IMG/VR virus record: IMGVR_UViG_3300050343_000110 | Origin: a virus | Direction: 5' to 3' (one strand) | Length of the DNA: 64,000 nt | Part shown: positions 1-64,000 of the stretch, one piece after another | Numbering within the stretch: position 1 is the stretch's first letter | Layout: every line of letters starts with the position of its first letter | Program-made: the position numbers and the translations under genes | The notes under the pieces: model-generated | What the model was told of the DNA's origin: nothing | Databases searched by the model: none | What the model saw: only the letters and a program-made list of their open reading frames with translations

Positions 1-1
1 C

Positions 2-1999
2 TATCTAGCAGATGTTCACTTTGTTGACGGTTCGGCACTTGCTCCGACTTCTTTTGCAGAATCCTTTAATAATGTATGGGTGCCTAAGGCATACTCTGGA
101 AGTTATGGAACTAATGGATTCAAACTTGATTTTGCTGATTCAGCTGCGCCTGGAAATGATGTTTCTGGGGAGAACCATGATTGGTCAGCAACTGCTTTCA
201 CTGCAAGTGACAATTCAATTGATTCGCCTACTAACAACTTTGCAACCCTTTCTCAAATTACAATGGGATCAAGTAATTCACTGAAAATAGGCGGCCTAAC
301 TATTAATGGAGTTTATTCTGCTGACTTGTCTGGTTTTACTGGATCACAATTTCTTAATAGTGGTAAATGGTATTGGGAAGTGCGGGCAAACAGCACTGGC
401 ACATATCCATACATAGGTATTACTACACAAGAAAAGACAATGAGAACTGCGGCAAGTGGAAGTTATTATAGTATTGCTTGGAACGCCGCCGGCACTGCTG
501 TTTCAAGTGGCAGCGATATGGGAACAATCACAAAAACTAATGTTGAATCATATGGAAACGGTGATGTTATAATGATTGCAGTGGATGTGGATGCTAGAAA
601 AATTTGGTGGGGCGAAAACGGTACTTGGTCGAATAGTGGCAACCCAGCAAACGGTACTGGTGAGCGTGCCTCATGGACAGTGAATGAACCTATCACTCCA
701 TCTTTTATGGGTTATAATGGCCAAGGGGTAGGAACTAACTTTAACTTTGGTCAAGATTCTACTTTTGCTGGCAACGAAACCGTTGCAACAAATTCTGACA
801 GTAATGGCATTGGCGAATTCCATGAAACTGTACCAGCAGGCTTCCTTGCTATTTGCTCTAAAAACCTATCAGAATCATCAATCAATACAACAACTGATGA
901 TCGTCCAGAAGATTACTTCACAACAACTCTTTACGTTGGTGATAATTCTAATGATAGAACTATTACTACAGGATTCACGCCAGATTTTGTTTGGTTAAAA
1001 GCCAGAAACTCAACTAGTACTCACACCTTGTACGATTCAATTAGGGGAAATACACATTGGATTTCTACTGTCAGCAATCCGGCGCAGGTCACTAACTCTT
1101 CGTTGGGATGGGGAGATTCAGGCCCTACAACTAATGGATTTAAAGTTTATAAGGGAACAAATGCAGCTATCAATAATACTGGAACGAATATGGTTGCATG
1201 GACTTGGAAGGCCGGTGGCGCTCCAACTGCATCAAACTCTAATACGTCTGGTGCTATGACAGCAAACTCAGTTTCACTTAATGGAACACTTCAATCTTCA
1301 TACACACCATCTGGTTCACCTACTCAGTATCCAACAAAAATGTCTATAAACACAAAGGCAGGATTTAGTATTGTCGGTTGGACTGGCGCTGGGGCCATCA
1401 AAACTCTTCCTCATGGTTTGAGTTCTGCACCAGAAATGATGGTACTAAAAGGAACAGATGCTAGAGTTTGGTCAATATGGCATAAGGACTTGACAAGTGG
1501 TGCTTATTATGTAAACTTCTCATCAACTAATAATCAAAGTTCTGATAACGCTATGTTTAACAGTGCTGTTCCAGATGCCAATCTATTTACCATAGGAACT
1601 TACAATTATGTAAATACTGTACCTTACTTTGGTTACTTCTGGCATTCAGTTCCAGGCTACAGTAAAATAGGCAAGTATGTTGGTCAGAATGTTGCTAATG
1701 ATGGGCCATTTATAGAGTTGGGATTCAAGCCCGCTTGGATTATGTTAAAATCTTTGCAAGCTTCTACTCCATGGCAAATTTATGACAATAAAAGGTCTCC
1801 AGTTAATCCTGTCAATGAGGATTTGATTGCACAAGGTGATAATGCAGAACCTTATTCCACAAATTCACAGTTAGATTTTGTTGCCAACGGTTTTAAGTTG
1901 ATGGCTGGTGGTAATAATGGTTGGAACAACTATAATACTGGCACTTGGATTTACATGGCATTTGCAGAAGACCCATTTAAGTATTCCGAGGCTCGGTAA
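2..1999 (+). CDS. SPRY/concanavalin-A-like virion (tail fibre/baseplate) protein, 5'-truncated by the window
   Basis: Frame is open from position 2 (YLADVHFVDG...). Has the SGKWYWEV and GDVIMIAVDVDARKIWWG SPRY-like segment, GFxPxxV/IxxK repeats and C-terminal YMAFAE typical of marine phage structural proteins. Confidence 0.7.
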   Translation, partial: YLADVHFVDGSALAPTSFAESFNNVWVPKAYSGSYGTNGFKLDFADSAAPGNDVSGENHDWSATAFTASDNSIDSPTNNFATLSQITMGSSNSLKIGGLTINGVYSADLSGFTGSQFLNSGKWYWEVRANSTGTYPYIGITTQEKTMRTAASGSYYSIAWNAAGTAVSSGSDMGTITKTNVESYGNGDVIMIAVDVDARKIWWGENGTWSNSGNPANGTGERASWTVNEPITPSFMGYNGQGVGTNFNFGQDSTFAGNETVATNSDSNGIGEFHETVPAGFLAICSKNLSESSINTTTDDRPEDYFTTTLYVGDNSNDRTITTGFTPDFVWLKARNSTSTHTLYDSIRGNTHWISTVSNPAQVTNSSLGWGDSGPTTNGFKVYKGTNAAINNTGTNMVAWTWKAGGAPTASNSNTSGAMTANSVSLNGTLQSSYTPSGSPTQYPTKMSINTKAGFSIVGWTGAGAIKTLPHGLSSAPEMMVLKGTDARVWSIWHKDLTSGAYYVNFSSTNNQSSDNAMFNSAVPDANLFTIGTYNYVNTVPYFGYFWHSVPGYSKIGKYVGQNVANDGPFIELGFKPAWIMLKSLQASTPWQIYDNKRSPVNPVNEDLIAQGDNAEPYSTNSQLDFVANGFKLMAGGNNGWNNYNTGTWIYMAFAEDPFKYSEAR

Positions 2000-2028
2000 A
2001 ATTATATAAACATCTAATACACAATCCT

Positions 2029-2036
2029 TATAAATA
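2029..2036 (+). promoter_or_regulatory. T4-type late promoter TATAAATA
   Basis: Exact gp55 consensus upstream of structural genes. Confidence 0.75.
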
Positions 2037-2057
2037 GAACAAAGGAGACTGTGTTCG

Positions 2058-2393
2058 ATGGCAACTATTTCTAATTTATTTATTGACCAAGACGCTGACT
2101 TCACCACAACGGTGACAGTCAACGATTCTACTGGTACTCCACTTGACTTGACAAATTTTACTGCACTTGCAATGTTACGAAAATCGTATCAATCATCAAC
2201 TGCAACTACATTTACTTCTGCATTCGTTTCTCCACGAACCACAGGACAAATCACAATTTCACTAACAGACACGCAAACCTCTGCTCTTGAATCTGGACGT
2301 TACGTTTATGACTTAGTTATAACCGATGCATCTGGTAATAAGACAAGGGTGGTAGAAGGTATTGCAACTGTAAACCCAAGCGTATCAAGGTAG
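2058..2393 (+). CDS. small virion structural protein (BppU-like Ig fold)
   Basis: NLFIDQDADF...GRYVYDL...RVVEGIATVNPSV pattern common in T4-like marine phages; AAGGAG RBS. Confidence 0.6.
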   Translation: MATISNLFIDQDADFTTTVTVNDSTGTPLDLTNFTALAMLRKSYQSSTATTFTSAFVSPRTTGQITISLTDTQTSALESGRYVYDLVITDASGNKTRVVEGIATVNPSVSR

Positions 2394-2397
2394 AACT

Positions 2398-2685
2398 ATG
2401 GCAATCACAGCAACAGTAAATACAACAAGAAGTGTAGTGGGTTCGGTATCGCAAGGTAATCAACCTCAAGTAACTCGTGTAACAGTGCCAGGCCCCAAAG
2501 GGGATACTGGACTTGCTGGTTCTGCACAGAATCAGATATCAGCAGCATCTGATGTAGACATTACATCATTTCCTCTGCAAGATGGTTCTCTATTACAATA
2601 CAGACAATCGACTGGTAAGTGGACTGCAAGAAATGAACTCGATACAACTTCTGGAAACCTCGTGCTGAGTGGTGGAAGTTTTTAA
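2398..2685 (+). CDS. small structural protein
   Basis: GPKGDTG collagen-like motif; C-terminal GGSF. Confidence 0.5.
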   Translation: MAITATVNTTRSVVGSVSQGNQPQVTRVTVPGPKGDTGLAGSAQNQISAASDVDITSFPLQDGSLLQYRQSTGKWTARNELDTTSGNLVLSGGSF

Positions 2686-2704
2686 CTAATAGGAAGAAAG
2701 TAAA

Positions 2705-4297
2705 ATGGCACTAACATTACAAATTAAAAGGTCTACTGGTAGTACCGCTCCATCGGCTCTTGCTGATGGTGAACTCGCCTATACCCACGGTAACGATGTA
2801 TTATATATTGGTGATGGGTCTACAGTAGAAGTTATCGGAGGTAAATCCTTTAACGATAAAATTGATCACACTGCTGGTACACTAACTGCTAGTTCTGCTG
2901 TCCTTGTTGATAGTAACAAGGCAGTTGATGAGATGTTTGTTGGTAATCATGCAACAACAGGTGGACAGATTAAACTCAATGAAGGTACTAACAACGGCAC
3001 ACACTTTGTTGGACTGAAAGCACCTAACGCACTTGGGGGTAACGTAACATTTACACTACCGACTGCTGATGGAAGTGCAAACGAATTTCTTAAAACAAAC
3101 GGTTCTGGTGCATTGTCATTTGGTGCAATATCAAGTTCATTTACACTTGCAGCCGATAGTGGTTCTAACGATACATTTAATACCAGTGAGACACTTACAT
3201 TTACTGGTGGAACAGGTATTGACACAACAGTATCAAACAATGAAATTTCATATGCAATTGATTCAACTGTCGCAACCCTAGCAGGTTCACAGACATTAAC
3301 AAACAAGACACTAACTGCTCCAGTAGTTGAAGGTGGTACGATTGGTAATTCAACAGCAGTAACAATCGCAAAAATTGATAATATTACTATTGATGCAAAC
3401 ACAATTTCAACAACTAACTCAAATGGTAACTTGGTTATCTCACCAAACGGAACAGGTTCAATCACAGTTCCTTCAGGTTATGAGGGAAGAGCTGGATTTG
3501 GTGATGACTCACTTGTAAACAAATCATATGTTGACGCAGTTGCAAACGGACTTGATGTTAAAGCATCTGTAAAAGTTGCAACCACAGCAAACCTTTCTGG
3601 TACATATAATAATGGTAACGGAACAATTACTGCTGGTTCAAACGGTGCAATCTCAGTTGACGGTGTAACTCTCTCAGTAAATGATAGAGTTCTTGTTAAA
3701 GACCAGACAACACAAACACAAAACGGTTTCTATAAAGTTACTACAACTGGTTCTGGTTCTGCTGCATTTGTTCTTACAAGAACACCAGATGCAGATGCAG
3801 CCTCTGAACTAACAGGTGGTGCATTTACATTTGTTGAAGAGGGTACTGCAAACGCAGACAACGGTTTTGTTCTGACTACAAACGGAACACCAACACTTGG
3901 AACAACTAACATTACCTTTGAACAATTCTCTGGAGCCGGACAAATTTCTGCTGGCGCTGGTTTGACTAAAACTGGTAACACAATTGATGTTGTAGGAACA
4001 GCAGACAAGATTACTGTATCTGCAAACGCTCTTACAATCGCATCAACTTATGTTGGCCAGTCATCTATTACTACTTTAGGCACTATCTCAACTGGTGTTT
4101 GGAATGGCACTGCAATTGCAGCGACTTCTGGTGGTACTGGACTTTCCAGTATAGCAAAAGGTTCTGTACTTGTGGCGAACTCTGCCAATACTTTGTCTGC
4201 ACTTGATGGTGGCGGTTCTAATGATGGAGTGTTGTTTTATACATCATCTTCTGATACACTTTCTTTTGCAACGAGTATTGACGGCGGCACATTCTAA
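2705..4297 (+). CDS. tail fibre-like protein
   Basis: N-terminal QIKRS...LADGELAY adaptor; LDVKASVKVATTANL domain; Gly/Thr/Ser-rich; ends in DGGTF. Confidence 0.7.
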   Translation: MALTLQIKRSTGSTAPSALADGELAYTHGNDVLYIGDGSTVEVIGGKSFNDKIDHTAGTLTASSAVLVDSNKAVDEMFVGNHATTGGQIKLNEGTNNGTHFVGLKAPNALGGNVTFTLPTADGSANEFLKTNGSGALSFGAISSSFTLAADSGSNDTFNTSETLTFTGGTGIDTTVSNNEISYAIDSTVATLAGSQTLTNKTLTAPVVEGGTIGNSTAVTIAKIDNITIDANTISTTNSNGNLVISPNGTGSITVPSGYEGRAGFGDDSLVNKSYVDAVANGLDVKASVKVATTANLSGTYNNGNGTITAGSNGAISVDGVTLSVNDRVLVKDQTTQTQNGFYKVTTTGSGSAAFVLTRTPDADAASELTGGAFTFVEEGTANADNGFVLTTNGTPTLGTTNITFEQFSGAGQISAGAGLTKTGNTIDVVGTADKITVSANALTIASTYVGQSSITTLGTISTGVWNGTAIAATSGGTGLSSIAKGSVLVANSANTLSALDGGGSNDGVLFYTSSSDTLSFATSIDGGTF

Positions 4298-4321
4298 TAA
4301 GTAGTCATGTAGGAGTGCCTC

Positions 4322-5965
4322 ATGGCTGTGGATTTAAAACTTAAAAGGTCGCATACCCACTCTACAATACCATCTACTTCGGATTTGGTAGAGGGTGAGT
4401 TTGCAGTCAATACATATGACGGTAAAATGTATATGCGTGATGGCAGTAACAATGTTGTTACTGTTGGAAACCATTATGCAACTGATTATGAATCTTCCAC
4501 AAAAACTTTCTATATAACTGTTGCATCCTCAACTTCTGCTCACGTTCATAACGGTAGTGGTTCTAGTAGTAAGTATAAAGTTAATGGTGTCTTTTCACCC
4601 TATCTAAAACTTATCCCTGGCATCACATACAAGTTTGATCAAGCAGATAGTAGTAATGCTAACCACCCATTTAGATTCTATTTGGATGAAGGCAAAGGCA
4701 CTGCATATACAACAGGCGTAACAACTAATGGAACTGCTGGTTCTGCTGGTGCATACACACAGATTGTTGTAACACACTCAACCCCTGCTGTTCTTCATTA
4801 TCAATGTTCTGCACACTCTCTTATGGGATGGGCAGCGTTTGTGCATACGGATAACCTAACTGCATTTGATACTGGTGACTTGACAGAAGGTTCTAATCTT
4901 TACTTCACTAACGCACGAGCAGACGCACGAGTAAATGCAGTATTACCAAACACTGATAGTCTTACAGAAGGCTCTAGTAACCTTTATTACACTGATGCAA
5001 GAGCGCAAGCAGTTTCTATCAACAATGTCGTAGAAGATACTTCGCCTCAACTTGGAGGCGCTCTTGACTTAAACTCACAAAATATTACTGGTACTGGTAA
5101 CATTTCTACCACTGGTGATTTAACACTTACATCCACTGATACTGGTTCAAGTGCAGAACCCTATAATTAGTTTGGTTCGTGATAGTTCAAGTCCTGCTGA
5201 TGCAGACTATCTTGGTCAAATTAAATTTTTAGGTGACGATGACGGTGGTAGTCAACACGTTTATGCAAAGATAACTGGTAAAATTGCTGATGCATCTGCT
5301 GGCACAGAAGATGGTATTATTGAAATTGCAAATGTTAAGGCTGGTACAAATACTATTACTGCAAGATTTACGTCATCTCTTCTAAAGTTGTTGAACGGTA
5401 CAGGGTTGACGGTTGATGGTAATACGACACTATCTGGTACACTAAACGGACATACAATTCCTGGCGGTTCTGGTACACTTGCATTGACAAGTGATATTGG
5501 GGTTCTACAGACTTATCTGCCGATTCAACTCCTCAACTTGGAGGCGACTTGGATGTAGTCACACACGGAATTGTTTCCACCTCAAATAGAAACATTGCAA
5601 TTACACCAAACGGTTCTGGTAAAGTTATCATTGATGGACTATCACATCCTGTCGCAGACGGTAACGCAGGCCAAGTTTTAAAGACAGATGGTTCTGGTAA
5701 TCTTGCATTTGCTTCAGTTGGTTCACTTGCTGGTTCTGGTATTCAAAATGTATCAGATGATAGTTCTCCTCAACTTGGAGGCAACTTAGATGTTGTGACA
5801 CATAGTATTATATCAACATCCAATAGAGATATCAACCTTACACCGAATGGTTCTGGTAAAGTTGTTGTGAGTTCAACTGGTATTGAGTTTAGTGATGGTT
5901 CAGTTCAGACTGCCGCTGGTGCCGATCAAGGATTTGCAATCGCCATGGGCATTGCACTTGGGTAG
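4322..5965 (+). CDS. fibre-like virion protein with a cupredoxin-like motif and internal repeats (split into 3 ORFs by indels)
   Basis: KLKRS...LVEGEFAVN adaptor; DxxPQLGGxLD repeats continue across ORFs 4322-5170, 5151-5558 and 5549-5965; ends with AIAMGIALG. Confidence 0.65.
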
Positions 5966-5973
5966 TATAAATA
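5966..5973 (+). promoter_or_regulatory. T4-type late promoter TATAAATA
   Basis: Exact consensus upstream of gp13. Confidence 0.75.
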
Positions 5974-5992
5974 CTATAAAAGGATAAATTAA

Positions 5993-6809
5993 ATGGCAAT
6001 ACCTACAACAAGAACAGATTTTAAAGAGTGGTGTCTCAGGAGTCTAGGTAAGCCTGTAATCGAAATTAATGTCGATCCCAGATCAGGTAGAAGATAGAAT
6101 AGACGAAGCTTTACAATACTTTGCACAATATCACTATGATGGTGTAGAAAGAGTATACCTAAAATACCAAATTACACAGGCAGACATCACTCGTTCTAGA
6201 AGTGATAATAGTCTTGCACAGGTTACGGATGTTGATTCGTCAACAACAGCAGTCTGGAAAGAACAGAAGAACTATATTCCTGTTCCAAGTTCTGTTATGT
6301 CTATTGTCAAGGTATTCCCTATGACAGACAAAGCATCACTGAATATGTTTGATGTTAGATATCAGTTGAGACTAAATGACTTATATGATTTTAGTTCAAC
6401 TTCTTTGATACATTACGAAATGACAATGCAACACTTAGATTTCTTGGATCATATTCTTATCGGTGAGACTGCAATACGTCACAACCAACATCAAAACAGA
6501 TTGTATCTGGATGCTGATTTTCAAACAGACTTTGTTGATGGAGATTACATCATCATTGAATGTTATCGTGCAATTGATCCTGCTACATATTCTGATGTTT
6601 ACAACGATATCTTTTTGAAGAAGTACACGACACAACTTATCAAGAAACAATGGGGTGCAAACCTTTCCAAGTTCCAAGGTATTCAGATGTTGGGTGGAGT
6701 TGCTCTTAATGGTGAACAGATTTACACGCAGGCTCAAGAAGAGATTGATAAATTGGAAGAACAGATTCAACTTGCATACGAACTGCCTCCAATGCATATG
6801 ATAGGGTAA
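5993..6809 (+). CDS. gp13: neck protein gp13 (indel near 6078)
   Basis: MAIPTTRTDFKEWCLRSLGKPVIEINVD then QVEDRIDEALQYF; KQWGANLSKF. Confidence 0.92.
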
Positions 6810-6812
6810 GTT

Positions 6813-7571
6813 ATGCCAACAAACGTATATTTTGATACAGGTACGAAACCAGAACAAGCGCTCTATGAAGATTTGATGATAGAGCAATTGCGTATCTACG
6901 GGCAGGATGTTTATTACATTCCTCGTAAGATGGCTGGTACTGATACTATTTGGCAAGAAGATATTAGTTCTTCTTTTGAATCTTCATATCTTATTGAAAT
7001 GTACATGGAGAACTTAGATGGGTATGAGGGTGAAAAAGAACTCATGTCTAAGTTTGGTTTAGATATACAAGACGATGCAACATTCATTGTTGCAAGAAGA
7101 AGGTGGGAACAATTTGTTTCGATAGATAATAATGTAATTGTTTCATCACGACCGAATGAGGGAGACTTGGTTTATTTTCCAAAAGGAAACAAACTATTTG
7201 AAATCACATTTGTAGACCATGATGATCCATTCTATCAGGTACAGAATCTACCTACATATAAGCTCAAATGCAAAACTTTTGAATATGCATCTGAGGTTAT
7301 CGACACAGGTATTGCAGAAATTGATGCCATTGATGCTGACAATTCTTTGGATATGATGCAACACCAAATTACTTTGGAAACCGCTACTGGTACTGGTTCA
7401 CTAATTTTAGAGAATATAGTAGAGAGTGCTGCGGCGTCCTATATAATACTAGAAACTTATAATATCGCACTGATTGATGAGAATTCACAAAATGATGACT
7501 TTGAACTTGCAGATGACAATATATTAGACTTCACTGAATCTAATCCATTCGGTGATGCTGGGATGAAATAA
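6813..7571 (+). CDS. gp14: neck protein gp14
   Basis: GQDVYYIPR, SKFGL, RPNEGDLVYFP; synteny. Confidence 0.92.
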   Translation: MPTNVYFDTGTKPEQALYEDLMIEQLRIYGQDVYYIPRKMAGTDTIWQEDISSSFESSYLIEMYMENLDGYEGEKELMSKFGLDIQDDATFIVARRRWEQFVSIDNNVIVSSRPNEGDLVYFPKGNKLFEITFVDHDDPFYQVQNLPTYKLKCKTFEYASEVIDTGIAEIDAIDADNSLDMMQHQITLETATGTGSLILENIVESAAASYIILETYNIALIDENSQNDDFELADDNILDFTESNPFGDAGMK

Positions 7572-7573
7572 CT

Positions 7574-8395
7574 ATGATTGGACAATATTTTTATAATCAA
7601 TCCACACGAAATGTTGTGGTAGCATTTGGTACTCTTTTCAACAATATTCAGTTGACAAAGAAAGATGCGAGCGGCGCTACTATTCAGGCAATGAAAGTTC
7701 CTCTTGCGTATGGGCCTAAACAAAAGTGGTTGGCAAGACTGACTGAAGACCCCAACCTTGCAAAAAAGGTTGCAGTAACTTTACCTCGTATTGGTTTTGA
7801 GATTTCTGGTATAACATATGATGCGACTAGAAAACAAAACAAAGTAATTAAGGTGAAGAAGGTTGCAGACGGAGCTGACAACGAACAAGTGAAATCAGGA
7901 TTTATGCCTGTTCCATATAACGTGGAGTTTGAACTGTTTATCATGTCAAAGAGTTCAGATGATGCACTACAAATTGTAGAACAGATTCTTCCATACTTTC
8001 AACCAGAGTACACAGTAACTTTAAGAGAGAGCCCAGACTTGGATATCATTCGTGATGTTCCAATCGTACTCAATAGTATCTCATATGAAGATGACTATGA
8101 GGGTGACTTTACAAGTAGAAGGAGTGTTATCTACACTTTGTCTTTTACTGCAAAGTACTACTTGTACGGCCCAGTAACATCGCAAAATGTTATTCGTACT
8201 GTACAGGTTGACCAGTATGCGAATATGCCTGTCAATGCACCTTCAAGAGAACAAAGATATACTGTTACACCGAATCCATCTAATTCTACAGCAACAGAGT
8301 TTGACCCTGATGATGATAACTTTGGATTTAATGAAACATCATCTTTCTTTGAAGATGCGAAAACTTATGACCCTAAGACGGACACAGACGTATAA
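7574..8395 (+). CDS. gp15: tail sheath stabiliser/terminator gp15
   Basis: FGTLFNNI, KVPLAYGPKQK, QIVEQILPYFQP. Confidence 0.93.
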   Translation: MIGQYFYNQSTRNVVVAFGTLFNNIQLTKKDASGATIQAMKVPLAYGPKQKWLARLTEDPNLAKKVAVTLPRIGFEISGITYDATRKQNKVIKVKKVADGADNEQVKSGFMPVPYNVEFELFIMSKSSDDALQIVEQILPYFQPEYTVTLRESPDLDIIRDVPIVLNSISYEDDYEGDFTSRRSVIYTLSFTAKYYLYGPVTSQNVIRTVQVDQYANMPVNAPSREQRYTVTPNPSNSTATEFDPDDDNFGFNETSSFFEDAKTYDPKTDTDV

Positions 8396-8398
8396 ATA
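8391..8398 (+). promoter_or_regulatory. T4-type late promoter TATAAATA
   Basis: Exact consensus upstream of the fibre-tip cassette. Confidence 0.7.
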
Positions 8399-8422
8399 GT
8401 AAAAAGAAATTAGGATAAACAA

Positions 8423-8939
8423 ATGGCAAGCATTCTAAAAGTAAATGAAATTCAACACACTGGTGGCACTACAGCGGCAACTATTGATAGTAGTGGGCGT
8501 ATTTTGACACCAGCTAGACCTTTATTTATGGCGCCTGGAAATGCCAGTGGTTATCAAAACACCAGTGCTAGTAACACTATAATTTCCGATTGGAACACAA
8601 GTGACTCAACTATTTCTATTATGCAAGGCGGTATGTCTTTCGGTTCTTCAGGTGTGACTGTACCAATAGCGGGGATTTATGAAGTTTTTAGTTCGGTTAT
8701 ATTTAAAGTAGAAAATGCAGAGTATGGACTACTTATGATTTATAAAGGCAATGACGCGTATAACACTTAGCCAAAGCTATAACATAACAACAGGCGTAAC
8801 CACTGAAAACAGTGTTGTAACTAAAGCTTTTGTAAATTGTGCAGCAGGAGATGTTTTAAGTATTAGAGAGCAGGGGCAAAACGCACAGTGGTATAATGCT
8901 GGTACATACTCAACATTTAGCGTTCAACTAATAGGATAG
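8423..8939 (+). CDS. short fibre-tip protein with C1q/TNF-like head (indel near 8765)
   Basis: MASILKVNEIQ adaptor; VPIAGIYEV; ends FSVQLIG. Confidence 0.55.
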
Positions 8940-8943
8940 AAAA

Positions 8944-9291
8944 ATGGCAATTAGAAAAATCGGAACAAGAGCAATCGGAGTTGACGTTATTCTCGCAGAG
9001 GATATTGCTGCAAACGCAATCACAACTTCTGAAATCCAAGACGGTGCAGTAACCGCTGCAAAAATCAACAGTGGGGTTACTTTGGGTGTTGGTGCATTCT
9101 TCGGAGACAACGCATCGGGCGCTTTGCGTGGTGACACGACAAACGGTAAAAAAGATATTTTCAGAGTTCACGAACAAGAATTAAACACAAACGTAACAAT
9201 ACCATCAACGGACAATGCTCTTGCAGCAGGCCCGTTGTCAATCGCAAACAATATCACTCTCACTGTTAGTGGTAACTTGACAATCGTATAG
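8944..9291 (+). CDS. fibre adaptor protein
   Basis: IQDGAVTAAKI repeat; C-terminal NALAAGPLSIANNITLTV resembles the C-terminus of 11131-11547. Confidence 0.55.
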   Translation: MAIRKIGTRAIGVDVILAEDIAANAITTSEIQDGAVTAAKINSGVTLGVGAFFGDNASGALRGDTTNGKKDIFRVHEQELNTNVTIPSTDNALAAGPLSIANNITLTVSGNLTIV

Positions 9292-9301
9292 GGGATAGAG
9301 A

Positions 9302-9808
9302 ATGGCATCAACATTAACAGTAGATAACATCGTAGGAGCAACCACGGCTGCAAATGTTAAGTTGCCCGCTGGTTATGTGATTCAAACGCAGTATGCTCAA
9401 TCTATGGCGCAAGTTACTTCAACTATTACTACTCTTAATAATCCAACTGAAAGTGGTTTGAATGTAATTATTACACCAAAATATAATACTAGTAAAATAC
9501 TTCTTATGATGTCAATATCACTTAGAGGTGATGGTAGTAATGCTTATGTGAATGCATTAATCAAAAGAAATACCACATTGATTGATTTGCTGGGTGGTTC
9601 TCAGACTAATGATGGGGTGATGGATTATGCGATTAATTTTACTGGTGGAAGGTTTCACGGTCAATTTTTAGATTCGCCAGCAACTACCAGTGCAACAACT
9701 TATAAGTTTTGTTTTACAAGATACGGTGGTTCTGGAACTGCATATTTTAACAATAGTGGTTCTAATTTATCATTCAGTTCAATGGTTGCTATGGAGATTG
9801 CACAATGA
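9302..9808 (+). CDS. short fibre-tip protein
   Basis: MASTLTVDNI; ITPKYNTSKIL, LDSPATTSATTYK, MEIAQ family motifs. Confidence 0.55.
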   Translation: MASTLTVDNIVGATTAANVKLPAGYVIQTQYAQSMAQVTSTITTLNNPTESGLNVIITPKYNTSKILLMMSISLRGDGSNAYVNALIKRNTTLIDLLGGSQTNDGVMDYAINFTGGRFHGQFLDSPATTSATTYKFCFTRYGGSGTAYFNNSGSNLSFSSMVAMEIAQ

Positions 9809-10300
9809 GTACATTAAATGTAAACACAATTGCAAATTTAACTGGCACTACAGCGGCAACTATTGATAGTGCTGGTCGTATTCTTCAACCATTAAAACCA
9901 CATATATTTTGCCAAGGAAACAACAACAATTGGGTAACACATACAGCAAATGATGCAATGACTTGGCTAACTGTTCAGTATAGTAGTGGTATGGCCTTTA
10001 CCTCTAGCAGTGGAAATTTTAGTGTTCAAGTTGCTGGCGTTTATTTTGTTACAGGTAGCATTTATGCAACTGGAGCAGGTTCTAAAAGATTATCGTTGAT
10101 GGCTGGCACGAATAGTGGCACACTAATAGCAAACGGACACAATGACGCCCTACCAACTCTGATGATGGTACTATAACGGTATCTGCAATTGTGAATTTAG
10201 CTTCTTCTGATACTTTTAAGTTTGTGTTACCGTATGCACACCAAGTTTACCAAGGCAACGCACATTGCTATGCCTCTGCATATTTAATTAATTAGGATAA
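9805..10300 (+). CDS. short fibre-tip protein with C1q-like head (indels near the 3' end)
   Basis: Paralogue of the 8423 gene (TAATIDSxGRILxP); FSVQVAGVYFV. Confidence 0.55.
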
Positions 10301-10305
10301 AAAAG

Positions 10306-10698
10306 ATGGCAGACGTAACACAAGCACTACACGAATTAGGAATTACAGAATGGGTTCTCACAGGGAGACGTCCAACAAGTGAATCAGAGTTCGCATCAAT
10401 GTTTAGAATATCTATCGGAGCAACAGACGATGGTTCTTCAATCCTATCGGACAACTCGGTAGATTGGCCTGAAGGTTTGACATGGGATGCAGTAGAAACT
10501 AAACTTAAAGAACTTAATGATGCAGAACCTTTAAAGTTCCTCAGAGAAGAAAGAAACCGTAAACTTGCAGAAACGGATTGGTGGGCAAGTTCAGACTTGA
10601 CTATGACAGAGGAACAAACTGCTTACAGACAAGCGCTTCGTGATATTACAGAGGACTACAGTTCTTTGGATGATGTCGAATGGCCAGACAAACCATAG
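10306..10698 (+). CDS. tail fibre assembly chaperone-like protein
   Basis: LREERNRKLAETDWW...YRQALRDIT...WPDKP motif. Confidence 0.75.
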   Translation: MADVTQALHELGITEWVLTGRRPTSESEFASMFRISIGATDDGSSILSDNSVDWPEGLTWDAVETKLKELNDAEPLKFLREERNRKLAETDWWASSDLTMTEEQTAYRQALRDITEDYSSLDDVEWPDKP

Positions 10699-10705
10699 GT
10701 ATGAA

Positions 10706-11128
10706 ATGTCAAACCAAACTGATATTCTAGATAATGTACTTGGTATTACAGATGTAGTAGAGAATACAACAAAAGACGTAACACCAACCAAACCAGTTCT
10801 TGTTCCGGCAACAACTGGTACTGAAGCAGATATAGATAATGATTATAAATATCAGAGAGAAAACTTTTACAATCTGATAGAAAGAGGACAGGATGCAATT
10901 GATGGCATACTCTAGAACCTTGCAAGAGAAGGTCAGAACATCCTCGTAGTTATGAAGTGGCTGGAAACTTAATAAAACAGGTTGCAGAGGTAACGGAAAA
11001 ACTTGGCGACTTACAGGACTAAGATGAAGAAACTCAAAGAAGTTCCTAACTCTGCCCCACAGAATGTAACAAATGCATTGTTTGTTGGTTCTACTGCTGA
11101 ACTGCAAAAAATGTTAAAAGGAAAATAG
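10706..11128 (+). CDS. gp16: terminase small subunit gp16 (several indels)
   Basis: DYKYQRENFYNLIERGQDAIDGIL...HPRSYEVAG...NVTNALFVGSTAELQKML read across frames. Confidence 0.85.
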
Positions 11129-11130
11129 AT

Positions 11131-11547
11131 ATGCCACTAACAAGAATTAGTTCTACAGCGCTTGCCGCAAATAGTGTGGGAACATCAGAGATTACTGATG
11201 GTTCAGTTGCTAGTGCAGACCTTGGATCAAACCTTGCATTGTCTGGTACAGATTCAGTAACAGTTCCAAAAGGTACAACTGCACAAAGAGGTACAGGGGT
11301 AGACGGTAAATTTAGATTTAACACAACCACAAACTCTTTTGAGGGATACTCAAATAGTGCTTGGGGTTCTATCGGTGGTGGTGCAACTGGCGGTGGTACT
11401 GATGCAGTATTCTATGAGAACGATCAGGCAGTTACCACAAACTATACAATTACTGCAAGTCAAAATGCCATGGCGGCAGGGGTTATCACTGTAAATAGTG
11501 GTGTAACATTAACTGTACCTTCTGGTGCAAGATTGGTGGTAGTATAA
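11131..11547 (+). CDS. fibre adaptor protein
   Basis: PKGTTAQR, RFNTTTNSFEGY, FYENDQAVTTNYTI motifs. Confidence 0.6.
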   Translation: MPLTRISSTALAANSVGTSEITDGSVASADLGSNLALSGTDSVTVPKGTTAQRGTGVDGKFRFNTTTNSFEGYSNSAWGSIGGGATGGGTDAVFYENDQAVTTNYTITASQNAMAAGVITVNSGVTLTVPSGARLVVV

Positions 11548-12418
11548 TGGCAATTACTTTAGACGGAACAAATGGTGTAACCACGCCAGAACCTTACAGT
11601 AGATACTACTACAATAACGGTAGACATCCATCAAATAATCGTGTGGGGCATAGGAACTGCAAGCCCATCTAAAACTCTTCATGTATCTCTACCAAGTGGT
11701 AGTGGTGCAACAGCAACAACTGGCTCAGTTGCAATTATTGATGGTAATGACAATACAGAATTAAGTATATTAGGTGGTAGTTCATCTGTTCTTGGAATAA
11801 ACTTTGGTCATAGTGGTGACAATAATGATGGAATTATTAATTATAATACCACTAATGGCAGTGAAACTATGGGTTTCACAGTCAATGCAACTGAACGTAT
11901 GCAAATCCGTCAAGATGGTAAAATAAGTATTGGTGGAGCTCCATATGCTTCCAGTGCCTTTTCTGCTATAAATTTACCATCACAAGGTATTAATATAATC
12001 AACGCCGACACTAATGGTCATTTCAGAGCAATTTATCAATCCGGCGACCCAAAATACTTATTTCACAAATGGTTCTGTTCAAGCATATTTGTCTAGTAGC
12101 GGCGCTTGGACTAACGCATCAGATATTGCATATAAAAAAGATATTACTGATGCTACTTACGGAATTGATGCTGTCAAAGATATGAAGCCTCGTTTTTACT
12201 ATATGAAAGACGAATCAATTGAAGATACTACTCGTAACATTGGATTCATTGCACAAGAGTTAGAAACTGTAGTGCCAGAAGTTGTGAGTGGTGATGACGG
12301 TTCAAAGGGTGTAAATTATGGACATTTGACAGCGGTATTGACTAAAGCATTACAAGAGGCTATTGCTGAAATCGAAACATTGAAAACTAAAGTTGCAACA
12401 TTAGAATCTAAAGAGTAA
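11547..12418 (+). CDS. tail fibre with C-terminal intramolecular chaperone (peptidase S74-like); indels
   Basis: GIGTASPS..LHV fibre repeat; SDIAYKKDI cleavage motif, GFIAQELE, VNYGHL and a terminal coiled coil. Confidence 0.7.
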
Positions 12419-12445
12419 TAAATAAATTAAACAGGATAATAACAG

Positions 12446-13144
12446 ATGAGTAAAATTGCACTATCCCCAAATGCGAGTGGTTCTGGAACAGTAACTATTA
12501 CTGCTCCAAATACGAACACGAATAGGACTATTGCGCTTCCTGATGAATCAGGAACATTGTTATCTAGTGGAAGTGCCTTGCCCGCTATTGACGGCTCTGC
12601 ATTGACAGGAGTTGGTAAGGTATCAGTTATAAGCAGTTCCGATACTGGTGCTAGTAATGTTGCCAATCTTGAAATTGATTTACCTACAGATTCAAAATAT
12701 AGATATTTTCAATTAGTGATTACTGGTGCTTGGGGTGGTGGTGGTGACCCTTATATGAGATTCAGAAAGTCTGGTGACAGTACTTTTGATTCATCATCCA
12801 ACGCATACAATTGGATTATGAACTCTGTACACCACGGTACAAATTCATCGGCAAAGAGGTCATCTAATGGTGACAATTATGCAAGATTGGGATGGTATAC
12901 GATGGGTAATGCCGCTACCGAAACAAGCACTTGGATGTTTGAATTTTTTGCAACTAATACCAATAAAAGGTCATATGCTTATTTCAGAAGATATGGTGTA
13001 GATACAAGCAATGACCAGACAGCAGATATGGGTGGGTTTAGACACAATGGCCATGAGGGTGTAGTGGACAGACTTAGATTTTACCAAGCCAGTGGAAATA
13101 TATATTATGATACCTATACACTATATGGTATTGAAAAGGATTAA
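12446..13144 (+). CDS. fibre-tip protein
   Basis: MSKIALSPNASGSGTVTITAPNTNTNRTIALPD adaptor; ends TLYGI. Confidence 0.55.
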   Translation: MSKIALSPNASGSGTVTITAPNTNTNRTIALPDESGTLLSSGSALPAIDGSALTGVGKVSVISSSDTGASNVANLEIDLPTDSKYRYFQLVITGAWGGGGDPYMRFRKSGDSTFDSSSNAYNWIMNSVHHGTNSSAKRSSNGDNYARLGWYTMGNAATETSTWMFEFFATNTNKRSYAYFRRYGVDTSNDQTADMGGFRHNGHEGVVDRLRFYQASGNIYYDTYTLYGIEKD

Positions 13145-13147
13145 GGT

Positions 13148-13435
13148 ATGAAAAAATCATTAAACGGTATAACAGTTGAAATGACTGCTGAGGAAGAAAA
13201 AGAATTCTTGGCAGGATTACCTTCTGATTCAGAAATTGCTGCTAATAAACTAGTGGTGTTAAGAGACGAAAGAAACGCTAAACTCGCAGAATGTGATTGG
13301 ACACAAACAGCAGATAGTTCTTTGAGTGACTCAGAAAAGACAGCGTGGGTAACATATAGAACTGCCCTTAAAGACATAACTAAAACGTATCAATCTACAG
13401 AAGATGATGGATTTAGTTGGCCGGAGAAACCATAA
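13148..13435 (+). CDS. tail fibre assembly chaperone-like protein
   Basis: LRDERNAKLAECDWTQ...YRTALKDIT...WPEKP. Confidence 0.75.
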   Translation: MKKSLNGITVEMTAEEEKEFLAGLPSDSEIAANKLVVLRDERNAKLAECDWTQTADSSLSDSEKTAWVTYRTALKDITKTYQSTEDDGFSWPEKP

Positions 13436-14043
13436 TGAGTGAAATAAAAGTAGACACCCTATCAACCGTTAGTGGTTCTGGCAACCTTACTGTAAGTAAT
13501 AATATCGTTGGTTCTGGCACGATTAGTGGAACAAACCTTACTGCATCTGGAACACTTACATCAACTGGATTAATTACTGCAAGTGCTGGTGTCGCAATTG
13601 GTGGAACTGGTGCTGTTAACACCCTTGACGATTATGAAGAAGGCACATTTACTCCAGTTCTTACTAGGTGGACAAGTGATATGACATTTACTGGAAGTCC
13701 ACACAGCCGAACTGGAAAGTATACAAAAATTGGCAAGCTTGTGCAGATAAATTTTTATATTCAATGGGCAACATCAGCAGTATCCAGCGCTGGTTCTGGT
13801 GGATGGAGAATCACTGGTTTACCTTTCAGTAATTATGAAACAAATAGTATTAACTTTCTGCCACTTGGTTATCACTATGATGGTATTGACAGTAAAGGAG
13901 AATCTACAACTGGAAAATCTGCAAGATTACAAGTAAATTACTCAAGTGGAATTCTAGATATGTATAGTCAAAATTCTACTTCATACGGAACATCTGGTTC
14001 TTGGTTTATTATTAGCGCCTGTGGTACATTACGTCTTGCATAA
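13435..14043 (+). CDS. fibre-tip protein
   Basis: NTLDDYEEGTFTP, GKYTKIGKLV, ITGLPF motifs. Confidence 0.65.
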   Translation: MSEIKVDTLSTVSGSGNLTVSNNIVGSGTISGTNLTASGTLTSTGLITASAGVAIGGTGAVNTLDDYEEGTFTPVLTRWTSDMTFTGSPHSRTGKYTKIGKLVQINFYIQWATSAVSSAGSGGWRITGLPFSNYETNSINFLPLGYHYDGIDSKGESTTGKSARLQVNYSSGILDMYSQNSTSYGTSGSWFIISACGTLRLA

Positions 14044-14094
14044 ATAACTTTATACCTCTAGTGGATGCTAGGGGCGGACAAAAGGAGAAAAATA

Positions 14095-14361
14095 ATGGCG
14101 ATTACAAAACGTACAGAACAAGATAAAATTGAAGTAGTAGGCGAGTTCAAGCACATTCAAGTGAGAACTGCTACTGTTATTGAAGAAGATGGTGTAGAAC
14201 TTTCTAGAAGTTTCCACAGACATACTGTTGATAAAGAACCAGATGCAGATTCATCTGGTGAAAGTGCAGATGTAAAGGCAATGGTTGCACAGTTTCATAC
14301 TGATACAGTCAAAGCTGCATATGCAAAACATCTAGAAGATAATAAACCATCTGAAGAGTAA
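14095..14361 (+). CDS. conserved fibre-associated small protein
   Basis: DKIEVVG..HIQVRTATVIEEDGVELSRSFHRH; AAGGAG RBS. Confidence 0.55.
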   Translation: MAITKRTEQDKIEVVGEFKHIQVRTATVIEEDGVELSRSFHRHTVDKEPDADSSGESADVKAMVAQFHTDTVKAAYAKHLEDNKPSEE

Positions 14362-14380
14362 TCAACTCTAAAGTTATGTT

Positions 14381-16031
14381 ATGCAGAATTATGATCATTA
14401 CCTTGGAAACCCTCTACTAAAGAAATCTAATGTTCCTGTAGAGTGGACAAAAAAACAAATCCTTGAATATCAGAAGTGTATGGAAAATCCCATATACTTC
14501 ATTAAGAACTACATCAAGATTGTGTCTCTTGATGAAGGACTTGTGCCGTTCAAGATGTATGACTTCCAAGAAGATATCGTAGACACAATTCATAACGACA
14601 GATTCACTATATGTAAGATGCCAAGACAGTCTGGTAAATCCACGACTATGGTATCTTACATTCTTCACTACGTTCTATTCAACCCTAACATGAATGTTGC
14701 AATCCTTGCCAACAAGGCTGCGACTGCACGAGACATTCTTGGTAGACTGCAACTTGCATACGAGAACCTTCCTAAGTGGTTACAACAAGGGAGTGGTATC
14801 TTGGAACAAGGGTTCGGTAGACTTAGAGAATGGTAGTAGGGTGGTTGCATCCTCAACATCTTCATCTGCTGTTCGTGGTGGTTCTTACAACATGATATTC
14901 TTGGACGAATTTGCATTCGTTCCAACTAACGTGGCAGAGGACTTTTTCAGTTCTGTGTATCCTACAATCTCATCTGGTAAAACTACAAAGGTTATTATTG
15001 TATCAACACCTAACGGTATGAATCTTTTCTACAAGTTATGGGTGGATGCAGAGAATAAAAGAAACTCGTATAATATCATAGATGTTCACTGGAGTCAAGT
15101 GCCAGGCCGAGATGAGAAGTGGCGAACAGAAACAATCGCAAACACTTCAGAAGAACAGTTCAGAAGAGAGTTCGACTGTGAGTTCCTTGGTTCTGCAAAC
15201 ACACTGATTGCCCCTGCAAAGATTAAGTCAATGGCATTTCATAATCCTATTCAGTCAAACGCTGGATTGGATATGTATGAGAAACCAAAAGAAGGTGGTA
15301 CATACGTTGTGGTTGCTGACGTGGCCAGAGGAACGAACAACGACTACTCTGCATTTATTGTTTTTGATGTAAGTACAGTTCCTTATAATATTGTTGCAAA
15401 GTATCGTAACAACGAAATCAAACCTCTACTGTTTCCTAACATTATCTATGATGTATCTAAGGCATACAACGAAGCATACGTTATGGTTGAGGTAAATGAT
15501 ATCGGTGAACAGGTTGCAACTGCACTACAGTTTGACTTAGAGTATGACAACCTTATTATGGCAAGTATGCGAGGTCGTGCAGGTCAAGTCGTTGGAGGCG
15601 GTTTTAGCGGTGGAAAAGCCCAACTTGGGGTAAGGACAACAAAAGCGGTAAAAAGACTAGGATGCTCCAATCTAAAGCAGATTGTAGAGACAGACAAGTT
15701 AATTATCAATGATTATGACTTAATCAATGAGTTCTCAACCTTTATTCTTAAAGGACAATCATATGAAGCAGAAGAAGGACACACAGATGACCTTGCAATG
15801 TGTTGTGTATTGTTTGCATGGTTAGTAGAACAAACATATTTTAAAGAGTTGACAGATGATGATATTCGTGCTAGAATGTTCTTGGAACAACAACACCAAC
15901 TAGAACAGGACATGGCCCCATTTGGATTTTTTGATGATGGGTTGGGAGATGTCGATGACGCTCCAACTATGATTGATGAGTACGGAACGAGATGGAGTCC
16001 AGTGGTTCGTTCCTATGATTCAGATTGGTAG
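14381..16031 (+). CDS. gp17: terminase large subunit gp17 (indel near 14790)
   Basis: YLGNPLLK, Walker A PRQSGKST, Walker B IFLDEFAF, STPNG, nuclease DVARG...DDLAM. Confidence 0.96.
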
Positions 16032-16045
16032 AAAACATTAAAACC

Positions 16046-16345
16046 CTACATAATATCAATAATATCATTCTCTAATTTTAGAAAGCAATTTGAACAAACA
16101 ACTTTAGATTTACTTATGTAATCATTTACTTCAGTTCTAGAGTGTTCATTTAAACCTTTTCTTTTAGTAAGAGAACGTATTTTCCTCTCGTGAGGATAAA
16201 ATTGGAGACAGGCAGTTTCAGATTCCCCACAGTAACCACAGGTTTTGTTCCCAAGATATTCATTTACCCATATCTTGCGAGCCCTGTAGTTACGTTTAGA
16301 AACCTTTTTAATGGTTTCTTTGTATTTCTGATAGTGTTCTGACAT
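16046..16345 (-). CDS. HNH-like zinc-finger protein, apparently degenerate
   Basis: CGYCGE...VVCSNC; has its own minus-strand TATAAATA at 16351-16358. Confidence 0.55.
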   Translation of the reverse strand: MSEHYQKYKETIKKVSKRNYRARKIWVNEYLGNKTCGYCGESETACLQFYPHERKIRSLTKRKGLNEHSRTEVNDYISKSKVVCSNCFLKLENDIIDIM

Positions 16346-16350
16346 AGATA

Positions 16351-16358
16351 TATTTATA
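16351..16358 (-). promoter_or_regulatory. T4-type late promoter (minus strand)
   Basis: TATTTATA on + strand, 5 nt upstream of the ATG at 16345. Confidence 0.6.
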
Positions 16359-16399
16359 TGTAAACAAACCTATAAAAAACTAGTGTAGAATGAGATTTT

Positions 16400-16407
16400 T
16401 ATAAATA
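16400..16407 (+). promoter_or_regulatory. T4-type late promoter TATAAATA
   Basis: Exact consensus upstream of gp18. Confidence 0.8.
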
Positions 16408-16459
16408 TTGATGTAAGTTTGGAAACTTTATATTAATGAACCCATAAGGAGAAAAGAAA

Positions 16460-18508
16460 ATGGCATTTCAAGTATCGCCTGGCGTTCTAGTCAAAGAAAT
16501 TGATTTGACCAATATTGTTCCAGCAGTATCCACCTCTATAGGTGCGATGGCAGGTAGCTTTAACAAAGGCCCTGTCGGAGAAGTTACTGCAATTAGTTCG
16601 GAACAACAATTGGTATCAGTTTTTGGCACGCCCGACTCAAATAACTTTGAGAACTGGTTTACTGCCGCCAACTTCCTACAGTATGGCAATGCATTGAGAA
16701 TAGTACGAGCAGAAATGGCTGGTATGAAAAATGCAGCAGTAGGAACACCAGAACTAGTAAAAAATAATACGGATTATGATGATAGCATCTTTAATGCTAC
16801 AGCGCCCGGCAGTGGTAAAGCCTCTGTGGGTGAGTGGATTGCAAAAGAAGCCGGAATAGAAGGAAACTCTCTCGGCGTATCAATGTGTACGAATGCAACA
16901 GCATTTGAACAAAACTTCACAGGAAACGCTGGTACACTTGGCGTAACAACTGGAACAACTGCCGCTGGTGCAACTACTGTCGGTGTTGACAATGGTGGTG
17001 GTTCTGCTGGTGCCGGTGGAGCTGCATTTAATGTAGGTGACATTGTTCACTTCCAAGAAGCAGATGGAACAGAGTACGAGATTACTGCTATTTCAACTGA
17101 CAATCTAACAATCAGACAACTAGACAATCCTAACGGTGGTGGAGTTAAAACTGCACTTGCAGCTGCGACTAATGTTCGTAGACGTTGGAAGTTTTATGAC
17201 CAAGTAGATGCTGCCCCAGGCTCATCCACATGGGCAACAGGCAAAAACCTAACTGCTGATGAAATCCATGTTGTTGTTTATGACACAACAGGAGAAATTA
17301 CTGGTTCTAAGTATGGTACTGCTGGTGGTAGAGCTGGTTCTGTGGTAGAGGTATATCCTTTCGTATCACAGGCATTAGATGCCAAAACTGCACAAGGTGG
17401 CACTAACTATTATGTGAATGTTATCAATACTGCATCACTTTATATCAGATGGGGTACACACACTGCATCTTTGAGTGAGGCAGGAGATACCGCTTCAACA
17501 AGAGCCGCAGGCGATTCTACATTTGCATCAACTGCTGGTAAAGGTGGAGTTATTACAGACGTACTGGCTGGCGGTGTATTAACAACTAACTCAGGTAGTG
17601 TTCCATCAGTTGGTGAACTAGATACTGCATATCAATTCTTTGCAGACTCAGCAACAGTTGACATTAACCTAGTAATGGCCGGTTCAACTGAAGTTGGAGC
17701 ATCAGGAGCAGATGGTGTAACTCATGCAACTAACGTCATTGACCTTGTAGAGGCAAGAAAAGATTGTATCTGTTTCATCTCACCTACTAGATCAGATGTT
17801 GTAAGTATTCCATCATCAATCACACAAACTGCAAACGTCAAAGGTTTCTTTGATGGCCAACTTGCAAGTTCTTCATATGCAGTATTCGATAGTGGATACA
17901 AGTATATGTACGACAGATATAATGATGTGTATCGTTTTGTTCCACTGAATGGTGATGTTGCCGGTTTGGCCGCATATACTGACCAAGTTGCAGACGCATG
18001 GTTCTCACCTGCCGGACTCAACAGAGGTCAAATTCGTGGTGCAGTGAAACTTGCATTCAACCCAAACAAGGCACAGAGAGACATTCTTTACCCTGCTAGA
18101 ATTAACCCAGTTATTTCTGAGGCAGGACAGGGAACATTCCTCTTTGGTGACAAGACTGCGCTTTCAAGACCTTCTGCATTTGACAGAATCAATGTTCGTA
18201 GATTGTTCCTTGTTCTTGAGAAAGCAATTGCAAATGCAGCCAAGTTCCAACTCTTTGAGTTCAACGATGACTTCACAAGAGCACAGTTCAAGAACTTAAT
18301 TGAGCCATTCTTGAGAGATGTGCAAGGACGTAGAGGTATCACAGACTTTAAAGTAATCTGTGATGATACAAACAACACAGGTGAGGTTGTTGACAGAAAC
18401 GAGTTTATTGGTGACATTTACATCAAACCAGCCCGTTCTATTAACTTCATCACACTGAACTTCATCGCCGTAAGAACTGGCGTTGAGTTCTCAGAGATAG
18501 CAGGATAA
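16460..18508 (+). CDS. gp18: tail sheath protein gp18
   Basis: SPGVLVKEIDLT, WFSPAGLNRG, FDRINVRRLF, IYIKPARSINFI. Confidence 0.97.
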   Translation: MAFQVSPGVLVKEIDLTNIVPAVSTSIGAMAGSFNKGPVGEVTAISSEQQLVSVFGTPDSNNFENWFTAANFLQYGNALRIVRAEMAGMKNAAVGTPELVKNNTDYDDSIFNATAPGSGKASVGEWIAKEAGIEGNSLGVSMCTNATAFEQNFTGNAGTLGVTTGTTAAGATTVGVDNGGGSAGAGGAAFNVGDIVHFQEADGTEYEITAISTDNLTIRQLDNPNGGGVKTALAAATNVRRRWKFYDQVDAAPGSSTWATGKNLTADEIHVVVYDTTGEITGSKYGTAGGRAGSVVEVYPFVSQALDAKTAQGGTNYYVNVINTASLYIRWGTHTASLSEAGDTASTRAAGDSTFASTAGKGGVITDVLAGGVLTTNSGSVPSVGELDTAYQFFADSATVDINLVMAGSTEVGASGADGVTHATNVIDLVEARKDCICFISPTRSDVVSIPSSITQTANVKGFFDGQLASSSYAVFDSGYKYMYDRYNDVYRFVPLNGDVAGLAAYTDQVADAWFSPAGLNRGQIRGAVKLAFNPNKAQRDILYPARINPVISEAGQGTFLFGDKTALSRPSAFDRINVRRLFLVLEKAIANAAKFQLFEFNDDFTRAQFKNLIEPFLRDVQGRRGITDFKVICDDTNNTGEVVDRNEFIGDIYIKPARSINFITLNFIAVRTGVEFSEIAG

Positions 18509-18519
18509 GGAGAGAAAAA

Positions 18520-19041
18520 ATGGCAACAATTGATCAATTTAAAGCTCAACTTATCGGTGGTGGTGCAAGAGCAAACCAATTCAGAGTTATTCTGAATACA
18601 CCGCCAGGAATTGCAACTGGTTTACCATTGGGAACTTCATCGTTCTTTATTAAGGCAGCAAGTTTGCCTGGCCAGACAATCCCTGAAATTACTGTGAACT
18701 TCAGAGGACGCCAGTTGTTCCTCGCTGGTGACAGAACATTTGAAACATGGACAACTACTATTCTTAACGATACCGATTTTGCAATCAGAAACGGTATGGA
18801 AAGATGGATGAACGGTATCAACGACCTTGATACTAATACTGGTGTTACTAATGTTACTGACTATACTGCCGATATGGTAGTACAACAACTTGACAGAGAT
18901 GATACTGTACTAAAACAGTACACTCTAACTAGTTGTTGGCCACAGGCACTTGCTCCGATTGAACTGAGCATGGACACAGTAAGTGATATTGAAACCTTTG
19001 ATATTACATGGCGTTATACGTCATTTAATGCAGGCGTATAA
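18520..19041 (+). CDS. gp19: tail tube protein gp19
   Basis: GGGARANQF, AGDRTFETWTTT; synteny. Confidence 0.95.
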   Translation: MATIDQFKAQLIGGGARANQFRVILNTPPGIATGLPLGTSSFFIKAASLPGQTIPEITVNFRGRQLFLAGDRTFETWTTTILNDTDFAIRNGMERWMNGINDLDTNTGVTNVTDYTADMVVQQLDRDDTVLKQYTLTSCWPQALAPIELSMDTVSDIETFDITWRYTSFNAGV

Positions 19042-19093
19042 TCTAGTTTTACAAACCGACTAAATAGTTGGGTAAAATTAGGAGAACTATAGT

Positions 19094-20612
19094 ATGGCTG
19101 AACTTTTTGGTTTCAGAATCACACGAGCAGACAAAGGGAGTGGTGATGGTTTCACCGCTCCCCCTTCTGATGATGGCACACTTGATATTGTATCAGGCGG
19201 TGGACATTATGCATCTGTGCTTGACATGGATGGGCGTGATAAAAATGAACTTGACTTAATTAGAAGATATCGTGATATTGCACAACAACCAGAGTGTGAT
19301 AGTGCAATTGAAGATATCGCAAACGAAGCGATTGTCTCAGATGAAAGAGATAAATCAGTTTCACTTTCCCTTGATAGACTAGACCTTTCCAGAAATATTA
19401 AATCAAAAATTCGTGAAGAATTCGATGAAGTTTTGCGTTTGATGGACTTCAATGCAAAAGGACATGATATTTTTAGGCGCTGGTATGTGGATGGACGTAT
19501 CTATTATCATAAGGTAATTGATACAAAGGCTCCACGAAAGGGTATTAAAGAATTACGTTACATCGACCCCTCGTAAGATTAAGAAGGTTAGAGAACAAAG
19601 AAAAGAAAAAGATCCAAAGACAGGTATGGACTTGGTAAAGGATATTGAAGATTTTTACCTTTACAATGAAAAGGGATTAGATCAAAATACTGGAACTACC
19701 AGTGGTGTAAAGATTACACAAGATTCTGTTTCATATTGTCCTTCAGGTGTTGTAGATATGCACAGAGGAACAGTCCTCTCTTATCTGAATAAAGCAATTA
19801 AACCTGTCAATCAGTTGCGTATGATTGAAGATGCGTTGGTTATCTATCGTATCTCTCGTGCGCCTGAAAGACGTATCTTCTACATTGATGTAGGTAACTT
19901 ACCTAAAGTCAAAGCAGAAGCATACTTGAAAGACGTAATGAATCGTTATCGGAACAAGTTGGTGTATGATGCACGAACTGGCGAAATTCGTGACGATAGA
20001 AATCATATGTCTATGTTGGAAGATTTTTGGCTACCTCGTAGAGAAGGTGGTAGAGGTACAGAGATTACAACTTTGCCGGGCGGTTCAAACCTTGGTGAGA
20101 TTGATGATATCAAGTACTTCCAAAACAAATTATATCGTTCATTAAATGTTCCTATCTCAAGACTTGAGGCAGAGAACTCATTCAGTATTGGACGTTCTGA
20201 TAACATTACTCGTGACGAACTGAAGTTTACAAAGTTTGTACAGAAGCTTCGTAAGAAGTTTTCAGTATTGTTTATGGATATTCTAAAAACACAGTTGGTT
20301 CTCAAAGGTGTTATTGCAATGGAAGAATGGGATATGATGAAAGAACATATCCAGTTTGACTTTATGCAAGACGGACACTTTACAGAGTTGAAGAATGCAG
20401 AAATTCTACAGAACCGTTTAGATATGCTCGGACAAATTGAAAGTTATGTGGGTACATACTTCTCTAAAGAATATGTACGCAAACAAGTTCTTCGTATGAA
20501 TGATGAAGAAATTGAAGAAGTTGAAAACCAAATTAAAGATGAAGAAGGTGGTGAAATGGGTGGAGATGACGATGGTATGTTTGCACATAATGACCCCCTC
20601 AAAAGGAGATAA
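19094..20612 (+). CDS. gp20: portal protein gp20 (indel near 19568)
   Basis: FRRWYVDGR, YRISRAPERRIFYIDVGNLP, EDFWLPRREGGRGTEI. Confidence 0.96.
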
Positions 20613-20792
20613 ATGATGGACACAGTAAAAGATTTTGTTAGCGCTATTGGAGATGGAGATAATCTCTCAGCAGAGACACATTTCAATAATGCACTTGCAG
20701 CCAAAGTTGGTGACGCATTAGAAACAAAAAGACAGGACGTTGCAAAAACATTTGTAACTCACCATGTACCAGAGGTAGAAGATAGTGAGTAA
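20613..20792 (+). CDS. small prohead core protein (gp67-like)
   Basis: 59-aa ORF read by hand (MMDTVKDFVSAIGDGDNLSAE...) with AGGAG RBS, immediately after gp20. Confidence 0.55.
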   Translation: MMDTVKDFVSAIGDGDNLSAETHFNNALAAKVGDALETKRQDVAKTFVTHHVPEVEDSE

Positions 20793-21033
20793 ACCTTTTT
20801 CTCAGTTCGCACAAGAACTACCAGAAAAGGATGAACACAAATCATCTAAGGAGTATAAGAAGTTATCTCCTAAGATGAAAGAAGCTGTTGACGCTATTTT
20901 TAAGGAAATGGATTCTAAACCCTCAGATTTCCTAAATACTTTTGACAAAACAATAAATAGTGTTTCAAAGAAGTTCAAAGTTCCGCCAAAGAAACTTATG
21001 GATTATTTTGAGGCAGAAGTACTATCAATATAG
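20785..21033 (+). CDS. hypothetical head-region protein
   Basis: ORF between gp20 and gp21. Confidence 0.5.
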   Translation: MSKPFSQFAQELPEKDEHKSSKEYKKLSPKMKEAVDAIFKEMDSKPSDFLNTFDKTINSVSKKFKVPPKKLMDYFEAEVLSI

Positions 21034-21043
21034 GAAGAGTAAC

Positions 21044-21293
21044 ATGAAAATAATCGGAGCAGAAGAAGCACTGGCCACTGGAGCAACTAAGGGTAAAACC
21101 GCTACTGCACATTATGTATTCAATAATGGTTCAAAGGCGGCAGTTACAATTAGAAACGCTGCAGATGATGGCGATACAGGCTCAATAAGAATTAATGCAA
21201 ACTCTGGTGTTATTATCCATACAGATATTGGGGGTCGGAATGCGTGGTGCAACCGATTTTAAAATTACCCCAATAGTTTCGGCGGGGTTCTAA
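21044..21293 (+). CDS. hypothetical protein (indel near 21230)
   Basis: MKIIGAEEALATG...; RBS; ends just before gp21. Confidence 0.45.
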
Positions 21294-21294
21294 C

Positions 21295-21943
21295 ATGAAA
21301 CTTATTGCAGAACAGATACAAGAAGTAGAATACATCACTGAAGATAAAGACGGTGGTGGTAAAGATATGAAGATTCGTGGAATCTTTATGCAGGCTGACC
21401 AGAAAAACAGAAATGGTCGTGTCTATCCAATGGGCGTACTTACTAAAGAAGTCGCTCGGTATAACAAAGAATTTGTTGCTGAAGGTCGTGCGTTTGGGGA
21501 ACTTGGACATCCAGAAGGCCCTACTGTCAATCTTGACAGGGTATCGCACATGATCACAAAACTTGAAGCTAATGGAAAGAACTTCGTTGGTGAGGCAAAA
21601 TTGTTGTCTACTCCTATGGGGGAAATTGCGAAAGCACTAATCAAAGACGGTGGTAAACTTGGTGTCTCTTCTAGAGGCATGGGTTCACTAGAAAACAAAG
21701 GTGGTGCAAATTATGTGAAAGACGATTTCTATCTCGCAACTGCGGCAGATATCGTTGCAGACCCCTTCTGCGCCTCAGGCCTTCGTTGAGGGCATTATGG
21801 AAGGTAAGGAATGGGTGTGGGATAATGGTATTCTCAAAGAAGTTGAGATTGCTGGAATCAAAGATGAGATCAATGAAGGTGTAAGACGTAAACAGGAAAA
21901 TGTTTCCGCCCTTGCATTTGCAAAGTTCTTGTCAAAACTTTAA
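21295..21943 (+). CDS. gp21: prohead protease gp21 (indel near 21762)
   Basis: NRNGRVY, GELGHP, GVSSRGMGS, DIVADP-SAP. Confidence 0.95.
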
Positions 21944-21947
21944 TCAT

Positions 21948-21955
21948 TATAAATA
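21948..21955 (+). promoter_or_regulatory. T4-type late promoter TATAAATA
   Basis: Upstream of gp22. Confidence 0.75.
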
Positions 21956-21989
21956 TGATAAGACAAACAAAACTCAAGGAGAAATCCCT

Positions 21990-23210
21990 ATGTCAGAACT
22001 AGACAAGACAATTGAGGAACTAGAAGCGGAAGTTCAGGGCGAGCTTGAAGAAGCAGCTCAGGATGCCCCTAAAAAGGGTGCCGCAAAAGGCGAATCAATG
22101 GATAAGGTAGAGGGTGAAGTCCAAGACCTCGGCGGTGCCGGTGAAGAGTCAACAGAAGCAGAATCAGGTTCAGCAAAAGCTGGAGATAAGATGAAGAAGG
22201 CGACTGACGCTCAAACCAAAGGTGCAAAAGATGCCGGTGGTGCAGACACACCAACTAAAATCAAAGAACCTCTTGCTGCAGAAACCGAAATTGAACATGA
22301 CGGTGAAGCACTAGAGGAAAAAGCCATGACTAAATCAGAAATGCTTAATGCTATGGCGTCTAAGATGGAAATGATGAAAGCAAAAGAACTCAAAGCCATG
22401 TACAATAAAATGGAGATGATGGGCAAGGAAGAAGAAGAAGAGTCAGTGAAAGTTGACGAATCTACTCTTGACGAGCGCATTGCTTCAGTAGATGTGTCTG
22501 ATGATGTTTCTGCCCTCACAAAAGATGAGGAACTTTCTGAAGAATTCAAAGACAAAGCTGCTACAATTTTTGAAGCCGCTATTAAATCCAAACTTCGCTC
22601 TGAAGTCGAAAGAATTGAAGAAGATAAAGTTCAAGAAGTCGCTGAAGAAGTAAACAGAGTGCGTGATGAGTTGACTGAAAAGGTCGACAACTACATGAAC
22701 TATGTTGTAGAAGAGTGGATGAAAGAAAATGAAATCGCAATTGAGCGTGGACTCAAAGGCGAAATCGCAGAGGACTTTATCTCTGGACTGAAAGACTTGT
22801 TCGCAGAACATTACATTGACGTTCCAGATGAAAAGTACGACCTTCTAGGAACTCAGTCTGAAAAGATTGATGAATTGGAAGCAAAACTTAACGAACAAAT
22901 TGAAAAGAGTGCTGAGATGAAAAAATCACATGACGTTCTAGTTCGTGAAAGTGTTTTTGCAGAAGTTTCTTCTGACCTTGCTGCTACTGAAGTCGAGAAA
23001 TTTAAGTCTCTCGCAGAAGAAGTAGATTTTAGTAATGAAGAATCTTTCAAGGAAAAACTCGACCAGCTCAAGGAAAGTTATTTTCCAAAGGCAACAACTG
23101 TCGCTGAATCAGTAGACTCTGAAACAGATAGTTCAGAATCTTTCGATACAACTGGTGCAATGGCCGCTTACATGGCTGCAATCAGTACAAATGTAAAGCG
23201 GGCGAAATAA
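21990..23210 (+). CDS. gp22: prohead core/scaffold gp22
   Basis: LSEEFKDKAATIFEAA, YVVEEWMKENEIAIERG, LKESYF. Confidence 0.92.
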   Translation: MSELDKTIEELEAEVQGELEEAAQDAPKKGAAKGESMDKVEGEVQDLGGAGEESTEAESGSAKAGDKMKKATDAQTKGAKDAGGADTPTKIKEPLAAETEIEHDGEALEEKAMTKSEMLNAMASKMEMMKAKELKAMYNKMEMMGKEEEEESVKVDESTLDERIASVDVSDDVSALTKDEELSEEFKDKAATIFEAAIKSKLRSEVERIEEDKVQEVAEEVNRVRDELTEKVDNYMNYVVEEWMKENEIAIERGLKGEIAEDFISGLKDLFAEHYIDVPDEKYDLLGTQSEKIDELEAKLNEQIEKSAEMKKSHDVLVRESVFAEVSSDLAATEVEKFKSLAEEVDFSNEESFKEKLDQLKESYFPKATTVAESVDSETDSSESFDTTGAMAAYMAAISTNVKRAK

Positions 23211-23230
23211 AAGCTAAGAAATTAGTTTTT

Positions 23231-23238
23231 TATAAATA
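23231..23238 (+). promoter_or_regulatory. T4-type late promoter TATAAATA
   Basis: Upstream of gp23. Confidence 0.8.
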
Positions 23239-23269
23239 TTATAAGAAAACTCAATAAGGAGAAACTAAA

Positions 23270-24591
23270 ATGTTCAAAACAGAACATCTACAGGAAAAGT
23301 GGGCACCAGTACTAGAGCACAACGATCTTCCAGAGATCAATGACTCTTATCGTAAGGCTGTCACCACTGTAATCCTAGAAAACCAAGAAAAGGCTCTCAA
23401 TGAGGACAGAGGTTTCCTCGGCGAAGCAGCCCCAACAAACGCAACAGGTTCAGCTGTTGACAATTGGGATCCGATACCTCATCTCCCTCGTAAGACGGGC
23501 GATGCCTAACCTTATCGCATATGATATTGCTGGTGTTCAGCCAATGACTGGCCCAACAGGACTTATCTTTGCAATGAGATCACGTTACAAGGCTCAGAAC
23601 GGTACTGAGAACCAGTACGCAGAACCAGAATCAGCATTCTCTGGTGCCGCAGCAAACACTAACATCCCAGGCTCTGCCGGTACTTCATCTAACGGTGAAA
23701 CTAACCCAGCAGTTCTTAACGATGGTTCGCCAGGCGCATATACTGCTGATGGTGGTATGACTACTGCAACTGCTGAAGCATTGGGTGATGCGTCAAACAA
23801 TGCATTCGCTGAAATGGCATTCTCAATCGAGAAAAACACCGTTGAAGCAAAGTCAAGAGCTCTTAAAGCCGAGTACACAATGGAACTCGCACAAGACCTT
23901 AAAGCAATTCATGGTTTGGATGCAGAAACAGAATTGGCAAACATCTTGTCATCTGAAATTCTTGCTGAAATCAACCGTGAAGTTGTCCGTACAATCTATG
24001 TAACTGCTAAGCCAGGCGCACAGACTGATACTGCAACTTCTGGTATCTTCGACATGGACGTTGATTCAAACGGCCGTTGGAGTGTTGAGAAGTTTAAAGG
24101 ACTTATGTTCCAAGTTGAGCGTGATGCCAACGCAATTGCACAAGAGACACGCAGAGGAAAAGGTAACATGATTATCTGTTCTTCAGATGTTGCTTCTGCA
24201 CTGCAAATGGCTGGTGTACTTGATTACACACCTGCTCTTAACAACAACTTGAATGTTGACGATGCTGGTAACACTTTCGCTGGTGTTCTTAACGGACGTT
24301 ACAAAGTGTTTATCGAACCCATATGCTGCAAACGGTGCTGCAAAACAGTACTACACTGTAGGTTATAAGGGTACTTCACCTTACGATGCAGGTCTGTTCT
24401 ACTGCCCATACGTTCCACTTCAGATGGTTCGTGCAGTGGGTGAGAACAACTTCCAGCCTAAAATTGGTTTCAAGACTCGTTACGGTCTTACTGCAAACCC
24501 ATTTGCTGGTGGTGCAACAGTACGCTCTGGCGCACTTACTGCCAACGACAACGTATATTACAGAAGAGTACAAGTTACAAACATCATGTAA
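23270..24591 (+). CDS. gp23: major capsid protein gp23 (indels near 23480 and 24318)
   Basis: EKWAPVLEH, GVQPMTGPTGLIFAMRSRY, ELAQDLKAIHGLDAE, FQPKIGFKTRYG. Confidence 0.97.
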
Positions 24592-24618
24592 TAAGAGTTG
24601 TTTCAACAACCGAAACTC

Positions 24619-24646
24619 AAGGGGAGCAGAAATGCTCCCCTTTTTT
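24619..24646 (+). terminator. Rho-independent terminator after gp23
   Basis: AAGGGGAGCA-GAAA-TGCTCCCCTT followed by a T-run. Confidence 0.9.
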
Positions 24647-24649
24647 CTT

Positions 24650-24657
24650 TATAAATA
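24650..24657 (+). promoter_or_regulatory. T4-type late promoter TATAAATA
   Basis: Between the terminator and gp3. Confidence 0.8.
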
Positions 24658-24675
24658 GTATAAAGGAAGAACACT

Positions 24676-25257
24676 ATGGCAAAAATAAATCCGTTACAAA
24701 GACAACCTTCTAACATGGACTTTGCAAGTCCTACGCAGTTTAGGTTTACATTGTTGAAGATACCTAACGTAGAGTATTTTACAACAAACGTAAATATCCC
24801 TGGCATAAGTTTTACAGGTGATGCATCTATTAATACACGTTTTAAATCTATTGCGTTCATGGGTGACACTATGGACTTTGAAGATTTGAGTATTACGTTT
24901 TTAGTAAATGAAGATTTGTCTAACTATCGTGAAATCCACGATTGGATGATTGGTATTGGTTTTCCTAAAAATAACGAACAATTCACTTCGGCTATCGCAT
25001 CAGAGGCACAAACAAATCCTGGCGAACCTTCAATAAACACACAAAGAAAGAGTGTGGGTAAACCATCAGTATTGATGAGTGATGCAACACTTACTATTCT
25101 AACCAACAAAAACAATCCAAAGGTAAGAGTAAACTTTTCTAACTGTTTCCCAACAACCCTTACTGGTATTGACTATAATACACAAGTTACAGATACAGAG
25201 CAGTTGACTGCAACTGTTACACTGAAATATGACTTGTACGAATTTGAAAGCATATAA
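24676..25257 (+). CDS. gp3: tail completion/tube terminator gp3
   Basis: SPTQFRF, FLVNEDLSNYREIHDWMIG, SDATLTIL, FPTTL; position after gp23. Confidence 0.85.
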   Translation: MAKINPLQRQPSNMDFASPTQFRFTLLKIPNVEYFTTNVNIPGISFTGDASINTRFKSIAFMGDTMDFEDLSITFLVNEDLSNYREIHDWMIGIGFPKNNEQFTSAIASEAQTNPGEPSINTQRKSVGKPSVLMSDATLTILTNKNNPKVRVNFSNCFPTTLTGIDYNTQVTDTEQLTATVTLKYDLYEFESI

Positions 25258-25260
25258 ATA
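25253..25260 (+). promoter_or_regulatory. T4-type late promoter TATAAATA
   Basis: Upstream of the structured uvsY leader. Confidence 0.7.
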
Positions 25261-25264
25261 TACC

Positions 25265-25351
25265 GAGCAGAAAATGGTTGACTTGGACACCCTTTTTTGA
25301 GGCTCTTTCGTAGAGACAATATAGTAACGCAAGTTACAACCCACTCTGCTC
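25265..25351 (+). ncRNA. putative structured RNA / uvsY 5' leader
   Basis: Closing stem GAGCAGA/TCTGCTC, GGTTG/CAACC, internal hairpins CTCT-TTCGT-AGAG and GTAAC-GCAA-GTTAC. Confidence 0.45.
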
Positions 25352-25372
25352 ACTTTATACTATGGAGATATA

Positions 25373-25802
25373 ATGAAACTAGATGAACTTCAGCAAATGG
25401 CTGAGATTGACATGAAACAGGATGACTTAGAACTCGCAGATGAGTCTTTAAGAAACGCATCCCTTCACCAAAAATATCTTAATCACCTAAATCACTACAA
25501 ACAACTTCTCATTATGAAGAGGGGTGAATATAATATTCTTAAAAGAAAAAAGTGGGAATATTATTCAGGTAAATCTGACCCCTGAAGTGTATCGTGATAA
25601 TCCATTCGATCATAAAATATTAAAAGCGGATTTGCATATCTACCTAGATTCGGATAAAGAAATGGTAGAGATGAAACAACTCATAGAATATTATGAGATG
25701 TGTGTATCTACTTGTGAATCTATTATGAAGAATGTTTCTGATAGACAGTGGAATATTAAGAACGCAATTGCTTGGCGTAAGTTTGTAGATGGTGCGATTT
25801 AG
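25373..25802 (+). CDS. uvsY: recombination mediator UvsY (indel near 25580)
   Basis: ESLRNASLHQKY, KWEYYSGK, WNIKNAIAWRKF. Confidence 0.9.
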
Positions 25803-27274
25803 TGACATCAATCTCTAAGAAAAATGAGGTTTTTCTAAGGGTAGAGACTGAACCATCTGTTGCAAGGATGTTATCAGATTACTTTACCTTTGAAGTGCCA
25901 GGCGCTAGATTTATGCCTGCATATAGAAATAGGATTTGGGATGGAAAGATAAGACTTTTTTCTCCAGCCAATGGAGAATTGTATATTGGACTATTACCCT
26001 ACCTAACAAAATATCTAGATGATTTTGAAGAAGATTATACTATAAGTGAGGACTTACAAGATGAAAAACAAATCGACAGACAGATATTGGATGGATTCAT
26101 ACGCAGCCTTAGACTTCGATCCAATGGAAGAGGAATTAAACCTCGTGACTATCAAGTGGCTGCAGTGGAGTACGCAATTAGAAAACATCGTGCTTTGCTC
26201 CTTAGCCCTACTGCTTCGGGCAAATCTTTAATAATCTACATTCTGATACGATATTATGATATGTTGTTGTCAGAGACAGAACAAGATAAGATACTAATAC
26301 TTGTTCCCACAACATCTTTGGTTGAACAAATGCATTCTGACTTTATTGATTATGGATGGTTAGAAGCATATATGCAAAAAGTATATAGTGGGTATGATAG
26401 AAAAGTAGAAAAGAAACTTGTAATATCCACATGGCAATCTTTGTATAAAATGCCCAAGAGTTACTTTGAACAATTCGGTTGTGTAATTGGTGACGAGGCC
26501 CATTTATTTAAATCAAAATCCTTAACATCTATTCTAACTAAACTACATTTATGTAAGTATCGTTTTGGATTGACAGGTACACTAGACGGTATGCAAACCC
26601 ATCGACTTGTATTAGAAGGCCTGTTCGGCAGTCTAAATAAAGTTATTACCACAAAAGAACTAATTGACAAGAAAACTCTTGCAGATTTTTCAATTAAAGC
26701 ATTAGTTTTATCTTACCCAGAAAATGAATGCAAGTTAGTGAAAGATATGAACTATCAAGATGAGGTAGATTATATTGTACGTCACACAGAAAGAAATAAA
26801 TTTATTTTGGGGTTGACAAAGACAATAAAAGGTAATACATTAGTACTATTTCAATTTGTAGAGAAACACGGTTCTGTTCTATATGATATGATGAAAGACT
26901 TAGATAGAAAAGTTTTCTATGTGCATGGTGGAACAGATACCCAAACAAGGGAAGATATTCGTGCGATTACTGAGAAAGAAAATAATGCGATTATTGTTGC
27001 ATCCTATGGTACTTTTTCTACTGGCATTAATATTCGTAATCTACACAACATCGTGTTCTCTAGTCCTTCCAAAAGTCGTATCAGAGTTTTGCAGTCAATC
27101 GGAAGAGGCTTGCGAGTTGGAGATACTAAAGATACCGCTACCCTATTCGACATAAGTGATGACTTTACCCACAAGTCAAAGCGTAATTTTACATTGAATC
27201 ACTTTTTAGAAAGAATAAATATATACAATGAAGAGCAGTTTGATTATGAAATCAAAAGGATAAAAATGAAATGA
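25802..27274 (+). CDS. uvsW: SF2 helicase UvsW
   Basis: SPTASGKS, DEAH, GLTGT, LQSIGRGLR. Confidence 0.95.
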   Translation: MTSISKKNEVFLRVETEPSVARMLSDYFTFEVPGARFMPAYRNRIWDGKIRLFSPANGELYIGLLPYLTKYLDDFEEDYTISEDLQDEKQIDRQILDGFIRSLRLRSNGRGIKPRDYQVAAVEYAIRKHRALLLSPTASGKSLIIYILIRYYDMLLSETEQDKILILVPTTSLVEQMHSDFIDYGWLEAYMQKVYSGYDRKVEKKLVISTWQSLYKMPKSYFEQFGCVIGDEAHLFKSKSLTSILTKLHLCKYRFGLTGTLDGMQTHRLVLEGLFGSLNKVITTKELIDKKTLADFSIKALVLSYPENECKLVKDMNYQDEVDYIVRHTERNKFILGLTKTIKGNTLVLFQFVEKHGSVLYDMMKDLDRKVFYVHGGTDTQTREDIRAITEKENNAIIVASYGTFSTGINIRNLHNIVFSSPSKSRIRVLQSIGRGLRVGDTKDTATLFDISDDFTHKSKRNFTLNHFLERINIYNEEQFDYEIKRIKMK

Positions 27275-27663
27275 TTCACGATACAAAAATATTAAAATTA
27301 TCAAGTGGTGAGGAAATCATATGCAAGGTGGTTCACCAACCAGAGAATGATTATATGAGTCTTGTGCAACCAATGAAATTAAATTCTTATCCAAAGGCTA
27401 CTAAGCATGGACTTGAAGAAGCACTATCTCTACAAAGGTGGATTCATTTTGCAGAAACAGATACCTTTGATGTTGCAAAATCTCAAGTTCTGGTATTAAC
27501 AGAAGCCTCTCTAGGCTTAGTAAAATTTTATGAGTACTGTGTTAAGAAAGCAAAGTGGGAAGAAGATGAAGTTCTAGCCCCATCCAATCAAGAGTTAAAT
27601 GATATTGAAAATGAAGAAATGTGGGAAGAGTTTGGTGAACCTGACTCTAGTACTATACATTAG
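27271..27663 (+). CDS. conserved hypothetical protein (Sm-like)
   Basis: KLSSGEEIIC; usual position between uvsW and gp55. Confidence 0.55.
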   Translation: MIHDTKILKLSSGEEIICKVVHQPENDYMSLVQPMKLNSYPKATKHGLEEALSLQRWIHFAETDTFDVAKSQVLVLTEASLGLVKFYEYCVKKAKWEEDEVLAPSNQELNDIENEEMWEEFGEPDSSTIH

Positions 27664-27692
27664 ATCTATCTATTCTCAAACCCAGCATAGCT

Positions 27693-27721
27693 GTTATACC
27701 AAGTTGTCAAGGGCTTGTCAA
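27693..27721 (-). promoter_or_regulatory. sigma70-like antisense promoter
   Basis: Minus strand TTGACA-N17-TATAAC with an extended -10 TG. Confidence 0.55.
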
Positions 27722-27757
27722 TAACTTTTTGAAATTAAATGAATATTAATTTATCTA

Positions 27758-27786
27758 TTGACAATTGAATCAAGATATAGTATTAT
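27758..27786 (+). promoter_or_regulatory. sigma70-like early/middle promoter of gp55
   Basis: TTGACA-N17-TATTAT. Confidence 0.7.
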
Positions 27787-27830
27787 GTATCTACTAATCG
27801 CATAAAAGCGATAAATTATGTGGAGTTATT

Positions 27831-28376
27831 ATGGCTAAAAGAAAAACAGGAGTGCATTATGTAAACAATGCACAATTCCTAGAAGCAATGAAAGAATGGA
27901 AAGATCGTTGCAAAGAAGCTGAGGAACTAGGTGAACCACAACCACCAGTGACTAACTATATTGGTGAATGCTTCTTAAAAATTGCAAACCATCTTTCTTA
28001 CAGACCAAATTTTATTAATTATACCTATAGAGATGAAATGATTTCAGACGGTATTGAGAATTGTCTACAATACTGTGGCAACTTCAATCCAGAGAAATCA
28101 AACAATCCATTTGCGTATTTTACACAGATTATCTATTACGCATTCATTCGTAGAATTCAAAAAGAAAAGAAACAACAACACATTCGTCACAAAGTAATTG
28201 AGAATATGAATGTTGATATTCTTGCAGTTGGTGAGGATATGGAACAGGCACAGTTTGTGGAGTATCTACAGAAGAACTTCCTACCAGCCGAAGATGTTTA
28301 TAAACCTAAGAAGAAAAAGAAAACTGAACCTAAAGGACTAGAGAAATTTTACGATGAAGATAGCGCTGATAACTGA
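27831..28376 (+). CDS. gp55: late sigma factor gp55
   Basis: HYVNNAQF, YTYRDEMISDGIENC, NPFAYFTQIIYYAF. Confidence 0.96.
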   Translation: MAKRKTGVHYVNNAQFLEAMKEWKDRCKEAEELGEPQPPVTNYIGECFLKIANHLSYRPNFINYTYRDEMISDGIENCLQYCGNFNPEKSNNPFAYFTQIIYYAFIRRIQKEKKQQHIRHKVIENMNVDILAVGEDMEQAQFVEYLQKNFLPAEDVYKPKKKKKTEPKGLEKFYDEDSADN

Positions 28377-29430
28377 TACCCACTTTGGCGCTCGCAATGA
28401 TAATCTAGCATTCAACGAATACTTCTACAAGTTTTGGGAGAATACTTTCTTCCCTTATCTTGACGAACATAAGATTGATACGATTATCCATCTTGGTGAT
28501 TTGATGGACAGACGTAAGTTTGTATCCTATAAAATTGCAAAAGATTTGCGTGAGCGTTTTATCCTTCCTATTGTATCTAGAGGAATCAAGATGCACGTTA
28601 TGGCAGGAAACCATGATACCTATTATAAGAACACCAATGAGATTAACTCTCTCTACGAACTACTAGGTGGGCCAGGAGAAGAAAAATATTCTGGTATTGA
28701 ATGTTATGATGGCCCATGTACCCAAGAGTTTGATGGAACAGGGATTCACTTTATGCCGTGGATTTGTTCTGATAACTACGAGCGTTCTATGAGAAGTATT
28801 CAATCAACCTATGCACAAGTTTGTATGGGGCATTTTGAAATCAATGGATTTGAAATGCATAAAGGACACTTCTCAGAAAACGGTTACGATAAGAAGTTTC
28901 TAAATAAGTTCGATACTGTGTTCTCTGGACACTTCCATAAGAAGTCTGATGATGGCCATGTATATTATCTTGGTAACACATACCAGATGACTTGGAGTGA
29001 TGATGGTTGTCAGAAAGGTTTCCATATCTTTGACACCAACACCAGAGAACTAGAACGTATCGTCAATCCTTACACTATATTTGAAAAAGTATATTATGAT
29101 GATACTACTACAAATTATAATGACTTTGACATCTTGACATTAAGAGATAAGTTTGTTAAAATAGTAGTAGTAAATAAAAAAGACTTGTATCAATTCGATA
29201 GATTCATTGATAAAGTCCTTGGTGAATCTGGAGCCCATGAGGTAAAGATTGTAGAGGACTTCAGTGATTTAGATGCATCGAATGTTGATGATGCAATCAT
29301 TGAGAATGCAGAGGACACTATGACTCTGTTAGAGCGCTACATTGATGAACTTGATGTAGATTTGAATAAGAAAAGATTGACTAGTATGATGAAGTCACTT
29401 TATGTAGAAGCGAGCGACTTGGAACTTTGA
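28354..29430 (+). CDS. gp47: recombination nuclease gp47 (Mre11-like)
   Basis: DTHFG, LGDLMD, GNHD, SGHFH. Confidence 0.95.
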   Translation: MKIALITDTHFGARNDNLAFNEYFYKFWENTFFPYLDEHKIDTIIHLGDLMDRRKFVSYKIAKDLRERFILPIVSRGIKMHVMAGNHDTYYKNTNEINSLYELLGGPGEEKYSGIECYDGPCTQEFDGTGIHFMPWICSDNYERSMRSIQSTYAQVCMGHFEINGFEMHKGHFSENGYDKKFLNKFDTVFSGHFHKKSDDGHVYYLGNTYQMTWSDDGCQKGFHIFDTNTRELERIVNPYTIFEKVYYDDTTTNYNDFDILTLRDKFVKIVVVNKKDLYQFDRFIDKVLGESGAHEVKIVEDFSDLDASNVDDAIIENAEDTMTLLERYIDELDVDLNKKRLTSMMKSLYVEASDLEL

Positions 29431-31133
29431 TTACATTTAATAAAGTACGGTGGAAGAACTTTCTATCCACTGGAAATCAATTCACTGAAATACAGTTGGA
29501 CTATGCTCCAACTACGTTAATTATTGGGGAAAACGGAGCCGGTAAGTCTACTATTCTGGATGCGCTTTGTTTTGTCCTGTTCAATAAACCTTTTCGTAAT
29601 ATCTCAAAATCACAACTCGTGAACTCTGTTAATGGTAATGGTACTATCGTTGAGGTAGAGTTTAATGTGAACAATAAAGATGTGAAGGTTGTTCGTGGTA
29701 TCAAACCAAACAAGTTTGAAGTTTGGATTGGTGGTACTATGATAAACCAAGACGCAAATGCAAGGGATTATCAGAAACATCTAGAACAACAAATCTTAGG
29801 ATTGAACTATCGTTCTTTCACACAGGTTGTTATTCTTGGTTCATCTACCTTTGTTCCTTTCATGCAGTTGTCTACAAAGGCTCGCCGTGAGGTTGTCGAG
29901 GATATCCTAGATATCAAGATTTTCTCACTGATGAACTTTCTTCTCAAGAACAAGAATAAGTCTCTTGCAGAGGATATTCGTGATGTTCAGTATAACTTTG
30001 ACTTAACAAAAGAAAAGGTTACATTACAAGAAAAATTTATTAAAGAAGTTGTAAACAATAAGTCTGCTATTATTGCAGAGAACCAACAGAAGTTATGGGA
30101 TAATAAAAGCACTATTGACTTCAGAAGAGATGATGTGAAAGCATTAGAGATTGATAACGAAAATCTATCTTATGATGCAGAAGAGAAAGCAAAACTAGAA
30201 CAGAAACTAAAGAAACTAACTCAAACAGAAGCAGCCCTTCAGAACAGGAAATCTGAGCATGACCGTCAAATCAAATTTTTCAAGGACAACGATGAATGCC
30301 CGTCTTGCGAACAGCCGATTACAGAATCAACTAAGCAGACGCAGATTGAATCCAGAACCACAAAAATCGGAGACATCGAAAACGGTATCGCAGATTTACA
30401 AAGAATGGAATCAGAAGAACAAGACAGACTCCAATCAATCTTAGTAGACTTAGAAACTATTCGTAAGAATGATGTTGAGAGGGCCAAAATACTTTCCTCT
30501 ATTGCAGAGTTGGAAAAGTTCAATGCAAAACTAGAAAAAGATATTGAGGCATATCAAAACGGTTCTGTGTCAGAAGAAGATAAGATAAAACTTGCAGAAC
30601 TAAAAGGACAGATAAAGTCGATTGAAGAACAAAAGACTAAGTTGAATGAAGATAAGTTTTACATTGATGTTGCTCGTAATCTTTTACAAGATAGTGGCAT
30701 CAAGACAAAGATTGTAAAACAGTATCTACCAATTATGAATAAGTTGGTAAACACATATCTATCATCTATGGATTTCTTTGTTAACTTTAATATTGATGAG
30801 AACTTCAATGAAACAATCAAGTCACGTTTCAGAGATGAGTTCTCTTATGCATCATTCTCAGAAGGTGAGAAGATGCGAATTGATTTGGCACTTCTATTTA
30901 CATGGAGAGCCATTGCAAAGATGAAAAACTCTACGAATACGAATCTACTAATACTAGATGAGATATTTGATTCATCTTTGGATAACACTGGTACTGATGA
31001 TTTTCTAAAGATTTTGAATACATTTGACCAACAGAATGTATTTGTCATATCACACAAACAGGATATGTTGTTTGATAAGTTTAGAAACATTATTCAGTTT
31101 AAGAAAGAGAAAAACTTTAGTAGGATGGTATAA
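29427..31133 (+). CDS. gp46: recombination ATPase gp46 (Rad50-like)
   Basis: GENGAGKST, CPSC zinc hook, FSEGEKMRIDLA, LILDEIFD. Confidence 0.96.
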   Translation: MITFNKVRWKNFLSTGNQFTEIQLDYAPTTLIIGENGAGKSTILDALCFVLFNKPFRNISKSQLVNSVNGNGTIVEVEFNVNNKDVKVVRGIKPNKFEVWIGGTMINQDANARDYQKHLEQQILGLNYRSFTQVVILGSSTFVPFMQLSTKARREVVEDILDIKIFSLMNFLLKNKNKSLAEDIRDVQYNFDLTKEKVTLQEKFIKEVVNNKSAIIAENQQKLWDNKSTIDFRRDDVKALEIDNENLSYDAEEKAKLEQKLKKLTQTEAALQNRKSEHDRQIKFFKDNDECPSCEQPITESTKQTQIESRTTKIGDIENGIADLQRMESEEQDRLQSILVDLETIRKNDVERAKILSSIAELEKFNAKLEKDIEAYQNGSVSEEDKIKLAELKGQIKSIEEQKTKLNEDKFYIDVARNLLQDSGIKTKIVKQYLPIMNKLVNTYLSSMDFFVNFNIDENFNETIKSRFRDEFSYASFSEGEKMRIDLALLFTWRAIAKMKNSTNTNLLILDEIFDSSLDNTGTDDFLKILNTFDQQNVFVISHKQDMLFDKFRNIIQFKKEKNFSRMV

Positions 31134-31444
31134 TGGATCAAAGTGAACGGTTTAAAGAATTACTAGAAGAAATGAAAAAGACACACGATGCAAAGCGTCA
31201 CGACTATGCAAGTGTGGAAGATGTGTTTGCAAACTTTAGAACCTGTGAGATGGGTGGTATCCCAGCATGGAAGGGATGTTGTGTTCGACTAGGAGACAAG
31301 TTCAGCCGTATTATGGGTTTTGCAAAGAAAGAACTACTTGAGGTTAAAGATGAGAGTATCAAGGATACACTTATTGACATGGCCAATTATGCTTTGATAG
31401 CATTAATTCTTTATGAGGAATATAAGGATGGGAAAAAGAAGTGA
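31133..31444 (+). CDS. nucleotide-modification-associated domain 1 (DUF1599-like) protein
   Basis: KRHDYA..D.FANF, RLGDKFSRI, ESIKDTLIDMANYA. Confidence 0.7.
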   Translation: MDQSERFKELLEEMKKTHDAKRHDYASVEDVFANFRTCEMGGIPAWKGCCVRLGDKFSRIMGFAKKELLEVKDESIKDTLIDMANYALIALILYEEYKDGKKK

Positions 31445-31952
31445 TTTTGAGAGGGTGGAAAGAGATTTCTACCCTACTCCTATAGAGGCAGTAAGGCCTC
31501 TTGTTCCCCACTTACCAAAGACAGGATTGTTTGCAGAACCTTGTGCCGGTGACGGTAGACTGATTCGACACATAGAACAACTGACAAAACTGTTAGGGTA
31601 CTGGATGACTGACATAGAACCTATGGCAGACTTTGTTGGTGATGGTGATGCAATGACTGATAAGATTGTAGGATGTGATGTTTGCATAACAAACCCACCT
31701 TGGAATCGTAAGATACTACACCCCCTTATCGTAAATCTATCTGACCAGTTACCAACTTGGTTACTCTTTGATGCAGATTGGATGCATACGAAACAAAGTA
31801 TAGAATTCATGCCTAGGTTGAGGAAGGTAGTCAGCATCGGCCGTGTGAAGTGGATAGAAGGTAGTAAGAGTACAGGTAAGGACAATTGTTGTTGGTATCT
31901 GTTCGATAAACCAGATGGTGAATGGCCAACACAATTTTTTGGAAGAAACTGA
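31428..31952 (+). CDS. small N6-adenine/N4-cytosine DNA methyltransferase-like protein
   Basis: DFYPTP, motif I EPCAGDG, motif IV TNPPW. Confidence 0.75.
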   Translation: MGKRSDFERVERDFYPTPIEAVRPLVPHLPKTGLFAEPCAGDGRLIRHIEQLTKLLGYWMTDIEPMADFVGDGDAMTDKIVGCDVCITNPPWNRKILHPLIVNLSDQLPTWLLFDADWMHTKQSIEFMPRLRKVVSIGRVKWIEGSKSTGKDNCCWYLFDKPDGEWPTQFFGRN

Positions 31953-31972
31953 AAAAAAGTTATAAAAACATC

Positions 31973-32001
31973 TTGACTTTTGTTATAAGAACGTATATAC
32001 T
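31973..32001 (+). promoter_or_regulatory. sigma70-like early promoter
   Basis: A-rich UP element plus TTGACT-N17-TATACT. Confidence 0.75.
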
Positions 32002-32045
32002 GTATAAGTAAAGTGAGAAAACAAAGTCGTTAGGAGACAAATATT

Positions 32046-33005
32046 ATGGCACATGAACTTGAAATCGTAAACGGAAACGCACAAATGGCATACGTTGGTG
32101 ACGTTCCTTGGCATGGACTTGGTACTAAGGTAGAGGCTGACCTCACACCTGGCCAGTTCCAAAAAGTTGCTGGACTTGATTGGGAAGTAACTAAAGAAAA
32201 ACTTGTTACCCCACAAGGTGCAATCGTGAAGAACAAGGAAGCACTTGTTCGTACATCAGACAACTCAGTACTTGATGTTGTTGGTACTGGTTGGAATCCA
32301 GTACAGAACTCAGAAGCATTTGAGTTTTTCCACGACTATGTAATGGCTGGTGACATGGAGATGCACACTGCTGGTTCATTGAAAAATGGACAACTTGTGT
32401 GGGCTCTTGCAAAAACCAAAGAATCATTTGAATTGTTCAATGGTGATTTGACAGAGAACTACTTCCTGTTCACTAACCCTCACCAGTTTGGTAAGGCACT
32501 AAACATTCGTATGACACCAATTCGTGTCGTATGTAACAACACTCTCACATTGTCTCTGTCACAAGACACTGACAAGATGGTTACTGTAAATCACCGTAAG
32601 GCATTCGATGCCGCTGAGGTGAAAGAGCAGATGGGTATCGCTCGTGAGAAAATGGAGCAATATAAGTCAATGGCTCAGTTCCTTGGTAGTAAACCTGCTA
32701 CTGGCGATAATGTCATTCAGTACTTCAATGAAGTATTTGGCGCTCCAGCAAAAGAGAAGGTAGATGGTGTTATGCCTTATACTTCTCGTAACGCCAAGAC
32801 TGCAATGGAAAACTTGCAGACACAGCCAGGTGCAAACTTTGCCGAAGGTTCTTGGTGGCAGGCATTTAACTCTGTAACATACATGACTGACCACTTACAG
32901 GGTCGTGAAGGTGACTCACGTTTGCAGTCTGCATGGTATGGACGTAACCGTAAGGTTAAACTAAATGCCCTAGATAAAGCTCTAGAGTACGCTGAGGCTG
33001 CATAA
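32046..33005 (+). CDS. DUF932 (phage/plasmid LGT_TIGR03299-like) protein
   Basis: PWHGLG, VQNSEAFEFF, TPIRVVCNNTL, WWQAFNSVT. Confidence 0.85.
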   Translation: MAHELEIVNGNAQMAYVGDVPWHGLGTKVEADLTPGQFQKVAGLDWEVTKEKLVTPQGAIVKNKEALVRTSDNSVLDVVGTGWNPVQNSEAFEFFHDYVMAGDMEMHTAGSLKNGQLVWALAKTKESFELFNGDLTENYFLFTNPHQFGKALNIRMTPIRVVCNNTLTLSLSQDTDKMVTVNHRKAFDAAEVKEQMGIAREKMEQYKSMAQFLGSKPATGDNVIQYFNEVFGAPAKEKVDGVMPYTSRNAKTAMENLQTQPGANFAEGSWWQAFNSVTYMTDHLQGREGDSRLQSAWYGRNRKVKLNALDKALEYAEAA

Positions 33006-33018
33006 GTCTTATATATAA

Positions 33019-33116
33019 TACAGGGTGCTGTTCGTAAGTCGCCCTGTACGTCACATAATATGCTTACTCTGTGACGCAAATCACGGTTTTGGTAGTTTCC
33101 GCCCAAAAAACTACCA
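33019..33116 (+). ncRNA. putative structured RNA with a kissing loop and pseudoknot
   Basis: Three stacked stems with loop-loop complementarity (see findings). Confidence 0.55.
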
Positions 33117-33117
33117 T

Positions 33118-33125
33118 TATAAATA
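33118..33125 (+). promoter_or_regulatory. T4-type late promoter TATAAATA
   Basis: Upstream of hsp20. Confidence 0.7.
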
Positions 33126-33127
33126 AA

Positions 33128-33190
33128 TGTGATACGCCATATTATATGGGTATTACACTGTATCTTGCTTAATAAAGGAGATTAAATATG
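33128..33190 (+). promoter_or_regulatory. ROSE-like RNA thermometer in the hsp20 5' UTR
   Basis: 5' hairpin, then TCTTGCTT pairing with the SD AAGGAGA with a bulged G. Confidence 0.6.
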
Positions 33191-33622
33191 GTAAATACAG
33201 CCTTTACACTAGATCCGTCAAGGATCAATACTTACTCTATCGGTTTCGATAGAATGTTTGACAGTCTGATGGGGAATCATCCTAATCAAACTAGTCCTTC
33301 AAGTTACCCCCCTTACAACATCGTAAAACACGATGATGATAAGTTCACCATTGAGATTGCCGTTGCTGGTTTCTCAAAGGATGAGATTGAGATTGAATTC
33401 AGAGAGAATGTTCTCAAGATTGAATCTAAGTCTCGACCAGAGGGTGATGATGAAAAGGAGTACCTATACAAAGGTATTTCAAACAAACGATTTAAAAAAG
33501 CATTTACACTGTCAGATGACGTAGTTGTAAATGGTGCTGATATGAAAGATGGTATTCTTAAAATCGACATGGAAAGAATTATTCCAGATGAAAAGAAGCC
33601 ACGTTCAATCAAAATCAAGTAA
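33188..33622 (+). CDS. hsp20: small heat shock protein Hsp20 (IbpA-like)
   Basis: IGFDRMF, YPPYNIVK, IEIAVAGF, YLYKGIS, GILKI. Confidence 0.95.
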   Translation: MVNTAFTLDPSRINTYSIGFDRMFDSLMGNHPNQTSPSSYPPYNIVKHDDDKFTIEIAVAGFSKDEIEIEFRENVLKIESKSRPEGDDEKEYLYKGISNKRFKKAFTLSDDVVVNGADMKDGILKIDMERIIPDEKKPRSIKIK

Positions 33623-33630
33623 GTAAAGTG

Positions 33631-33659
33631 AAGGTGCCTCTTGACAGGGGCACCTTTTT
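33631..33659 (+). terminator. terminator after hsp20, overlapping the next promoter
   Basis: AAGGTGCCTC-TTGACA-GGGGCACCTT plus T-run. Confidence 0.8.
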
Positions 33660-33669
33660 ATGTTATAGT
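33641..33669 (+). promoter_or_regulatory. sigma70-like promoter of the clamp/clamp-loader operon
   Basis: TTGACA-N17-TATAGT with an extended -10 TG. Confidence 0.7.
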
Positions 33670-33696
33670 ATGATTAATTGAAATTGAGGATTCGTA

Positions 33697-34008
33697 ATGT
33701 TTAAGAAAAAAGATGAACCTGTAGTCGCTGAAAAGCGAATTGACTACAAATACTCAGAGGATAGAATCCTCAAAGAAATGACAGAGTATATAGATAAAAC
33801 CTATAACGCTCACTATTCCCACAACAAATTTCAAGCAACAGAATTCATCATGGACAGTGGCCATGGAGAAGGTTTCTGTATCGGTAATATTTTAAAGTAT
33901 TCACAACGGTATGGAAAAAAAGATGGCAAGAACAGAAATGACTTGCTAAAAGTAATCCATTATGGTATAATGGCTCTACATAATCACGATACTCAGGAGA
34001 AAAATTGA
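33697..34008 (+). CDS. DUF3310-like conserved phage protein
   Basis: HYS..KFQATEFI, GFCIGNILKYSQRYGKK...DLLKVIHY. Confidence 0.75.
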   Translation: MFKKKDEPVVAEKRIDYKYSEDRILKEMTEYIDKTYNAHYSHNKFQATEFIMDSGHGEGFCIGNILKYSQRYGKKDGKNRNDLLKVIHYGIMALHNHDTQEKN

Positions 34009-34010
34009 AA

Positions 34011-34670
34011 ATGAAACTTAGTAATGATACACGAGAGGTTCTAAAGAACTTTTCGACCATTAACCAGAATCTTATGGTAAAAAATGGTACTGCGATTGGA
34101 ACAATGTCTGCGATGAAAAACATCGTTGCAAAGGCAACTGTTCCAGATACTTTCAATAATGAATTTGCAATCTATGACTTGAACGAGTTCTTGTCTGCAT
34201 TGTCACTATTCAAAGACCCTACACTATCATTTGATGAGAAAAGTGTACGTCTTAATGAAGAAGGTGGTGGAAGCAATCTGACTTATATGTTCAGTGACCC
34301 ATCTATCGTAACTGCACCAAAGACTGAAATTAGTATGCCCTCTGTTGATGTAGAGTTTACCTTTACACAGGATACGTTTAATCAAATCCTCAAGGCCTCT
34401 GCTGTTCTTGGTGTTCCAGATGTGGTTCTTACTGGAACTGCTGGTGGTGATATTAAACTAACTGTTACTGACAGAAAGAATGATACATCAAACGATTTCA
34501 GCATTGCAGTTGGTGACAACTCACCTTCAGACTTTACTTACTTCTTTAAGGTTGAAAACTTAAAACTTCTTTCTGGTGACTACAAGGTACAAGTATCACA
34601 ACAAGGTATTTCGCATTTTGCAAATGTGACTAAGCCTATTGAATACTTTATCGCTCTCGAAGCTGCCTAA
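34011..34670 (+). CDS. gp45: sliding clamp gp45
   Basis: LKNFSTINQ, FAIYDLNEFLS, YFIALE. Confidence 0.95.
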   Translation: MKLSNDTREVLKNFSTINQNLMVKNGTAIGTMSAMKNIVAKATVPDTFNNEFAIYDLNEFLSALSLFKDPTLSFDEKSVRLNEEGGGSNLTYMFSDPSIVTAPKTEISMPSVDVEFTFTQDTFNQILKASAVLGVPDVVLTGTAGGDIKLTVTDRKNDTSNDFSIAVGDNSPSDFTYFFKVENLKLLSGDYKVQVSQQGISHFANVTKPIEYFIALEAA

Positions 34671-34687
34671 ACCAGAAGGACTATATT

Positions 34688-35626
34688 ATGAATGATGTGA
34701 TGCTATGGGTGGAGAAGTACCGCCCAGCGAAAATCAGCGAGTGTATTCTCACTGATGAGTTAAAGAATACCTTTCAGACTTTTGTGAATGATGGACACAT
34801 TCCTAATTTACTTTTGTCTGGTGGGCCAGGTGTCGGTAAGACTACTGTTGCGAAAGCAATGTTAGAAGAAATCGGTGCCACCTATATGATGATTAACGGT
34901 TCTGAAGAATCAGGTATTGATGTACTCAGAAACAAAATCAAGAACTTTGCAAGTACTGTCTCTATGGATGGTAATCGTAAGTTCGTGATTCTTGATGAGG
35001 CAGATTATCTAAATCCTCAATCTACACAGCCTGCGTTGCGTGGATTCATTGAGGAGTTTCACAAGAACTGTGGGTTTATTCTAACCTGTAATTTCAAGAA
35101 CCGTATCATTGAACCACTACACAGTCGGTGTTCTGTTGTGGAGTTTCGTATTCCACCAACAGAGAAACCAACACTTGCTGGACAATTTTTCAAACGAGTA
35201 CAGGACATTCTCAAATCTGAGGATGTCCAGTTTGAACCAAAGGCTGTTGCTGGTATTGTTGAGAAACACTTCCCAGATTGGAGAAGAGTTCTAAACGAAC
35301 TGCAAAGGTATTCTGCCTCTGGTATGATTGATAGTGGTATTCTTGTTAATCTATCAGAAACAAACATGAAAGATTTGGGTTCTTATCTAAAAGATAAAGA
35401 CTTCAAATCTATTCGTAAGTGGGTTGCAAATAATCTAGATAACGACCCCTCTCGTATGTATCGTAAAATCTATGATACATTGTATGAAGAAATCCAACCT
35501 CAAACCGTACCTCACCTAGTTCTTGCAACAGCAGACTACTCTTACAAATCAGCCTTTGTTGCAGATCAAGAAATCAATATGCTTGCATATATGGTTGAGA
35601 TTATGACACAGGTGAGTTGGAAATGA
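34688..35626 (+). CDS. gp44: clamp loader large subunit gp44
   Basis: WVEKYRP, GPGVGKT, ILDEAD, PLHSRC. Confidence 0.96.
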   Translation: MNDVMLWVEKYRPAKISECILTDELKNTFQTFVNDGHIPNLLLSGGPGVGKTTVAKAMLEEIGATYMMINGSEESGIDVLRNKIKNFASTVSMDGNRKFVILDEADYLNPQSTQPALRGFIEEFHKNCGFILTCNFKNRIIEPLHSRCSVVEFRIPPTEKPTLAGQFFKRVQDILKSEDVQFEPKAVAGIVEKHFPDWRRVLNELQRYSASGMIDSGILVNLSETNMKDLGSYLKDKDFKSIRKWVANNLDNDPSRMYRKIYDTLYEEIQPQTVPHLVLATADYSYKSAFVADQEINMLAYMVEIMTQVSWK

Positions 35627-36014
35627 GTTACCAACTAAAGGATTATCTTAACTCAATCAATCTCACAAAGGAAAATCTGATGGAAACAGATGATCCTATG
35701 TGGGAGAAGAAGTATTCGCCATTTATCATTAATAAGTGTGTTGCACCATTCAATGACACAATTATGCTTGTAAATGAGATGAATCAACGTCACCACCTTG
35801 ACTCAAAACTACAATATGACTTTTTACTAAATACTATTAGACGCCTAAGAAAAGATATGCTCCTTGGGTGAAAGCGGATAAGTTGAAAAACTTAGACTAT
35901 GTAAAAGAATATTATGGTTATAGTAATGAGAAGGCCAAACAAGCATTATCAATACTAAATGATGACCAGATAACCACTATTAAAAATAGTTTGAATAAAG
36001 GTGGAAGAAAATGA
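35623..36014 (+). CDS. gp62: clamp loader small subunit gp62 (indel near 35843)
   Basis: YSPFIINK, LQYDFLLN, then VKEYYGYSNEKA in the other frame. Confidence 0.9.
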
Positions 36015-36415
36015 ACGAAACTGAATGGCATCCAGAAGAGATGCTGGAAATTAAACTTAAAGAACCTGATGACTTTTTGAAGGTTCGTGAGACACTATCT
36101 CGTATTGGTGTCGCCTCTCGTAAAGAGAGAAAACTATATCAATCCTGTCACATTCTACATAAACAGGGTAAGTACTACATTGTGCATTTCAAAGAACTCT
36201 TTGCACTAGATGGTAAAGATACAAACTTAAATGAAAATGACATATCTCGTAGAAACTCTATTGCCTCTCTATTAGGTGATTGGGGGTTAGTAGAAATTGT
36301 TGGGAGTGCAGAACCTAAGGCTCCTCTTTCACAAATCAAAGTGATTGCCTTCAAAGAGAAGGATGAGTGGGTTCTAGAAACAAAATACAACATTGGTAAG
36401 AAAAGAGAAGTATAG
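36011..36415 (+). CDS. regA: translational repressor RegA
   Basis: DDFLKVRETLSRIG, LYQSCHILHKQGKYYIVHFKELFALDG. Confidence 0.96.
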   Translation: MNETEWHPEEMLEIKLKEPDDFLKVRETLSRIGVASRKERKLYQSCHILHKQGKYYIVHFKELFALDGKDTNLNENDISRRNSIASLLGDWGLVEIVGSAEPKAPLSQIKVIAFKEKDEWVLETKYNIGKKREV

Positions 36416-37768
36416 TTGACACGCTCGTTTACAGATTTTATCACAGAAGAAAAGCAACTAGAAAACTACAAAGTAGTTATTCTTACAGTTGAGGTGGGTG
36501 ATAAATCTAAGACTGCAATCAAGTTTGAAAAAGAGGCAAAGAAGATGGGTATGGAAGTTCTTTTATCAGACTTCAAAACAACATCCCTGACCTTTAATAA
36601 TGGTAAGTATACTCTAAACAACAAAGACAAAAGTATGGACATCAGTTCCAAAGATACTGTTGTGTTTGTTAGAGGAACACCAACCAGAGATAGTCATCTA
36701 GACTTGATTTCAGAACTAGAAAGAATTGGTATTACTTGTATTAACAACAGAACTACTATCAGTATTTGTGCTGATAAGTATCGTAGTTATGTGAGACTAA
36801 AAGATTTCAGATTAGACCAACCCAAAAGTGTTCTTGTTCCTACAGAAGATGATATTGATTCTGCATTAGAAGAGCTTGATACCAAGTTTCCTATCATCCT
36901 CAAAACTCTTAGGGGTGCAGGCGGTGTTGGTGTTCTATTTGTTGAATCGAAACGTGCATTAGATTCTCTCGTACAATTAATTTATAAACAAGACCCAGAA
37001 ACAGATATTCTCATTCAAGAATATATCAAAACAGATGGTGACATTCGTGTTATTATTGTTGGTGATAATATTGTTGGTACAATGAAACGAGAAGTTGTTG
37101 AAGGAGATTTTAGAAGTAACTATACACAGGGTGGTGGGGTAAAATCTTACGACTTATCAGAAGAAGAAATTCGTCAATGTCTAATTGCTGCAAAGGCGGT
37201 TGATGGTGATTTTGTTGCAGTGGACTTTATTCCATACAAAGGTAAACCATACTTTTTGGAAGTAAACAGTTCGCCTGGCACAGAAGGTATTGAAGAAGCA
37301 AACTCTGGTTTGAACATTGCAAAAGAAGTTCTAGAACACTACAGGGATGTAAACAATAGATTTACTTCTCCTATCAGATGTGGTTTTCACGAGATGGTAA
37401 ACATAAAGCCATTTGGTGAAATCGAAACAAAGTTTGATACAGGGAATAGTGCATACTCAGTATTGCACGCTACTGACTTAAAAACTAGTGGTAGCAACAT
37501 CACGTTTACTACAGTAGGTGGTAAAACACATACTGCTAAACTAGAAAAAGAATATAAAGCAAGAACAGGGGGTGGAGTTGATGAACGCCCTATTGTTAAG
37601 TTAGAAGTCGAATTCATGGGCCATACACACGAACTGATGTTTGGGCTTGATGATAGAAATAAAAGAGGAACAGAAGTTCTTCTAAATAGATTTGCCATGA
37701 AAGAAATGAACGTCATGGTAGACCCTCAGAAGAAGTTGATTATTACTACAAAGAAAGGCGAAAAATAA
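36416..37768 (+). CDS. RimK-family ATP-grasp ligase fused to a retropepsin-like (RimB-type) aspartic protease
   Basis: DKY, KTLRGAGGVGV, IQEYI, DIRV, FRSNYTQGG, EVNSSPG; C-terminal KFDTGN. Confidence 0.85.
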   Translation: MTRSFTDFITEEKQLENYKVVILTVEVGDKSKTAIKFEKEAKKMGMEVLLSDFKTTSLTFNNGKYTLNNKDKSMDISSKDTVVFVRGTPTRDSHLDLISELERIGITCINNRTTISICADKYRSYVRLKDFRLDQPKSVLVPTEDDIDSALEELDTKFPIILKTLRGAGGVGVLFVESKRALDSLVQLIYKQDPETDILIQEYIKTDGDIRVIIVGDNIVGTMKREVVEGDFRSNYTQGGGVKSYDLSEEEIRQCLIAAKAVDGDFVAVDFIPYKGKPYFLEVNSSPGTEGIEEANSGLNIAKEVLEHYRDVNNRFTSPIRCGFHEMVNIKPFGEIETKFDTGNSAYSVLHATDLKTSGSNITFTTVGGKTHTAKLEKEYKARTGGGVDERPIVKLEVEFMGHTHELMFGLDDRNKRGTEVLLNRFAMKEMNVMVDPQKKLIITTKKGEK

Positions 37769-37989
37769 TGACACTACTTGACGCAATTAAAAAACACAAC
37801 GAAGGTATCATTGCACTGCATAAAGCAAACATTGCAGTGTATCTAAAGAATCCGGCTGGTATTGGAGAACACTCTGATATCGCAGAAGCAGTACAATGTG
37901 AACTTGATAAGATTGCTGCTGCCCAAGATAGGATTGATGCAATCCATCAACATTTCTCATCAGAAGAACAAATGCCACTTTTCTCTTGA
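37768..37989 (+). CDS. conserved hypothetical protein
   Basis: YLKNPAGIGEHSDI motif common in marine T4-like phages. Confidence 0.6.
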   Translation: MTLLDAIKKHNEGIIALHKANIAVYLKNPAGIGEHSDIAEAVQCELDKIAAAQDRIDAIHQHFSSEEQMPLFS

Positions 37990-38014
37990 CAAATCCCCCT
38001 AACGGTGGTATTAT
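37986..38014 (+). promoter_or_regulatory. sigma70-like promoter of gp43 (probably leaderless)
   Basis: TTGACA-N17-TATTAT with TG; ATG 7 nt downstream. Confidence 0.7.
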
Positions 38015-38020
38015 TATATA

Positions 38021-40539
38021 ATGAAATTTTACACACACGTTGCCCAATGGGGCAATCAACTACTTGTTCGTGCAGTAGAGAATGGTGTTCGTTCTAACTT
38101 CAAGGTTAAGTACGAACCCACTCTCTATGTGCCTGTTCAGAAAGAGACTGGCTGGACTACCCTAGAGGGTAAGAATGTCAGTCCTATGAACTTCCTCTCT
38201 ATTAAAGAGGCGAAGGAGTTTGTTGAACAGTATCAAAGTCAGCCCCATCTTGTCTATGGTATGACTCAATTCCCCTACACCTACATCGCCGAAAAGTATT
38301 CTAAACAGATTCAGTTTGACAGTTCACAAATGCGTATTGTCACGATTGATATTGAGGTAGAGTGTGAGAATGGTTTCCCTAACGCCGACAAGGCTCTAGA
38401 ACCTATGTTGGCTATCACCATCAAGAACCATGATACAGGACGTATCAAGGTTTGGGGTTTGCACGACTATCACAATGACAGAGAAGATGTTCAATACATC
38501 AAGTGTCAGACTGAACGTGAACTTCTGGCTCAGTTCCTTGCATGGTGGGAAAGTGACTATCCAGACGTAATCACTGGTTGGAATACAGAGTTCTTTGATA
38601 TTCCCTACATCTGCAACCGTATCAAATCGGTGATGGGTGAAGAGGCTATGAAACGTCTGTCGCCTTGGGGTATTGTAAACTCTCGCATGGTGAATTCTGG
38701 TTATGGACGTAAAGACCAAGTGTATGATATTGTGGGTGTTGTTGAGGTTGACTATCTTCAACTATATCGTAAGTTTACTTATTCTGCACAGGAATCTTAT
38801 CGTCTTGACCATATCGCCTTTGTGGAACTTGGTGAACGCAAAGATGAGAATCCTTATGAGACTTTTCGTGATTGGTATACGAAAGACTATCAGTCTTTCC
38901 TAGACTACAACATCCAAGACGTTGAACTGGTTGATAGGCTTGACGATAAGATGAAACTTATCGACCCTTATTCTGACTATGACGTATGAGGCCAAAGTAA
39001 ATATCTCTGACTCGTTTACGTCTGTTAAGTATTGGGATGTTCTCATTTACAATCATCTTCTCAAGAGAAAGATTGTCATCCCTCAAAAGACTTCCCACAA
39101 GTCCAAGGGTGAAAAGTATGTGGGTGCATATGTGAAAGAACCACAGGTTGGACAACACAAATGGGTTATGTCTTTTGACTTGAACTCATTGTATCCACAC
39201 CTTATCATGCAGTACAATATTTCGCCAGAAACACTATTGCCCGAAAAACGGTTGCCAGTTGATGTTGACCATCTTCTCGACAACAAACCTCTTCCTAAAC
39301 TTGAAGGTGCAACATTCACACCTAATGGTGCAGTCTTTCATAAACGTCACCAAGGGTTTCTCCCTGAGATGATGCAGTCGATGTATAATGACACGTACTA
39401 TCTACAAGAAGAAGATGTTGCAGGCAAAACAACAATATGAAGATACGAAGGATGCTAAATATCTAAAAGATGTTTCAAGGTACAACAACATTCAGATGGC
39501 TCGCAAGATTTCTCTAAACTCTGCCTATGGTGCAATTGGTAACGAATGGTTTCGTTATTATGATTTGCGTATTGCAGAAGGTATTACTACCTCTGGCCAG
39601 TTCTCTATTCGGTGGATTGAAAAGTCTCTGAATATGTATCTCAACAAACTGTTGAAAACTGAAGGAGAAGATTATGTCATTGCGTCTGATACGGATTCAG
39701 TATACATTACTTTTGACAAATTGGTTAATACTGTGCTTAAAGAACGAGAAGGAGAGTCGGAAGATTCATATCGTGGGCGGGCTGTTGATTTCCTTGACAC
39801 AGTGGCTCAAGAGAAGATTGAACCTTTTATTGATAAGTCTTATCAAGCTCTTGCTTCGTATGTAAATGCATATGAACAAAAGATGCAGATGGCTCGTGAG
39901 GTGATTGCCGACAAGGGTATCTGGACTGCAAAGAAAAGATACATTCTCAACGCATGGGATGTGGAAGGTGTTCGTTATCAAGAACCTCAACTCAAGATTA
40001 TGGGTATCGAGGCTGTCAAGAGTTCGACTCCTGCTCCTTGTCGTGACAAGATTAAGGAGTGTTTGAAGATTATTATGTCTGGTACAGAGAAAGATGTAAA
40101 CAACTTCATTCAAGAGTTTCGTGAAGAGTTTTTGCAACTGTCACCAGAAGAGATTGGATTCCCTCGCTCTGTGAATGGTATTCAGAAGTGGAGTGATAGT
40201 GCAAGTATCTTCAAGAAGGGAACACCTATGCATATCAAGGGCGTTATCCTTTACAATCACTTTGTCCGTCAACAAAAGTTGACTAACAAGTATCCACTAA
40301 TCCAAGAGGGTGAGAAAATCAAGTTCCTCAATATGCGTACTCCTAATCGTATGCAGTCTAACGTCATATCTTTTATGACTAAATTACCAAAAGAACTTGA
40401 CATTCACTCACATTTGGACTATGATATACAATTCGAGAAGGCTTTTATTGAGCCTCTCACTTTTATTATGAATCAGATTGGATGGAACATTGACCGTTCC
40501 TATGGTACACAAATGACTTTGGAGGACTTTTTTACATGA
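38021..40539 (+). CDS. gp43: family B DNA polymerase gp43 (indels near 38966 and 39393)
   Basis: Exo DIEVE, SFDLNSLYPH, KISLNSAYG, DTDS, KKRY. Confidence 0.97.
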
Positions 40540-41675
40540 GATATAAACCATACAACCTAGAAGATGTAGTAAATGCATCTAATGAAAACAAGTTCAATGT
40601 AATCTCTACCTTTGCTGGTGGGGGTGGTTCGTCCACTGGTTATCGTCTGGCTGGTGGTAAAATACTTTGTGTAAATGAATTTGTAGAAGAGGCCCAGAAC
40701 ACTTATAGAGAAAACTATCCAGACACACCGATTTTGCCTGGCGACATTAAAGAACTATCTGGTAAAGACTTCTTGGATGTTGTTGGATTGAAAGAAGGTG
40801 AACTTGATATTCTAGATGGTTCTCCACCATGCAGTGCCTTCTCAGTCGCTGGTAAACTATCACATTCTACTGATGGTAAACACTCAGACGGTTGGGGCCA
40901 GACTAAGAATTATTCAGATGGTAAGATGGTAGAAAATATTGAGGACTTGTTCTTTGAGTTTCTACGAGTTGCAGATGATATCAGACCTAAAGTTATTGTT
41001 GCAGAGAATGTGAAGGGGTTGACTATCGGTGAGGCCAAACAATACTTTAATAAAATTAATAATACATTTGAAGATATTGGATATGATGTTGTTGCAAAGG
41101 TATTAGATAGTCGTTACTTTGGTGTATCACAAACTAGAACTCGTGTTATCTTTATTGGTTTGAGAAACGATATTACAGAGAAGGCTGGACTAAACTTTAT
41201 GACTATCAATAGTGTGTTTCCAGAACAAAGTGTAGATGTCATTCCACTAAAGGATGCACTTGTCGGACTAGAATATGATGCAGAGGAAGTTGACTATCTA
41301 ACTAAGAAGTTTCTTAATACTGCATACTGGAAAGATACTGGTAGTAATATGGAGATTGACCCACCAAAAGTTTTGACAGGTATGGACTATCATCCTAAAG
41401 GACACCACTTCAATTTGAAACGTGTATCACAGTATGCACCAGCCCCAACACTAACTGCAATGGGTAGTAATGATACAACTGCTGGTGCGTTTCACTGGGC
41501 CGAACCCAGAAAACTAACTATTGGCGAACTGAAAAGAATACAATCGTTACCAGACGATTTCAAACTTACTGGTAAGTGGAATCAGAAATCAGAACGTATC
41601 GGTAGAATGGTGCCTCCTCTGATGATGAAGGCTATCGCAGATTCAATTTATAATAAAGTACTAAAGGAGATATAA
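40536..41675 (+). CDS. C5-cytosine DNA methyltransferase homologue, predicted carboxymethyltransferase
   Basis: Motif I FAGGGG, IV GSPPC, VI ENV, VIII QTRTR; motif X reads IGRMVPP instead of IGN(A/S)VPP. Confidence 0.85.
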   Translation: MRYKPYNLEDVVNASNENKFNVISTFAGGGGSSTGYRLAGGKILCVNEFVEEAQNTYRENYPDTPILPGDIKELSGKDFLDVVGLKEGELDILDGSPPCSAFSVAGKLSHSTDGKHSDGWGQTKNYSDGKMVENIEDLFFEFLRVADDIRPKVIVAENVKGLTIGEAKQYFNKINNTFEDIGYDVVAKVLDSRYFGVSQTRTRVIFIGLRNDITEKAGLNFMTINSVFPEQSVDVIPLKDALVGLEYDAEEVDYLTKKFLNTAYWKDTGSNMEIDPPKVLTGMDYHPKGHHFNLKRVSQYAPAPTLTAMGSNDTTAGAFHWAEPRKLTIGELKRIQSLPDDFKLTGKWNQKSERIGRMVPPLMMKAIADSIYNKVLKEI

Positions 41676-42376
41676 TGGCTGACTTTACTTTTGCACATAG
41701 AGAGGAAGGTTTTGATGAACATATTGAACATTCTATTCGTGGTTACAGTAATTTACTTGATGATGTGGTTCAGTACTCACGTTACTTTGTAGAAGATGAT
41801 ACTAATGTTGTAGACATTGGTTGTTCTACAGGAAAGTTCACTCAAATGATGTTAGAGGCTAATCAAGATTTTTGTTGTGATGCACATTACATTGGTGTTG
41901 AGATTGCAGAGGGGTTTCATAATGACTTACTCAAAAGACAAGAAAACATTGACAAATTGCACCCTTGGGCCTCAACTGAATTCTTATTTGAAGATGTTCG
42001 TGACTACGAGTTTGAAAACTGTTCTTTGATTACATCTATCTTCACTTTACAATTCATGCCACCTAGACATAGACAAGAAGTAATAAGACGAATCTATGAA
42101 GGATTAAATACTGGCGGTGCATTTATATTTGGAGAGAAAACAGTATGTCAAGACCCTAGACTACAGAATATGATGACATTTAATTATTATGACTACAAGA
42201 GAAAGAACTTTGATACAGAAGATATCATGGATAAAGAAAAGACTTTACGTCATATGATGAAACCAAACACTTGGGATGAGATTGTAAACAATCTTATTGA
42301 GGCTGGGTTTTGGGGTGATAAGATACAGCCATTTTGGAGAAACCACACATTCGTAGGAGCGATTGCAATAAAATGA
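41675..42376 (+). CDS. cmoA: carboxy-S-adenosylmethionine synthase CmoA-like
   Basis: FDEHIEHSIRGYS, DIGCSTG, FTLQF, LNTGGAFIFGEK, DYKRKNFDTEDIMDK match CmoA motifs. Confidence 0.8.
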   Translation: MADFTFAHREEGFDEHIEHSIRGYSNLLDDVVQYSRYFVEDDTNVVDIGCSTGKFTQMMLEANQDFCCDAHYIGVEIAEGFHNDLLKRQENIDKLHPWASTEFLFEDVRDYEFENCSLITSIFTLQFMPPRHRQEVIRRIYEGLNTGGAFIFGEKTVCQDPRLQNMMTFNYYDYKRKNFDTEDIMDKEKTLRHMMKPNTWDEIVNNLIEAGFWGDKIQPFWRNHTFVGAIAIK

Positions 42377-42669
42377 AACCTAACACAATAGTCACACTAG
42401 TAATGACAACAGGAGCCGAAATTATTGGACGGCTCGTAAAAGATGAATTTTCAACAATAGTAATTTACAAGCCTCGCCTAGTACAGGCGACTCAGCAGGG
42501 CGTGGGGCTTGTGAATGGAATAAGCATGACAGGTAAAGAAATCAATGAAGATTTTGAGTTTCCTAAAACATCAGTCGCATACATGGTAGAAACTATGAAA
42601 GAACTTGCAGATGGCTGGACTACACAAACTTCTGGTATTGCAGTTCCAACTCAAGGAATTATAAAGTAA
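42373..42669 (+). CDS. conserved hypothetical protein (Sm-like)
   Basis: IVTLVMTTGAEIIGRL...TSGIAVP. Confidence 0.55.
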   Translation: MKPNTIVTLVMTTGAEIIGRLVKDEFSTIVIYKPRLVQATQQGVGLVNGISMTGKEINEDFEFPKTSVAYMVETMKELADGWTTQTSGIAVPTQGIIK

Positions 42670-43736
42670 TGGTTATCGAAGAAGATTTCAAACTTGACTT
42701 TTCTAATGTATTGATTCGTCCAAAGCGTTCAACACTAAAATCTAGAAAAGAAGTGGATTTATTCAGAACTACAATCTTTAGAAACAGTAAAGAGGAATAC
42801 ATTGGTGTTCCTATTATGGCTGCGAATATGGATGGAGTTGGTACGTTTGAAATCGCAGATGCACTTGCAAAACATAATGTATTTACTTGTTTGGTAAAAA
42901 CATATTCAGTGAATGAACTTGTCAGTTTCTTTGATTGTGAAGATGAGGATTTGAAATATGACAGAAGAGAAAATGTTGCAATGTCTATCGGTGTATCTGA
43001 TGAAGATTTGCAAAAGTTTCGTAATGTTTATGAGTTGACTGATGGGGCTATTAAATACCTATGCGTAGATGTTGCAAATGGATATACTGAAATGTTCAGT
43101 AACTTTATTTATCAATTGCGTTTGAATCATTCAGAACTTGTTATCATAGCAGGTAATGTAGTTACTGGTGATATGACACAGGAGTTAATTCTAAATGGAG
43201 CAGATATTGTTAAGTGTGGGATTGGCCCTGGCAGTGTGTGTACTACTCGTATACAGACAGGAGTCGGATATCCACAACTCTCATCTGTTATTGAATGTGC
43301 TGATGCCGCTCATGGTCTTGGAGGCCATATTATTGCTGATGGTGGTTGTGTATCGTCTGGTGACGTAGCAAAAGCATTTGGTGGTGGAGCAGACTTTGTT
43401 ATGCTTGGTGGTATGTTGTCTGGCCACGATGAAGGTGGTGGGGAATATATATTAGAGGATGATAATCCAGAACCTATAGGAGTTCGATTCTATGGGATGA
43501 GTTCGGAGATAGCAAATGAAAAACACTTTGGTGGACTTAAAGACTACCGAGCTTCTGAAGGAAAAGAAGTCGTTGTTCCCTACAGAGGAAGCATTCATAA
43601 TACTATGCAAACTATTCTTGGAGGCATCAGATCGTCCTGTACTTATGTTGGAGCAAGACGAATAAAAGACTTGACAAAATGCACAACTTTTGTTAAAGTA
43701 TATAATACTCATAACACAATCTTTGGAGATAAATGA
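42669..43736 (+). CDS. guaC: GMP reductase (auxiliary metabolic gene)
   Basis: VLIRPKRSTLKSRKEV, AANMDGVG, CVDVANGY, GIGPGSVCTTR, YRASEGK. Confidence 0.93.
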   Translation: MVIEEDFKLDFSNVLIRPKRSTLKSRKEVDLFRTTIFRNSKEEYIGVPIMAANMDGVGTFEIADALAKHNVFTCLVKTYSVNELVSFFDCEDEDLKYDRRENVAMSIGVSDEDLQKFRNVYELTDGAIKYLCVDVANGYTEMFSNFIYQLRLNHSELVIIAGNVVTGDMTQELILNGADIVKCGIGPGSVCTTRIQTGVGYPQLSSVIECADAAHGLGGHIIADGGCVSSGDVAKAFGGGADFVMLGGMLSGHDEGGGEYILEDDNPEPIGVRFYGMSSEIANEKHFGGLKDYRASEGKEVVVPYRGSIHNTMQTILGGIRSSCTYVGARRIKDLTKCTTFVKVYNTHNTIFGDK

Positions 43737-44140
43737 TGGATAAAGACTTTCTACTTGACTACACTCGTTTTGTAGATGAGGTGACTAGTGACGCATCTTC
43801 TGATGCACAGTCGTTCTCAGATGCACTTGACGTAATTGATGGGTTTGGTGTTTCGCCAGAACGCATTCTTACTGCCGCAATTGGTATCAGTGCCGAGGGG
43901 GGTGAGTTTGCAGAGATTGTTAAGAAGAGTATTTTCCAAGGTAAACCGATGGATGATGATGCACAGTATCATATGAAACGAGAACTTGGTGATATCATGT
44001 GGTACATTACACAGGCTTGTATTGCATTGGGTATATCTTTGGAAGATGTACTAAGTACTAATATACAGAAACTTGAGGCACGATATCCTGATGGGTTTGA
44101 GGCGTTTCGTTCTGAAAACAGAAAAGAAGGAGATATTTAA
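43733..44140 (+). CDS. mazG: MazG-like nucleotide pyrophosphohydrolase
   Basis: AEGGEFAEIVKK, ELGDIMWY, KLEARYP. Confidence 0.88.
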   Translation: MMDKDFLLDYTRFVDEVTSDASSDAQSFSDALDVIDGFGVSPERILTAAIGISAEGGEFAEIVKKSIFQGKPMDDDAQYHMKRELGDIMWYITQACIALGISLEDVLSTNIQKLEARYPDGFEAFRSENRKEGDI

Positions 44141-44143
44141 AAT

Positions 44144-45199
44144 ATGGATTTTCTAAAAGATATTGCAAAGACAGCAGGCAACGAATATGCTGCTTTGGTG
44201 AGTGAAGGTGTAGAGGCTGGTGATGTTGATAACTTTATCGACACTGGTTCTTATATTTTCAATGCGTTGTTGAGTGGGTCAATCTATGGTGGATTGCCTG
44301 CGAACAAAATTACAGCAGTGGCGGGCGAGTCGGCCACTGGAAAAACATTCTTTGTGATGGGTATGGTTAAGTCATTCCTTGATGCAAACCCAGATGCTGG
44401 TGTGTTGTATTTTGAGTCTGAATCTGCAATCACAAAACAGATGGTAGTTGATAGAGGTATTGACCCAGAACGTATGGTTATCTTACCTGTAACAACTGTA
44501 CAAGAATTTCGTACACAAGCAATTAAGATTTTAGATAAATACATGGAGACACCAGAAGATAAACGTGTGCCTATGATGTTGTGTCTTGATTCACTTGGTA
44601 TGTTGTCTACTACAAAAGAAGTAGATGATACAAGTGAGGGTAAAGAGACACGAGATATGACACGGGCTCAAGTTCTAAAGGCTGCGTTTCGTGTATTGAC
44701 ACTAAAACTTGGTAAAGCAAAAGTTCCTATGGTTGTTACAAACCATACCTATGACGTTGTGGGTTCTATGTTCCCAACAAAAGAAATGGGTGGTGGTTCT
44801 GGATTGAAGTATGCGGCCTCATCTATTGTCTATCTTTCAAAGAAGAAAGAAAAGGACGGTACAGAAGTTGTTGGTAACATCATCCATTGTAAGAATGCAA
44901 AGTCACGTTTGACTATCGAAAACAAGATGGTGGACGTAAGACTTATGTATGAACGTGGACTTGATAGATACTATGGACTACTTGAACTTGCACTGAAGTA
45001 TGATATCTTCAAATCTGTTTCTACTCGTATTGAGTTACCTGATGGTACAAAGACATTTGGTAAGACTATCAACAATCAACCAGAAAAGTTCTTTACCCCA
45101 GAGATTATGGAACAGTTGGATGCAGTTGCTAGTAAAGAATTCAAGTATGGACAACGTGTAGAGGAAATTGAAGTTGAAGAAGAAACTGAACAAGATTGA
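44144..45199 (+). CDS. uvsX: RecA-like recombinase UvsX
   Basis: [27 protein letters not shown]. Confidence 0.95.
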
Positions 45200-45503
45200 T
45201 ATATCAAGAGCATATGTGTATTGTAACGATCAGTCTAAGGAGTGGACAGCCCTTAGACTTACTGCACTTACAGATTATGAAGATGTAATTTTTAAGTATG
45301 GAAAGATTTCAATAGACGAAAATGAAAAAGATGATAATGCTTCTTTACAATTCGACTATGATGTGTTAGTATCACCTAACGTACCAAAAGAAGAATTAGA
45401 GAAAGATATAGAATTTAAGAATGTCATGGGTGATATTCTTATTCATATCTTAGAAGAACAATTACAAAAGGACTCAATGAAGTATGTCAATACAGACGAT
45501 TGA
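45168..45503 (+). CDS. hypothetical protein (gp40 position)
   Basis: Between uvsX and gp41; FKYGKI...GDILIHIL. Confidence 0.55.
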
Positions 45504-46893
45504 AAGAACTACACTAAGTAACTTAGTATACAATGAACCATATGCGAGAAAGGTGCTACCTTTCATCAAACCAGAGTATTTTTCAGATCGTCACGAAAGA
45601 GTTGTATTTGAAGAAATCAATAAGTTCATGGATAGGTATGGTAATCAACCTACGAAAGAAGCCCTATCTATTGAACTTGATAATAGAAAAGATTTGAATG
45701 AAGATGAGTTCAAGTCAGTTCTAACAGTTGTAGAAACACTATCTGATGCACAGATTGATATGCAATGGCTAGTAGATACAACAGAAAAGTTTTGTAAGGA
45801 TAAAGCAGTCTACAATGCTATCCTAAACGGTATTCAGATTATTGAAGGGAAGGATAAAGAACATACTTCAGAGGCAATACCATCTATCTTATCTGAGGCA
45901 CTTGCAGTTGCATTTGACCAGAATGTAGGACACGACTATGTAGAACAAGGTGAAGAACGATTTGAGTTCTATCACAAAATAGAAGAAAAAGTAGAGTTCG
46001 ACTTGGATTACTTTAACAGGATTACCAAGGGTGGACTCCCACAGAAAACTTTGAACATTGCCCTTGCTGGTACTGGTGTTGGTAAATCGTTATTCATGTG
46101 TCACATGGCTGCGTCAACCCTCATGCAAGGAAAGAATGTTCTTTATATAACTTTGGAGATGGCAGAAGAAAGGATTGCAGAACGTATTGATGCAAACCTG
46201 ATGAATATCACAATGGATGACTTACATGAGTTACCCAAAAAGATGTTTACTGACCGTCTATCCAAAATACAAACAAAGACCAACGGAAAGTTAATTATCA
46301 AAGAATATCCTACTGCATCTGCACATACAGGACATTTCAGAAGTTTACTAAAAGAACTGGCACTGAAGAAATCATTTAGACCTGATATTATTTTTATCGA
46401 CTACTTGAACATCTGTGCCTCTTCACGATTCAAGGGGAATGCAAATGTCGGATCATATTTCTATATCAAGGCGATTGCCGAAGAACTTAGAGGGCTTGCA
46501 GTTGAGAATAATGTACCAATTATGTCGGCGACACAAACTACTAGAGGTGGATATGCGAACAGCGACATTGGATTGGAAGATACGTCAGAATCTTTTGGTT
46601 TGCCTGCTACGGCTGACCTCATGTTTGCGCTTATATCAACAGAAGATTTGGAAAGTCTAAATCAGTTGATGGTAAAACAATTGAAGAATAGATACAATGA
46701 TCCAGGCACTAATAAAAGGTTTGTGGTTGGTATCGACAGAGCTAGAATGAAACTATATGATTGCGAACAGGAAGCACAAGATGACATTATTGACAGTGGA
46801 CAAGATGAAGGAGCAGCATTTGATAAAACAACTTTCGGAGTGGGTCTTGGAAAGAGCAAGACTTATGAGAAATTTACGGACATCAAAGTATAA
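45484..46893 (+). CDS. gp41: replicative helicase gp41
   Basis: AGTGVGKS, IDYLNI, SATQTTR, ESFGLPATAD, QLKNRY. Confidence 0.96.
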   Translation: MSIQTIERTTLSNLVYNEPYARKVLPFIKPEYFSDRHERVVFEEINKFMDRYGNQPTKEALSIELDNRKDLNEDEFKSVLTVVETLSDAQIDMQWLVDTTEKFCKDKAVYNAILNGIQIIEGKDKEHTSEAIPSILSEALAVAFDQNVGHDYVEQGEERFEFYHKIEEKVEFDLDYFNRITKGGLPQKTLNIALAGTGVGKSLFMCHMAASTLMQGKNVLYITLEMAEERIAERIDANLMNITMDDLHELPKKMFTDRLSKIQTKTNGKLIIKEYPTASAHTGHFRSLLKELALKKSFRPDIIFIDYLNICASSRFKGNANVGSYFYIKAIAEELRGLAVENNVPIMSATQTTRGGYANSDIGLEDTSESFGLPATADLMFALISTEDLESLNQLMVKQLKNRYNDPGTNKRFVVGIDRARMKLYDCEQEAQDDIIDSGQDEGAAFDKTTFGVGLGKSKTYEKFTDIKV

Positions 46894-47103
46894 GAAGCCA
46901 AAGTACTTTGTACACAAGAACGGTATATGGTGGGAAGTTGTTGAATTTCCTACTAACGATATTGTGCGTTCTTTTTCTAGAAAGATTGACGCTGAAATGT
47001 TTTCAGAACAACTTACTAAGAATCCACCTTTTGGTGAACGTGGAATACCGAAATTTTTGAAGGGAAATCCTTTACAGGTTGACATTTCTGAATAATCTGT
47101 TAT

Positions 47104-47111
47104 TATAAATA
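47104..47111 (+). promoter_or_regulatory. T4-type late promoter TATAAATA
   Basis: Heads the block of putative internal head proteins. Confidence 0.75.
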
Positions 47112-47148
47112 GTATTGAAATTATTTGTATGAATGGAAACGGTGTAAA

Positions 47149-48534
47149 ATGTCAATCAGAAAGTTTTATCGTCAACTGAATTCAGTTGATACATCTAAAG
47201 TATCGCACGTTGTAAGAGTTCAGAGTTTATACTCTGAATTGACTGAAGCGAATCTGAAGAAAGCTGATATTGCAAAACGTGACAACAAAGCCGTTCTTCA
47301 AGGTATTATTGATAGCAACACAAAAATATCTACAGATGAAGGACAAGTATCAATCAAGTGGATTGACAATGCATTAAAGGTTGCGTTTGATAACGATGAC
47401 TTTGATACTGCATTTCCATCAGGCAAAGCATCATTCACTGCATCTAACGGCAAAACTCTCAGAATTACACAAATAGAAAAGACTGCCGAGTTTGGTGGTG
47501 GTAAAGGTTCTGGTGGGGGTTCTTCTGGAACTCGTGCTGCTGAATCTGCACAGTGTGTATATTGTCAAGCAATCTGGAACAACCCCAAAACAGACTTCAA
47601 TATGTTAGAACTTCAGGCTGCATACGCACAAGTAAAGGTGGATGCAAGTTGGGAAGAGATTCAAAACCTATCAGATGATTGGGTTGTATCTTCTATTTCT
47701 GTTGCAAAAGGATTGTATAAAGCGCTTGGTAGAAACACATATAGTTTTCACAGAGGTTCAGAGTTTGTAGATATGATTGAAGGTTTGTTCAAGAATTCTG
47801 GACAGACTTACTTTACAAATGTAAACAAATGGACACCAGCAGATATTTGGATGGTACAGGATACCAAACTTAGTAACTATGATTTTGGTGGAAATAGTGG
47901 AAGCCCTGCACTTCCTTACATCAATCAAGAATTGTTGAAGGCATATGCCGCAAGAGATATCATGGGCGTATCTTTGAAGAAAACAACTAAAGTAAAATTC
48001 AAACAGATTAATTATAAGAAACCATTTAAGGCTCCAAGATACACTAATAAGTCTTTGGGTAAGAGAAACTTCTTTGCATCAAAGGACGGTTATCTTTTCG
48101 GTGCGAGTGGTTTGGAGATGCAGTTTAGAACCTTCCCAGCATTTCAGGCAGAGATTATTGGTGGTAAAGCGAAACACGGTAAACTTAGTGGAGACAGTGG
48201 AATTTCTAGTCCTATCGGTAAAGTTTTACAGGGCGCTGGTGTAAGAGAGTTTCCGGCCAGAAGCGATATTACTAACATGATTAGTAGAGAAAACGATAAG
48301 TTTTTTGAAATGTTTTATGCAGAGTATTTGAATGCTGGTGAAGATAGTAAAGTAACACTTGACGATTTCAAAAAACAACTATCAAAGAAAGATAGTGGTT
48401 GGTTAGAGTCAAAATATCTTGTCACATTTTTATTTAATAGAATAAAAGGTGCAGAACAGAAGTTCTTAGAACTTGCATATAGATATGCAAAATCCGAATC
48501 AGAAGATTCGTGTGTACACTTAAAGGCGATGTAA
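47149..48534 (+). CDS. putative PD-(D/E)xK-like nuclease
   Basis: ESAQCVY, KWTPADIW, GVSLKK motifs. Confidence 0.45.
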   Translation: MSIRKFYRQLNSVDTSKVSHVVRVQSLYSELTEANLKKADIAKRDNKAVLQGIIDSNTKISTDEGQVSIKWIDNALKVAFDNDDFDTAFPSGKASFTASNGKTLRITQIEKTAEFGGGKGSGGGSSGTRAAESAQCVYCQAIWNNPKTDFNMLELQAAYAQVKVDASWEEIQNLSDDWVVSSISVAKGLYKALGRNTYSFHRGSEFVDMIEGLFKNSGQTYFTNVNKWTPADIWMVQDTKLSNYDFGGNSGSPALPYINQELLKAYAARDIMGVSLKKTTKVKFKQINYKKPFKAPRYTNKSLGKRNFFASKDGYLFGASGLEMQFRTFPAFQAEIIGGKAKHGKLSGDSGISSPIGKVLQGAGVREFPARSDITNMISRENDKFFEMFYAEYLNAGEDSKVTLDDFKKQLSKKDSGWLESKYLVTFLFNRIKGAEQKFLELAYRYAKSESEDSCVHLKAM

Positions 48535-49780
48535 TGATAAATTTTAGTTCATTTCTTACAGAGGACAAGGGTGGAAAGAACCTACACCTAGAACATATTG
48601 AGGATGAAATCCTTAACTATGGTATTTCTGGTGGACGGGCTTCAATTAACTTTGTTCGCTCTCTACGAGATATGCTTGCTGGTGCATCACGTTCATCAAT
48701 AGACATGACTGTAAAGTGGGATGGAGCTCCTGCAATATTTGCTGGTATTGACCCTGCCGATGGTAAGTTTTTTGTTGCAAAGAAATCAGTATTCAATATA
48801 GAACCAAAACTCTATAAGTCAAATGCAGAGATTGATGCAGATGGATTATCTGGTGCATTGAATAGCAAATTCAAAGTTGCACTTGCAGAGTTTTCTAAGT
48901 TGGGTATTACAGATGTTCTTCAAGGTGACTTGATGTTTACTGATGATGTATCTACAGAAACTATTGATGGTAAGAGTTTTCTTACATTCCAACCCAACAC
49001 TATTGTATACGCAGTAGATGTAAATTCGGATTTGGGTAAGAAAATTGAAAATGCAAAGATTGGTGTCGTATGGCACACAACATACAAGGGTGCAGAACTA
49101 CAGGATATGAAAGCATCATTCGGTGCAAACATTAGTGGACTGCAATCTCCATCAACAGTATGGATGGATGATGCGACATACAAAGATGTATCTGGTAAAG
49201 CCACAATGACTGAAAAGGAAACATCTGCTGTGACAGCATCTTTATCATCTGCTGGTACAACATTCAGAAAGATTAATTCCACCCTGTTAACATCCTTTAT
49301 GAATATACAAAATACATTCACTGGAAACTTATCTGGAGCCTCTCTCAAGACTTACAATAATAGTAAGGTAAGAAAGGGGGAGACTATTAAGAATCCATCT
49401 GCTCATGCAAAGGGGTACTTAAAATGGGTAGAAGATGCATTTCAAAAGAATATAGACAAACTCAAGACCCCCTGCTCGTAAACAGGACTTGGAAAAAAAG
49501 AAAAAAGAAACTGTTCGTGAACTTGCAAAACACACGAAGAATTTGACTAGTATTATTGAGTTTCAGAACCACATTGTAGATGCAAAGATGGGGGGTCGTA
49601 AAGAAACTAAATACTGTTAAGAGCATTGGAACTTTCATCAAAACCGCCAATGGGTTCAAAGTTGTAAACCCAGAAGGATATGTTGCAATTGATAGAGTTA
49701 CAGGTGGTGCAGTTAAACTGGTGGATAGAATGGAATTTAGTTTCAATAACTTTACTGCAATAAAGGCATGGGATAAATGA
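48534..49780 (+). CDS. conserved T4-like protein (DUF6267-like); indels near 49470-49590
   Basis: KNLHLEHIED, TVKWDGAPA, VLQGDLMF, FQPNTIVY, PEGYVA, KLVDRMEFS. Confidence 0.7.
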
Positions 49781-51727
49781 TAAAGTTTTCAGAAATAAGA
49801 GAAGCTCGTGGTGACACTTGTGTATTTACCTTTGGTAGATTCAACCCACCAACGACAGGACACGAAAAACTATTAGATGCTGTTGCGGCACAGGTAAAGA
49901 AAAATCCTGGCGCACCCTATTATGTATTTGCGTCACACTCTGAAAACCCAAAGAAAGACCCTCTTCCATATGTAAAGAAGGTTGCATATATGAAGAAGAT
50001 GTTCCCAAAACACGCAAGGAACATTGTTGTAGATAAGGCAAGAAATGTATTTGAGATTGCAGTCTCATTACACAACAAAGGACACAAGGCAATCGTAATG
50101 GTTGTTGGTTCAGACAGAGTTGCAGAGTTTGATAAACTACTGAACACCTATAATGGTGTAGAAGCAAAACATGGTTTCTATGGTTTTGACAACATCGAAG
50201 TTGTATCTGCTGGAGAAAGAGACCCAGACGCAGAAGGTGTTGCTGGAATGTCTGCATCTAAGATGAGAGCCGCAGCATCTGCTGATGACTTTGACCAGTT
50301 CAAACTTGGTTTACCTAATGGTTTCAAACAGGGTATGTCTCTATTCAAAGATGTTCGTAAGTACATGGGTATTCGTGAATCATTTATTACGCACCAAGTA
50401 CAACAGACAGAAGAAGATGTGATTCGTGACTTGTATGTTGAAGGTAAAATCTTTACTATTGGTGAAGAAGTAACAGATACTTACAGTGGAGTAACAGGAA
50501 AGATTATTCGCAGAGGAACAAACTACGTTACTTTTGTAACAGAGGATGGCACATCATTCAAGAAGTGGTTGTATGAACTAGAACTAGCAGAAGATTGCTG
50601 GCCAGGATTTAAACAAGTTGGTATGAAAAAGAAGAACGGTAAAGACGTACCGAATTGCGTACCAGTTGGTGAAAAACAAGACAAGGACATTGATGATAAG
50701 AAGGGAACACAGCCTGCCAAGTATTTTGCAAAAGATGCTGAGGGTGATGAAATGGCAAAGTCTACAAAGGACAAGAGAGATGCTCATTTCAAAAAACAAG
50801 CGAAAAAGGATGACGATACTAAATCTGCATACAAACCAGCGCCAGGCGATGCATCTGCAAAAACTAAACCATCAAAGTATACAAACAAGATGAAGAAGAT
50901 GTTCCCAGACTTGTACAAAGAGATGGTAGATGAGAGTGCAACAAAGTCACTACAGAAGAAGGCAGATGCCTCTGGTATTTCTCTTGGTATTCTGAAGAAG
51001 GTATTCGATAGAGGTATGGCTGCATGGAAGGGTGGACATCGCCCAGGCACAACTGCTGTTCAGTGGGGCCATGCAAGAGTAAACTCTTTTATCTCAGGCG
51101 GCAAGACAAGAACTACTGGTGATGCAGATTTGTGGAAACAACACAAGGGTAAGAAAGAGACTTATGAGATTGGTAAAGACTATGCAGACCCATACTCGTA
51201 AGATTACACCGTTTCAAGAACACAGTTCATGTTGCGATGACTGTGCAGAAGAATCTAATCTAATTGAATCTAATGTATATCGTGTAGGTTCAGAAAAGTA
51301 TTATGAGTTCTTCCAAGAGAAAAGAGATGAATATAATATTGGAGTTTACACCCCAACAGGTTTTGATAAAGAACTGATGGAAGGTGATATTGGAAAGTAT
51401 GATATGTATCAAGGAAACCATGTTCCACTTGATTGTCCTATGATTGAAGAAAAAGATGTGGAACTAAACAAACCTAAAGTCGGTGGGCCTAAGAAGTACT
51501 ATGTGTATGTCAAAGACCCAAAGACAGGTAATGTTAAGAAGGTTACATTCGGAGATACGAGTGGACTGAAGGTTAAGTTGGATGATAAAGAGGCAAGAAA
51601 AAGTTTTGCCGCTCGTCATAACTGTGACCAACAAACAGACAGAACCAAGGCTGGATATTGGAGTTGTAATCTTCCAAAATATGCCAAACAACTTGGTTTG
51701 AGTGGGGGAGGCAATTTCTTTTGGTAA
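49777..51727 (+). CDS. cytidylyltransferase-like (HIGH superfamily) multidomain protein (indel near 51190)
   Basis: FGRFNPPTTGHEKL, VVGSDRV, SAGERDPD, MSASKMR followed by accessory modules. Confidence 0.8.
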
Positions 51728-51996
51728 AACCTTATACTGAATCTTATGACAACGGTTTGATTATCAGAGAGTTTAAAGAGGATGTTGACAGTGAAGAACT
51801 GGTATGGCATAGAGACAAAAGAACAAGAGAGATAACAATTTTAGAGGGTAGGGGTTGGCAATTACAACTAGACAATCAATTACCTAAAGAATTACAACAA
51901 GGACTTTTATACACCATCCCAAAGATGGAGTATCACAGATTAATAAAAGGTACAGGGAAACTTGTCGTAAAAATATGGGAAGAAACACATGACTAG
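51721..51996 (+). CDS. small cupin-like protein
   Basis: ELVWHRD...GWQLQLDN.LP...YHRLIKG. Confidence 0.6.
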   Translation: MVKPYTESYDNGLIIREFKEDVDSEELVWHRDKRTREITILEGRGWQLQLDNQLPKELQQGLLYTIPKMEYHRLIKGTGKLVVKIWEETHD

Positions 51997-53467
51997 ATAT
52001 ACAAAAACTATGACAGAGGCCCTGCAAGAGATTCGTGAGGGGTTCTCATCAAAACAAATTAAAATGGCAATCGGTGTTGCATCAGATAAAAGATATGCTG
52101 GTGGAAACATGACAGGTGCAGTGGACGCTATTGAGAAAATCAAAAAAGGATTGTCTGACCATCCTCAAGTCGCCGCAGTTCTGAAAAGACAGAATGAAGA
52201 TCTGGAAGAAGAACTAGAACTTACTGAAGCAAAAATATCTAAAGAACTTGCAATTAAAATTTTGTCAATGAGGAAGGATAAAAAGTTTGTAAAGGTTTCT
52301 GGTGATTTTGTTCCAAAAATTTATTTGAGTGGCAACGATAAAGATGCATTAAAAAAAGAATTTGGAAAACTGCCTAGAGGACTACCTAGCGCAACATCTG
52401 GTATGTCAGTTGTATCAATGATTAACTATGCACTTGGTAGTAAAGATGGTCGTGACCCAATTGACACAGAGGACGGCGACAGTCAATCACCAAAATTAAT
52501 TAGTTGGAATAAAGGTGGTAAAGTTATTGGTAAACCAAGAACTGTAGGTGACGCAGTTAAAATTGCTGGTGTTAGAATGGAAAGTGTTGAAAGTGCTGAA
52601 CTTGATGAAGGTAAGATGAAAGACCGTCTAATGAAGGCACAAGACCTCATGGGCCCATCTAAAAATAGAGAACAGGGTATCGAATTTGTGATGAAAGGTT
52701 TAAAGGTTTCAGAGAAGGAAGCAACTAAACTTGTTGATGCAGTTCTAGATATGGTTATGAATAATGAAGTTGAAATTGATGAAATGAAAATGAATGACCC
52801 TAAGTTGAATAAAATATTCGACAAACTCAAAAAGGGTGATACTGTCAAACTCAAGACAAGTTCTACTATCAATCAAGGTAAAGACTTTGTAGAGTATATT
52901 GTGAAATCAAAGAACACAGTAAACAAAGGCAGAGTTGAAAAGATTACTCTTGTTACTAAAGGTAATGAGAAGGCAGTCAAGAAGTTTCTATACAAGAGAG
53001 ATGGCCAAGTAACATTTGCTATCGGTGATATGGGTGCATCTATTGATGATATCAAAGAAGAAAATCTTGATGAAGGTAAGGCTTATAAGTTTGCCGCTGT
53101 AGATAAAAAAGGATTGGTTATTGGATTTGCGTCTGACGAAAAAGATGCAAAGGATATGGCAAGAAGAAACAAGGGTAGAGTTGTTACTCTAACAAAACCT
53201 CTTCCAGATAACAAGAAGAGTGACATGATGGTTAATCGACCATTGCCAGACAAGATGGACAAGTTCCCAACCAATACGAGTGCAACTCAAGGTAAACGTA
53301 TGGGTGAAGAAGATGAAAAGAAAATGGACAAACCAGATTCTGCTAAAGAGGTAGAACAGGGGCGTGATGATAAGAAGAAAACTCGTATCGCTCAGTTGCA
53401 GTTGCAAATTGCAAAGGCAACAGAAACAATTAATAAACTAAACACACAGGAGAAACCAAATGCCTAA
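51989..53467 (+). CDS. putative internal head polyprotein
   Basis: Lys/Glu-rich with repeated (L/I)xE sites (IREG, LTEA, LDEG, IDEM). Confidence 0.5.
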   Translation: MTRYTKTMTEALQEIREGFSSKQIKMAIGVASDKRYAGGNMTGAVDAIEKIKKGLSDHPQVAAVLKRQNEDLEEELELTEAKISKELAIKILSMRKDKKFVKVSGDFVPKIYLSGNDKDALKKEFGKLPRGLPSATSGMSVVSMINYALGSKDGRDPIDTEDGDSQSPKLISWNKGGKVIGKPRTVGDAVKIAGVRMESVESAELDEGKMKDRLMKAQDLMGPSKNREQGIEFVMKGLKVSEKEATKLVDAVLDMVMNNEVEIDEMKMNDPKLNKIFDKLKKGDTVKLKTSSTINQGKDFVEYIVKSKNTVNKGRVEKITLVTKGNEKAVKKFLYKRDGQVTFAIGDMGASIDDIKEENLDEGKAYKFAAVDKKGLVIGFASDEKDAKDMARRNKGRVVTLTKPLPDNKKSDMMVNRPLPDKMDKFPTNTSATQGKRMGEEDEKKMDKPDSAKEVEQGRDDKKKTRIAQLQLQIAKATETINKLNTQEKPNA

Positions 53468-53957
53468 GTATTTGAAAACCAAAGAAGGTAGTCTTGAAAG
53501 TGCAGTGGAAGCGGTTTCTACTGCACAACAGGCTGCAATCGCAATATCAAAAAAAGAAAAAGCAGGGAAACCTGGCTATGATAAAGAAGGCAAATCATTG
53601 AAAGATGATATGACTACAGAGGACAAAGAAGCATATGAGAAGTTCTTCAAGTCTGCACTGAAGAAGTTTGGTGTTGACAGTCCTGCTGACTTCAAATCTG
53701 ATGAAGAGAAAAAGAAGTTCTTTGATTACGTTGACAAGAACTACAAGGGTGAAAACGAAAAGGCTGAAGAAGTCAAAGAAGAAACTCTTGCAATGAAAAC
53801 AGCAAAACACATTTCTGATATGTGGGCTGAAGCTTCATCAAAGAAAGATGTTAAGTCTGAAGAAGATGAAGATGAAGATGAGAAAAAAGAAGATGGTAAA
53901 ACTATGACAGGTAAACCCATGTCAAAGGTTGATACTAAGGTTGTAGAGAAGGACTAA
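53460..53957 (+). CDS. hypothetical charged protein (putative head protein)
   Basis: AQQAAIAISKKE; YEKFFKSALKKFGV. Confidence 0.5.
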   Translation: MPKYLKTKEGSLESAVEAVSTAQQAAIAISKKEKAGKPGYDKEGKSLKDDMTTEDKEAYEKFFKSALKKFGVDSPADFKSDEEKKKFFDYVDKNYKGENEKAEEVKEETLAMKTAKHISDMWAEASSKKDVKSEEDEDEDEKKEDGKTMTGKPMSKVDTKVVEKD

Positions 53958-53959
53958 TC

Positions 53960-54474
53960 ATGCGTAATCTTGTGGAACTCACAAAGATAAATGAAGCAGA
54001 GCTTCCACAAATATATTGTGACATGGATATCAAGTTCTTTGTGACTTCATTGGTGGTTATGAACAACTTACTGGTTTACAGTTTGCGAAAACCGATAAAG
54101 ATGAGCGGTGGAATGCAATCACAGGGAAGAAAGATTTCTGGGCAACTCTTAATTGGATGCCTGGCGCTAAAGTAATGTGGAAGTTGATTAATAAATATAA
54201 TGCAAATATTTTGTCTGCATATTCTAATAGAGATGGAAACAGTAGAAGGGGTAAGACACAATGGTTGTCTAAGAATGCCAAACCTACTGGTAAAACACAT
54301 CTTGTTCTGAGAGCAGATAAACAAAAGTATGCCATGACTGACGGTAAACCTAATATCTTGATTGATGATTATATCAAAAATATCAAGGAGTGGGAAGCCG
54401 CTGGTGGTATTGGGATTCATCATCTGAGTCCAACACAAACTATATCTCAATTGAAGAGATATGGATTTAGATAA
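53960..54474 (+). CDS. HAD-family 5'(3')-deoxyribonucleotidase-like protein (indel near 54030)
   Basis: IYCDMD, WMPGAK, ILIDDY.KNIKEWEAAGGIGI. Confidence 0.7.
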
Positions 54475-54508
54475 ATAGAAGAGAAATCTTTAATTAAGGA
54501 GAAAGACT

Positions 54509-55541
54509 ATGGCCCTATGGGGAAATACAGATGCAGATGAAGCAAAACCAAAGTGGCTCACTGCTGACCCAAAAGACTAACGTGTTTGCAACCAATAAAG
54601 GTTGGACACAATTAAATGGCAAAGGACTTGAAGAAGTTATTTGTGCAATCGGTGGATTGTCAGGCGCATTAAATGCTTCTGATATTACATCAGTAAAATT
54701 TGTTCAGACATCTCTTGCTGCTGGTTCAAGAACAATCTCAGTTGATGTATCATTCAACGAGAAAGTTGCTGTAACTGGTACTCCACAGTTGGTTGTGGAT
54801 AATGCCAACAACTCAAGTGCTGGTAACGGAGACTACACACTAGACTACGCAAGTGGTACAGGAACTAACAAGTTGAGATTCACTAAAGCATCTCAAACTG
54901 TTGCTGCAACAGACGTACTTGCAATCGGTGGTGGTTCACCATCTGCTACAGCAGTAACACTTAACGGTGGTACTATTACTGGTGTTGATGGTGATAAACT
55001 TGGTACAATCACAATCGCTACTGCGACTGCTGGTTCTACTACATTCCCAACTGCTTCAGTTGATACGAATACCGATTCGATTTCTGCTGGTACAGTAAAC
55101 ACTCTAGTTGCTAAAGTACACTCTGCAACAGTTGCTGCTGGTGGCTCTAACTATGCAGTGGGTAACGAGATTACTATTGCAAATGGTTTCGGTACAGGAA
55201 CTAACGCAGTACTAGTAGTTGCAACAGTTAATTCTGGTGCAGTATTAACTGCAACAGTAAAACCTGCTGCTCCTGGCGTGTACTCTGCAATCGCTGGTGG
55301 TGTTACAGGAATTGCACAACAATCAGTAAATACTGGTAGTGGTTCTGGTGCAACATTTGACTTGACACTTGCTGTCGCTTCACTTGCAGTGAACTCTGCT
55401 GGTGCTGGTTATTCTGCCGCTCCAGATATTCTACTTGCTGGTACAGGACTTGAACAACAAGCAACTGTATCTCTAGTAGGTACTGCTGCTGCACTTGCAA
55501 CAACTGGTGCTGCTCAAGAGACACTAACTGTAGTCGCATAA
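54509..55541 (+). CDS. virion structural/decoration protein (indel near 54565)
   Basis: MALWGNTDADEAKPKWL start with RBS; Ig-like SFNEKV.VTGTPQL, YASGTGTNKL.F; GSNYAVG repeats. Confidence 0.55.
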
Positions 55542-55568
55542 GTAGTAATATAATAAACGGAGTATATA

Positions 55569-55829
55569 ATGGCAAAGAATGATAAGGCACAACTTAGTGT
55601 CGATGATATTGAAAAACGTAAAACAAATTTGAATACTGAGCTTGAACAGGTTCATGCTCAGATTCAAAAAATAGATAATATGAGAGTTCAGTTGACAGCA
55701 CAAGGTAACGCCATCAATGGTGCAATCCAACAATGTGATGCTTTTCTGCAACAATTAGGTGAGTCGAGTCCCGACAGTAGCATTCCCTCTCAAGAGGCAA
55801 ATCCAGCAATAAATGCTGTGATGTCTTGA
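55569..55829 (+). CDS. coiled-coil hypothetical protein
   Basis: ORF with RBS. Confidence 0.5.
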   Translation: MAKNDKAQLSVDDIEKRKTNLNTELEQVHAQIQKIDNMRVQLTAQGNAINGAIQQCDAFLQQLGESSPDSSIPSQEANPAINAVMS

Positions 55830-55859
55830 GGGTTCAAATTAAACTAAGGAGAAAGAAAA

Positions 55860-56336
55860 ATGGCAGATAAGAAAATTACTGCACTATCAGATCTTGGAGC
55901 AGGTATTGCTGGCGAAGATCTACTTCATGTGATTGATGACCCATCAGGCAACCCTGTTAATAAACGTGTGTCTGTAACTGATGTTTTTGGTAATATTCCA
56001 TCTATTGTTGCACTTGGTGGAACACCACAGGCAATTACTGCAGCTACCACTGCACCAAATATTACTACAACAATCACCACTATTGACTCAACATCTGGAG
56101 CGCATACAGGAACTATTTCTGAGACTTCAGTTAAACAGGGTCAAATTAAGCATATCGTAAAGATTGCTGGATCAAACTCAAATACTTCTACACTTACAGT
56201 AACAACTGGTGTAGGTATTGCAACAATTGTTCTAACAAGAATTGGTGACTCTGTAACACTTATGTGGACAGGCGCTCAAGGATGGGCAGTTGTAGGAACT
56301 GGTGGCATTAGTGCCGGCGGCCCAACAATTACTTAA
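55860..56336 (+). CDS. structural protein
   Basis: [12 protein letters not shown] adaptor; [10 protein letters not shown]. Confidence 0.55.
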
Positions 56337-56355
56337 TTAGAAAAAGGATAGAAAA

Positions 56356-56766
56356 ATGAAAACCTTTAAGAATCATTTAAACGAAAAGGCTGTAGATGGT
56401 GGTTATCCAGTAGATACAGATTCATTTTCTAACGACCTTGCAAAACCAGAAAATATCGAAAGAATTAATTCGTTTCTTGGTGCAATGAGTAAGATAGAAT
56501 ATCTTGTTCCAGAACACGCAATTAACAAAATTAAAGAAAGACTAGGTAGACTAGCAATTTCTTTCGGTGATGTTGACTTGAATGAGGCAGGGGGTAAAAT
56601 CTCCCTGCCACTTACTCAATTTGGTGGTCGTTCAGGAATGGATGATAATGCTGAAAAGATTGATGACGATGGTATCTCTCACAAAGTTGAGGGCGGTTTG
56701 TCAATTGAAATCATGCATGAAAAAACTGGAGCAGGAACACATTTTATTAAAGCCAGAATCGTTTAA
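56356..56766 (+). CDS. hypothetical protein with CTS-like N-terminus
   Basis: MKTFKNHLNE. Confidence 0.5.
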   Translation: MKTFKNHLNEKAVDGGYPVDTDSFSNDLAKPENIERINSFLGAMSKIEYLVPEHAINKIKERLGRLAISFGDVDLNEAGGKISLPLTQFGGRSGMDDNAEKIDDDGISHKVEGGLSIEIMHEKTGAGTHFIKARIV

Positions 56767-56781
56767 TAGACGAAGGCAAAT

Positions 56782-57144
56782 ATGTTTGAAAAATTAACTA
56801 ATGATAACATCACAATGTTTGCAATTAAACATTATGATAATCCACAGTGTGAAGGTGAAGCCGAATTCCATGATGACATGAAACGCTTTAAGTATGTAAA
56901 GCGTTTGTTGAGAAAATATCAAGACTCGGGCGAATTAAAAGAACGACTGATATTAAATCACTTAATTGTTATCTTTAACGTGTTCGGTGCAGATGCTGGT
57001 TCTACATTGCTTCTGTTTAAGATTGAACCTGAGCATTGGAGTATTCTAAAAACATTTATGGTGTTTTTAAATATGCTACCAGATGGTGAAATTGCAGAAG
57101 TAGAATTAAACACTGAAGTCGAGAAAGTATTAGAGAAACTATAA
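56782..57144 (+). CDS. conserved T4-like marine phage protein
   Basis: FAIKHYDNPQC...DMKRFKYVKRL...ERLILNH. Confidence 0.65.
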   Translation: MFEKLTNDNITMFAIKHYDNPQCEGEAEFHDDMKRFKYVKRLLRKYQDSGELKERLILNHLIVIFNVFGADAGSTLLLFKIEPEHWSILKTFMVFLNMLPDGEIAEVELNTEVEKVLEKL

Positions 57145-57756
57145 TGGGAAGAGCGATTGATTTATTTGTAACGTACCGTTTCATCAGACTGCTGACTACG
57201 CCGTTTGAAAAAACAGATGCGTTTAAGATGGGTATTATTGATAAGAACGGCAATAGGTTGCCGAAGAAACTGTATAAGATTGATGAACGCAATGCATATA
57301 CTGTATTGCATAAACTTGTATTCAATATCAAGAAACTATTTCAAAAAGTGCCTGGCCTTAGAACTAAGGTTGGTACATACGCTGCTGCCCTATTCTTACT
57401 GAAAGATACTTTCAAAGAACACGTTGAAGACCCCAAAGATGTTTGAGAAAGAGTTTCTTAAATATCTAGAGGAGAACAATATAGAACTTGATGATACTAT
57501 TGCAGAGGAAGTAACTCTGGACAACGGTAAACTATCAAAGGGTATCTATACTCTCACACAGGATGTTGTTGCAACAGAAGATGAGGAAGAAATTGAGGCA
57601 TTGGAAGGTGATGAGGTTGAGGTATTTGAAGATACACCAGCCGCAGATACTATTTTGGGCGTTGATGTTTTTCCAGTAATTCATATAAAAACAAAGCAGA
57701 AGATATTTGTTTCTGCTGAAGATATTAAGGAAGTAGATATAGGGGATCTATTATGA
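57144..57756 (+). CDS. conserved hypothetical protein (indel near 57432)
   Basis: YRFIRLLTTPF.KTDAFK.GIID..G; YAAALFLLK. Confidence 0.6.
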
Positions 57757-58253
57757 GTCTAAAATTCGATGACATTATGAAAAAATTCTATGATGACCCA
57801 TCACTAGGTATCAAGACTGAAGATGCTCCTACCAACAATGCTGGTAGTGGTGCAGTCTCTATGCCACCTGATGCGGCAATGAAGAAGAAAAAGAAAAATC
57901 CATATGATGGTAGAACTAAAGAAGCAAGGCAGTTCTATAAGAGAATGGAAACGCTTCGTGCAAGAAGAGAATCTAGGCTTGCAAAGAAAGTTCAAGAGAA
58001 TACTATTGAACAGGCAAGTTATTTTGCAGAGAGTAATCTTGATGTGTTGAAAAAGATTGTAAAAGACAAACAACACCAAAATGTCAAATTTAAAGATGGG
58101 AATATGAAAGTGGACTTGTTCACTGCCTCAGCAGTAACACAAGTATATGACAAAGTTAATCGTTCCAACCAACAGAAGATGGATAAAATGTTGAATGGTA
58201 AGAAGGCAGAGTTTATGAAGATTGCCAACTTTGCACTTTCAAAGGTTAAATGA
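57753..58253 (+). CDS. putative head protein
   Basis: EDAPTNNAGSG, YDGRTKE, VDLFTASA motifs. Confidence 0.5.
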   Translation: MSLKFDDIMKKFYDDPSLGIKTEDAPTNNAGSGAVSMPPDAAMKKKKKNPYDGRTKEARQFYKRMETLRARRESRLAKKVQENTIEQASYFAESNLDVLKKIVKDKQHQNVKFKDGNMKVDLFTASAVTQVYDKVNRSNQQKMDKMLNGKKAEFMKIANFALSKVK

Positions 58254-59215
58254 AGAACTTTGCAAACTATATTACAGAACAAACTCTGTCTAAATCTGAC
58301 TTAGATGGAGTCGAAAAGTATGCAGATAGATTGTATGCGGCCGCTGGTATTGACGTTGAGTTTACCAGACATTTTCTTGACAGAGTAAATGACAGTCGTA
58401 ACAAGAAACAGATTACTGTGGCAGAACTTATTCGTATGTTTAAACAGTCTTATAAAAAGTTTGGTAAGAAGATTGCGAAACTTGGCCCTGATGCAGAGGC
58501 GGTATTAAATGATATGCAAACAGATATCAATATGCCCTTTGTTCTCAAATGGGATGGTAAAGAGTTAGACTTAATTGCAAAGACAGTAATGAGAAAGAGA
58601 AACTTTGGAACAACGAATCCAAAGTTAAGTTTTGAAGAATTTGAATTCTTTCCTGAAAACTTACATGAAAGAATTGTGCTTCCTGAACCCCCTACAGATT
58701 TACAAAAAGAAGCAGACAAAGTAAAACAGATTATTGCGAATAGGACTCCAGAAGATGAACAGTCTATTCGTATTCACGATGAGAATTCATTTTACGCTAT
58801 TGACAAATATTGTGAAGAACATGGGTTATTATTTCACGATAGTGAGATGAAAGATATCGTGATGCAAGCAAAACCCACAATCAAATATTTTAAAGAACAT
58901 TTCAATATTGATAGACCTCACGAAGTTGATCCGTCTATCAAACCAATGTCTAGTACTACAAACAAGACTAGAGCCTATCCAAGTGGACACGCAACTCAAT
59001 CAATGTTAGTTGGGTTGTACGTTTCTGCAAAGTTTCCAGAACATGAGGATGGTATAATCAGGGCCGCAAAAGAATGTGGACTTGGTAGAGTGAAAGCAGG
59101 ATTTCATTATCTTGCAGATTATGTCGCTGGCAATTTACTTGCAGAAAAAATGTTCCTAGTTATGAACAAAGATAACTATGGTAAATATATAAAGGAAGAA
59201 ATTGATGGCGCCTAG
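58250..59215 (+). CDS. PAP2/acid phosphatase domain protein with an extra N-terminal domain
   Basis: K..F...RP, YPSGH, RVKAGFHY.AD. Confidence 0.75.
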   Translation: MKNFANYITEQTLSKSDLDGVEKYADRLYAAAGIDVEFTRHFLDRVNDSRNKKQITVAELIRMFKQSYKKFGKKIAKLGPDAEAVLNDMQTDINMPFVLKWDGKELDLIAKTVMRKRNFGTTNPKLSFEEFEFFPENLHERIVLPEPPTDLQKEADKVKQIIANRTPEDEQSIRIHDENSFYAIDKYCEEHGLLFHDSEMKDIVMQAKPTIKYFKEHFNIDRPHEVDPSIKPMSSTTNKTRAYPSGHATQSMLVGLYVSAKFPEHEDGIIRAAKECGLGRVKAGFHYLADYVAGNLLAEKMFLVMNKDNYGKYIKEEIDGA

Positions 59216-60272
59216 AAATCACAAACAGTGGAAATCAGTTCCAAACGTAGAATACATTTCAAGTGAATGTTATAATAACAACAGCATATTCCAACAAGAA
59301 CAAGAACTAATCTTCAGTAAAGTTTGGATTCCTATGTGTCACATCAGTGAGATGTATGAAAAGGGAAACTATAGAACAACGCAAATAGCAGGACAAAATG
59401 TTATTGCATATAATACAGGGGAACTTGGTGCAAGAGCATTTATCAATAATGGGCCTCAGATGCCTTCTGGTAAACTGTGGAATGATGATACCTTTGGTAG
59501 AGAACTGCATTGTGAAATAAAACATGGTGGTATGGTTTGGGTTACACTAGACCCTAATCCAACACAGAGTGTGGATGAATGGACTGCTGGTGCATTTGAT
59601 TGTATTGCAGAAGCAATTGACACAGAAGAGATGGAAGTATTCCACTACCACAAAGCCATTATAAATACAAACTACAAGTTATGGCACGATACTAACTCTG
59701 AGTTCTACCACGACTTTATGCACTACTTTAATCGTGTGTCTGGATTCAATGATGAGTATTTTGCTAGAAAAAATATCCCTTTCGACAATGGCCACGTTAA
59801 TGTTAGTTCATTTACAGTCAACTACGAAGAGTACGATGGGTTTGAGGATAGAGGCGAACTTAGTTTCCCTAACCTCCCCCCTAATCAATGGTACATGGTT
59901 GACTTATTTCCTGGCTTTAACTTTAATCTTAGAGGGAGTGCTTATAGAAGCGATAGTGTTACGCCTCTGGGCCCGAATGAAGTTCTTATAGAATTTCGTG
60001 GATATGGATTAAGAAAAGACACAAAAGAAGAAAGACAGACTAGAATTAAACATCATAATTCTATCTGGGGCCCGTTTGGTAGAAATCTCCATGAAGATTT
60101 GATTGGAGTTGCTGGACAGGGAACGACTATGCGTGAAGGAACAGAAGCACGAAATATCCTACACGGTAGACATGAGAATGGAACTATCCACGATGAAGTG
60201 GGTATGAGACATTACTATGGTGCATGGGGTGATATGCTGGGTGTAAATCCAGAACAACCTCTCGCCGCATAA
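59205..60272 (+). CDS. msmA: methanesulfonate monooxygenase alpha subunit (MsmA)-like protein lacking the Rieske cluster motif
   Basis: EVFHYHK..INTNYKLWHDTNSEFYHDFMHYFNRV, PLGPNEVLIEFRG.GL, HNSIWGPFGRNLHEDL.GV, HGRHE..TIHDE.GMRH match MsmA as I recall it; no CxH...CxxH. Confidence 0.75.
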   Translation: MAPRNHKQWKSVPNVEYISSECYNNNSIFQQEQELIFSKVWIPMCHISEMYEKGNYRTTQIAGQNVIAYNTGELGARAFINNGPQMPSGKLWNDDTFGRELHCEIKHGGMVWVTLDPNPTQSVDEWTAGAFDCIAEAIDTEEMEVFHYHKAIINTNYKLWHDTNSEFYHDFMHYFNRVSGFNDEYFARKNIPFDNGHVNVSSFTVNYEEYDGFEDRGELSFPNLPPNQWYMVDLFPGFNFNLRGSAYRSDSVTPLGPNEVLIEFRGYGLRKDTKEERQTRIKHHNSIWGPFGRNLHEDLIGVAGQGTTMREGTEARNILHGRHENGTIHDEVGMRHYYGAWGDMLGVNPEQPLAA

Positions 60273-60283
60273 AGGAGACTAAA

Positions 60284-60445
60284 ATGAAAAATTGGATTAA
60301 ATCACGAATCGCAGAAAGAACATCTTGGGATGGTGCAGTATGTATCGGACTAGGAGTTATGATTCTATTCATGGCACCTCTTGCCAAGATTGCAGCAGGA
60401 CTTGCAATTGCATGGGGAGTTTGGACAATTTGGAAATCAGAATGA
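60284..60445 (+). CDS. small membrane protein
   Basis: 53 aa read by hand (MKNWIKSRIAERTSWDGAVCIGLG...WKSE), AAGGAG RBS, two hydrophobic segments. Confidence 0.6.
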   Translation: MKNWIKSRIAERTSWDGAVCIGLGVMILFMAPLAKIAAGLAIAWGVWTIWKSE

Positions 60446-60564
60446 TTGGGCCAGAAAGATATTGTGAATCTTGTAAATGCAGATGTCACTGTTATTCACA
60501 AGAATGTCCTAATTGTACAAACGATATCTGCACAGAATGTAAATGTGAGGAATCAAAAAAGTGA
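60442..60564 (+). CDS. Cys-rich metallothionein-like mini-protein
   Basis: MIGPERYCESCKCRCHCYSQECPNCTNDICTECKCEESKK; overlaps both neighbours by 4 nt. Confidence 0.45.
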   Translation: MIGPERYCESCKCRCHCYSQECPNCTNDICTECKCEESKK

Positions 60565-61064
60565 TTAAACTATATGGGGCAATCGCTCTCATAGCAATCT
60601 TGGGTGGTGTAGGTTATGGTGCAAAATACTATTACGACACCACCCAAAATACTATTGCACAATTGCGTGACAATAATGCAAAGCTAGAAGTTGCAGTTGA
60701 CACTGCACAGAATAGTGTAGAAACGCTACAGGGTGATATGGTAAAACTTGCAACCTTGAATAAAGGATTGCAACAAGACTTACAGAAGGCAGAAGCATAT
60801 GGGGATGAACTTAGATCGAAACTAAGTAAACTTGACCTTGTTGTGGAAGCATTAAAGAATTCAAAAAGTTTAGAAGGAAAGATGAATGGTGCTACAGCGA
60901 ATTTGTGGCGTGACTTCATGGGTGACACCGGCGGTAATTCTGAGCGTCCTCTTCCTAACTGGTTGCAGCAATCTCCGACAGGAGCCGGAGATCAAAGTAG
61001 TAACCAAGGTGGAGAAAGTTCAGATACCAGTGGTAGCACAACCGAAGCCACTCCAACTGAATGA
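60561..61064 (+). CDS. i-spanin (Rz-like)
   Basis: N-terminal TM helix plus long coiled coil; overlaps a lipoprotein gene. Confidence 0.6.
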   Translation: MIKLYGAIALIAILGGVGYGAKYYYDTTQNTIAQLRDNNAKLEVAVDTAQNSVETLQGDMVKLATLNKGLQQDLQKAEAYGDELRSKLSKLDLVVEALKNSKSLEGKMNGATANLWRDFMGDTGGNSERPLPNWLQQSPTGAGDQSSNQGGESSDTSGSTTEATPTE

Positions 61065-61287
61065 TACTAGAGTATTTGTAGTAAACAAAGATAACTATGA
61101 AGAGTTTGTCAAAGAGTTCACAGAGACTTATGGCGAACTTGCGTTTGTTGCTTTGTCAATGAAGGACTATCAAAATCTTGCATTGAACATTGCAGATATC
61201 AAACGGTACTTAGAACAACAAAAAGAAATAATCATATATTATGAGAAAGCGGTGACAGAAGAACCAAAGGAGAAAGAAGATGATTGA
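60886..61287 (+). CDS. o-spanin (Rz1-like lipoprotein)
   Basis: Lipobox LTGC, Pro-rich, overlaps the i-spanin in another frame. Confidence 0.6.
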   Translation: MVLQRICGVTSWVTPAVILSVLFLTGCSNLRQEPEIKVVTKVEKVQIPVVAQPKPLQLNDTRVFVVNKDNYEEFVKEFTETYGELAFVALSMKDYQNLALNIADIKRYLEQQKEIIIYYEKAVTEEPKEKEDD

Positions 61288-61861
61288 TATGATTATCGAC
61301 TTGGCAATGACATGGTGGCAGTTTACTGTAGTAGGTATTCTCATCATTATAGGTTTTATCATCAATATGTTTGGTGTAGATAACAAAGACAAAAGACTTG
61401 GATTTGAATACAAGGAAATGCCACATATGCAACCAATAGCAATCCCAACAGCCGGAAAAGGTTTTTGGAGTGCAATCTGGATGTGGTTGATGGGTTCAAG
61501 ACATTGGGTAGTGTCAAAAGACTTTCACTACACAATTGATGAAGTTGACTATGTAATTCCAAAAGGATTTATGTTTGACGGAGCATCCATACCTAAGTTC
61601 CTACATACCTGGCTATCCCCCACAGGAGTACTGCTGATGGGTGGTCTTGTTCACGACTATGCATACAAGTATGCAACACTCAGAGGAAAAGATGGCGGCA
61701 CATGGGGTAAGATGAATCAGAAAGAGGCAGACCAAATCTTTCGTGACATAAATATAGAACAGAATGGTTTTCACTTTCTAAACTATCTTGCATATTGGGC
61801 GTTAAGAATTGGTGGCTTCGTTGCATGGAACGGCCATAGAAAAAACGACAAGAAAAAGTAG
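61280..61861 (+). CDS. DUF1353-like membrane-anchored protein
   Basis: IPKGFMFDGASIP, LVHDYAY, ADQIF. Confidence 0.75.
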   Translation: MIDMIIDLAMTWWQFTVVGILIIIGFIINMFGVDNKDKRLGFEYKEMPHMQPIAIPTAGKGFWSAIWMWLMGSRHWVVSKDFHYTIDEVDYVIPKGFMFDGASIPKFLHTWLSPTGVLLMGGLVHDYAYKYATLRGKDGGTWGKMNQKEADQIFRDINIEQNGFHFLNYLAYWALRIGGFVAWNGHRKNDKKK

Positions 61862-61879
61862 AATGGAATAGATATTGCA

Positions 61880-62335
61880 ATGGCTACAGTAAAGACGATT
61901 GAAACGGAAGTTGAACTTCTAAAAAGAGAAGTTGCTGACATGAAGCAAATTCATGTGAGGTTGGATTCTGCTATCGAAAAGATTGCAGACGTTTCAACGT
62001 CTTTACATACTATCATGGCAGTGCATGAAGAGAAATTAATTAGACAGGAAGAAGCATTGGAAGGACAGGAAAAGGAGTTCAGAGATAGCGTTCAAGAACT
62101 GCATAGTAGAATTACGACCAATGCAAAAGAAACATCAACGCAGATGGGGGAAATGGAACGCCGTCTACATGATGCAATGAATGAACACAATCGTAAAGAA
62201 ACAGAACAGTTCATACGGTTGCGTGAAGAATTATCAACCAGAGTAGGCATACTGGAAAAATGGAGATACCTAATCATAGGCGGCTCTATCGTCATAGGAT
62301 TTGCACTTACAGAGATACTACCAATCTTTATGTAA
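61880..62335 (+). CDS. coiled-coil protein with C-terminal TM helix (possibly lysis-related)
   Basis: RLDSAIEKI..AVHEEK..LEKWRY plus a hydrophobic tail. Confidence 0.5.
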   Translation: MATVKTIETEVELLKREVADMKQIHVRLDSAIEKIADVSTSLHTIMAVHEEKLIRQEEALEGQEKEFRDSVQELHSRITTNAKETSTQMGEMERRLHDAMNEHNRKETEQFIRLREELSTRVGILEKWRYLIIGGSIVIGFALTEILPIFM

Positions 62336-62341
62336 AATCTA

Positions 62342-62370
62342 TTGACAAGTGAGATGAAAACGTGTATATT
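62342..62370 (+). promoter_or_regulatory. sigma70-like promoter of primase (probably leaderless)
   Basis: TTGACA-N17-TATATT; ATG about 8 nt downstream, no SD. Confidence 0.6.
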
Positions 62371-62377
62371 ATGACTT

Positions 62378-63396
62378 ATGAATTACATTGACACAAAATA
62401 TATTTCACTGATATCACACAGACTAAGAAACTTCACAAAGAAGGGTGACTTCTTGTGGAACTTTTCTTGTCCATTCTGTGGTGATTCTCAGAGGAATAAG
62501 AAGAAGGCCAGGGGTTTTGTTTATAGAACAAAGAGTGACTTGTTCTATAAATGTCACAACTGTGCTCATGGTACTAACCTATCTAAACTCATTGAGTATG
62601 TAGATCCAAATACACATAAAGAATATGTGATGGAGAGATACAAAGAGGGTAGTAACGGTACACCATACAAGGGTGCATATAAAACACCAGAACCAGATTT
62701 CATTTTTGAAAGTCCTGTGTTCAAAACCTTTGACGGACTAAGTAGTTTTGCAGAATTGGATGATACACATCCGGCTGTCAAATTTTTATTGGATAGAATG
62801 CTTCCTAGAGATTCTTGGAACGATATATATTTCTGTCCAAAGTTTTTTGAGTTTACTAATCGTTATGTTCCAAATAAGTTTCCTTCACTGAATGGCGATC
62901 ATCCTCGTATGATTATTCCTTTTAGAAAAGAAGATGGAACTATATTTGCTTATCAAGGAAGAGCGTTTGGTAAAGAAAAACAAAAGTATATTACTATCAT
63001 TTTGGACAAAGAATGTCCTAAAGATATTTGGGCTTGATAGGGTGGACACTTCTAGGAGATATTTTTGTCGTGGAAGGCCCTTTTGATAGTCTTTTTATTA
63101 CCAAACTGTATTGCGGTCGCTCAAAGTGATTTGCGTGTACCTCAATACAAAGATAAGGCAGTTCTTGTTCCAGATAACGAACCAAGAAACAAACAAGTAA
63201 TGTAAACAAATAGAACAGTGTAGTTGAAGATGGATATAGTGTTGTTGTCTGGCCACATGGGGTAAAAGAAAAAGATATAAACGATATGATTATTATCTGG
63301 AATGGACGCTCAGCAGAGATTCAAGAAATTATACATAATAACACCCATAAAGGATTACAAGCACAAACCGTTTTCAGTTCGTGGAAAAAAATATAG
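62378..63396 (+). CDS. gp61: DNA primase gp61 (several indels after 63020)
   Basis: CPFCGDS, KCHNC, IIPF, YQGRA, VEGPFDS, DNEPRN, KDINDM across frames. Confidence 0.92.
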
Positions 63397-63417
63397 GAAA
63401 CATTAGGAGATACAAAC

Positions 63418-64000
63418 ATGGCCCTTGAGAACGTAGTAACATTCCCAAGTGCTGAGGAAAGTGGTCTTTCACACCTTGGCATTACAATTGACAAAAGATA
63501 GAGACAAAGATTTATCAGAACAAGCATACAAACTACTCAAGGACTATTATTGTAACGAAAATGAAAATTCACCACAACAGGCATATGCACGAGCAGCAGT
63601 TGCATATTGTGATGGACGATTTAGAACTTGCACAAAGAATTTATGATGCAGTATCCAAAGGTTGGTTCATGTTTGCATCACCAGTATTATCGAATGCACC
63701 AATGCCTGGGCAGAAAGCAAGAGCATTACCTATTTCGTGTTTTTTAACTTATGTACCAGATTCACTTGGAAGGACTTATTGACCACTCAGCAGAGTTGCG
63801 TTGGTTGTCAGTCAAGGGTGGTGGTGTCGGTGGACACTGGAGTGATATTCGTGCAATCTCTGACAAAGCACCAGGCCCGATGCCATTTCTTGCATACCGT
63901 AGATGCAGACATGACTGCATACAGACAGGGTAAGACAAGGAAAGGTTCTTACGCCGCATACATGGATGTATCACATCCAGACATCATTGAATTCTTAAAC
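63418..64000 (+). CDS. nrdA: class I ribonucleotide reductase alpha subunit, 3'-truncated, with indels
   Basis: SPQQAYARAA, FMFASPVLSNA, LPISCFL, GGGVG, QGKTRKGSYAAY, HPDIIEF. Confidence 0.88.

Follow-up and report, generated by a model that had tools for sequence, protein, structure and literature searches.

The closest described system is the CmoX/CmoA/CmoY set of Synechococcus phage S-B43, in which 5-carboxymethylcytosine (5cxmC) is formed and glycine is then ligated to it by CmoY (Yang et al., Nat Commun, Dec 2025; PMC12783734). Its CmoA (SpCmoA) is a proven carboxy-SAM (Cx-SAM) synthase with a kcat of 2.33 per s, and phage CmoA is ten-fold faster than E. coli CmoA (PMC12783734). The activity of these enzymes was documented by LC-MS and the crystal structure 8YF3. 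SpCmoX accepts only Cx-SAM, and its target motif is GC. Its Arg350 contacts the carboxymethyl group of the cofactor, and the R350N variant took neither SAM nor Cx-SAM. The DNA of S-B43 contained the glycine amide only and no 5cxmC. The same study surveyed 5,615 CmoX candidates, with IMG/VR among its sources and the SPPC motif as one criterion (PMC12783734). A related activity was obtained by engineering: M.MpeI N374K (Kohli laboratory), as cited in PMC12783734, is a C5-methyltransferase that uses Cx-SAM to generate 5cxmC. Phages also harbour MTase/TET (5mYOX) hypermodification cassettes (Burke et al., PNAS 2021; PMC8256090).

In the window, by which we mean the whole 64-kb stretch of viral DNA that was analysed, two adjoining genes are, judging from their sequences, clear relatives of cmoX and cmoA, and the carboxymethylcytosine chemistry that they would perform is already published. 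The relevant features are the following.

38021..40539, + strand: family B DNA polymerase gp43 (PolB; phrog_262), in ORFs 38021-38989, 38979-39440 and 39388-40539
40397..40425, + strand: sigma-70-like site TTGACA-17-TATGAT (11/12 match), in the 3' end of PolB, 110 nt before cmoX
40536..41675, + strand: cmoX (P0001), predicted DNA cytosine C5-carboxymethyltransferase orthologue of 379 aa, by homology to PF00145 and 8YF3
40821..40832, + strand: SPPC motif, Ser96-Pro97-Pro98-Cys99, with the putative catalytic Cys nucleophile; equivalent to S95-P96-P97-C98 of SpCmoX
41604..41606, + strand: AGA codon of Arg357 in motif X (IGRMVPP, within ERIGRMVPP), aligned with SpCmoX Arg350
41664..41669, + strand: AAGGAG Shine-Dalgarno element, read from the sequence, within the 3' end of cmoX and 5 nt before the cmoA ATG
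41675..42376, + strand: cmoA (P0002), predicted carboxy-SAM synthase orthologue of 233 aa, 60.6% identical to S-B43 CmoA

CmoX has a C5 cytosine methyltransferase fold, with matches to PF00145 (Pfam; E 3e-57 over residues 20-372) and TIGR00675 (NCBIfam; E 2e-47), and ENV and QxRxR motifs are readable in its translation. The closest structure is that of SpCmoX (PDB 8YF3), with 62% identity over the full length (E 1e-150), and the adenine and ribose contacts of the latter (F25, E47, F48 and D69) align with F26, E48, F49 and D70. Ordinary C5-methyltransferases need an Asn where CmoX carries Arg357. The initial annotation had singled out this residue, and we read the same codon and motif again in the sequence. 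Both HMMER and global alignments pair R357 with R350 of SpCmoX (N304 of HhaI), the residue that touches the Cx-SAM carboxylate, and the Asn of IGNAVP in M.HaeIII falls at the same site. With a crystal structure at 62% identity, the predicted position of Arg357 is already settled. From that level of identity, the CmoX of the window would be expected to transfer the carboxymethyl group of Cx-SAM and not to use SAM. Between motifs VIII and IX, the target-recognition region, identity to SpCmoX is only 44%, and its target motif may therefore differ; it could be GC as in SpCmoX or another sequence.

CmoA and SpCmoA are 60.6% identical over 231 residues, and the PDB matches of CmoA are confined to its own family (E. 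coli 4GEK and 4IWN, H. influenzae homologue 1IM8; E 5e-26). Although its scores lie under the curated equivalog cut-off of TIGR00740 (NCBIfam; E 9e-35, 120.4 bits against 193.3) and the cut-off of NF011995 (94 bits against 285), no other family comes close to CmoA as a match for this protein. It also matches phrog_4752 (E 2e-64), a family that PHROGs names 'tRNA methyltransferase'. Identity to the E. coli enzyme (EcCmoA) is 30%, with most SAM contacts in common: Y24, D47, G49, S51, E76 (for D89), D107 and F127 align with the SAM-binding contacts of its Rossmann fold. Arg199 of EcCmoA, which forms a salt bridge with the carboxylate, is replaced by Glu188, flanked by K187, K189 and R192. As the active SpCmoA has the same Glu, Arg199 is no defining feature of the phage CmoA clade. 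As in the E. coli CmoA/CmoB system of tRNA cmo5U modification, Cx-SAM would be made from SAM and prephenate. In contrast to that system, however, the window has no CmoB homologue (tblastn with E. coli CmoB, best E 0.5), and the predicted acceptor is a DNA cytosine.

The likeness to S-B43 thus comprises the C5-MTase fold, the SPPC motif, the Cx-SAM-binding Arg and an adjoining CmoA, with all named cofactor contacts kept, and both phages are T4-like myoviruses of the Kyanoviridae. That an Arg in place of the motif X Asn, together with a neighbouring CmoA, signals Cx-SAM-dependent 5cxmC formation had been proposed in the initial annotation, and it has been demonstrated for these S-B43 orthologues, 62% and 60% identical to the window proteins (PMC12783734). 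The two loci differ in gene order (cmoA-cmoY-cmoX in S-B43, cmoX-cmoA here), in the presence of CmoY, which leads to the glycine amide in S-B43 whereas 5cxmC is the predicted product here, and in their surroundings, as the window has a Melnitz-like backbone with the cassette joined to the end of the PolB gene; their target-recognition regions are those that share 44% identity. Synechococcus phage S-CRM01, with a freshwater cyanobacterium as its host, similarly has two overlapping genes, g149 and g148, annotated as tRNA methyltransferase and DNA methyltransferase, with IGRMVPP, no adjacent CmoY and identities of 60% and 60%. Its order is cmoA-cmoX, however, and the pair lies between a gp62-like clamp-loader gene and regA rather than after PolB. 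The engineered M.MpeI N374K likewise has a basic residue in place of the motif X Asn, but its Lys is engineered, it is CpG-specific and it relies on host CmoA, whereas the window has a natural Arg and its own CmoA.

Whether IGR-type methyltransferases co-occur with cmoA, a point raised in the initial annotation, can be answered for the best 80 IMG/VR contigs retrieved with CmoX as query, a set that cannot reveal CmoA alone. GSPPC and the Arg at the site of Arg357 are present in 80/80 of these relatives, and CmoA follows CmoX within about 50 nt in almost every contig long enough to show it (four of the 80 have CmoX without CmoA). Given this constancy of the Arg and of the adjacency, the CmoX-CmoA pairing is not a matter of chance. 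The order PolB-CmoX-CmoA without CmoY is shared by 17 relatives. CmoY is present in 35 of the 80, and in each case the distance to CmoX is no more than about 3 kb. In relatives, genes of 300-550 aa without known function adjoin the cassette. A protein 100% identical to the CmoX of the window is encoded on IMG/VR contig L004.

The cassette genes are tightly packed. The upstream ORF runs to 40539, overlapping the cmoX ATG at 40536 (ATGA), and the cmoX TAA at 41673-41675 overlaps the cmoA ATG at 41675 (TAATG), both as described in the initial annotation. A third ATGA overlap at 42373 joins the next gene to cmoA. This gene of 98 aa (42373-42669) was ruled out as a third part of the cassette: its Melnitz homologue precedes MazG in a genome without CmoA. 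GMP reductase was also set aside, as an ordinary guaC equivalog found in the nearest relatives only, with nothing that ties it to the cassette. The coupling to gp43 that had been noted earlier holds, but the ORF then called gp43 (39388-40539) represents just the C-terminal third of PolB. The three PolB ORFs cover phrog_262 positions 7-332, 337-476 and 475-851, whereas PolB is a single ORF of 841-843 aa in relatives. Compared with contig L004, which is 99.6% identical, the window PolB is split by two 1-nt insertions, a C at 38965 and an A at 39393, and these frameshifts make the sequence quality or the viability of the window genome uncertain. As no late TATAAATA promoter occurs between 33118 and 47104, the cmoX/cmoA pair belongs to the replication block. 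The sigma-70-like site at 40397..40425 is a weak candidate for an internal promoter, as the promoter scan as a whole was not above chance and conservation of the site in relatives is inseparable from coding constraint.

At the DNA level, the window and Methylophilales phage Melnitz share about 80% identity, and the two are syntenic. By this measure, the phage is closely related to Melnitz and is not a cyanophage, in line with the earlier guess of a non-cyanobacterial myovirus, and its host is a probable heterotroph. Observed/expected dinucleotide ratios in the window are 0.93 for GpC, an uninformative value, and 0.59 for CpG. The cassette occupies the slot between PolB and MazG, in which Melnitz has an MTase/TET-type cassette. 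Both are post-replicative C5-cytosine cassettes headed by a C5-MTase, but 5mYOX chemistry proceeds via 5mC and 5hmC. At the Asn/Arg site, the MTase of Melnitz carries Leu (IGLMVAP); a Tet_JBP dioxygenase and a P-loop kinase come after it, and CmoA is absent.

Taking homology, conserved residues and gene context together, we infer an enzyme activity and a protective role as follows. CmoA would convert SAM and host prephenate to Cx-SAM. CmoX would flip the target cytosine out of the double-stranded phage DNA, Cys99 would attack C6, and the carboxymethyl group would be moved to C5 after replication, with Arg357 pairing with the Cx-SAM carboxylate so that Cx-SAM is chosen over SAM. As translation of both genes appears to be coupled to that of the DNA polymerase, and the pair lies among the replication genes, the mark would be written during genome copying, and it would most likely protect the DNA from host restriction. 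We consider it likely that this minimal CmoX/CmoA cassette makes Cx-SAM and writes 5cxmC on the phage DNA, where the base probably stays bare and most likely acts against restriction.

No CmoY was found in the 64-kb window (tblastn with S-B43 CmoY, best E not better than 3.8), nor any SGGxDS PP-loop motif in its six frames. As these 64 kb contain no CmoY-type amide ligase, modification likely ends at 5cxmC, the base probably remaining bare, and the suggestion in the initial annotation that it serves as a handle for further modification appears less apt. It is nonetheless conceivable, if rather unlikely, that 5cxmC is only an intermediate, which a ligase outside the window or unrecognised within it turns into an amide, as S-B43 CmoY does with glycine. 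The window represents perhaps half of the genome, and a ligase could be encoded elsewhere; S-B43 DNA has the amide only, and the 35 close relatives with CmoY, as well as the genes without known function beside the cassette in relatives, would fit such a scheme. However, CmoY never strays beyond about 3 kb from CmoX where it is present, and here the 20 kb to each side of the cassette contain no CmoY-like gene; among the larger ORFs nearby, Pfam revealed no amide ligase. The candidate within the window is a RimK-family glutamate ligase (ATP-grasp carboxylate-amine ligase) at 36416-37768, 2.8 kb upstream of the cassette, but it belongs to the backbone: Melnitz has it despite lacking CmoA, and so do the CmoY-containing contigs L021 and L061. 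We therefore rejected a CmoY substitute of this kind as the main reading.

Two further readings concern the role of CmoA. Its classical role is in tRNA modification, and the PHROGs family name agrees with it; the two genes might then be independent, an ordinary SAM-dependent 5mC MTase next to a CmoA that boosts host tRNA cmo5U. We regard this as extremely improbable, as the Asn of ordinary C5-MTases is replaced by Arg, the 62% identical SpCmoX rejects SAM, CmoB is missing from the window, and the genes overlap and co-occur across dozens of contigs. CmoA might also act mainly by draining host SAM into Cx-SAM, thereby blunting SAM-dependent defences, with the DNA mark being secondary. The authors of PMC12783734 raised this as an open question, and the ten-fold higher rate of phage CmoA would suit it. 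Such a role is compatible with bare 5cxmC as the product, but as the main function it seems very improbable: its close coupling with CmoX suggests that CmoA supplies the cofactor, and four relatives have CmoX without CmoA, although the 80 contigs, retrieved with CmoX, could not show CmoA alone.

Published work already covers the chemistry, the key Arg and their broad occurrence in phage metagenomes, and what the window adds is chiefly confirmation and a genomic setting. With it, a modification recently described in cultured cyanophages reaches a group of abundant marine myophages; the nearest isolate of this group has OM43 methylotrophs as hosts. The window also points to a natural example of negatively charged 5cxmC that may be an end state and not a handle. 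If bare 5cxmC is a native end product, it would be useful for studying effects on restriction, transcription and packaging, and a compact two-gene tool could come from cmoX/cmoA. It is tempting to propose, with about even chances of being right, that in the Melnitz-like lineage the two-gene cassette leaves bare 5cxmC as the final genomic base, a state so far unobserved in native phages since S-B43 DNA has only the glycine amide, and that the PolB-MazG slot is a swap site for cytosine-C5 chemistries. In related marine myophages, the alternatives at this slot would be CmoX/CmoA, CmoX/CmoA/CmoY with genes of no known function, and an MTase/TET/kinase set. The comparison with Melnitz suggests that whole cytosine-modification cassettes are exchanged at one genomic slot among close relatives.

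The initial annotation described a C5-methyltransferase gene and a cmoA gene joined to each other and to the DNA polymerase gene, and its coordinates and codons agree with the sequence, down to the AGA codon at 41604-41606 for residue 357 of the methyltransferase, within ERIGRMVPP. Both reading frames are intact in the window and are arranged as follows.

39388-40539, plus strand: upstream ORF, whose TGA stop (40537-40539) falls within the ATGA that starts cmoX
40536-41675, plus strand: cmoX, 379 aa ORF for the C5-methyltransferase; the final A of its TAA (41673-41675) is the first base of the cmoA ATG
41675-42376, plus strand: cmoA, 233 aa ORF, with a strong AAGGAG 5 nt 5' of its start

The cmoX product belongs to Pfam family PF00145 (C5 DNA methylase, E 3e-57), and the best NCBIfam family of the cmoA product is CmoA, TIGR00740 (E 9e-35), with a score under the curated cut-off. 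The family B DNA polymerase (PolB) gene is a single ORF of 841-843 aa in four related contigs (L004, L006, L007 and L011) and in Methylophilales phage Melnitz, whereas that of the window (38021-40539) is split into three ORFs because of two inserted bases, a C at 38965 (CCC vs CC) and an A at 39393, that the 99.6% identical contig L004 lacks. These are probably assembly errors or the mark of a defective variant or genome.

By a wide margin, the top solved structure for the window methyltransferase is 8YF3 (E 1e-150, full length), which shows SpCmoX from Synechococcus phage S-B43, an enzyme that carboxymethylates DNA cytosine at C5 (Yang et al., Nat Commun 2025, PMC12783734). Global alignment of the two proteins gave 62% identity and matched the cofactor residues F26, E48, F49 and D70 of the window CmoX with F25, E47, F48 and D69, and S96-P97-P98-C99 with S95-P96-P97-C98. 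As expected from the initial reading of Arg357 as a cofactor switch, this residue aligns with R350 of SpCmoX; it falls on the Asn of IGNAVP in the HaeIII alignment. In S-B43, SpCmoA converts SAM and prephenate to carboxy-SAM (Cx-SAM), the only cofactor accepted by SpCmoX, which writes 5-carboxymethylcytosine (5cxmC) at GC sites; Arg350 replaces Asn304 of HhaI and touches the carboxymethyl group, and the R350N variant accepts neither SAM nor Cx-SAM (PMC12783734). Cys-mediated C5 carboxymethyl transfer and Arg-carboxylate recognition are established for the orthologues (PMC12783734). The target motif of the window CmoX may differ, as its recognition region is only 44% identical to that of SpCmoX.

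The window CmoA shares 60.6% identity with SpCmoA and 60.2% with the homologue in Synechococcus phage S-CRM01, and its PDB matches are CmoA-family structures only, namely E. coli CmoA and H. influenzae YecO (1IM8). E. coli CmoA binds the carboxylate through Arg199 (PMC3663124), whereas the phage CmoA clade has Glu at the aligned position, both in the window protein (Glu188) and in SpCmoA, which is biochemically active. This difference probably accounts for the score under the NCBIfam cut-off, and the Glu does not count against the function of the window CmoA. Close to Glu188 lie Lys187, Lys189 and Arg192, which are conserved in the phage clade (window 41675-42376, residues 187-192) and may take over the carboxylate-binding role of Arg199.

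Close CmoX relatives are encoded by 259 IMG/VR loci, of which the best 80 were examined. GSPPC and the Arg of R-x-G-R-M-V-P-P are present in 80 of these 80, and cmoA lies directly 3' of cmoX in nearly all contigs of this set that reach far enough. The layout of the window, PolB-cmoX-cmoA without CmoY, the S-B43 ligase, occurs in 17 of the best 80, all nearest relatives included, and in one contig, L004, CmoX and CmoA are both 100% identical to the window proteins. CmoY homologues were found in 35 of the 80, directly 5' of cmoX in 31 and within 2.2-3 kb downstream in four. Four of the 80 (L050, L052, L076 and L079) have an Arg-type CmoX without cmoA, in the order PolB-cmoX-UvsX; in these phages host Cx-SAM would have to serve. 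Conservation across lineages is higher for the cassette than for PolB, with CmoX 77-80% identical vs PolB 44-46% in L029, L064 and L072, and 60% vs 40-49% in S-CRM01, which fits horizontal exchange of the cassette. Some related contigs carry genes of 300-550 aa without a Pfam match, between PolB and CmoY/CmoX or beside CmoY:

L021, 5414-6445
L026, 5323-6231
L062, 4166-5269
L027, 968-2317
L046, 1099-2187
L066, 7548-9191
L033, 11869-13395
L064, 4123-5523

In L040 the cassette contains a second AsnB-like gene, and in L044 it contains a gene for an NAD-dependent epimerase. All these genes may provide extra hypermodification steps.

In S-B43, CmoY subsequently ligates glycine to the carboxyl group of 5cxmC (PMC12783734). 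A tblastn search of the 64-kb window with S-B43 CmoY gave no match (best E 3.8), the SGGxDS PP-loop motif, SGGVDS in S-B43 CmoY, is absent from every frame, CmoB is not present, and in the larger ORFs nearby Pfam detected no amide ligase besides a RimK-family alpha-L-glutamate ligase. The latter (36416-37768, between regA and PolB) has a fused retropepsin-like or Zn_protease-like C-terminal domain and is conserved, with identities of 29-81%, in Melnitz and numerous related contigs. As a backbone gene that occurs in Melnitz too, and alongside CmoY in other contigs, it is unlikely to replace CmoY. A ligase encoded outside the window could possibly act on 5cxmC; nevertheless, with no suitable ligase in the window, the gene content points to bare 5cxmC as the most likely end product.

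The window represents a Melnitz-like T4-type myophage. The guess of a non-cyanobacterial myovirus is supported, as megablast of three window segments gave 28-45% coverage at ~80% identity, syntenic with Melnitz, and only short conserved pieces matched cyanophages. Protein identities with Melnitz are 84-85% for PolB, 92% for UvsX and 75% for MazG. The gene order is gp44, regA, RimK-family ligase/retropepsin-like fusion, PolB, cmoX, cmoA, a 98 aa backbone gene, GMP reductase, MazG, UvsX and DnaB-like helicase. The GMP reductase gene (42669-43736; guaC equivalog, 523 bits vs a cut-off of 397) is inserted in the nearest relatives only, not in Melnitz or L007. The whole window has 38.4% G+C, no tRNA genes, depleted CpG (O/E 0.59) and GpC near expectation (0.93). 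No late TATAAATA promoter was found within 33118-47104, and cmoX and cmoA are therefore part of the replication block. In Melnitz the corresponding slot, which lies between PolB and the 99 aa and MazG genes, holds a different cassette (MZ577097, 4010-8090). It encodes a C5-methyltransferase, a Tet_JBP dioxygenase, a hypothetical protein of 427 aa and a P-loop nucleotide kinase, and is of the MTase/TET type of hypermodification (PMC8256090); its methyltransferase has Leu (IGLMVAP) at the motif X Asn/Arg site, where the window CmoX has Arg. Unlike the window cassette, which is fused to the end of PolB, those of Melnitz (3947-4009) and L029 (~2930-2970) are directly preceded by perfect TTGACA-17-TATAAT promoters, an arrangement suggestive of early transcription by the host RNA polymerase.

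For this pair the analysis shows homologous proteins with conserved catalytic and cofactor residues, encoded by overlapping genes whose co-occurrence is conserved, and strong homology to enzymes characterised by experiment backs the mechanism first proposed. The phage would share the activities of the orthologues, Cx-SAM synthesis and C5 carboxymethyl transfer, with cmoX and cmoA presumably expressed together with the replication genes. Orthologue-modified DNA resists HhaI (PMC12783734), and the 5cxmC mark may protect the phage DNA from restriction. Carboxymethylcytosine chemistry is already published, and a screen of IMG/VR v4 for SPPC and R350 counted 5,615 CmoX, 4,257 CmoA and 2,251 ligases (PMC12783734). 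The family of the window CmoX has therefore already been counted, probably including this exact sequence. What the window adds is modest: a Melnitz-like non-cyanophage backbone, a minimal layout without CmoY, and the comparison of cassettes swapped in one slot.

What the first reader, a model, noticed from the sequence alone, without database searches (positions are those of the whole stretch)
59205..60272. Phage MsmA-like Rieske oxygenase alpha subunit with the Rieske [2Fe-2S] segment deleted in frame
Seen in sequence: an intact 355-aa ORF whose C-terminal two-thirds closely matches methanesulfonate monooxygenase alpha as I recall it. The mononuclear Fe ligands (EFYHDFMH...HEDL) are retained. 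Between RAFIN and RELHCEIKHGGMVWV the CxH...CxxH cluster-binding region is replaced by a short linker (NGPQMPSGKLWNDDTFG, about 59445-59500) with no frameshift. No beta subunit, ferredoxin or reductase lies nearby. Established knowledge: in alpha3beta3 Rieske oxygenases, electrons pass from one alpha subunit's cluster to the neighbouring subunit's iron. Inference: the protein may co-assemble with host MsmAB as a modulator or dominant-negative, use another electron source or a peroxide shunt, or act as an MSA/iron-binding protein. That would link a phage to the DMS-derived organosulfur cycle through an apparently repurposed AMG.
Basis: partly seen in the sequence, partly recalled or inferred. 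Interest (0 to 1): 0.85.

Follow-up and report, generated by a model that had tools for sequence, protein, structure and literature searches.

The report
Phage carries half a sulfonate oxygenase
This marine phage gene encodes the catalytic half of a methanesulfonate oxygenase; SAR116 bacteria carry the same cluster-less form next to a partner protein that keeps the missing iron-sulfur cluster, so the "deletion" is most likely a normal two-part enzyme design and not a phage-specific repurposing.

Summary
Window 59205-60272 is an intact 355-aa MsmA-like oxygenase alpha subunit. It keeps the iron motif (E166, H169, H173, D298) and lacks all four Rieske ligands, through a net loss of about 48 residues.

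It is not an artefact. At least 600 IMG/VR stretches and more than 1,100 metagenomic protein clusters share the form, under strong purifying selection. The scan has also flagged it on other phage DNA.

It is not new as an observation. Phage HMO-2011 carries the gene, and Henriques & De Marco (2015) already noted that phage and virome MsmA lack the CxH...CxxH motif.

What I add:
- The short form (S) is also a cellular gene in SAR116 msm clusters.
- There it always co-occurs with a roughly 800-aa protein (F). F is an MsmA paralog with an intact Rieske module, a destroyed iron site and a fused ferredoxin reductase. MsmB, a Rieske ferredoxin, a sulfonate-binding protein and TauE lie in the same cluster.
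- No S-bearing genome examined has a canonical MsmA.
- A controlled complex model places F's cluster loops against S's iron site.

Best reading (0.6): the phage supplies the catalytic half of a split, NdmCDE-like oxygenase that uses host partners. This phage is a Melnitz-like myophage and its host is unknown.

The parts
59205..60272 (+). CDS of the Rieske-less MsmA-like oxygenase alpha subunit ('S'), 355 aa plus stop
   Evidence: ORF and translation. PF00848 match. 69.7% identical to HMO-2011 gp61, annotated 'methanesulfonate monooxygenase'. 55% identical to canonical MsmA. AF2 model has pLDDT 89, and the best fold matches are Rieske oxygenase alpha subunits TPADO, NagG and CntA.
59193..59196 (+). 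Shine-Dalgarno-like AGGA, 8 nt before the ATG. The CDS start overlaps the end of the upstream gene (stop at 59215).
   Evidence: Sequence read directly. ORF table.
59205..59447 (+). Residues 1-81: retained N-terminal part of the former Rieske domain (beta-sandwich core without cluster loops)
   Evidence: Matches the start of the Rieske domains of CntA and anthranilate dioxygenase. Modelled as strands 42-81 with pLDDT 88-98. dN/dS about 0.16 in viral copies.
59448..59498 (+). Residues 82-98 (NGPQMPSGKLWNDDTFG): short linker in place of the two cluster-binding loops. The first CxH is substituted and the second CxxH hairpin is deleted, for a net loss of about 48 aa.
   Evidence: Alignments with canonical MsmA. 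This segment evolves almost neutrally in viral copies, with dN/dS about 0.67.
59700..59723 (+). EFYHDFMH (E166-H173): putative bridging carboxylate E166 and iron ligands H169 and H173
   Evidence: Present in 103 of 103 short forms and 15 of 15 canonical MsmA. Nearly invariant in alignment A1. In the complex model, residues 168-172 touch the partner's Rieske loops. The assignment as ligands is by homology, not measured.
60084..60101 (+). NLHEDL (N294-L299), with D298 as the putative third (carboxylate) iron ligand
   Evidence: Present in 103 of 103 short forms. This segment is deleted in every F paralog. The ligand assignment is by homology.
58637..60283 (+). Accessory insertion of about 1.6 kb relative to Methylophilales phage Melnitz: a PAP2 phosphatase domain appended to a Melnitz gp31-like protein, followed by the S gene
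   Evidence: In Melnitz, the homologue of residues 13-129 of the 58250-59215 protein (gene 31) is followed directly by gene 32. By size (53 aa) and position that gene corresponds to window 60284-60445. The DUF1353 gene lies 1.6 kb downstream in Melnitz against 3.0 kb here. PAP2 domain at residues 213-304.

Best explanation
The gene encodes the catalytic (mononuclear-iron) half of a two-part, SAR116-type methanesulfonate monooxygenase.

In SAR116 bacteria the ancestral MsmA alpha subunit exists as two complementary paralogs:
- S is about 362 aa. Its Rieske ligands are lost and its iron site is intact.
- F is about 800 aa. Its Rieske module is intact, with the MsmA-specific CPH-x26-CMFH. Its iron ligands are substituted or deleted, and it is fused to an HcaD-type ferredoxin-NAD+ reductase.

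The proposed electron path is NADH, then the F reductase domain, then the Rieske ferredoxin, then the F Rieske cluster, then across the subunit interface to the iron site of S, with MsmB as the structural beta subunit. S then splits methanesulfonate into formaldehyde and sulfite.

The phage carries only S. During infection the phage copy would assemble with host F, MsmB and ferredoxin, and so raise or sustain this activity for sulfur and C1-derived energy.

Shown here: the anatomy of S and F, their co-occurrence, the pattern of selection and the modelled interface. Inferred: the physical heteromer, methanesulfonate as substrate, the benefit to the phage, and that this particular phage's host has F.
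For: 1. S is intact and strongly constrained. Viral dN/dS is about 0.07 overall and 0.04 in the catalytic domain, while the linker that replaced the cluster loops is at about 0.67. The iron motifs are kept in 103 of 103 copies.

2. S is also cellular. In 10 SAR116 loci the gene order is SsuA/MsmE-like binding protein (opposite strand), F, MsmB, Rieske ferredoxin, a 274-aa unknown protein, S, LysR (opposite strand) and TauE, followed by PanB-like, FTHFS and FolD genes. In two further genomes the same set lies about 10 kb from S.

3. F has the mirror-image defect in all three subtypes examined. The Rieske ligands are intact. The Fe motif is deleted, or changed E to K, H to Q and H to K. The NLHEDL segment is deleted.

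4. Conservation is also mirror-image. F's Rieske module is 83% identical among SAR116 genomes and 67% to canonical MsmA. F's ex-catalytic module is 39% and 31%. S's catalytic module is 94% and 79%.

5. Of 192 Puniceispirillales genomes, 17 have MsmA-like genes: 15 carry S, one a lone F-like fragment and one a canonical MsmA only. None combines S with a canonical MsmA. In at least 13 of the 15 S-bearing genomes an F-type match is also listed, and the exceptions are fragmented assemblies.

6. Complex model of phage S with F residues 30-400: ipSAE 0.78 against a best control of 0.00. That mark was reached by 58 of 80 solved complexes and 2 of 110 mismatched pairs. The runs share at least 77% of contacts, and partner pLDDT is at least 83. 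F residues 89-97 and 121-124 (the CPH and CMFH loops) touch S residues 168-172 and 300-324. This is the head-to-tail geometry of solved Rieske oxygenase alpha trimers, so the pass may reflect likeness to those structures.

7. The 33 modelled interface positions of S are 97% conserved, against 87% elsewhere. The phage majority residue equals the cellular one at 32 of 33 positions.

8. There is a precedent. In NdmCDE the catalytic NdmC lacks a Rieske cluster, and the cluster sits on the reductase NdmD (PMC4408171).

9. HMO-2011 infects IMCC1322.
Against: - No biochemical data exist for S, F or any SAR116 MSAMO. The substrate is inferred from 55-79% identity to MsmA of MSA-degrading genera and from gene context.
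- The complex score could come from the model's memory of homologous homotrimers.
- A ring of three alpha positions cannot be filled with only productive F-to-S pairs, so the stoichiometry is unclear.
- This window's phage is a Melnitz-like T4-type myophage (TerL 86% identical to an OM43 phage), and its host is unknown. F-type proteins were found only in SAR116-like genomes and metagenome contigs, as about 40 clusters. S has more than 1,100 clusters and at least 600 viral stretches. Many S-bearing phages may therefore infect cells without F.
- The rest of this phage genome could not be searched for partners.
- The interface positions overlap the active-site region, which would be conserved in any case.
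Confidence: 0.6

Rival explanations
1. S is a working oxygenase that takes electrons from something other than the F paralog. Candidates are the small Rieske ferredoxin docking directly in the space vacated by the lost loops, another host redox protein, or a peroxide shunt. On this reading the phage copy does not depend on a host F protein.
For: Phage S is far more widespread than F: more than 1,100 clusters against about 40. S occurs in at least three phage types, namely the HMO-2011 podovirus, this Melnitz-like myophage and a 341-kb contig, and none has a partner gene within about 6 kb. An IscA-like Fe-S assembly gene sits just upstream of S in 17 of 88 viral loci and in L168. NifU and a peroxiredoxin follow S in L002. 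That hints at a phage-side redox context.
Against: In every cellular genome where it could be checked, S sits with F. F keeps precisely the Rieske module under constraint, which is hard to explain if S did not use it. The surface of S that would receive a neighbouring subunit's Rieske domain is its most conserved part. No direct evidence exists for any alternative donor.
Confidence: 0.2
2. S is non-catalytic in the phage. It would act as a dominant-negative or modulator of the host oxygenase, or as a substrate- or iron-binding protein.
For: A subunit without a cluster cannot reduce its neighbour, so in mixed rings it would silence one site. In phages the gene travels without partners.
Against: The iron ligands and the catalytic domain are the most constrained parts, with dN/dS about 0.04 and motifs kept in 103 of 103 copies. 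The same short form is the only iron-site-bearing MsmA homologue in S-bearing SAR116 genomes. It must therefore be the catalytic subunit there, and phage and cellular copies are about 80% identical.
Confidence: 0.07
3. The enzyme is functional but acts on a substrate other than methanesulfonate, such as another small sulfonate or methylated compound. The link to the MSA cycle would then be wrong.
For: No MSA turnover has been shown for any SAR116 or phage protein. Henriques & De Marco stress that all proven MSA degraders have the full-length form with the x26 spacer. S sits on a long branch of 0.41 from canonical MsmA.
Against: The S catalytic domain is 76-79% identical to MsmA of Filomicrobium, a genus with proven MSA degraders. 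The cellular cluster keeps an SsuA-family sulfonate-binding protein, a TauE sulfite exporter and THF-C1 enzymes. F keeps the MsmA-specific x26 spacer.
Confidence: 0.1
4. The gene is a decaying pseudogene, or the deletion is an assembly artefact.
For: None beyond the missing motif.
Against: The frame is intact in hundreds of independent contigs, selection is strongly purifying, and the fold model is confident.
Confidence: 0.01

Closest known systems
Puniceispirillum phage HMO-2011 gp61, annotated 'methanesulfonate monooxygenase' (NC_021864; Kang et al. 2013, cited in PMC4433239 and PMC4928673)
   Same: It has the same Rieske-less short form, 360 aa and 69.7% identical. It also stands alone in a phage genome among structural and lysis genes. 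Its missing CxH...CxxH motif is already noted in print.
   Different: HMO-2011 is a podovirus of SAR116, whereas this window is a T4-type, Melnitz-like myophage. HMO-2011's copy branches outside the clade that unites cellular S and the main viral group, to which the window copy belongs.
[quoted passage not shown]
   Same: It is 55% identical overall and 76% in the catalytic domain, with the same EFYHDFMH and NLHEDL motifs. Cellular relatives of S sit with msmB, a Rieske ferredoxin and an MsmE-like binding protein.
   Different: The window protein lacks the family's signature CXH-X26-CXXH Rieske motif through a net loss of about 48 aa. In phages the gene is not next to msmBCD.
NdmCDE N7-demethylase of Pseudomonas putida CBB5 (Summers et al. 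2013, reviewed in PMC4408171)
   Same: The architecture is the same: a catalytic non-haem-iron subunit without a Rieske cluster (NdmC), and a Rieske cluster carried by a protein that also contains the reductase (NdmD).
   Different: The origin is independent and no close sequence relation was found. In SAR116 the Rieske carrier keeps a whole, degenerate alpha-subunit body and an HcaD-type flavoprotein reductase. A separate Rieske ferredoxin and a beta subunit are also present. No GST-like NdmE equivalent was identified. Nothing here is biochemically tested.
SAR116 'F' proteins, NCBI name 'FAD-dependent oxidoreductase' (for example P0288, Candidatus Puniceispirillum sp.)
   Same: These are the proposed partners of S, encoded in the same msm cluster. 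Their MsmA-type Rieske module is 67% identical to canonical MsmA.
   Different: They are not in the phage. Databases do not annotate them as MsmA-related. I found no paper that describes their lost iron site.

Membership tests
Rieske non-haem iron oxygenase alpha subunit (canonical) | N-terminal Rieske [2Fe-2S] domain with CxH...CxxH ligands | tested here: not met
   There is no CxH-x15-30-CxxH in the window protein or in any of 103 short forms and 121 metagenomic homologues. The alignment shows the first pair substituted and the second deleted. Pfam finds no PF00355 match.
Rieske non-haem iron oxygenase alpha subunit (canonical) | C-terminal catalytic domain (PF00848) with a 2-His-1-carboxylate iron site and a bridging carboxylate | tested here: met
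   PF00848 scores 30.9 bits, above the 24.9-bit cut-off. E166, H169, H173 and D298 are conserved. Foldseek gives TM about 0.74 to TPADO, NagG and CntA alpha subunits. Metal binding itself was not measured.
MsmA (methanesulfonate monooxygenase large subunit) | Rieske motif with the 26-residue spacer, CXH-X26-CXXH, used in the literature as the MsmA signature | tested here: not met
   The motif is absent. It is present in canonical forms and in the SAR116 F paralog. The criterion comes from PMC4433239.
MsmA (methanesulfonate monooxygenase large subunit) | Close sequence relationship to MsmA of proven MSA degraders | tested here: met
   The protein is 53-57% identical over its full length to the long forms of Filomicrobium and Hyphomicrobiaceae, and 76% over the catalytic columns. 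These are the nearest full-length relatives.
MsmA (methanesulfonate monooxygenase large subunit) | Encoded with msmB, msmC, msmD and the msmE-H importer | tested here: not met
   No partner lies in the 64-kb window or in 88 phage-context loci. The feature is met for the cellular orthologues of S in SAR116.
MsmA (methanesulfonate monooxygenase large subunit) | Oxidises methanesulfonate to formaldehyde and sulfite | not testable with these tools
   This needs an enzyme assay.
Split Rieske oxygenase of the NdmCDE kind (functional analogy) | Catalytic subunit without a Rieske cluster, plus a Rieske cluster on a reductase-containing partner | tested here: met
   S lacks the cluster ligands. F carries a Rieske module plus Pyr_redox_2/Reductase_C (HcaD-type) in the same cellular cluster. 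The partner is host-encoded, not phage-encoded.
Split Rieske oxygenase of the NdmCDE kind (functional analogy) | GST-like structural subunit (NdmE) required for the complex | tested here: inconclusive
   No GST-like gene was seen in the SAR116 cluster. A conserved 274-aa protein with no Pfam or NCBIfam match lies between the ferredoxin gene and S, but it also occurs in canonical msm clusters.
Phage auxiliary metabolic gene | Host-type metabolic gene inside a phage genome, kept under purifying selection | tested here: met
   The window carries a T4-type terminase, tail sheath, scaffold protein and UvsW. S is about 80% identical to the cellular SAR116 gene. dN/dS is about 0.07.

The most novel reading that the evidence does not exclude
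The Rieske-less form arose in phages, not in cells. On this reading a phage that had captured a full msmA could afford to lose the cluster, because its product borrowed the Rieske centre of the host's subunit. SAR116 later took the phage version back. The host's own MsmA then decayed into a pure Rieske carrier fused to its reductase. A core bacterial enzyme would thus have been remodelled into an obligate two-paralog oxygenase by passage through a virus.

The tree is compatible with this. The cellular S clade is monophyletic and nested among phage lineages, with HMO-2011 and two other phage copies branching outside it. However, the root sits on a long branch and one key node has support of only 0.24.
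Probability: 0.15. Interest if true: 0.85.

Novelty: new variant of a known kind. Interest (0 to 1): 0.55.

Why it matters
Viral msmA is routinely counted as a sulfur-cycle auxiliary gene and assumed to be a complete MsmA. SAR116 msmA is likewise used as a marker of methanesulfonate use.

If the enzyme is really split between S and F, three things follow:
- The phage gene works only in hosts that supply the Rieske-carrying partner. The gene then becomes a host marker, and its biogeochemical effect depends on the host.
- Surveys that score msmA by the x26 Rieske signature, or by PF00848 alone, each see only one half of the system. F is annotated only as 'FAD-dependent oxidoreductase'.
- Rieske oxygenases gain a second, independent example, after NdmCDE, of cluster and active site on separate proteins. 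Here it arises by complementary decay of two paralogs, which is a clean case of subfunctionalisation and can be tested directly by reconstitution.

Tried and rejected
**Searches that gave nothing**
- PHROGs search of the protein: no family.
- NCBIfam: no MsmA model exists, and only weak matches to other oxygenases appeared.
- The window's own assembly is not held. The nearest virus record, G001 (23 kb, 13% complete), has neither S nor any Rieske domain, which says nothing about the whole phage.
- Kang et al. 2013 (PMC3725092) is not held, so HMO-2011 is cited through papers that cite it.
- tRNA scan of the window for host clues: none found.
- Sigma-70 promoter and terminator scan around the gene: not above chance.
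- The 50%-representative search returned mostly fragments. It added one divergent short form, P0122, also in a phage-like context next to an IscA-like gene.

**Readings considered and rejected**
- Artefact or pseudogene.
- A phage-specific deletion. The cellular SAR116 clade has the same loss.
- A conserved phage-side partner gene. The commonest neighbour family is present in only 22 of 88 loci, and those neighbours are lysozyme, DUF3310, IscA-like and similar.

**Caveats**
- Many pairwise dS values are saturated, so the dN/dS figures are rough and come from the less diverged pairs.
- MAG labels such as Verrucomicrobiales, Legionellales and Hellea on phage-like S contigs were not taken as host evidence.
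Full report
**Observation**

The ORF at 59205-60272 (+) is intact and 355 aa long. An AGGA sits 8 nt upstream of the ATG, and the start overlaps the stop of the preceding gene.

Pfam recognises only the catalytic domain of ring-hydroxylating alpha subunits (PF00848, residues 141-345). Residues 17-85 still match the beginning of Rieske domains of CntA and anthranilate dioxygenase. That match ends where those proteins read RAFxNxCPH and the window reads RAFINNGPQ.

I compared the protein with a canonical full-length MsmA from Filomicrobium insigne (L038), which carries CPH-x26-CMFH.
- The window protein is about 55% identical overall and 76% identical over the catalytic columns.
- It has 22 residues where the canonical protein has 70. 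The first ligand pair is substituted and the second hairpin is deleted.
- EFYHDFMH (E166, H169, H173) and NLHEDL (D298) are intact.
- An AlphaFold2 model is confident (pLDDT 89). Its best structural matches are Rieske oxygenase alpha subunits TPADO, NagG and CntA, at TM about 0.74.

**Not an artefact, and not new as an observation**

The same short form is gp61 of Puniceispirillum phage HMO-2011, at 69.7% identity. It also occurs in more than 1,100 metagenomic protein clusters and in at least 600 stretches of IMG/VR. None of 121 close homologues or 103 aligned short forms has a Rieske motif, and all keep the iron motifs.

The literature already covers the observation:
- Henriques & De Marco 2015 (PMC4433239) state that the MsmA of HMO-2011, many GOS and virome MsmA, and one of the two 'MsmA' of the host IMCC1322 lack CXH...CXXH.
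- The phage gene has been reviewed as a sulfur-cycle AMG (PMC4928673).
- Kieft et al. reported purifying selection on viral msmA.

This scan has also flagged the same thing on other phage genomes.

**What the short form is in cells**

A scan of one genome per species found two groups:
- Long forms of 411-423 aa, 53-57% identical, in Hyphomicrobiaceae and other msmABC-bearing Alphaproteobacteria.
- Short forms of about 362 aa, 77-81% identical, in SAR116 single-cell genomes and MAGs.

In SAR116 the short form (S) is a chromosomal gene in a conserved cluster. The gene order is:
- an SsuA-family binding protein, on the opposite strand
- a 795-857-aa protein (F)
- MsmB
- an HcaC-like Rieske ferredoxin
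- a 274-aa protein of unknown family
- S
- LysR, on the opposite strand
- the TauE sulfite exporter
- PanB-like, FTHFS and FolD genes

In two genomes the F-to-unknown block lies about 10 kb from S.

F consists of an MsmA paralog fused to an HcaD-type ferredoxin-NAD+ reductase. Its Rieske module is intact and carries the MsmA-specific x26 spacer. Its iron site is gone:
- In most lineages, LWHDTNSEFYHDFMHY is deleted or replaced.
- In the IMCC1322-type and Magnetovibrio-type variants, the three key residues read K, Q and K or N.
- In all of them, the segment containing NLHEDL is deleted.

Conservation is mirror-image:

| Module | Identity among SAR116 genomes | Identity to canonical MsmA |
|---|---|---|
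| F Rieske module | 83% | 67% |
| F ex-catalytic module | 39% | 31% |
| S catalytic module | 94% | 79% |

Across 192 Puniceispirillales species genomes, 17 have MsmA-like genes.
- Fifteen carry S, one has only an F-like fragment, and one (G181) has only a canonical MsmA.
- None combines S with a canonical MsmA.
- An F-type match is listed in at least 13 of the 15 S-bearing genomes. The others are fragmented assemblies.

G107 has a contig of 2,753,527 bp, which matches my recollection of the IMCC1322 genome size. It carries both F and S.

Databases name F only 'FAD-dependent oxidoreductase'. I found no paper describing its lost iron site or the S/F pairing.

**Mechanism proposed**

S and F look like the two halves of one alpha subunit function, separated by complementary decay of paralogs. 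In Rieske oxygenases the cluster of one alpha subunit reduces the iron of its neighbour (established knowledge). An F-S contact would therefore restore a complete electron path.

A controlled complex prediction of phage S with F residues 30-400 supports this:
- ipSAE is 0.78 against 0.00 for the best of three controls. That mark was reached by 58 of 80 solved complexes and 2 of 110 mismatched pairs.
- The runs agree in at least 77% of contacts, and partner pLDDT is at least 83.
- F's two ligand loops (89-97, 121-124) lie against S residues 168-172 and 300-324, next to the iron ligands.

Homologous homotrimers are solved, so this pass shows likeness to them and does not prove binding.

The modelled interface positions of S are its most conserved part. 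They are 97% conserved against 87% elsewhere. The phage majority residue equals the cellular one at 32 of 33 positions and the canonical one at 30 of 33.

The closest precedent is NdmCDE. There the catalytic NdmC lacks a Rieske cluster, and the reductase NdmD carries it (PMC4408171).

**The phage side**

The window belongs to a T4-type myophage, with terminase, tail sheath, scaffold, UvsW and gp46-like genes. Its TerL is 86% identical to that of Methylophilales (OM43) phage Melnitz.

Relative to Melnitz, S and a PAP2 domain form an insertion of about 1.6 kb between the gp31 and gp32 homologues. GC content is ameliorated to that of the phage.

Neither the window nor any of 88 phage-context loci has MsmB, ferredoxin, reductase or F nearby.

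The tree places all short forms in one clade, with support 0.996. Within it:
- A monophyletic cellular SAR116 subclade of 17 (support 0.94) is sister to the main viral group of 83, which includes the window.
- HMO-2011 and two other phage copies branch outside.

So the form is not phage-specific. There were several host-phage transfers, and their direction is unresolved.

Viral copies are under strong purifying selection. dN/dS is about 0.07 overall, 0.04 in the catalytic domain and 0.16 in the N-terminal remnant. The linker that replaced the cluster loops drifts at about 0.67. Many dS values are saturated, so these figures are rough.

**Weak points**

- Nothing is biochemically tested, including MSA as the substrate.
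- The host of this Melnitz-like phage is unknown. F was found only in SAR116-type sequences, while S is much more widespread in viromes. Some S-bearing phages may therefore rely on another donor.
- A three-membered alpha ring cannot consist only of productive F-to-S pairs.
- The rest of this phage genome could not be searched.

**Verdict**

The most likely reading, at about 0.6, is that the phage carries the catalytic half of a split, NdmCDE-like methanesulfonate monooxygenase native to SAR116. That split architecture appears to be undescribed and is directly testable.

Noticed in passing
window 60261-60272, and viral loci L083-L162: The C-terminus differs systematically between phage and cell copies. 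74 of 86 viral S proteins end in xAA-COOH (41 in LAA, as in this window...QPLAA), which resembles the ssrA/ClpXP degron. All 17 cellular S and 14 of 15 canonical MsmA end in AAE. This could mean different turnover of the phage protein. An earlier follow-up in this scan attributed the LAA ending to the gene family and not to a tmRNA.
   Followed up: partly
window 58250-59215: The upstream, overlapping gene is a fusion. Residues 13-129 match Melnitz gene 31 at 87% identity. Residues 213-304 form a PAP2 phosphatase domain (PSGH...HYxxD) that Melnitz lacks. The PAP2 domain and S together form the insertion relative to Melnitz.
   Followed up: partly
L128:5670-5978 and 16 other viral loci; L168:1072-1470; L002:11481-12428: An IscA-like Fe-S assembly gene (PF01521) lies directly upstream of S in 17 of 88 phage-context loci and next to the divergent short form P0122. 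In the 341-kb contig L002, S is followed by NifU and a peroxiredoxin. This may be a phage-side iron or redox context for the oxygenase.
   Followed up: partly
L010:6921-7745, and homologues in canonical msm loci (for example L052:11416-11778): A protein of about 274 aa with no Pfam or NCBIfam match is conserved in msm clusters of both the SAR116 (split) type and the canonical type, usually near LysR and TauE. It is an unassigned member of the methanesulfonate gene set.
   Followed up: no
L165:6912-11502 (G107, probably IMCC1322); L016, L021: In the IMCC1322-type cluster, about 5 kb with three ORFs (962, 249 and 312 aa) is inserted between the Rieske ferredoxin gene and the 274-aa gene. A published SAR116 study reports dmsABC next to msmA (PMC8547437). 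I did not annotate these ORFs myself.
   Followed up: no
window, whole (for example 2029, 5966, 16400, 47104, 59660): The T4-late-promoter-like octamer TATAAATA occurs 13 times, 12 of them on the + strand, against 4 expected by chance. The last site upstream of S is at 47104, so S may be the end of a long late transcript. One copy lies inside S at 59660.
   Followed up: no
L002 (341,834-bp ENA contig): S sits in a very large phage-like contig together with class I ribonucleotide reductase, glutaredoxin, a cold-shock protein, ribosomal protein S21, CHAP and cell-wall hydrolases. S is therefore carried by at least three very different phage types.
   Followed up: no
window 36416-37768: A RimK-like ATP-grasp enzyme with a C-terminal match to the putative ATP-dependent zinc protease domain lies in a T4-type phage.
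   Followed up: no
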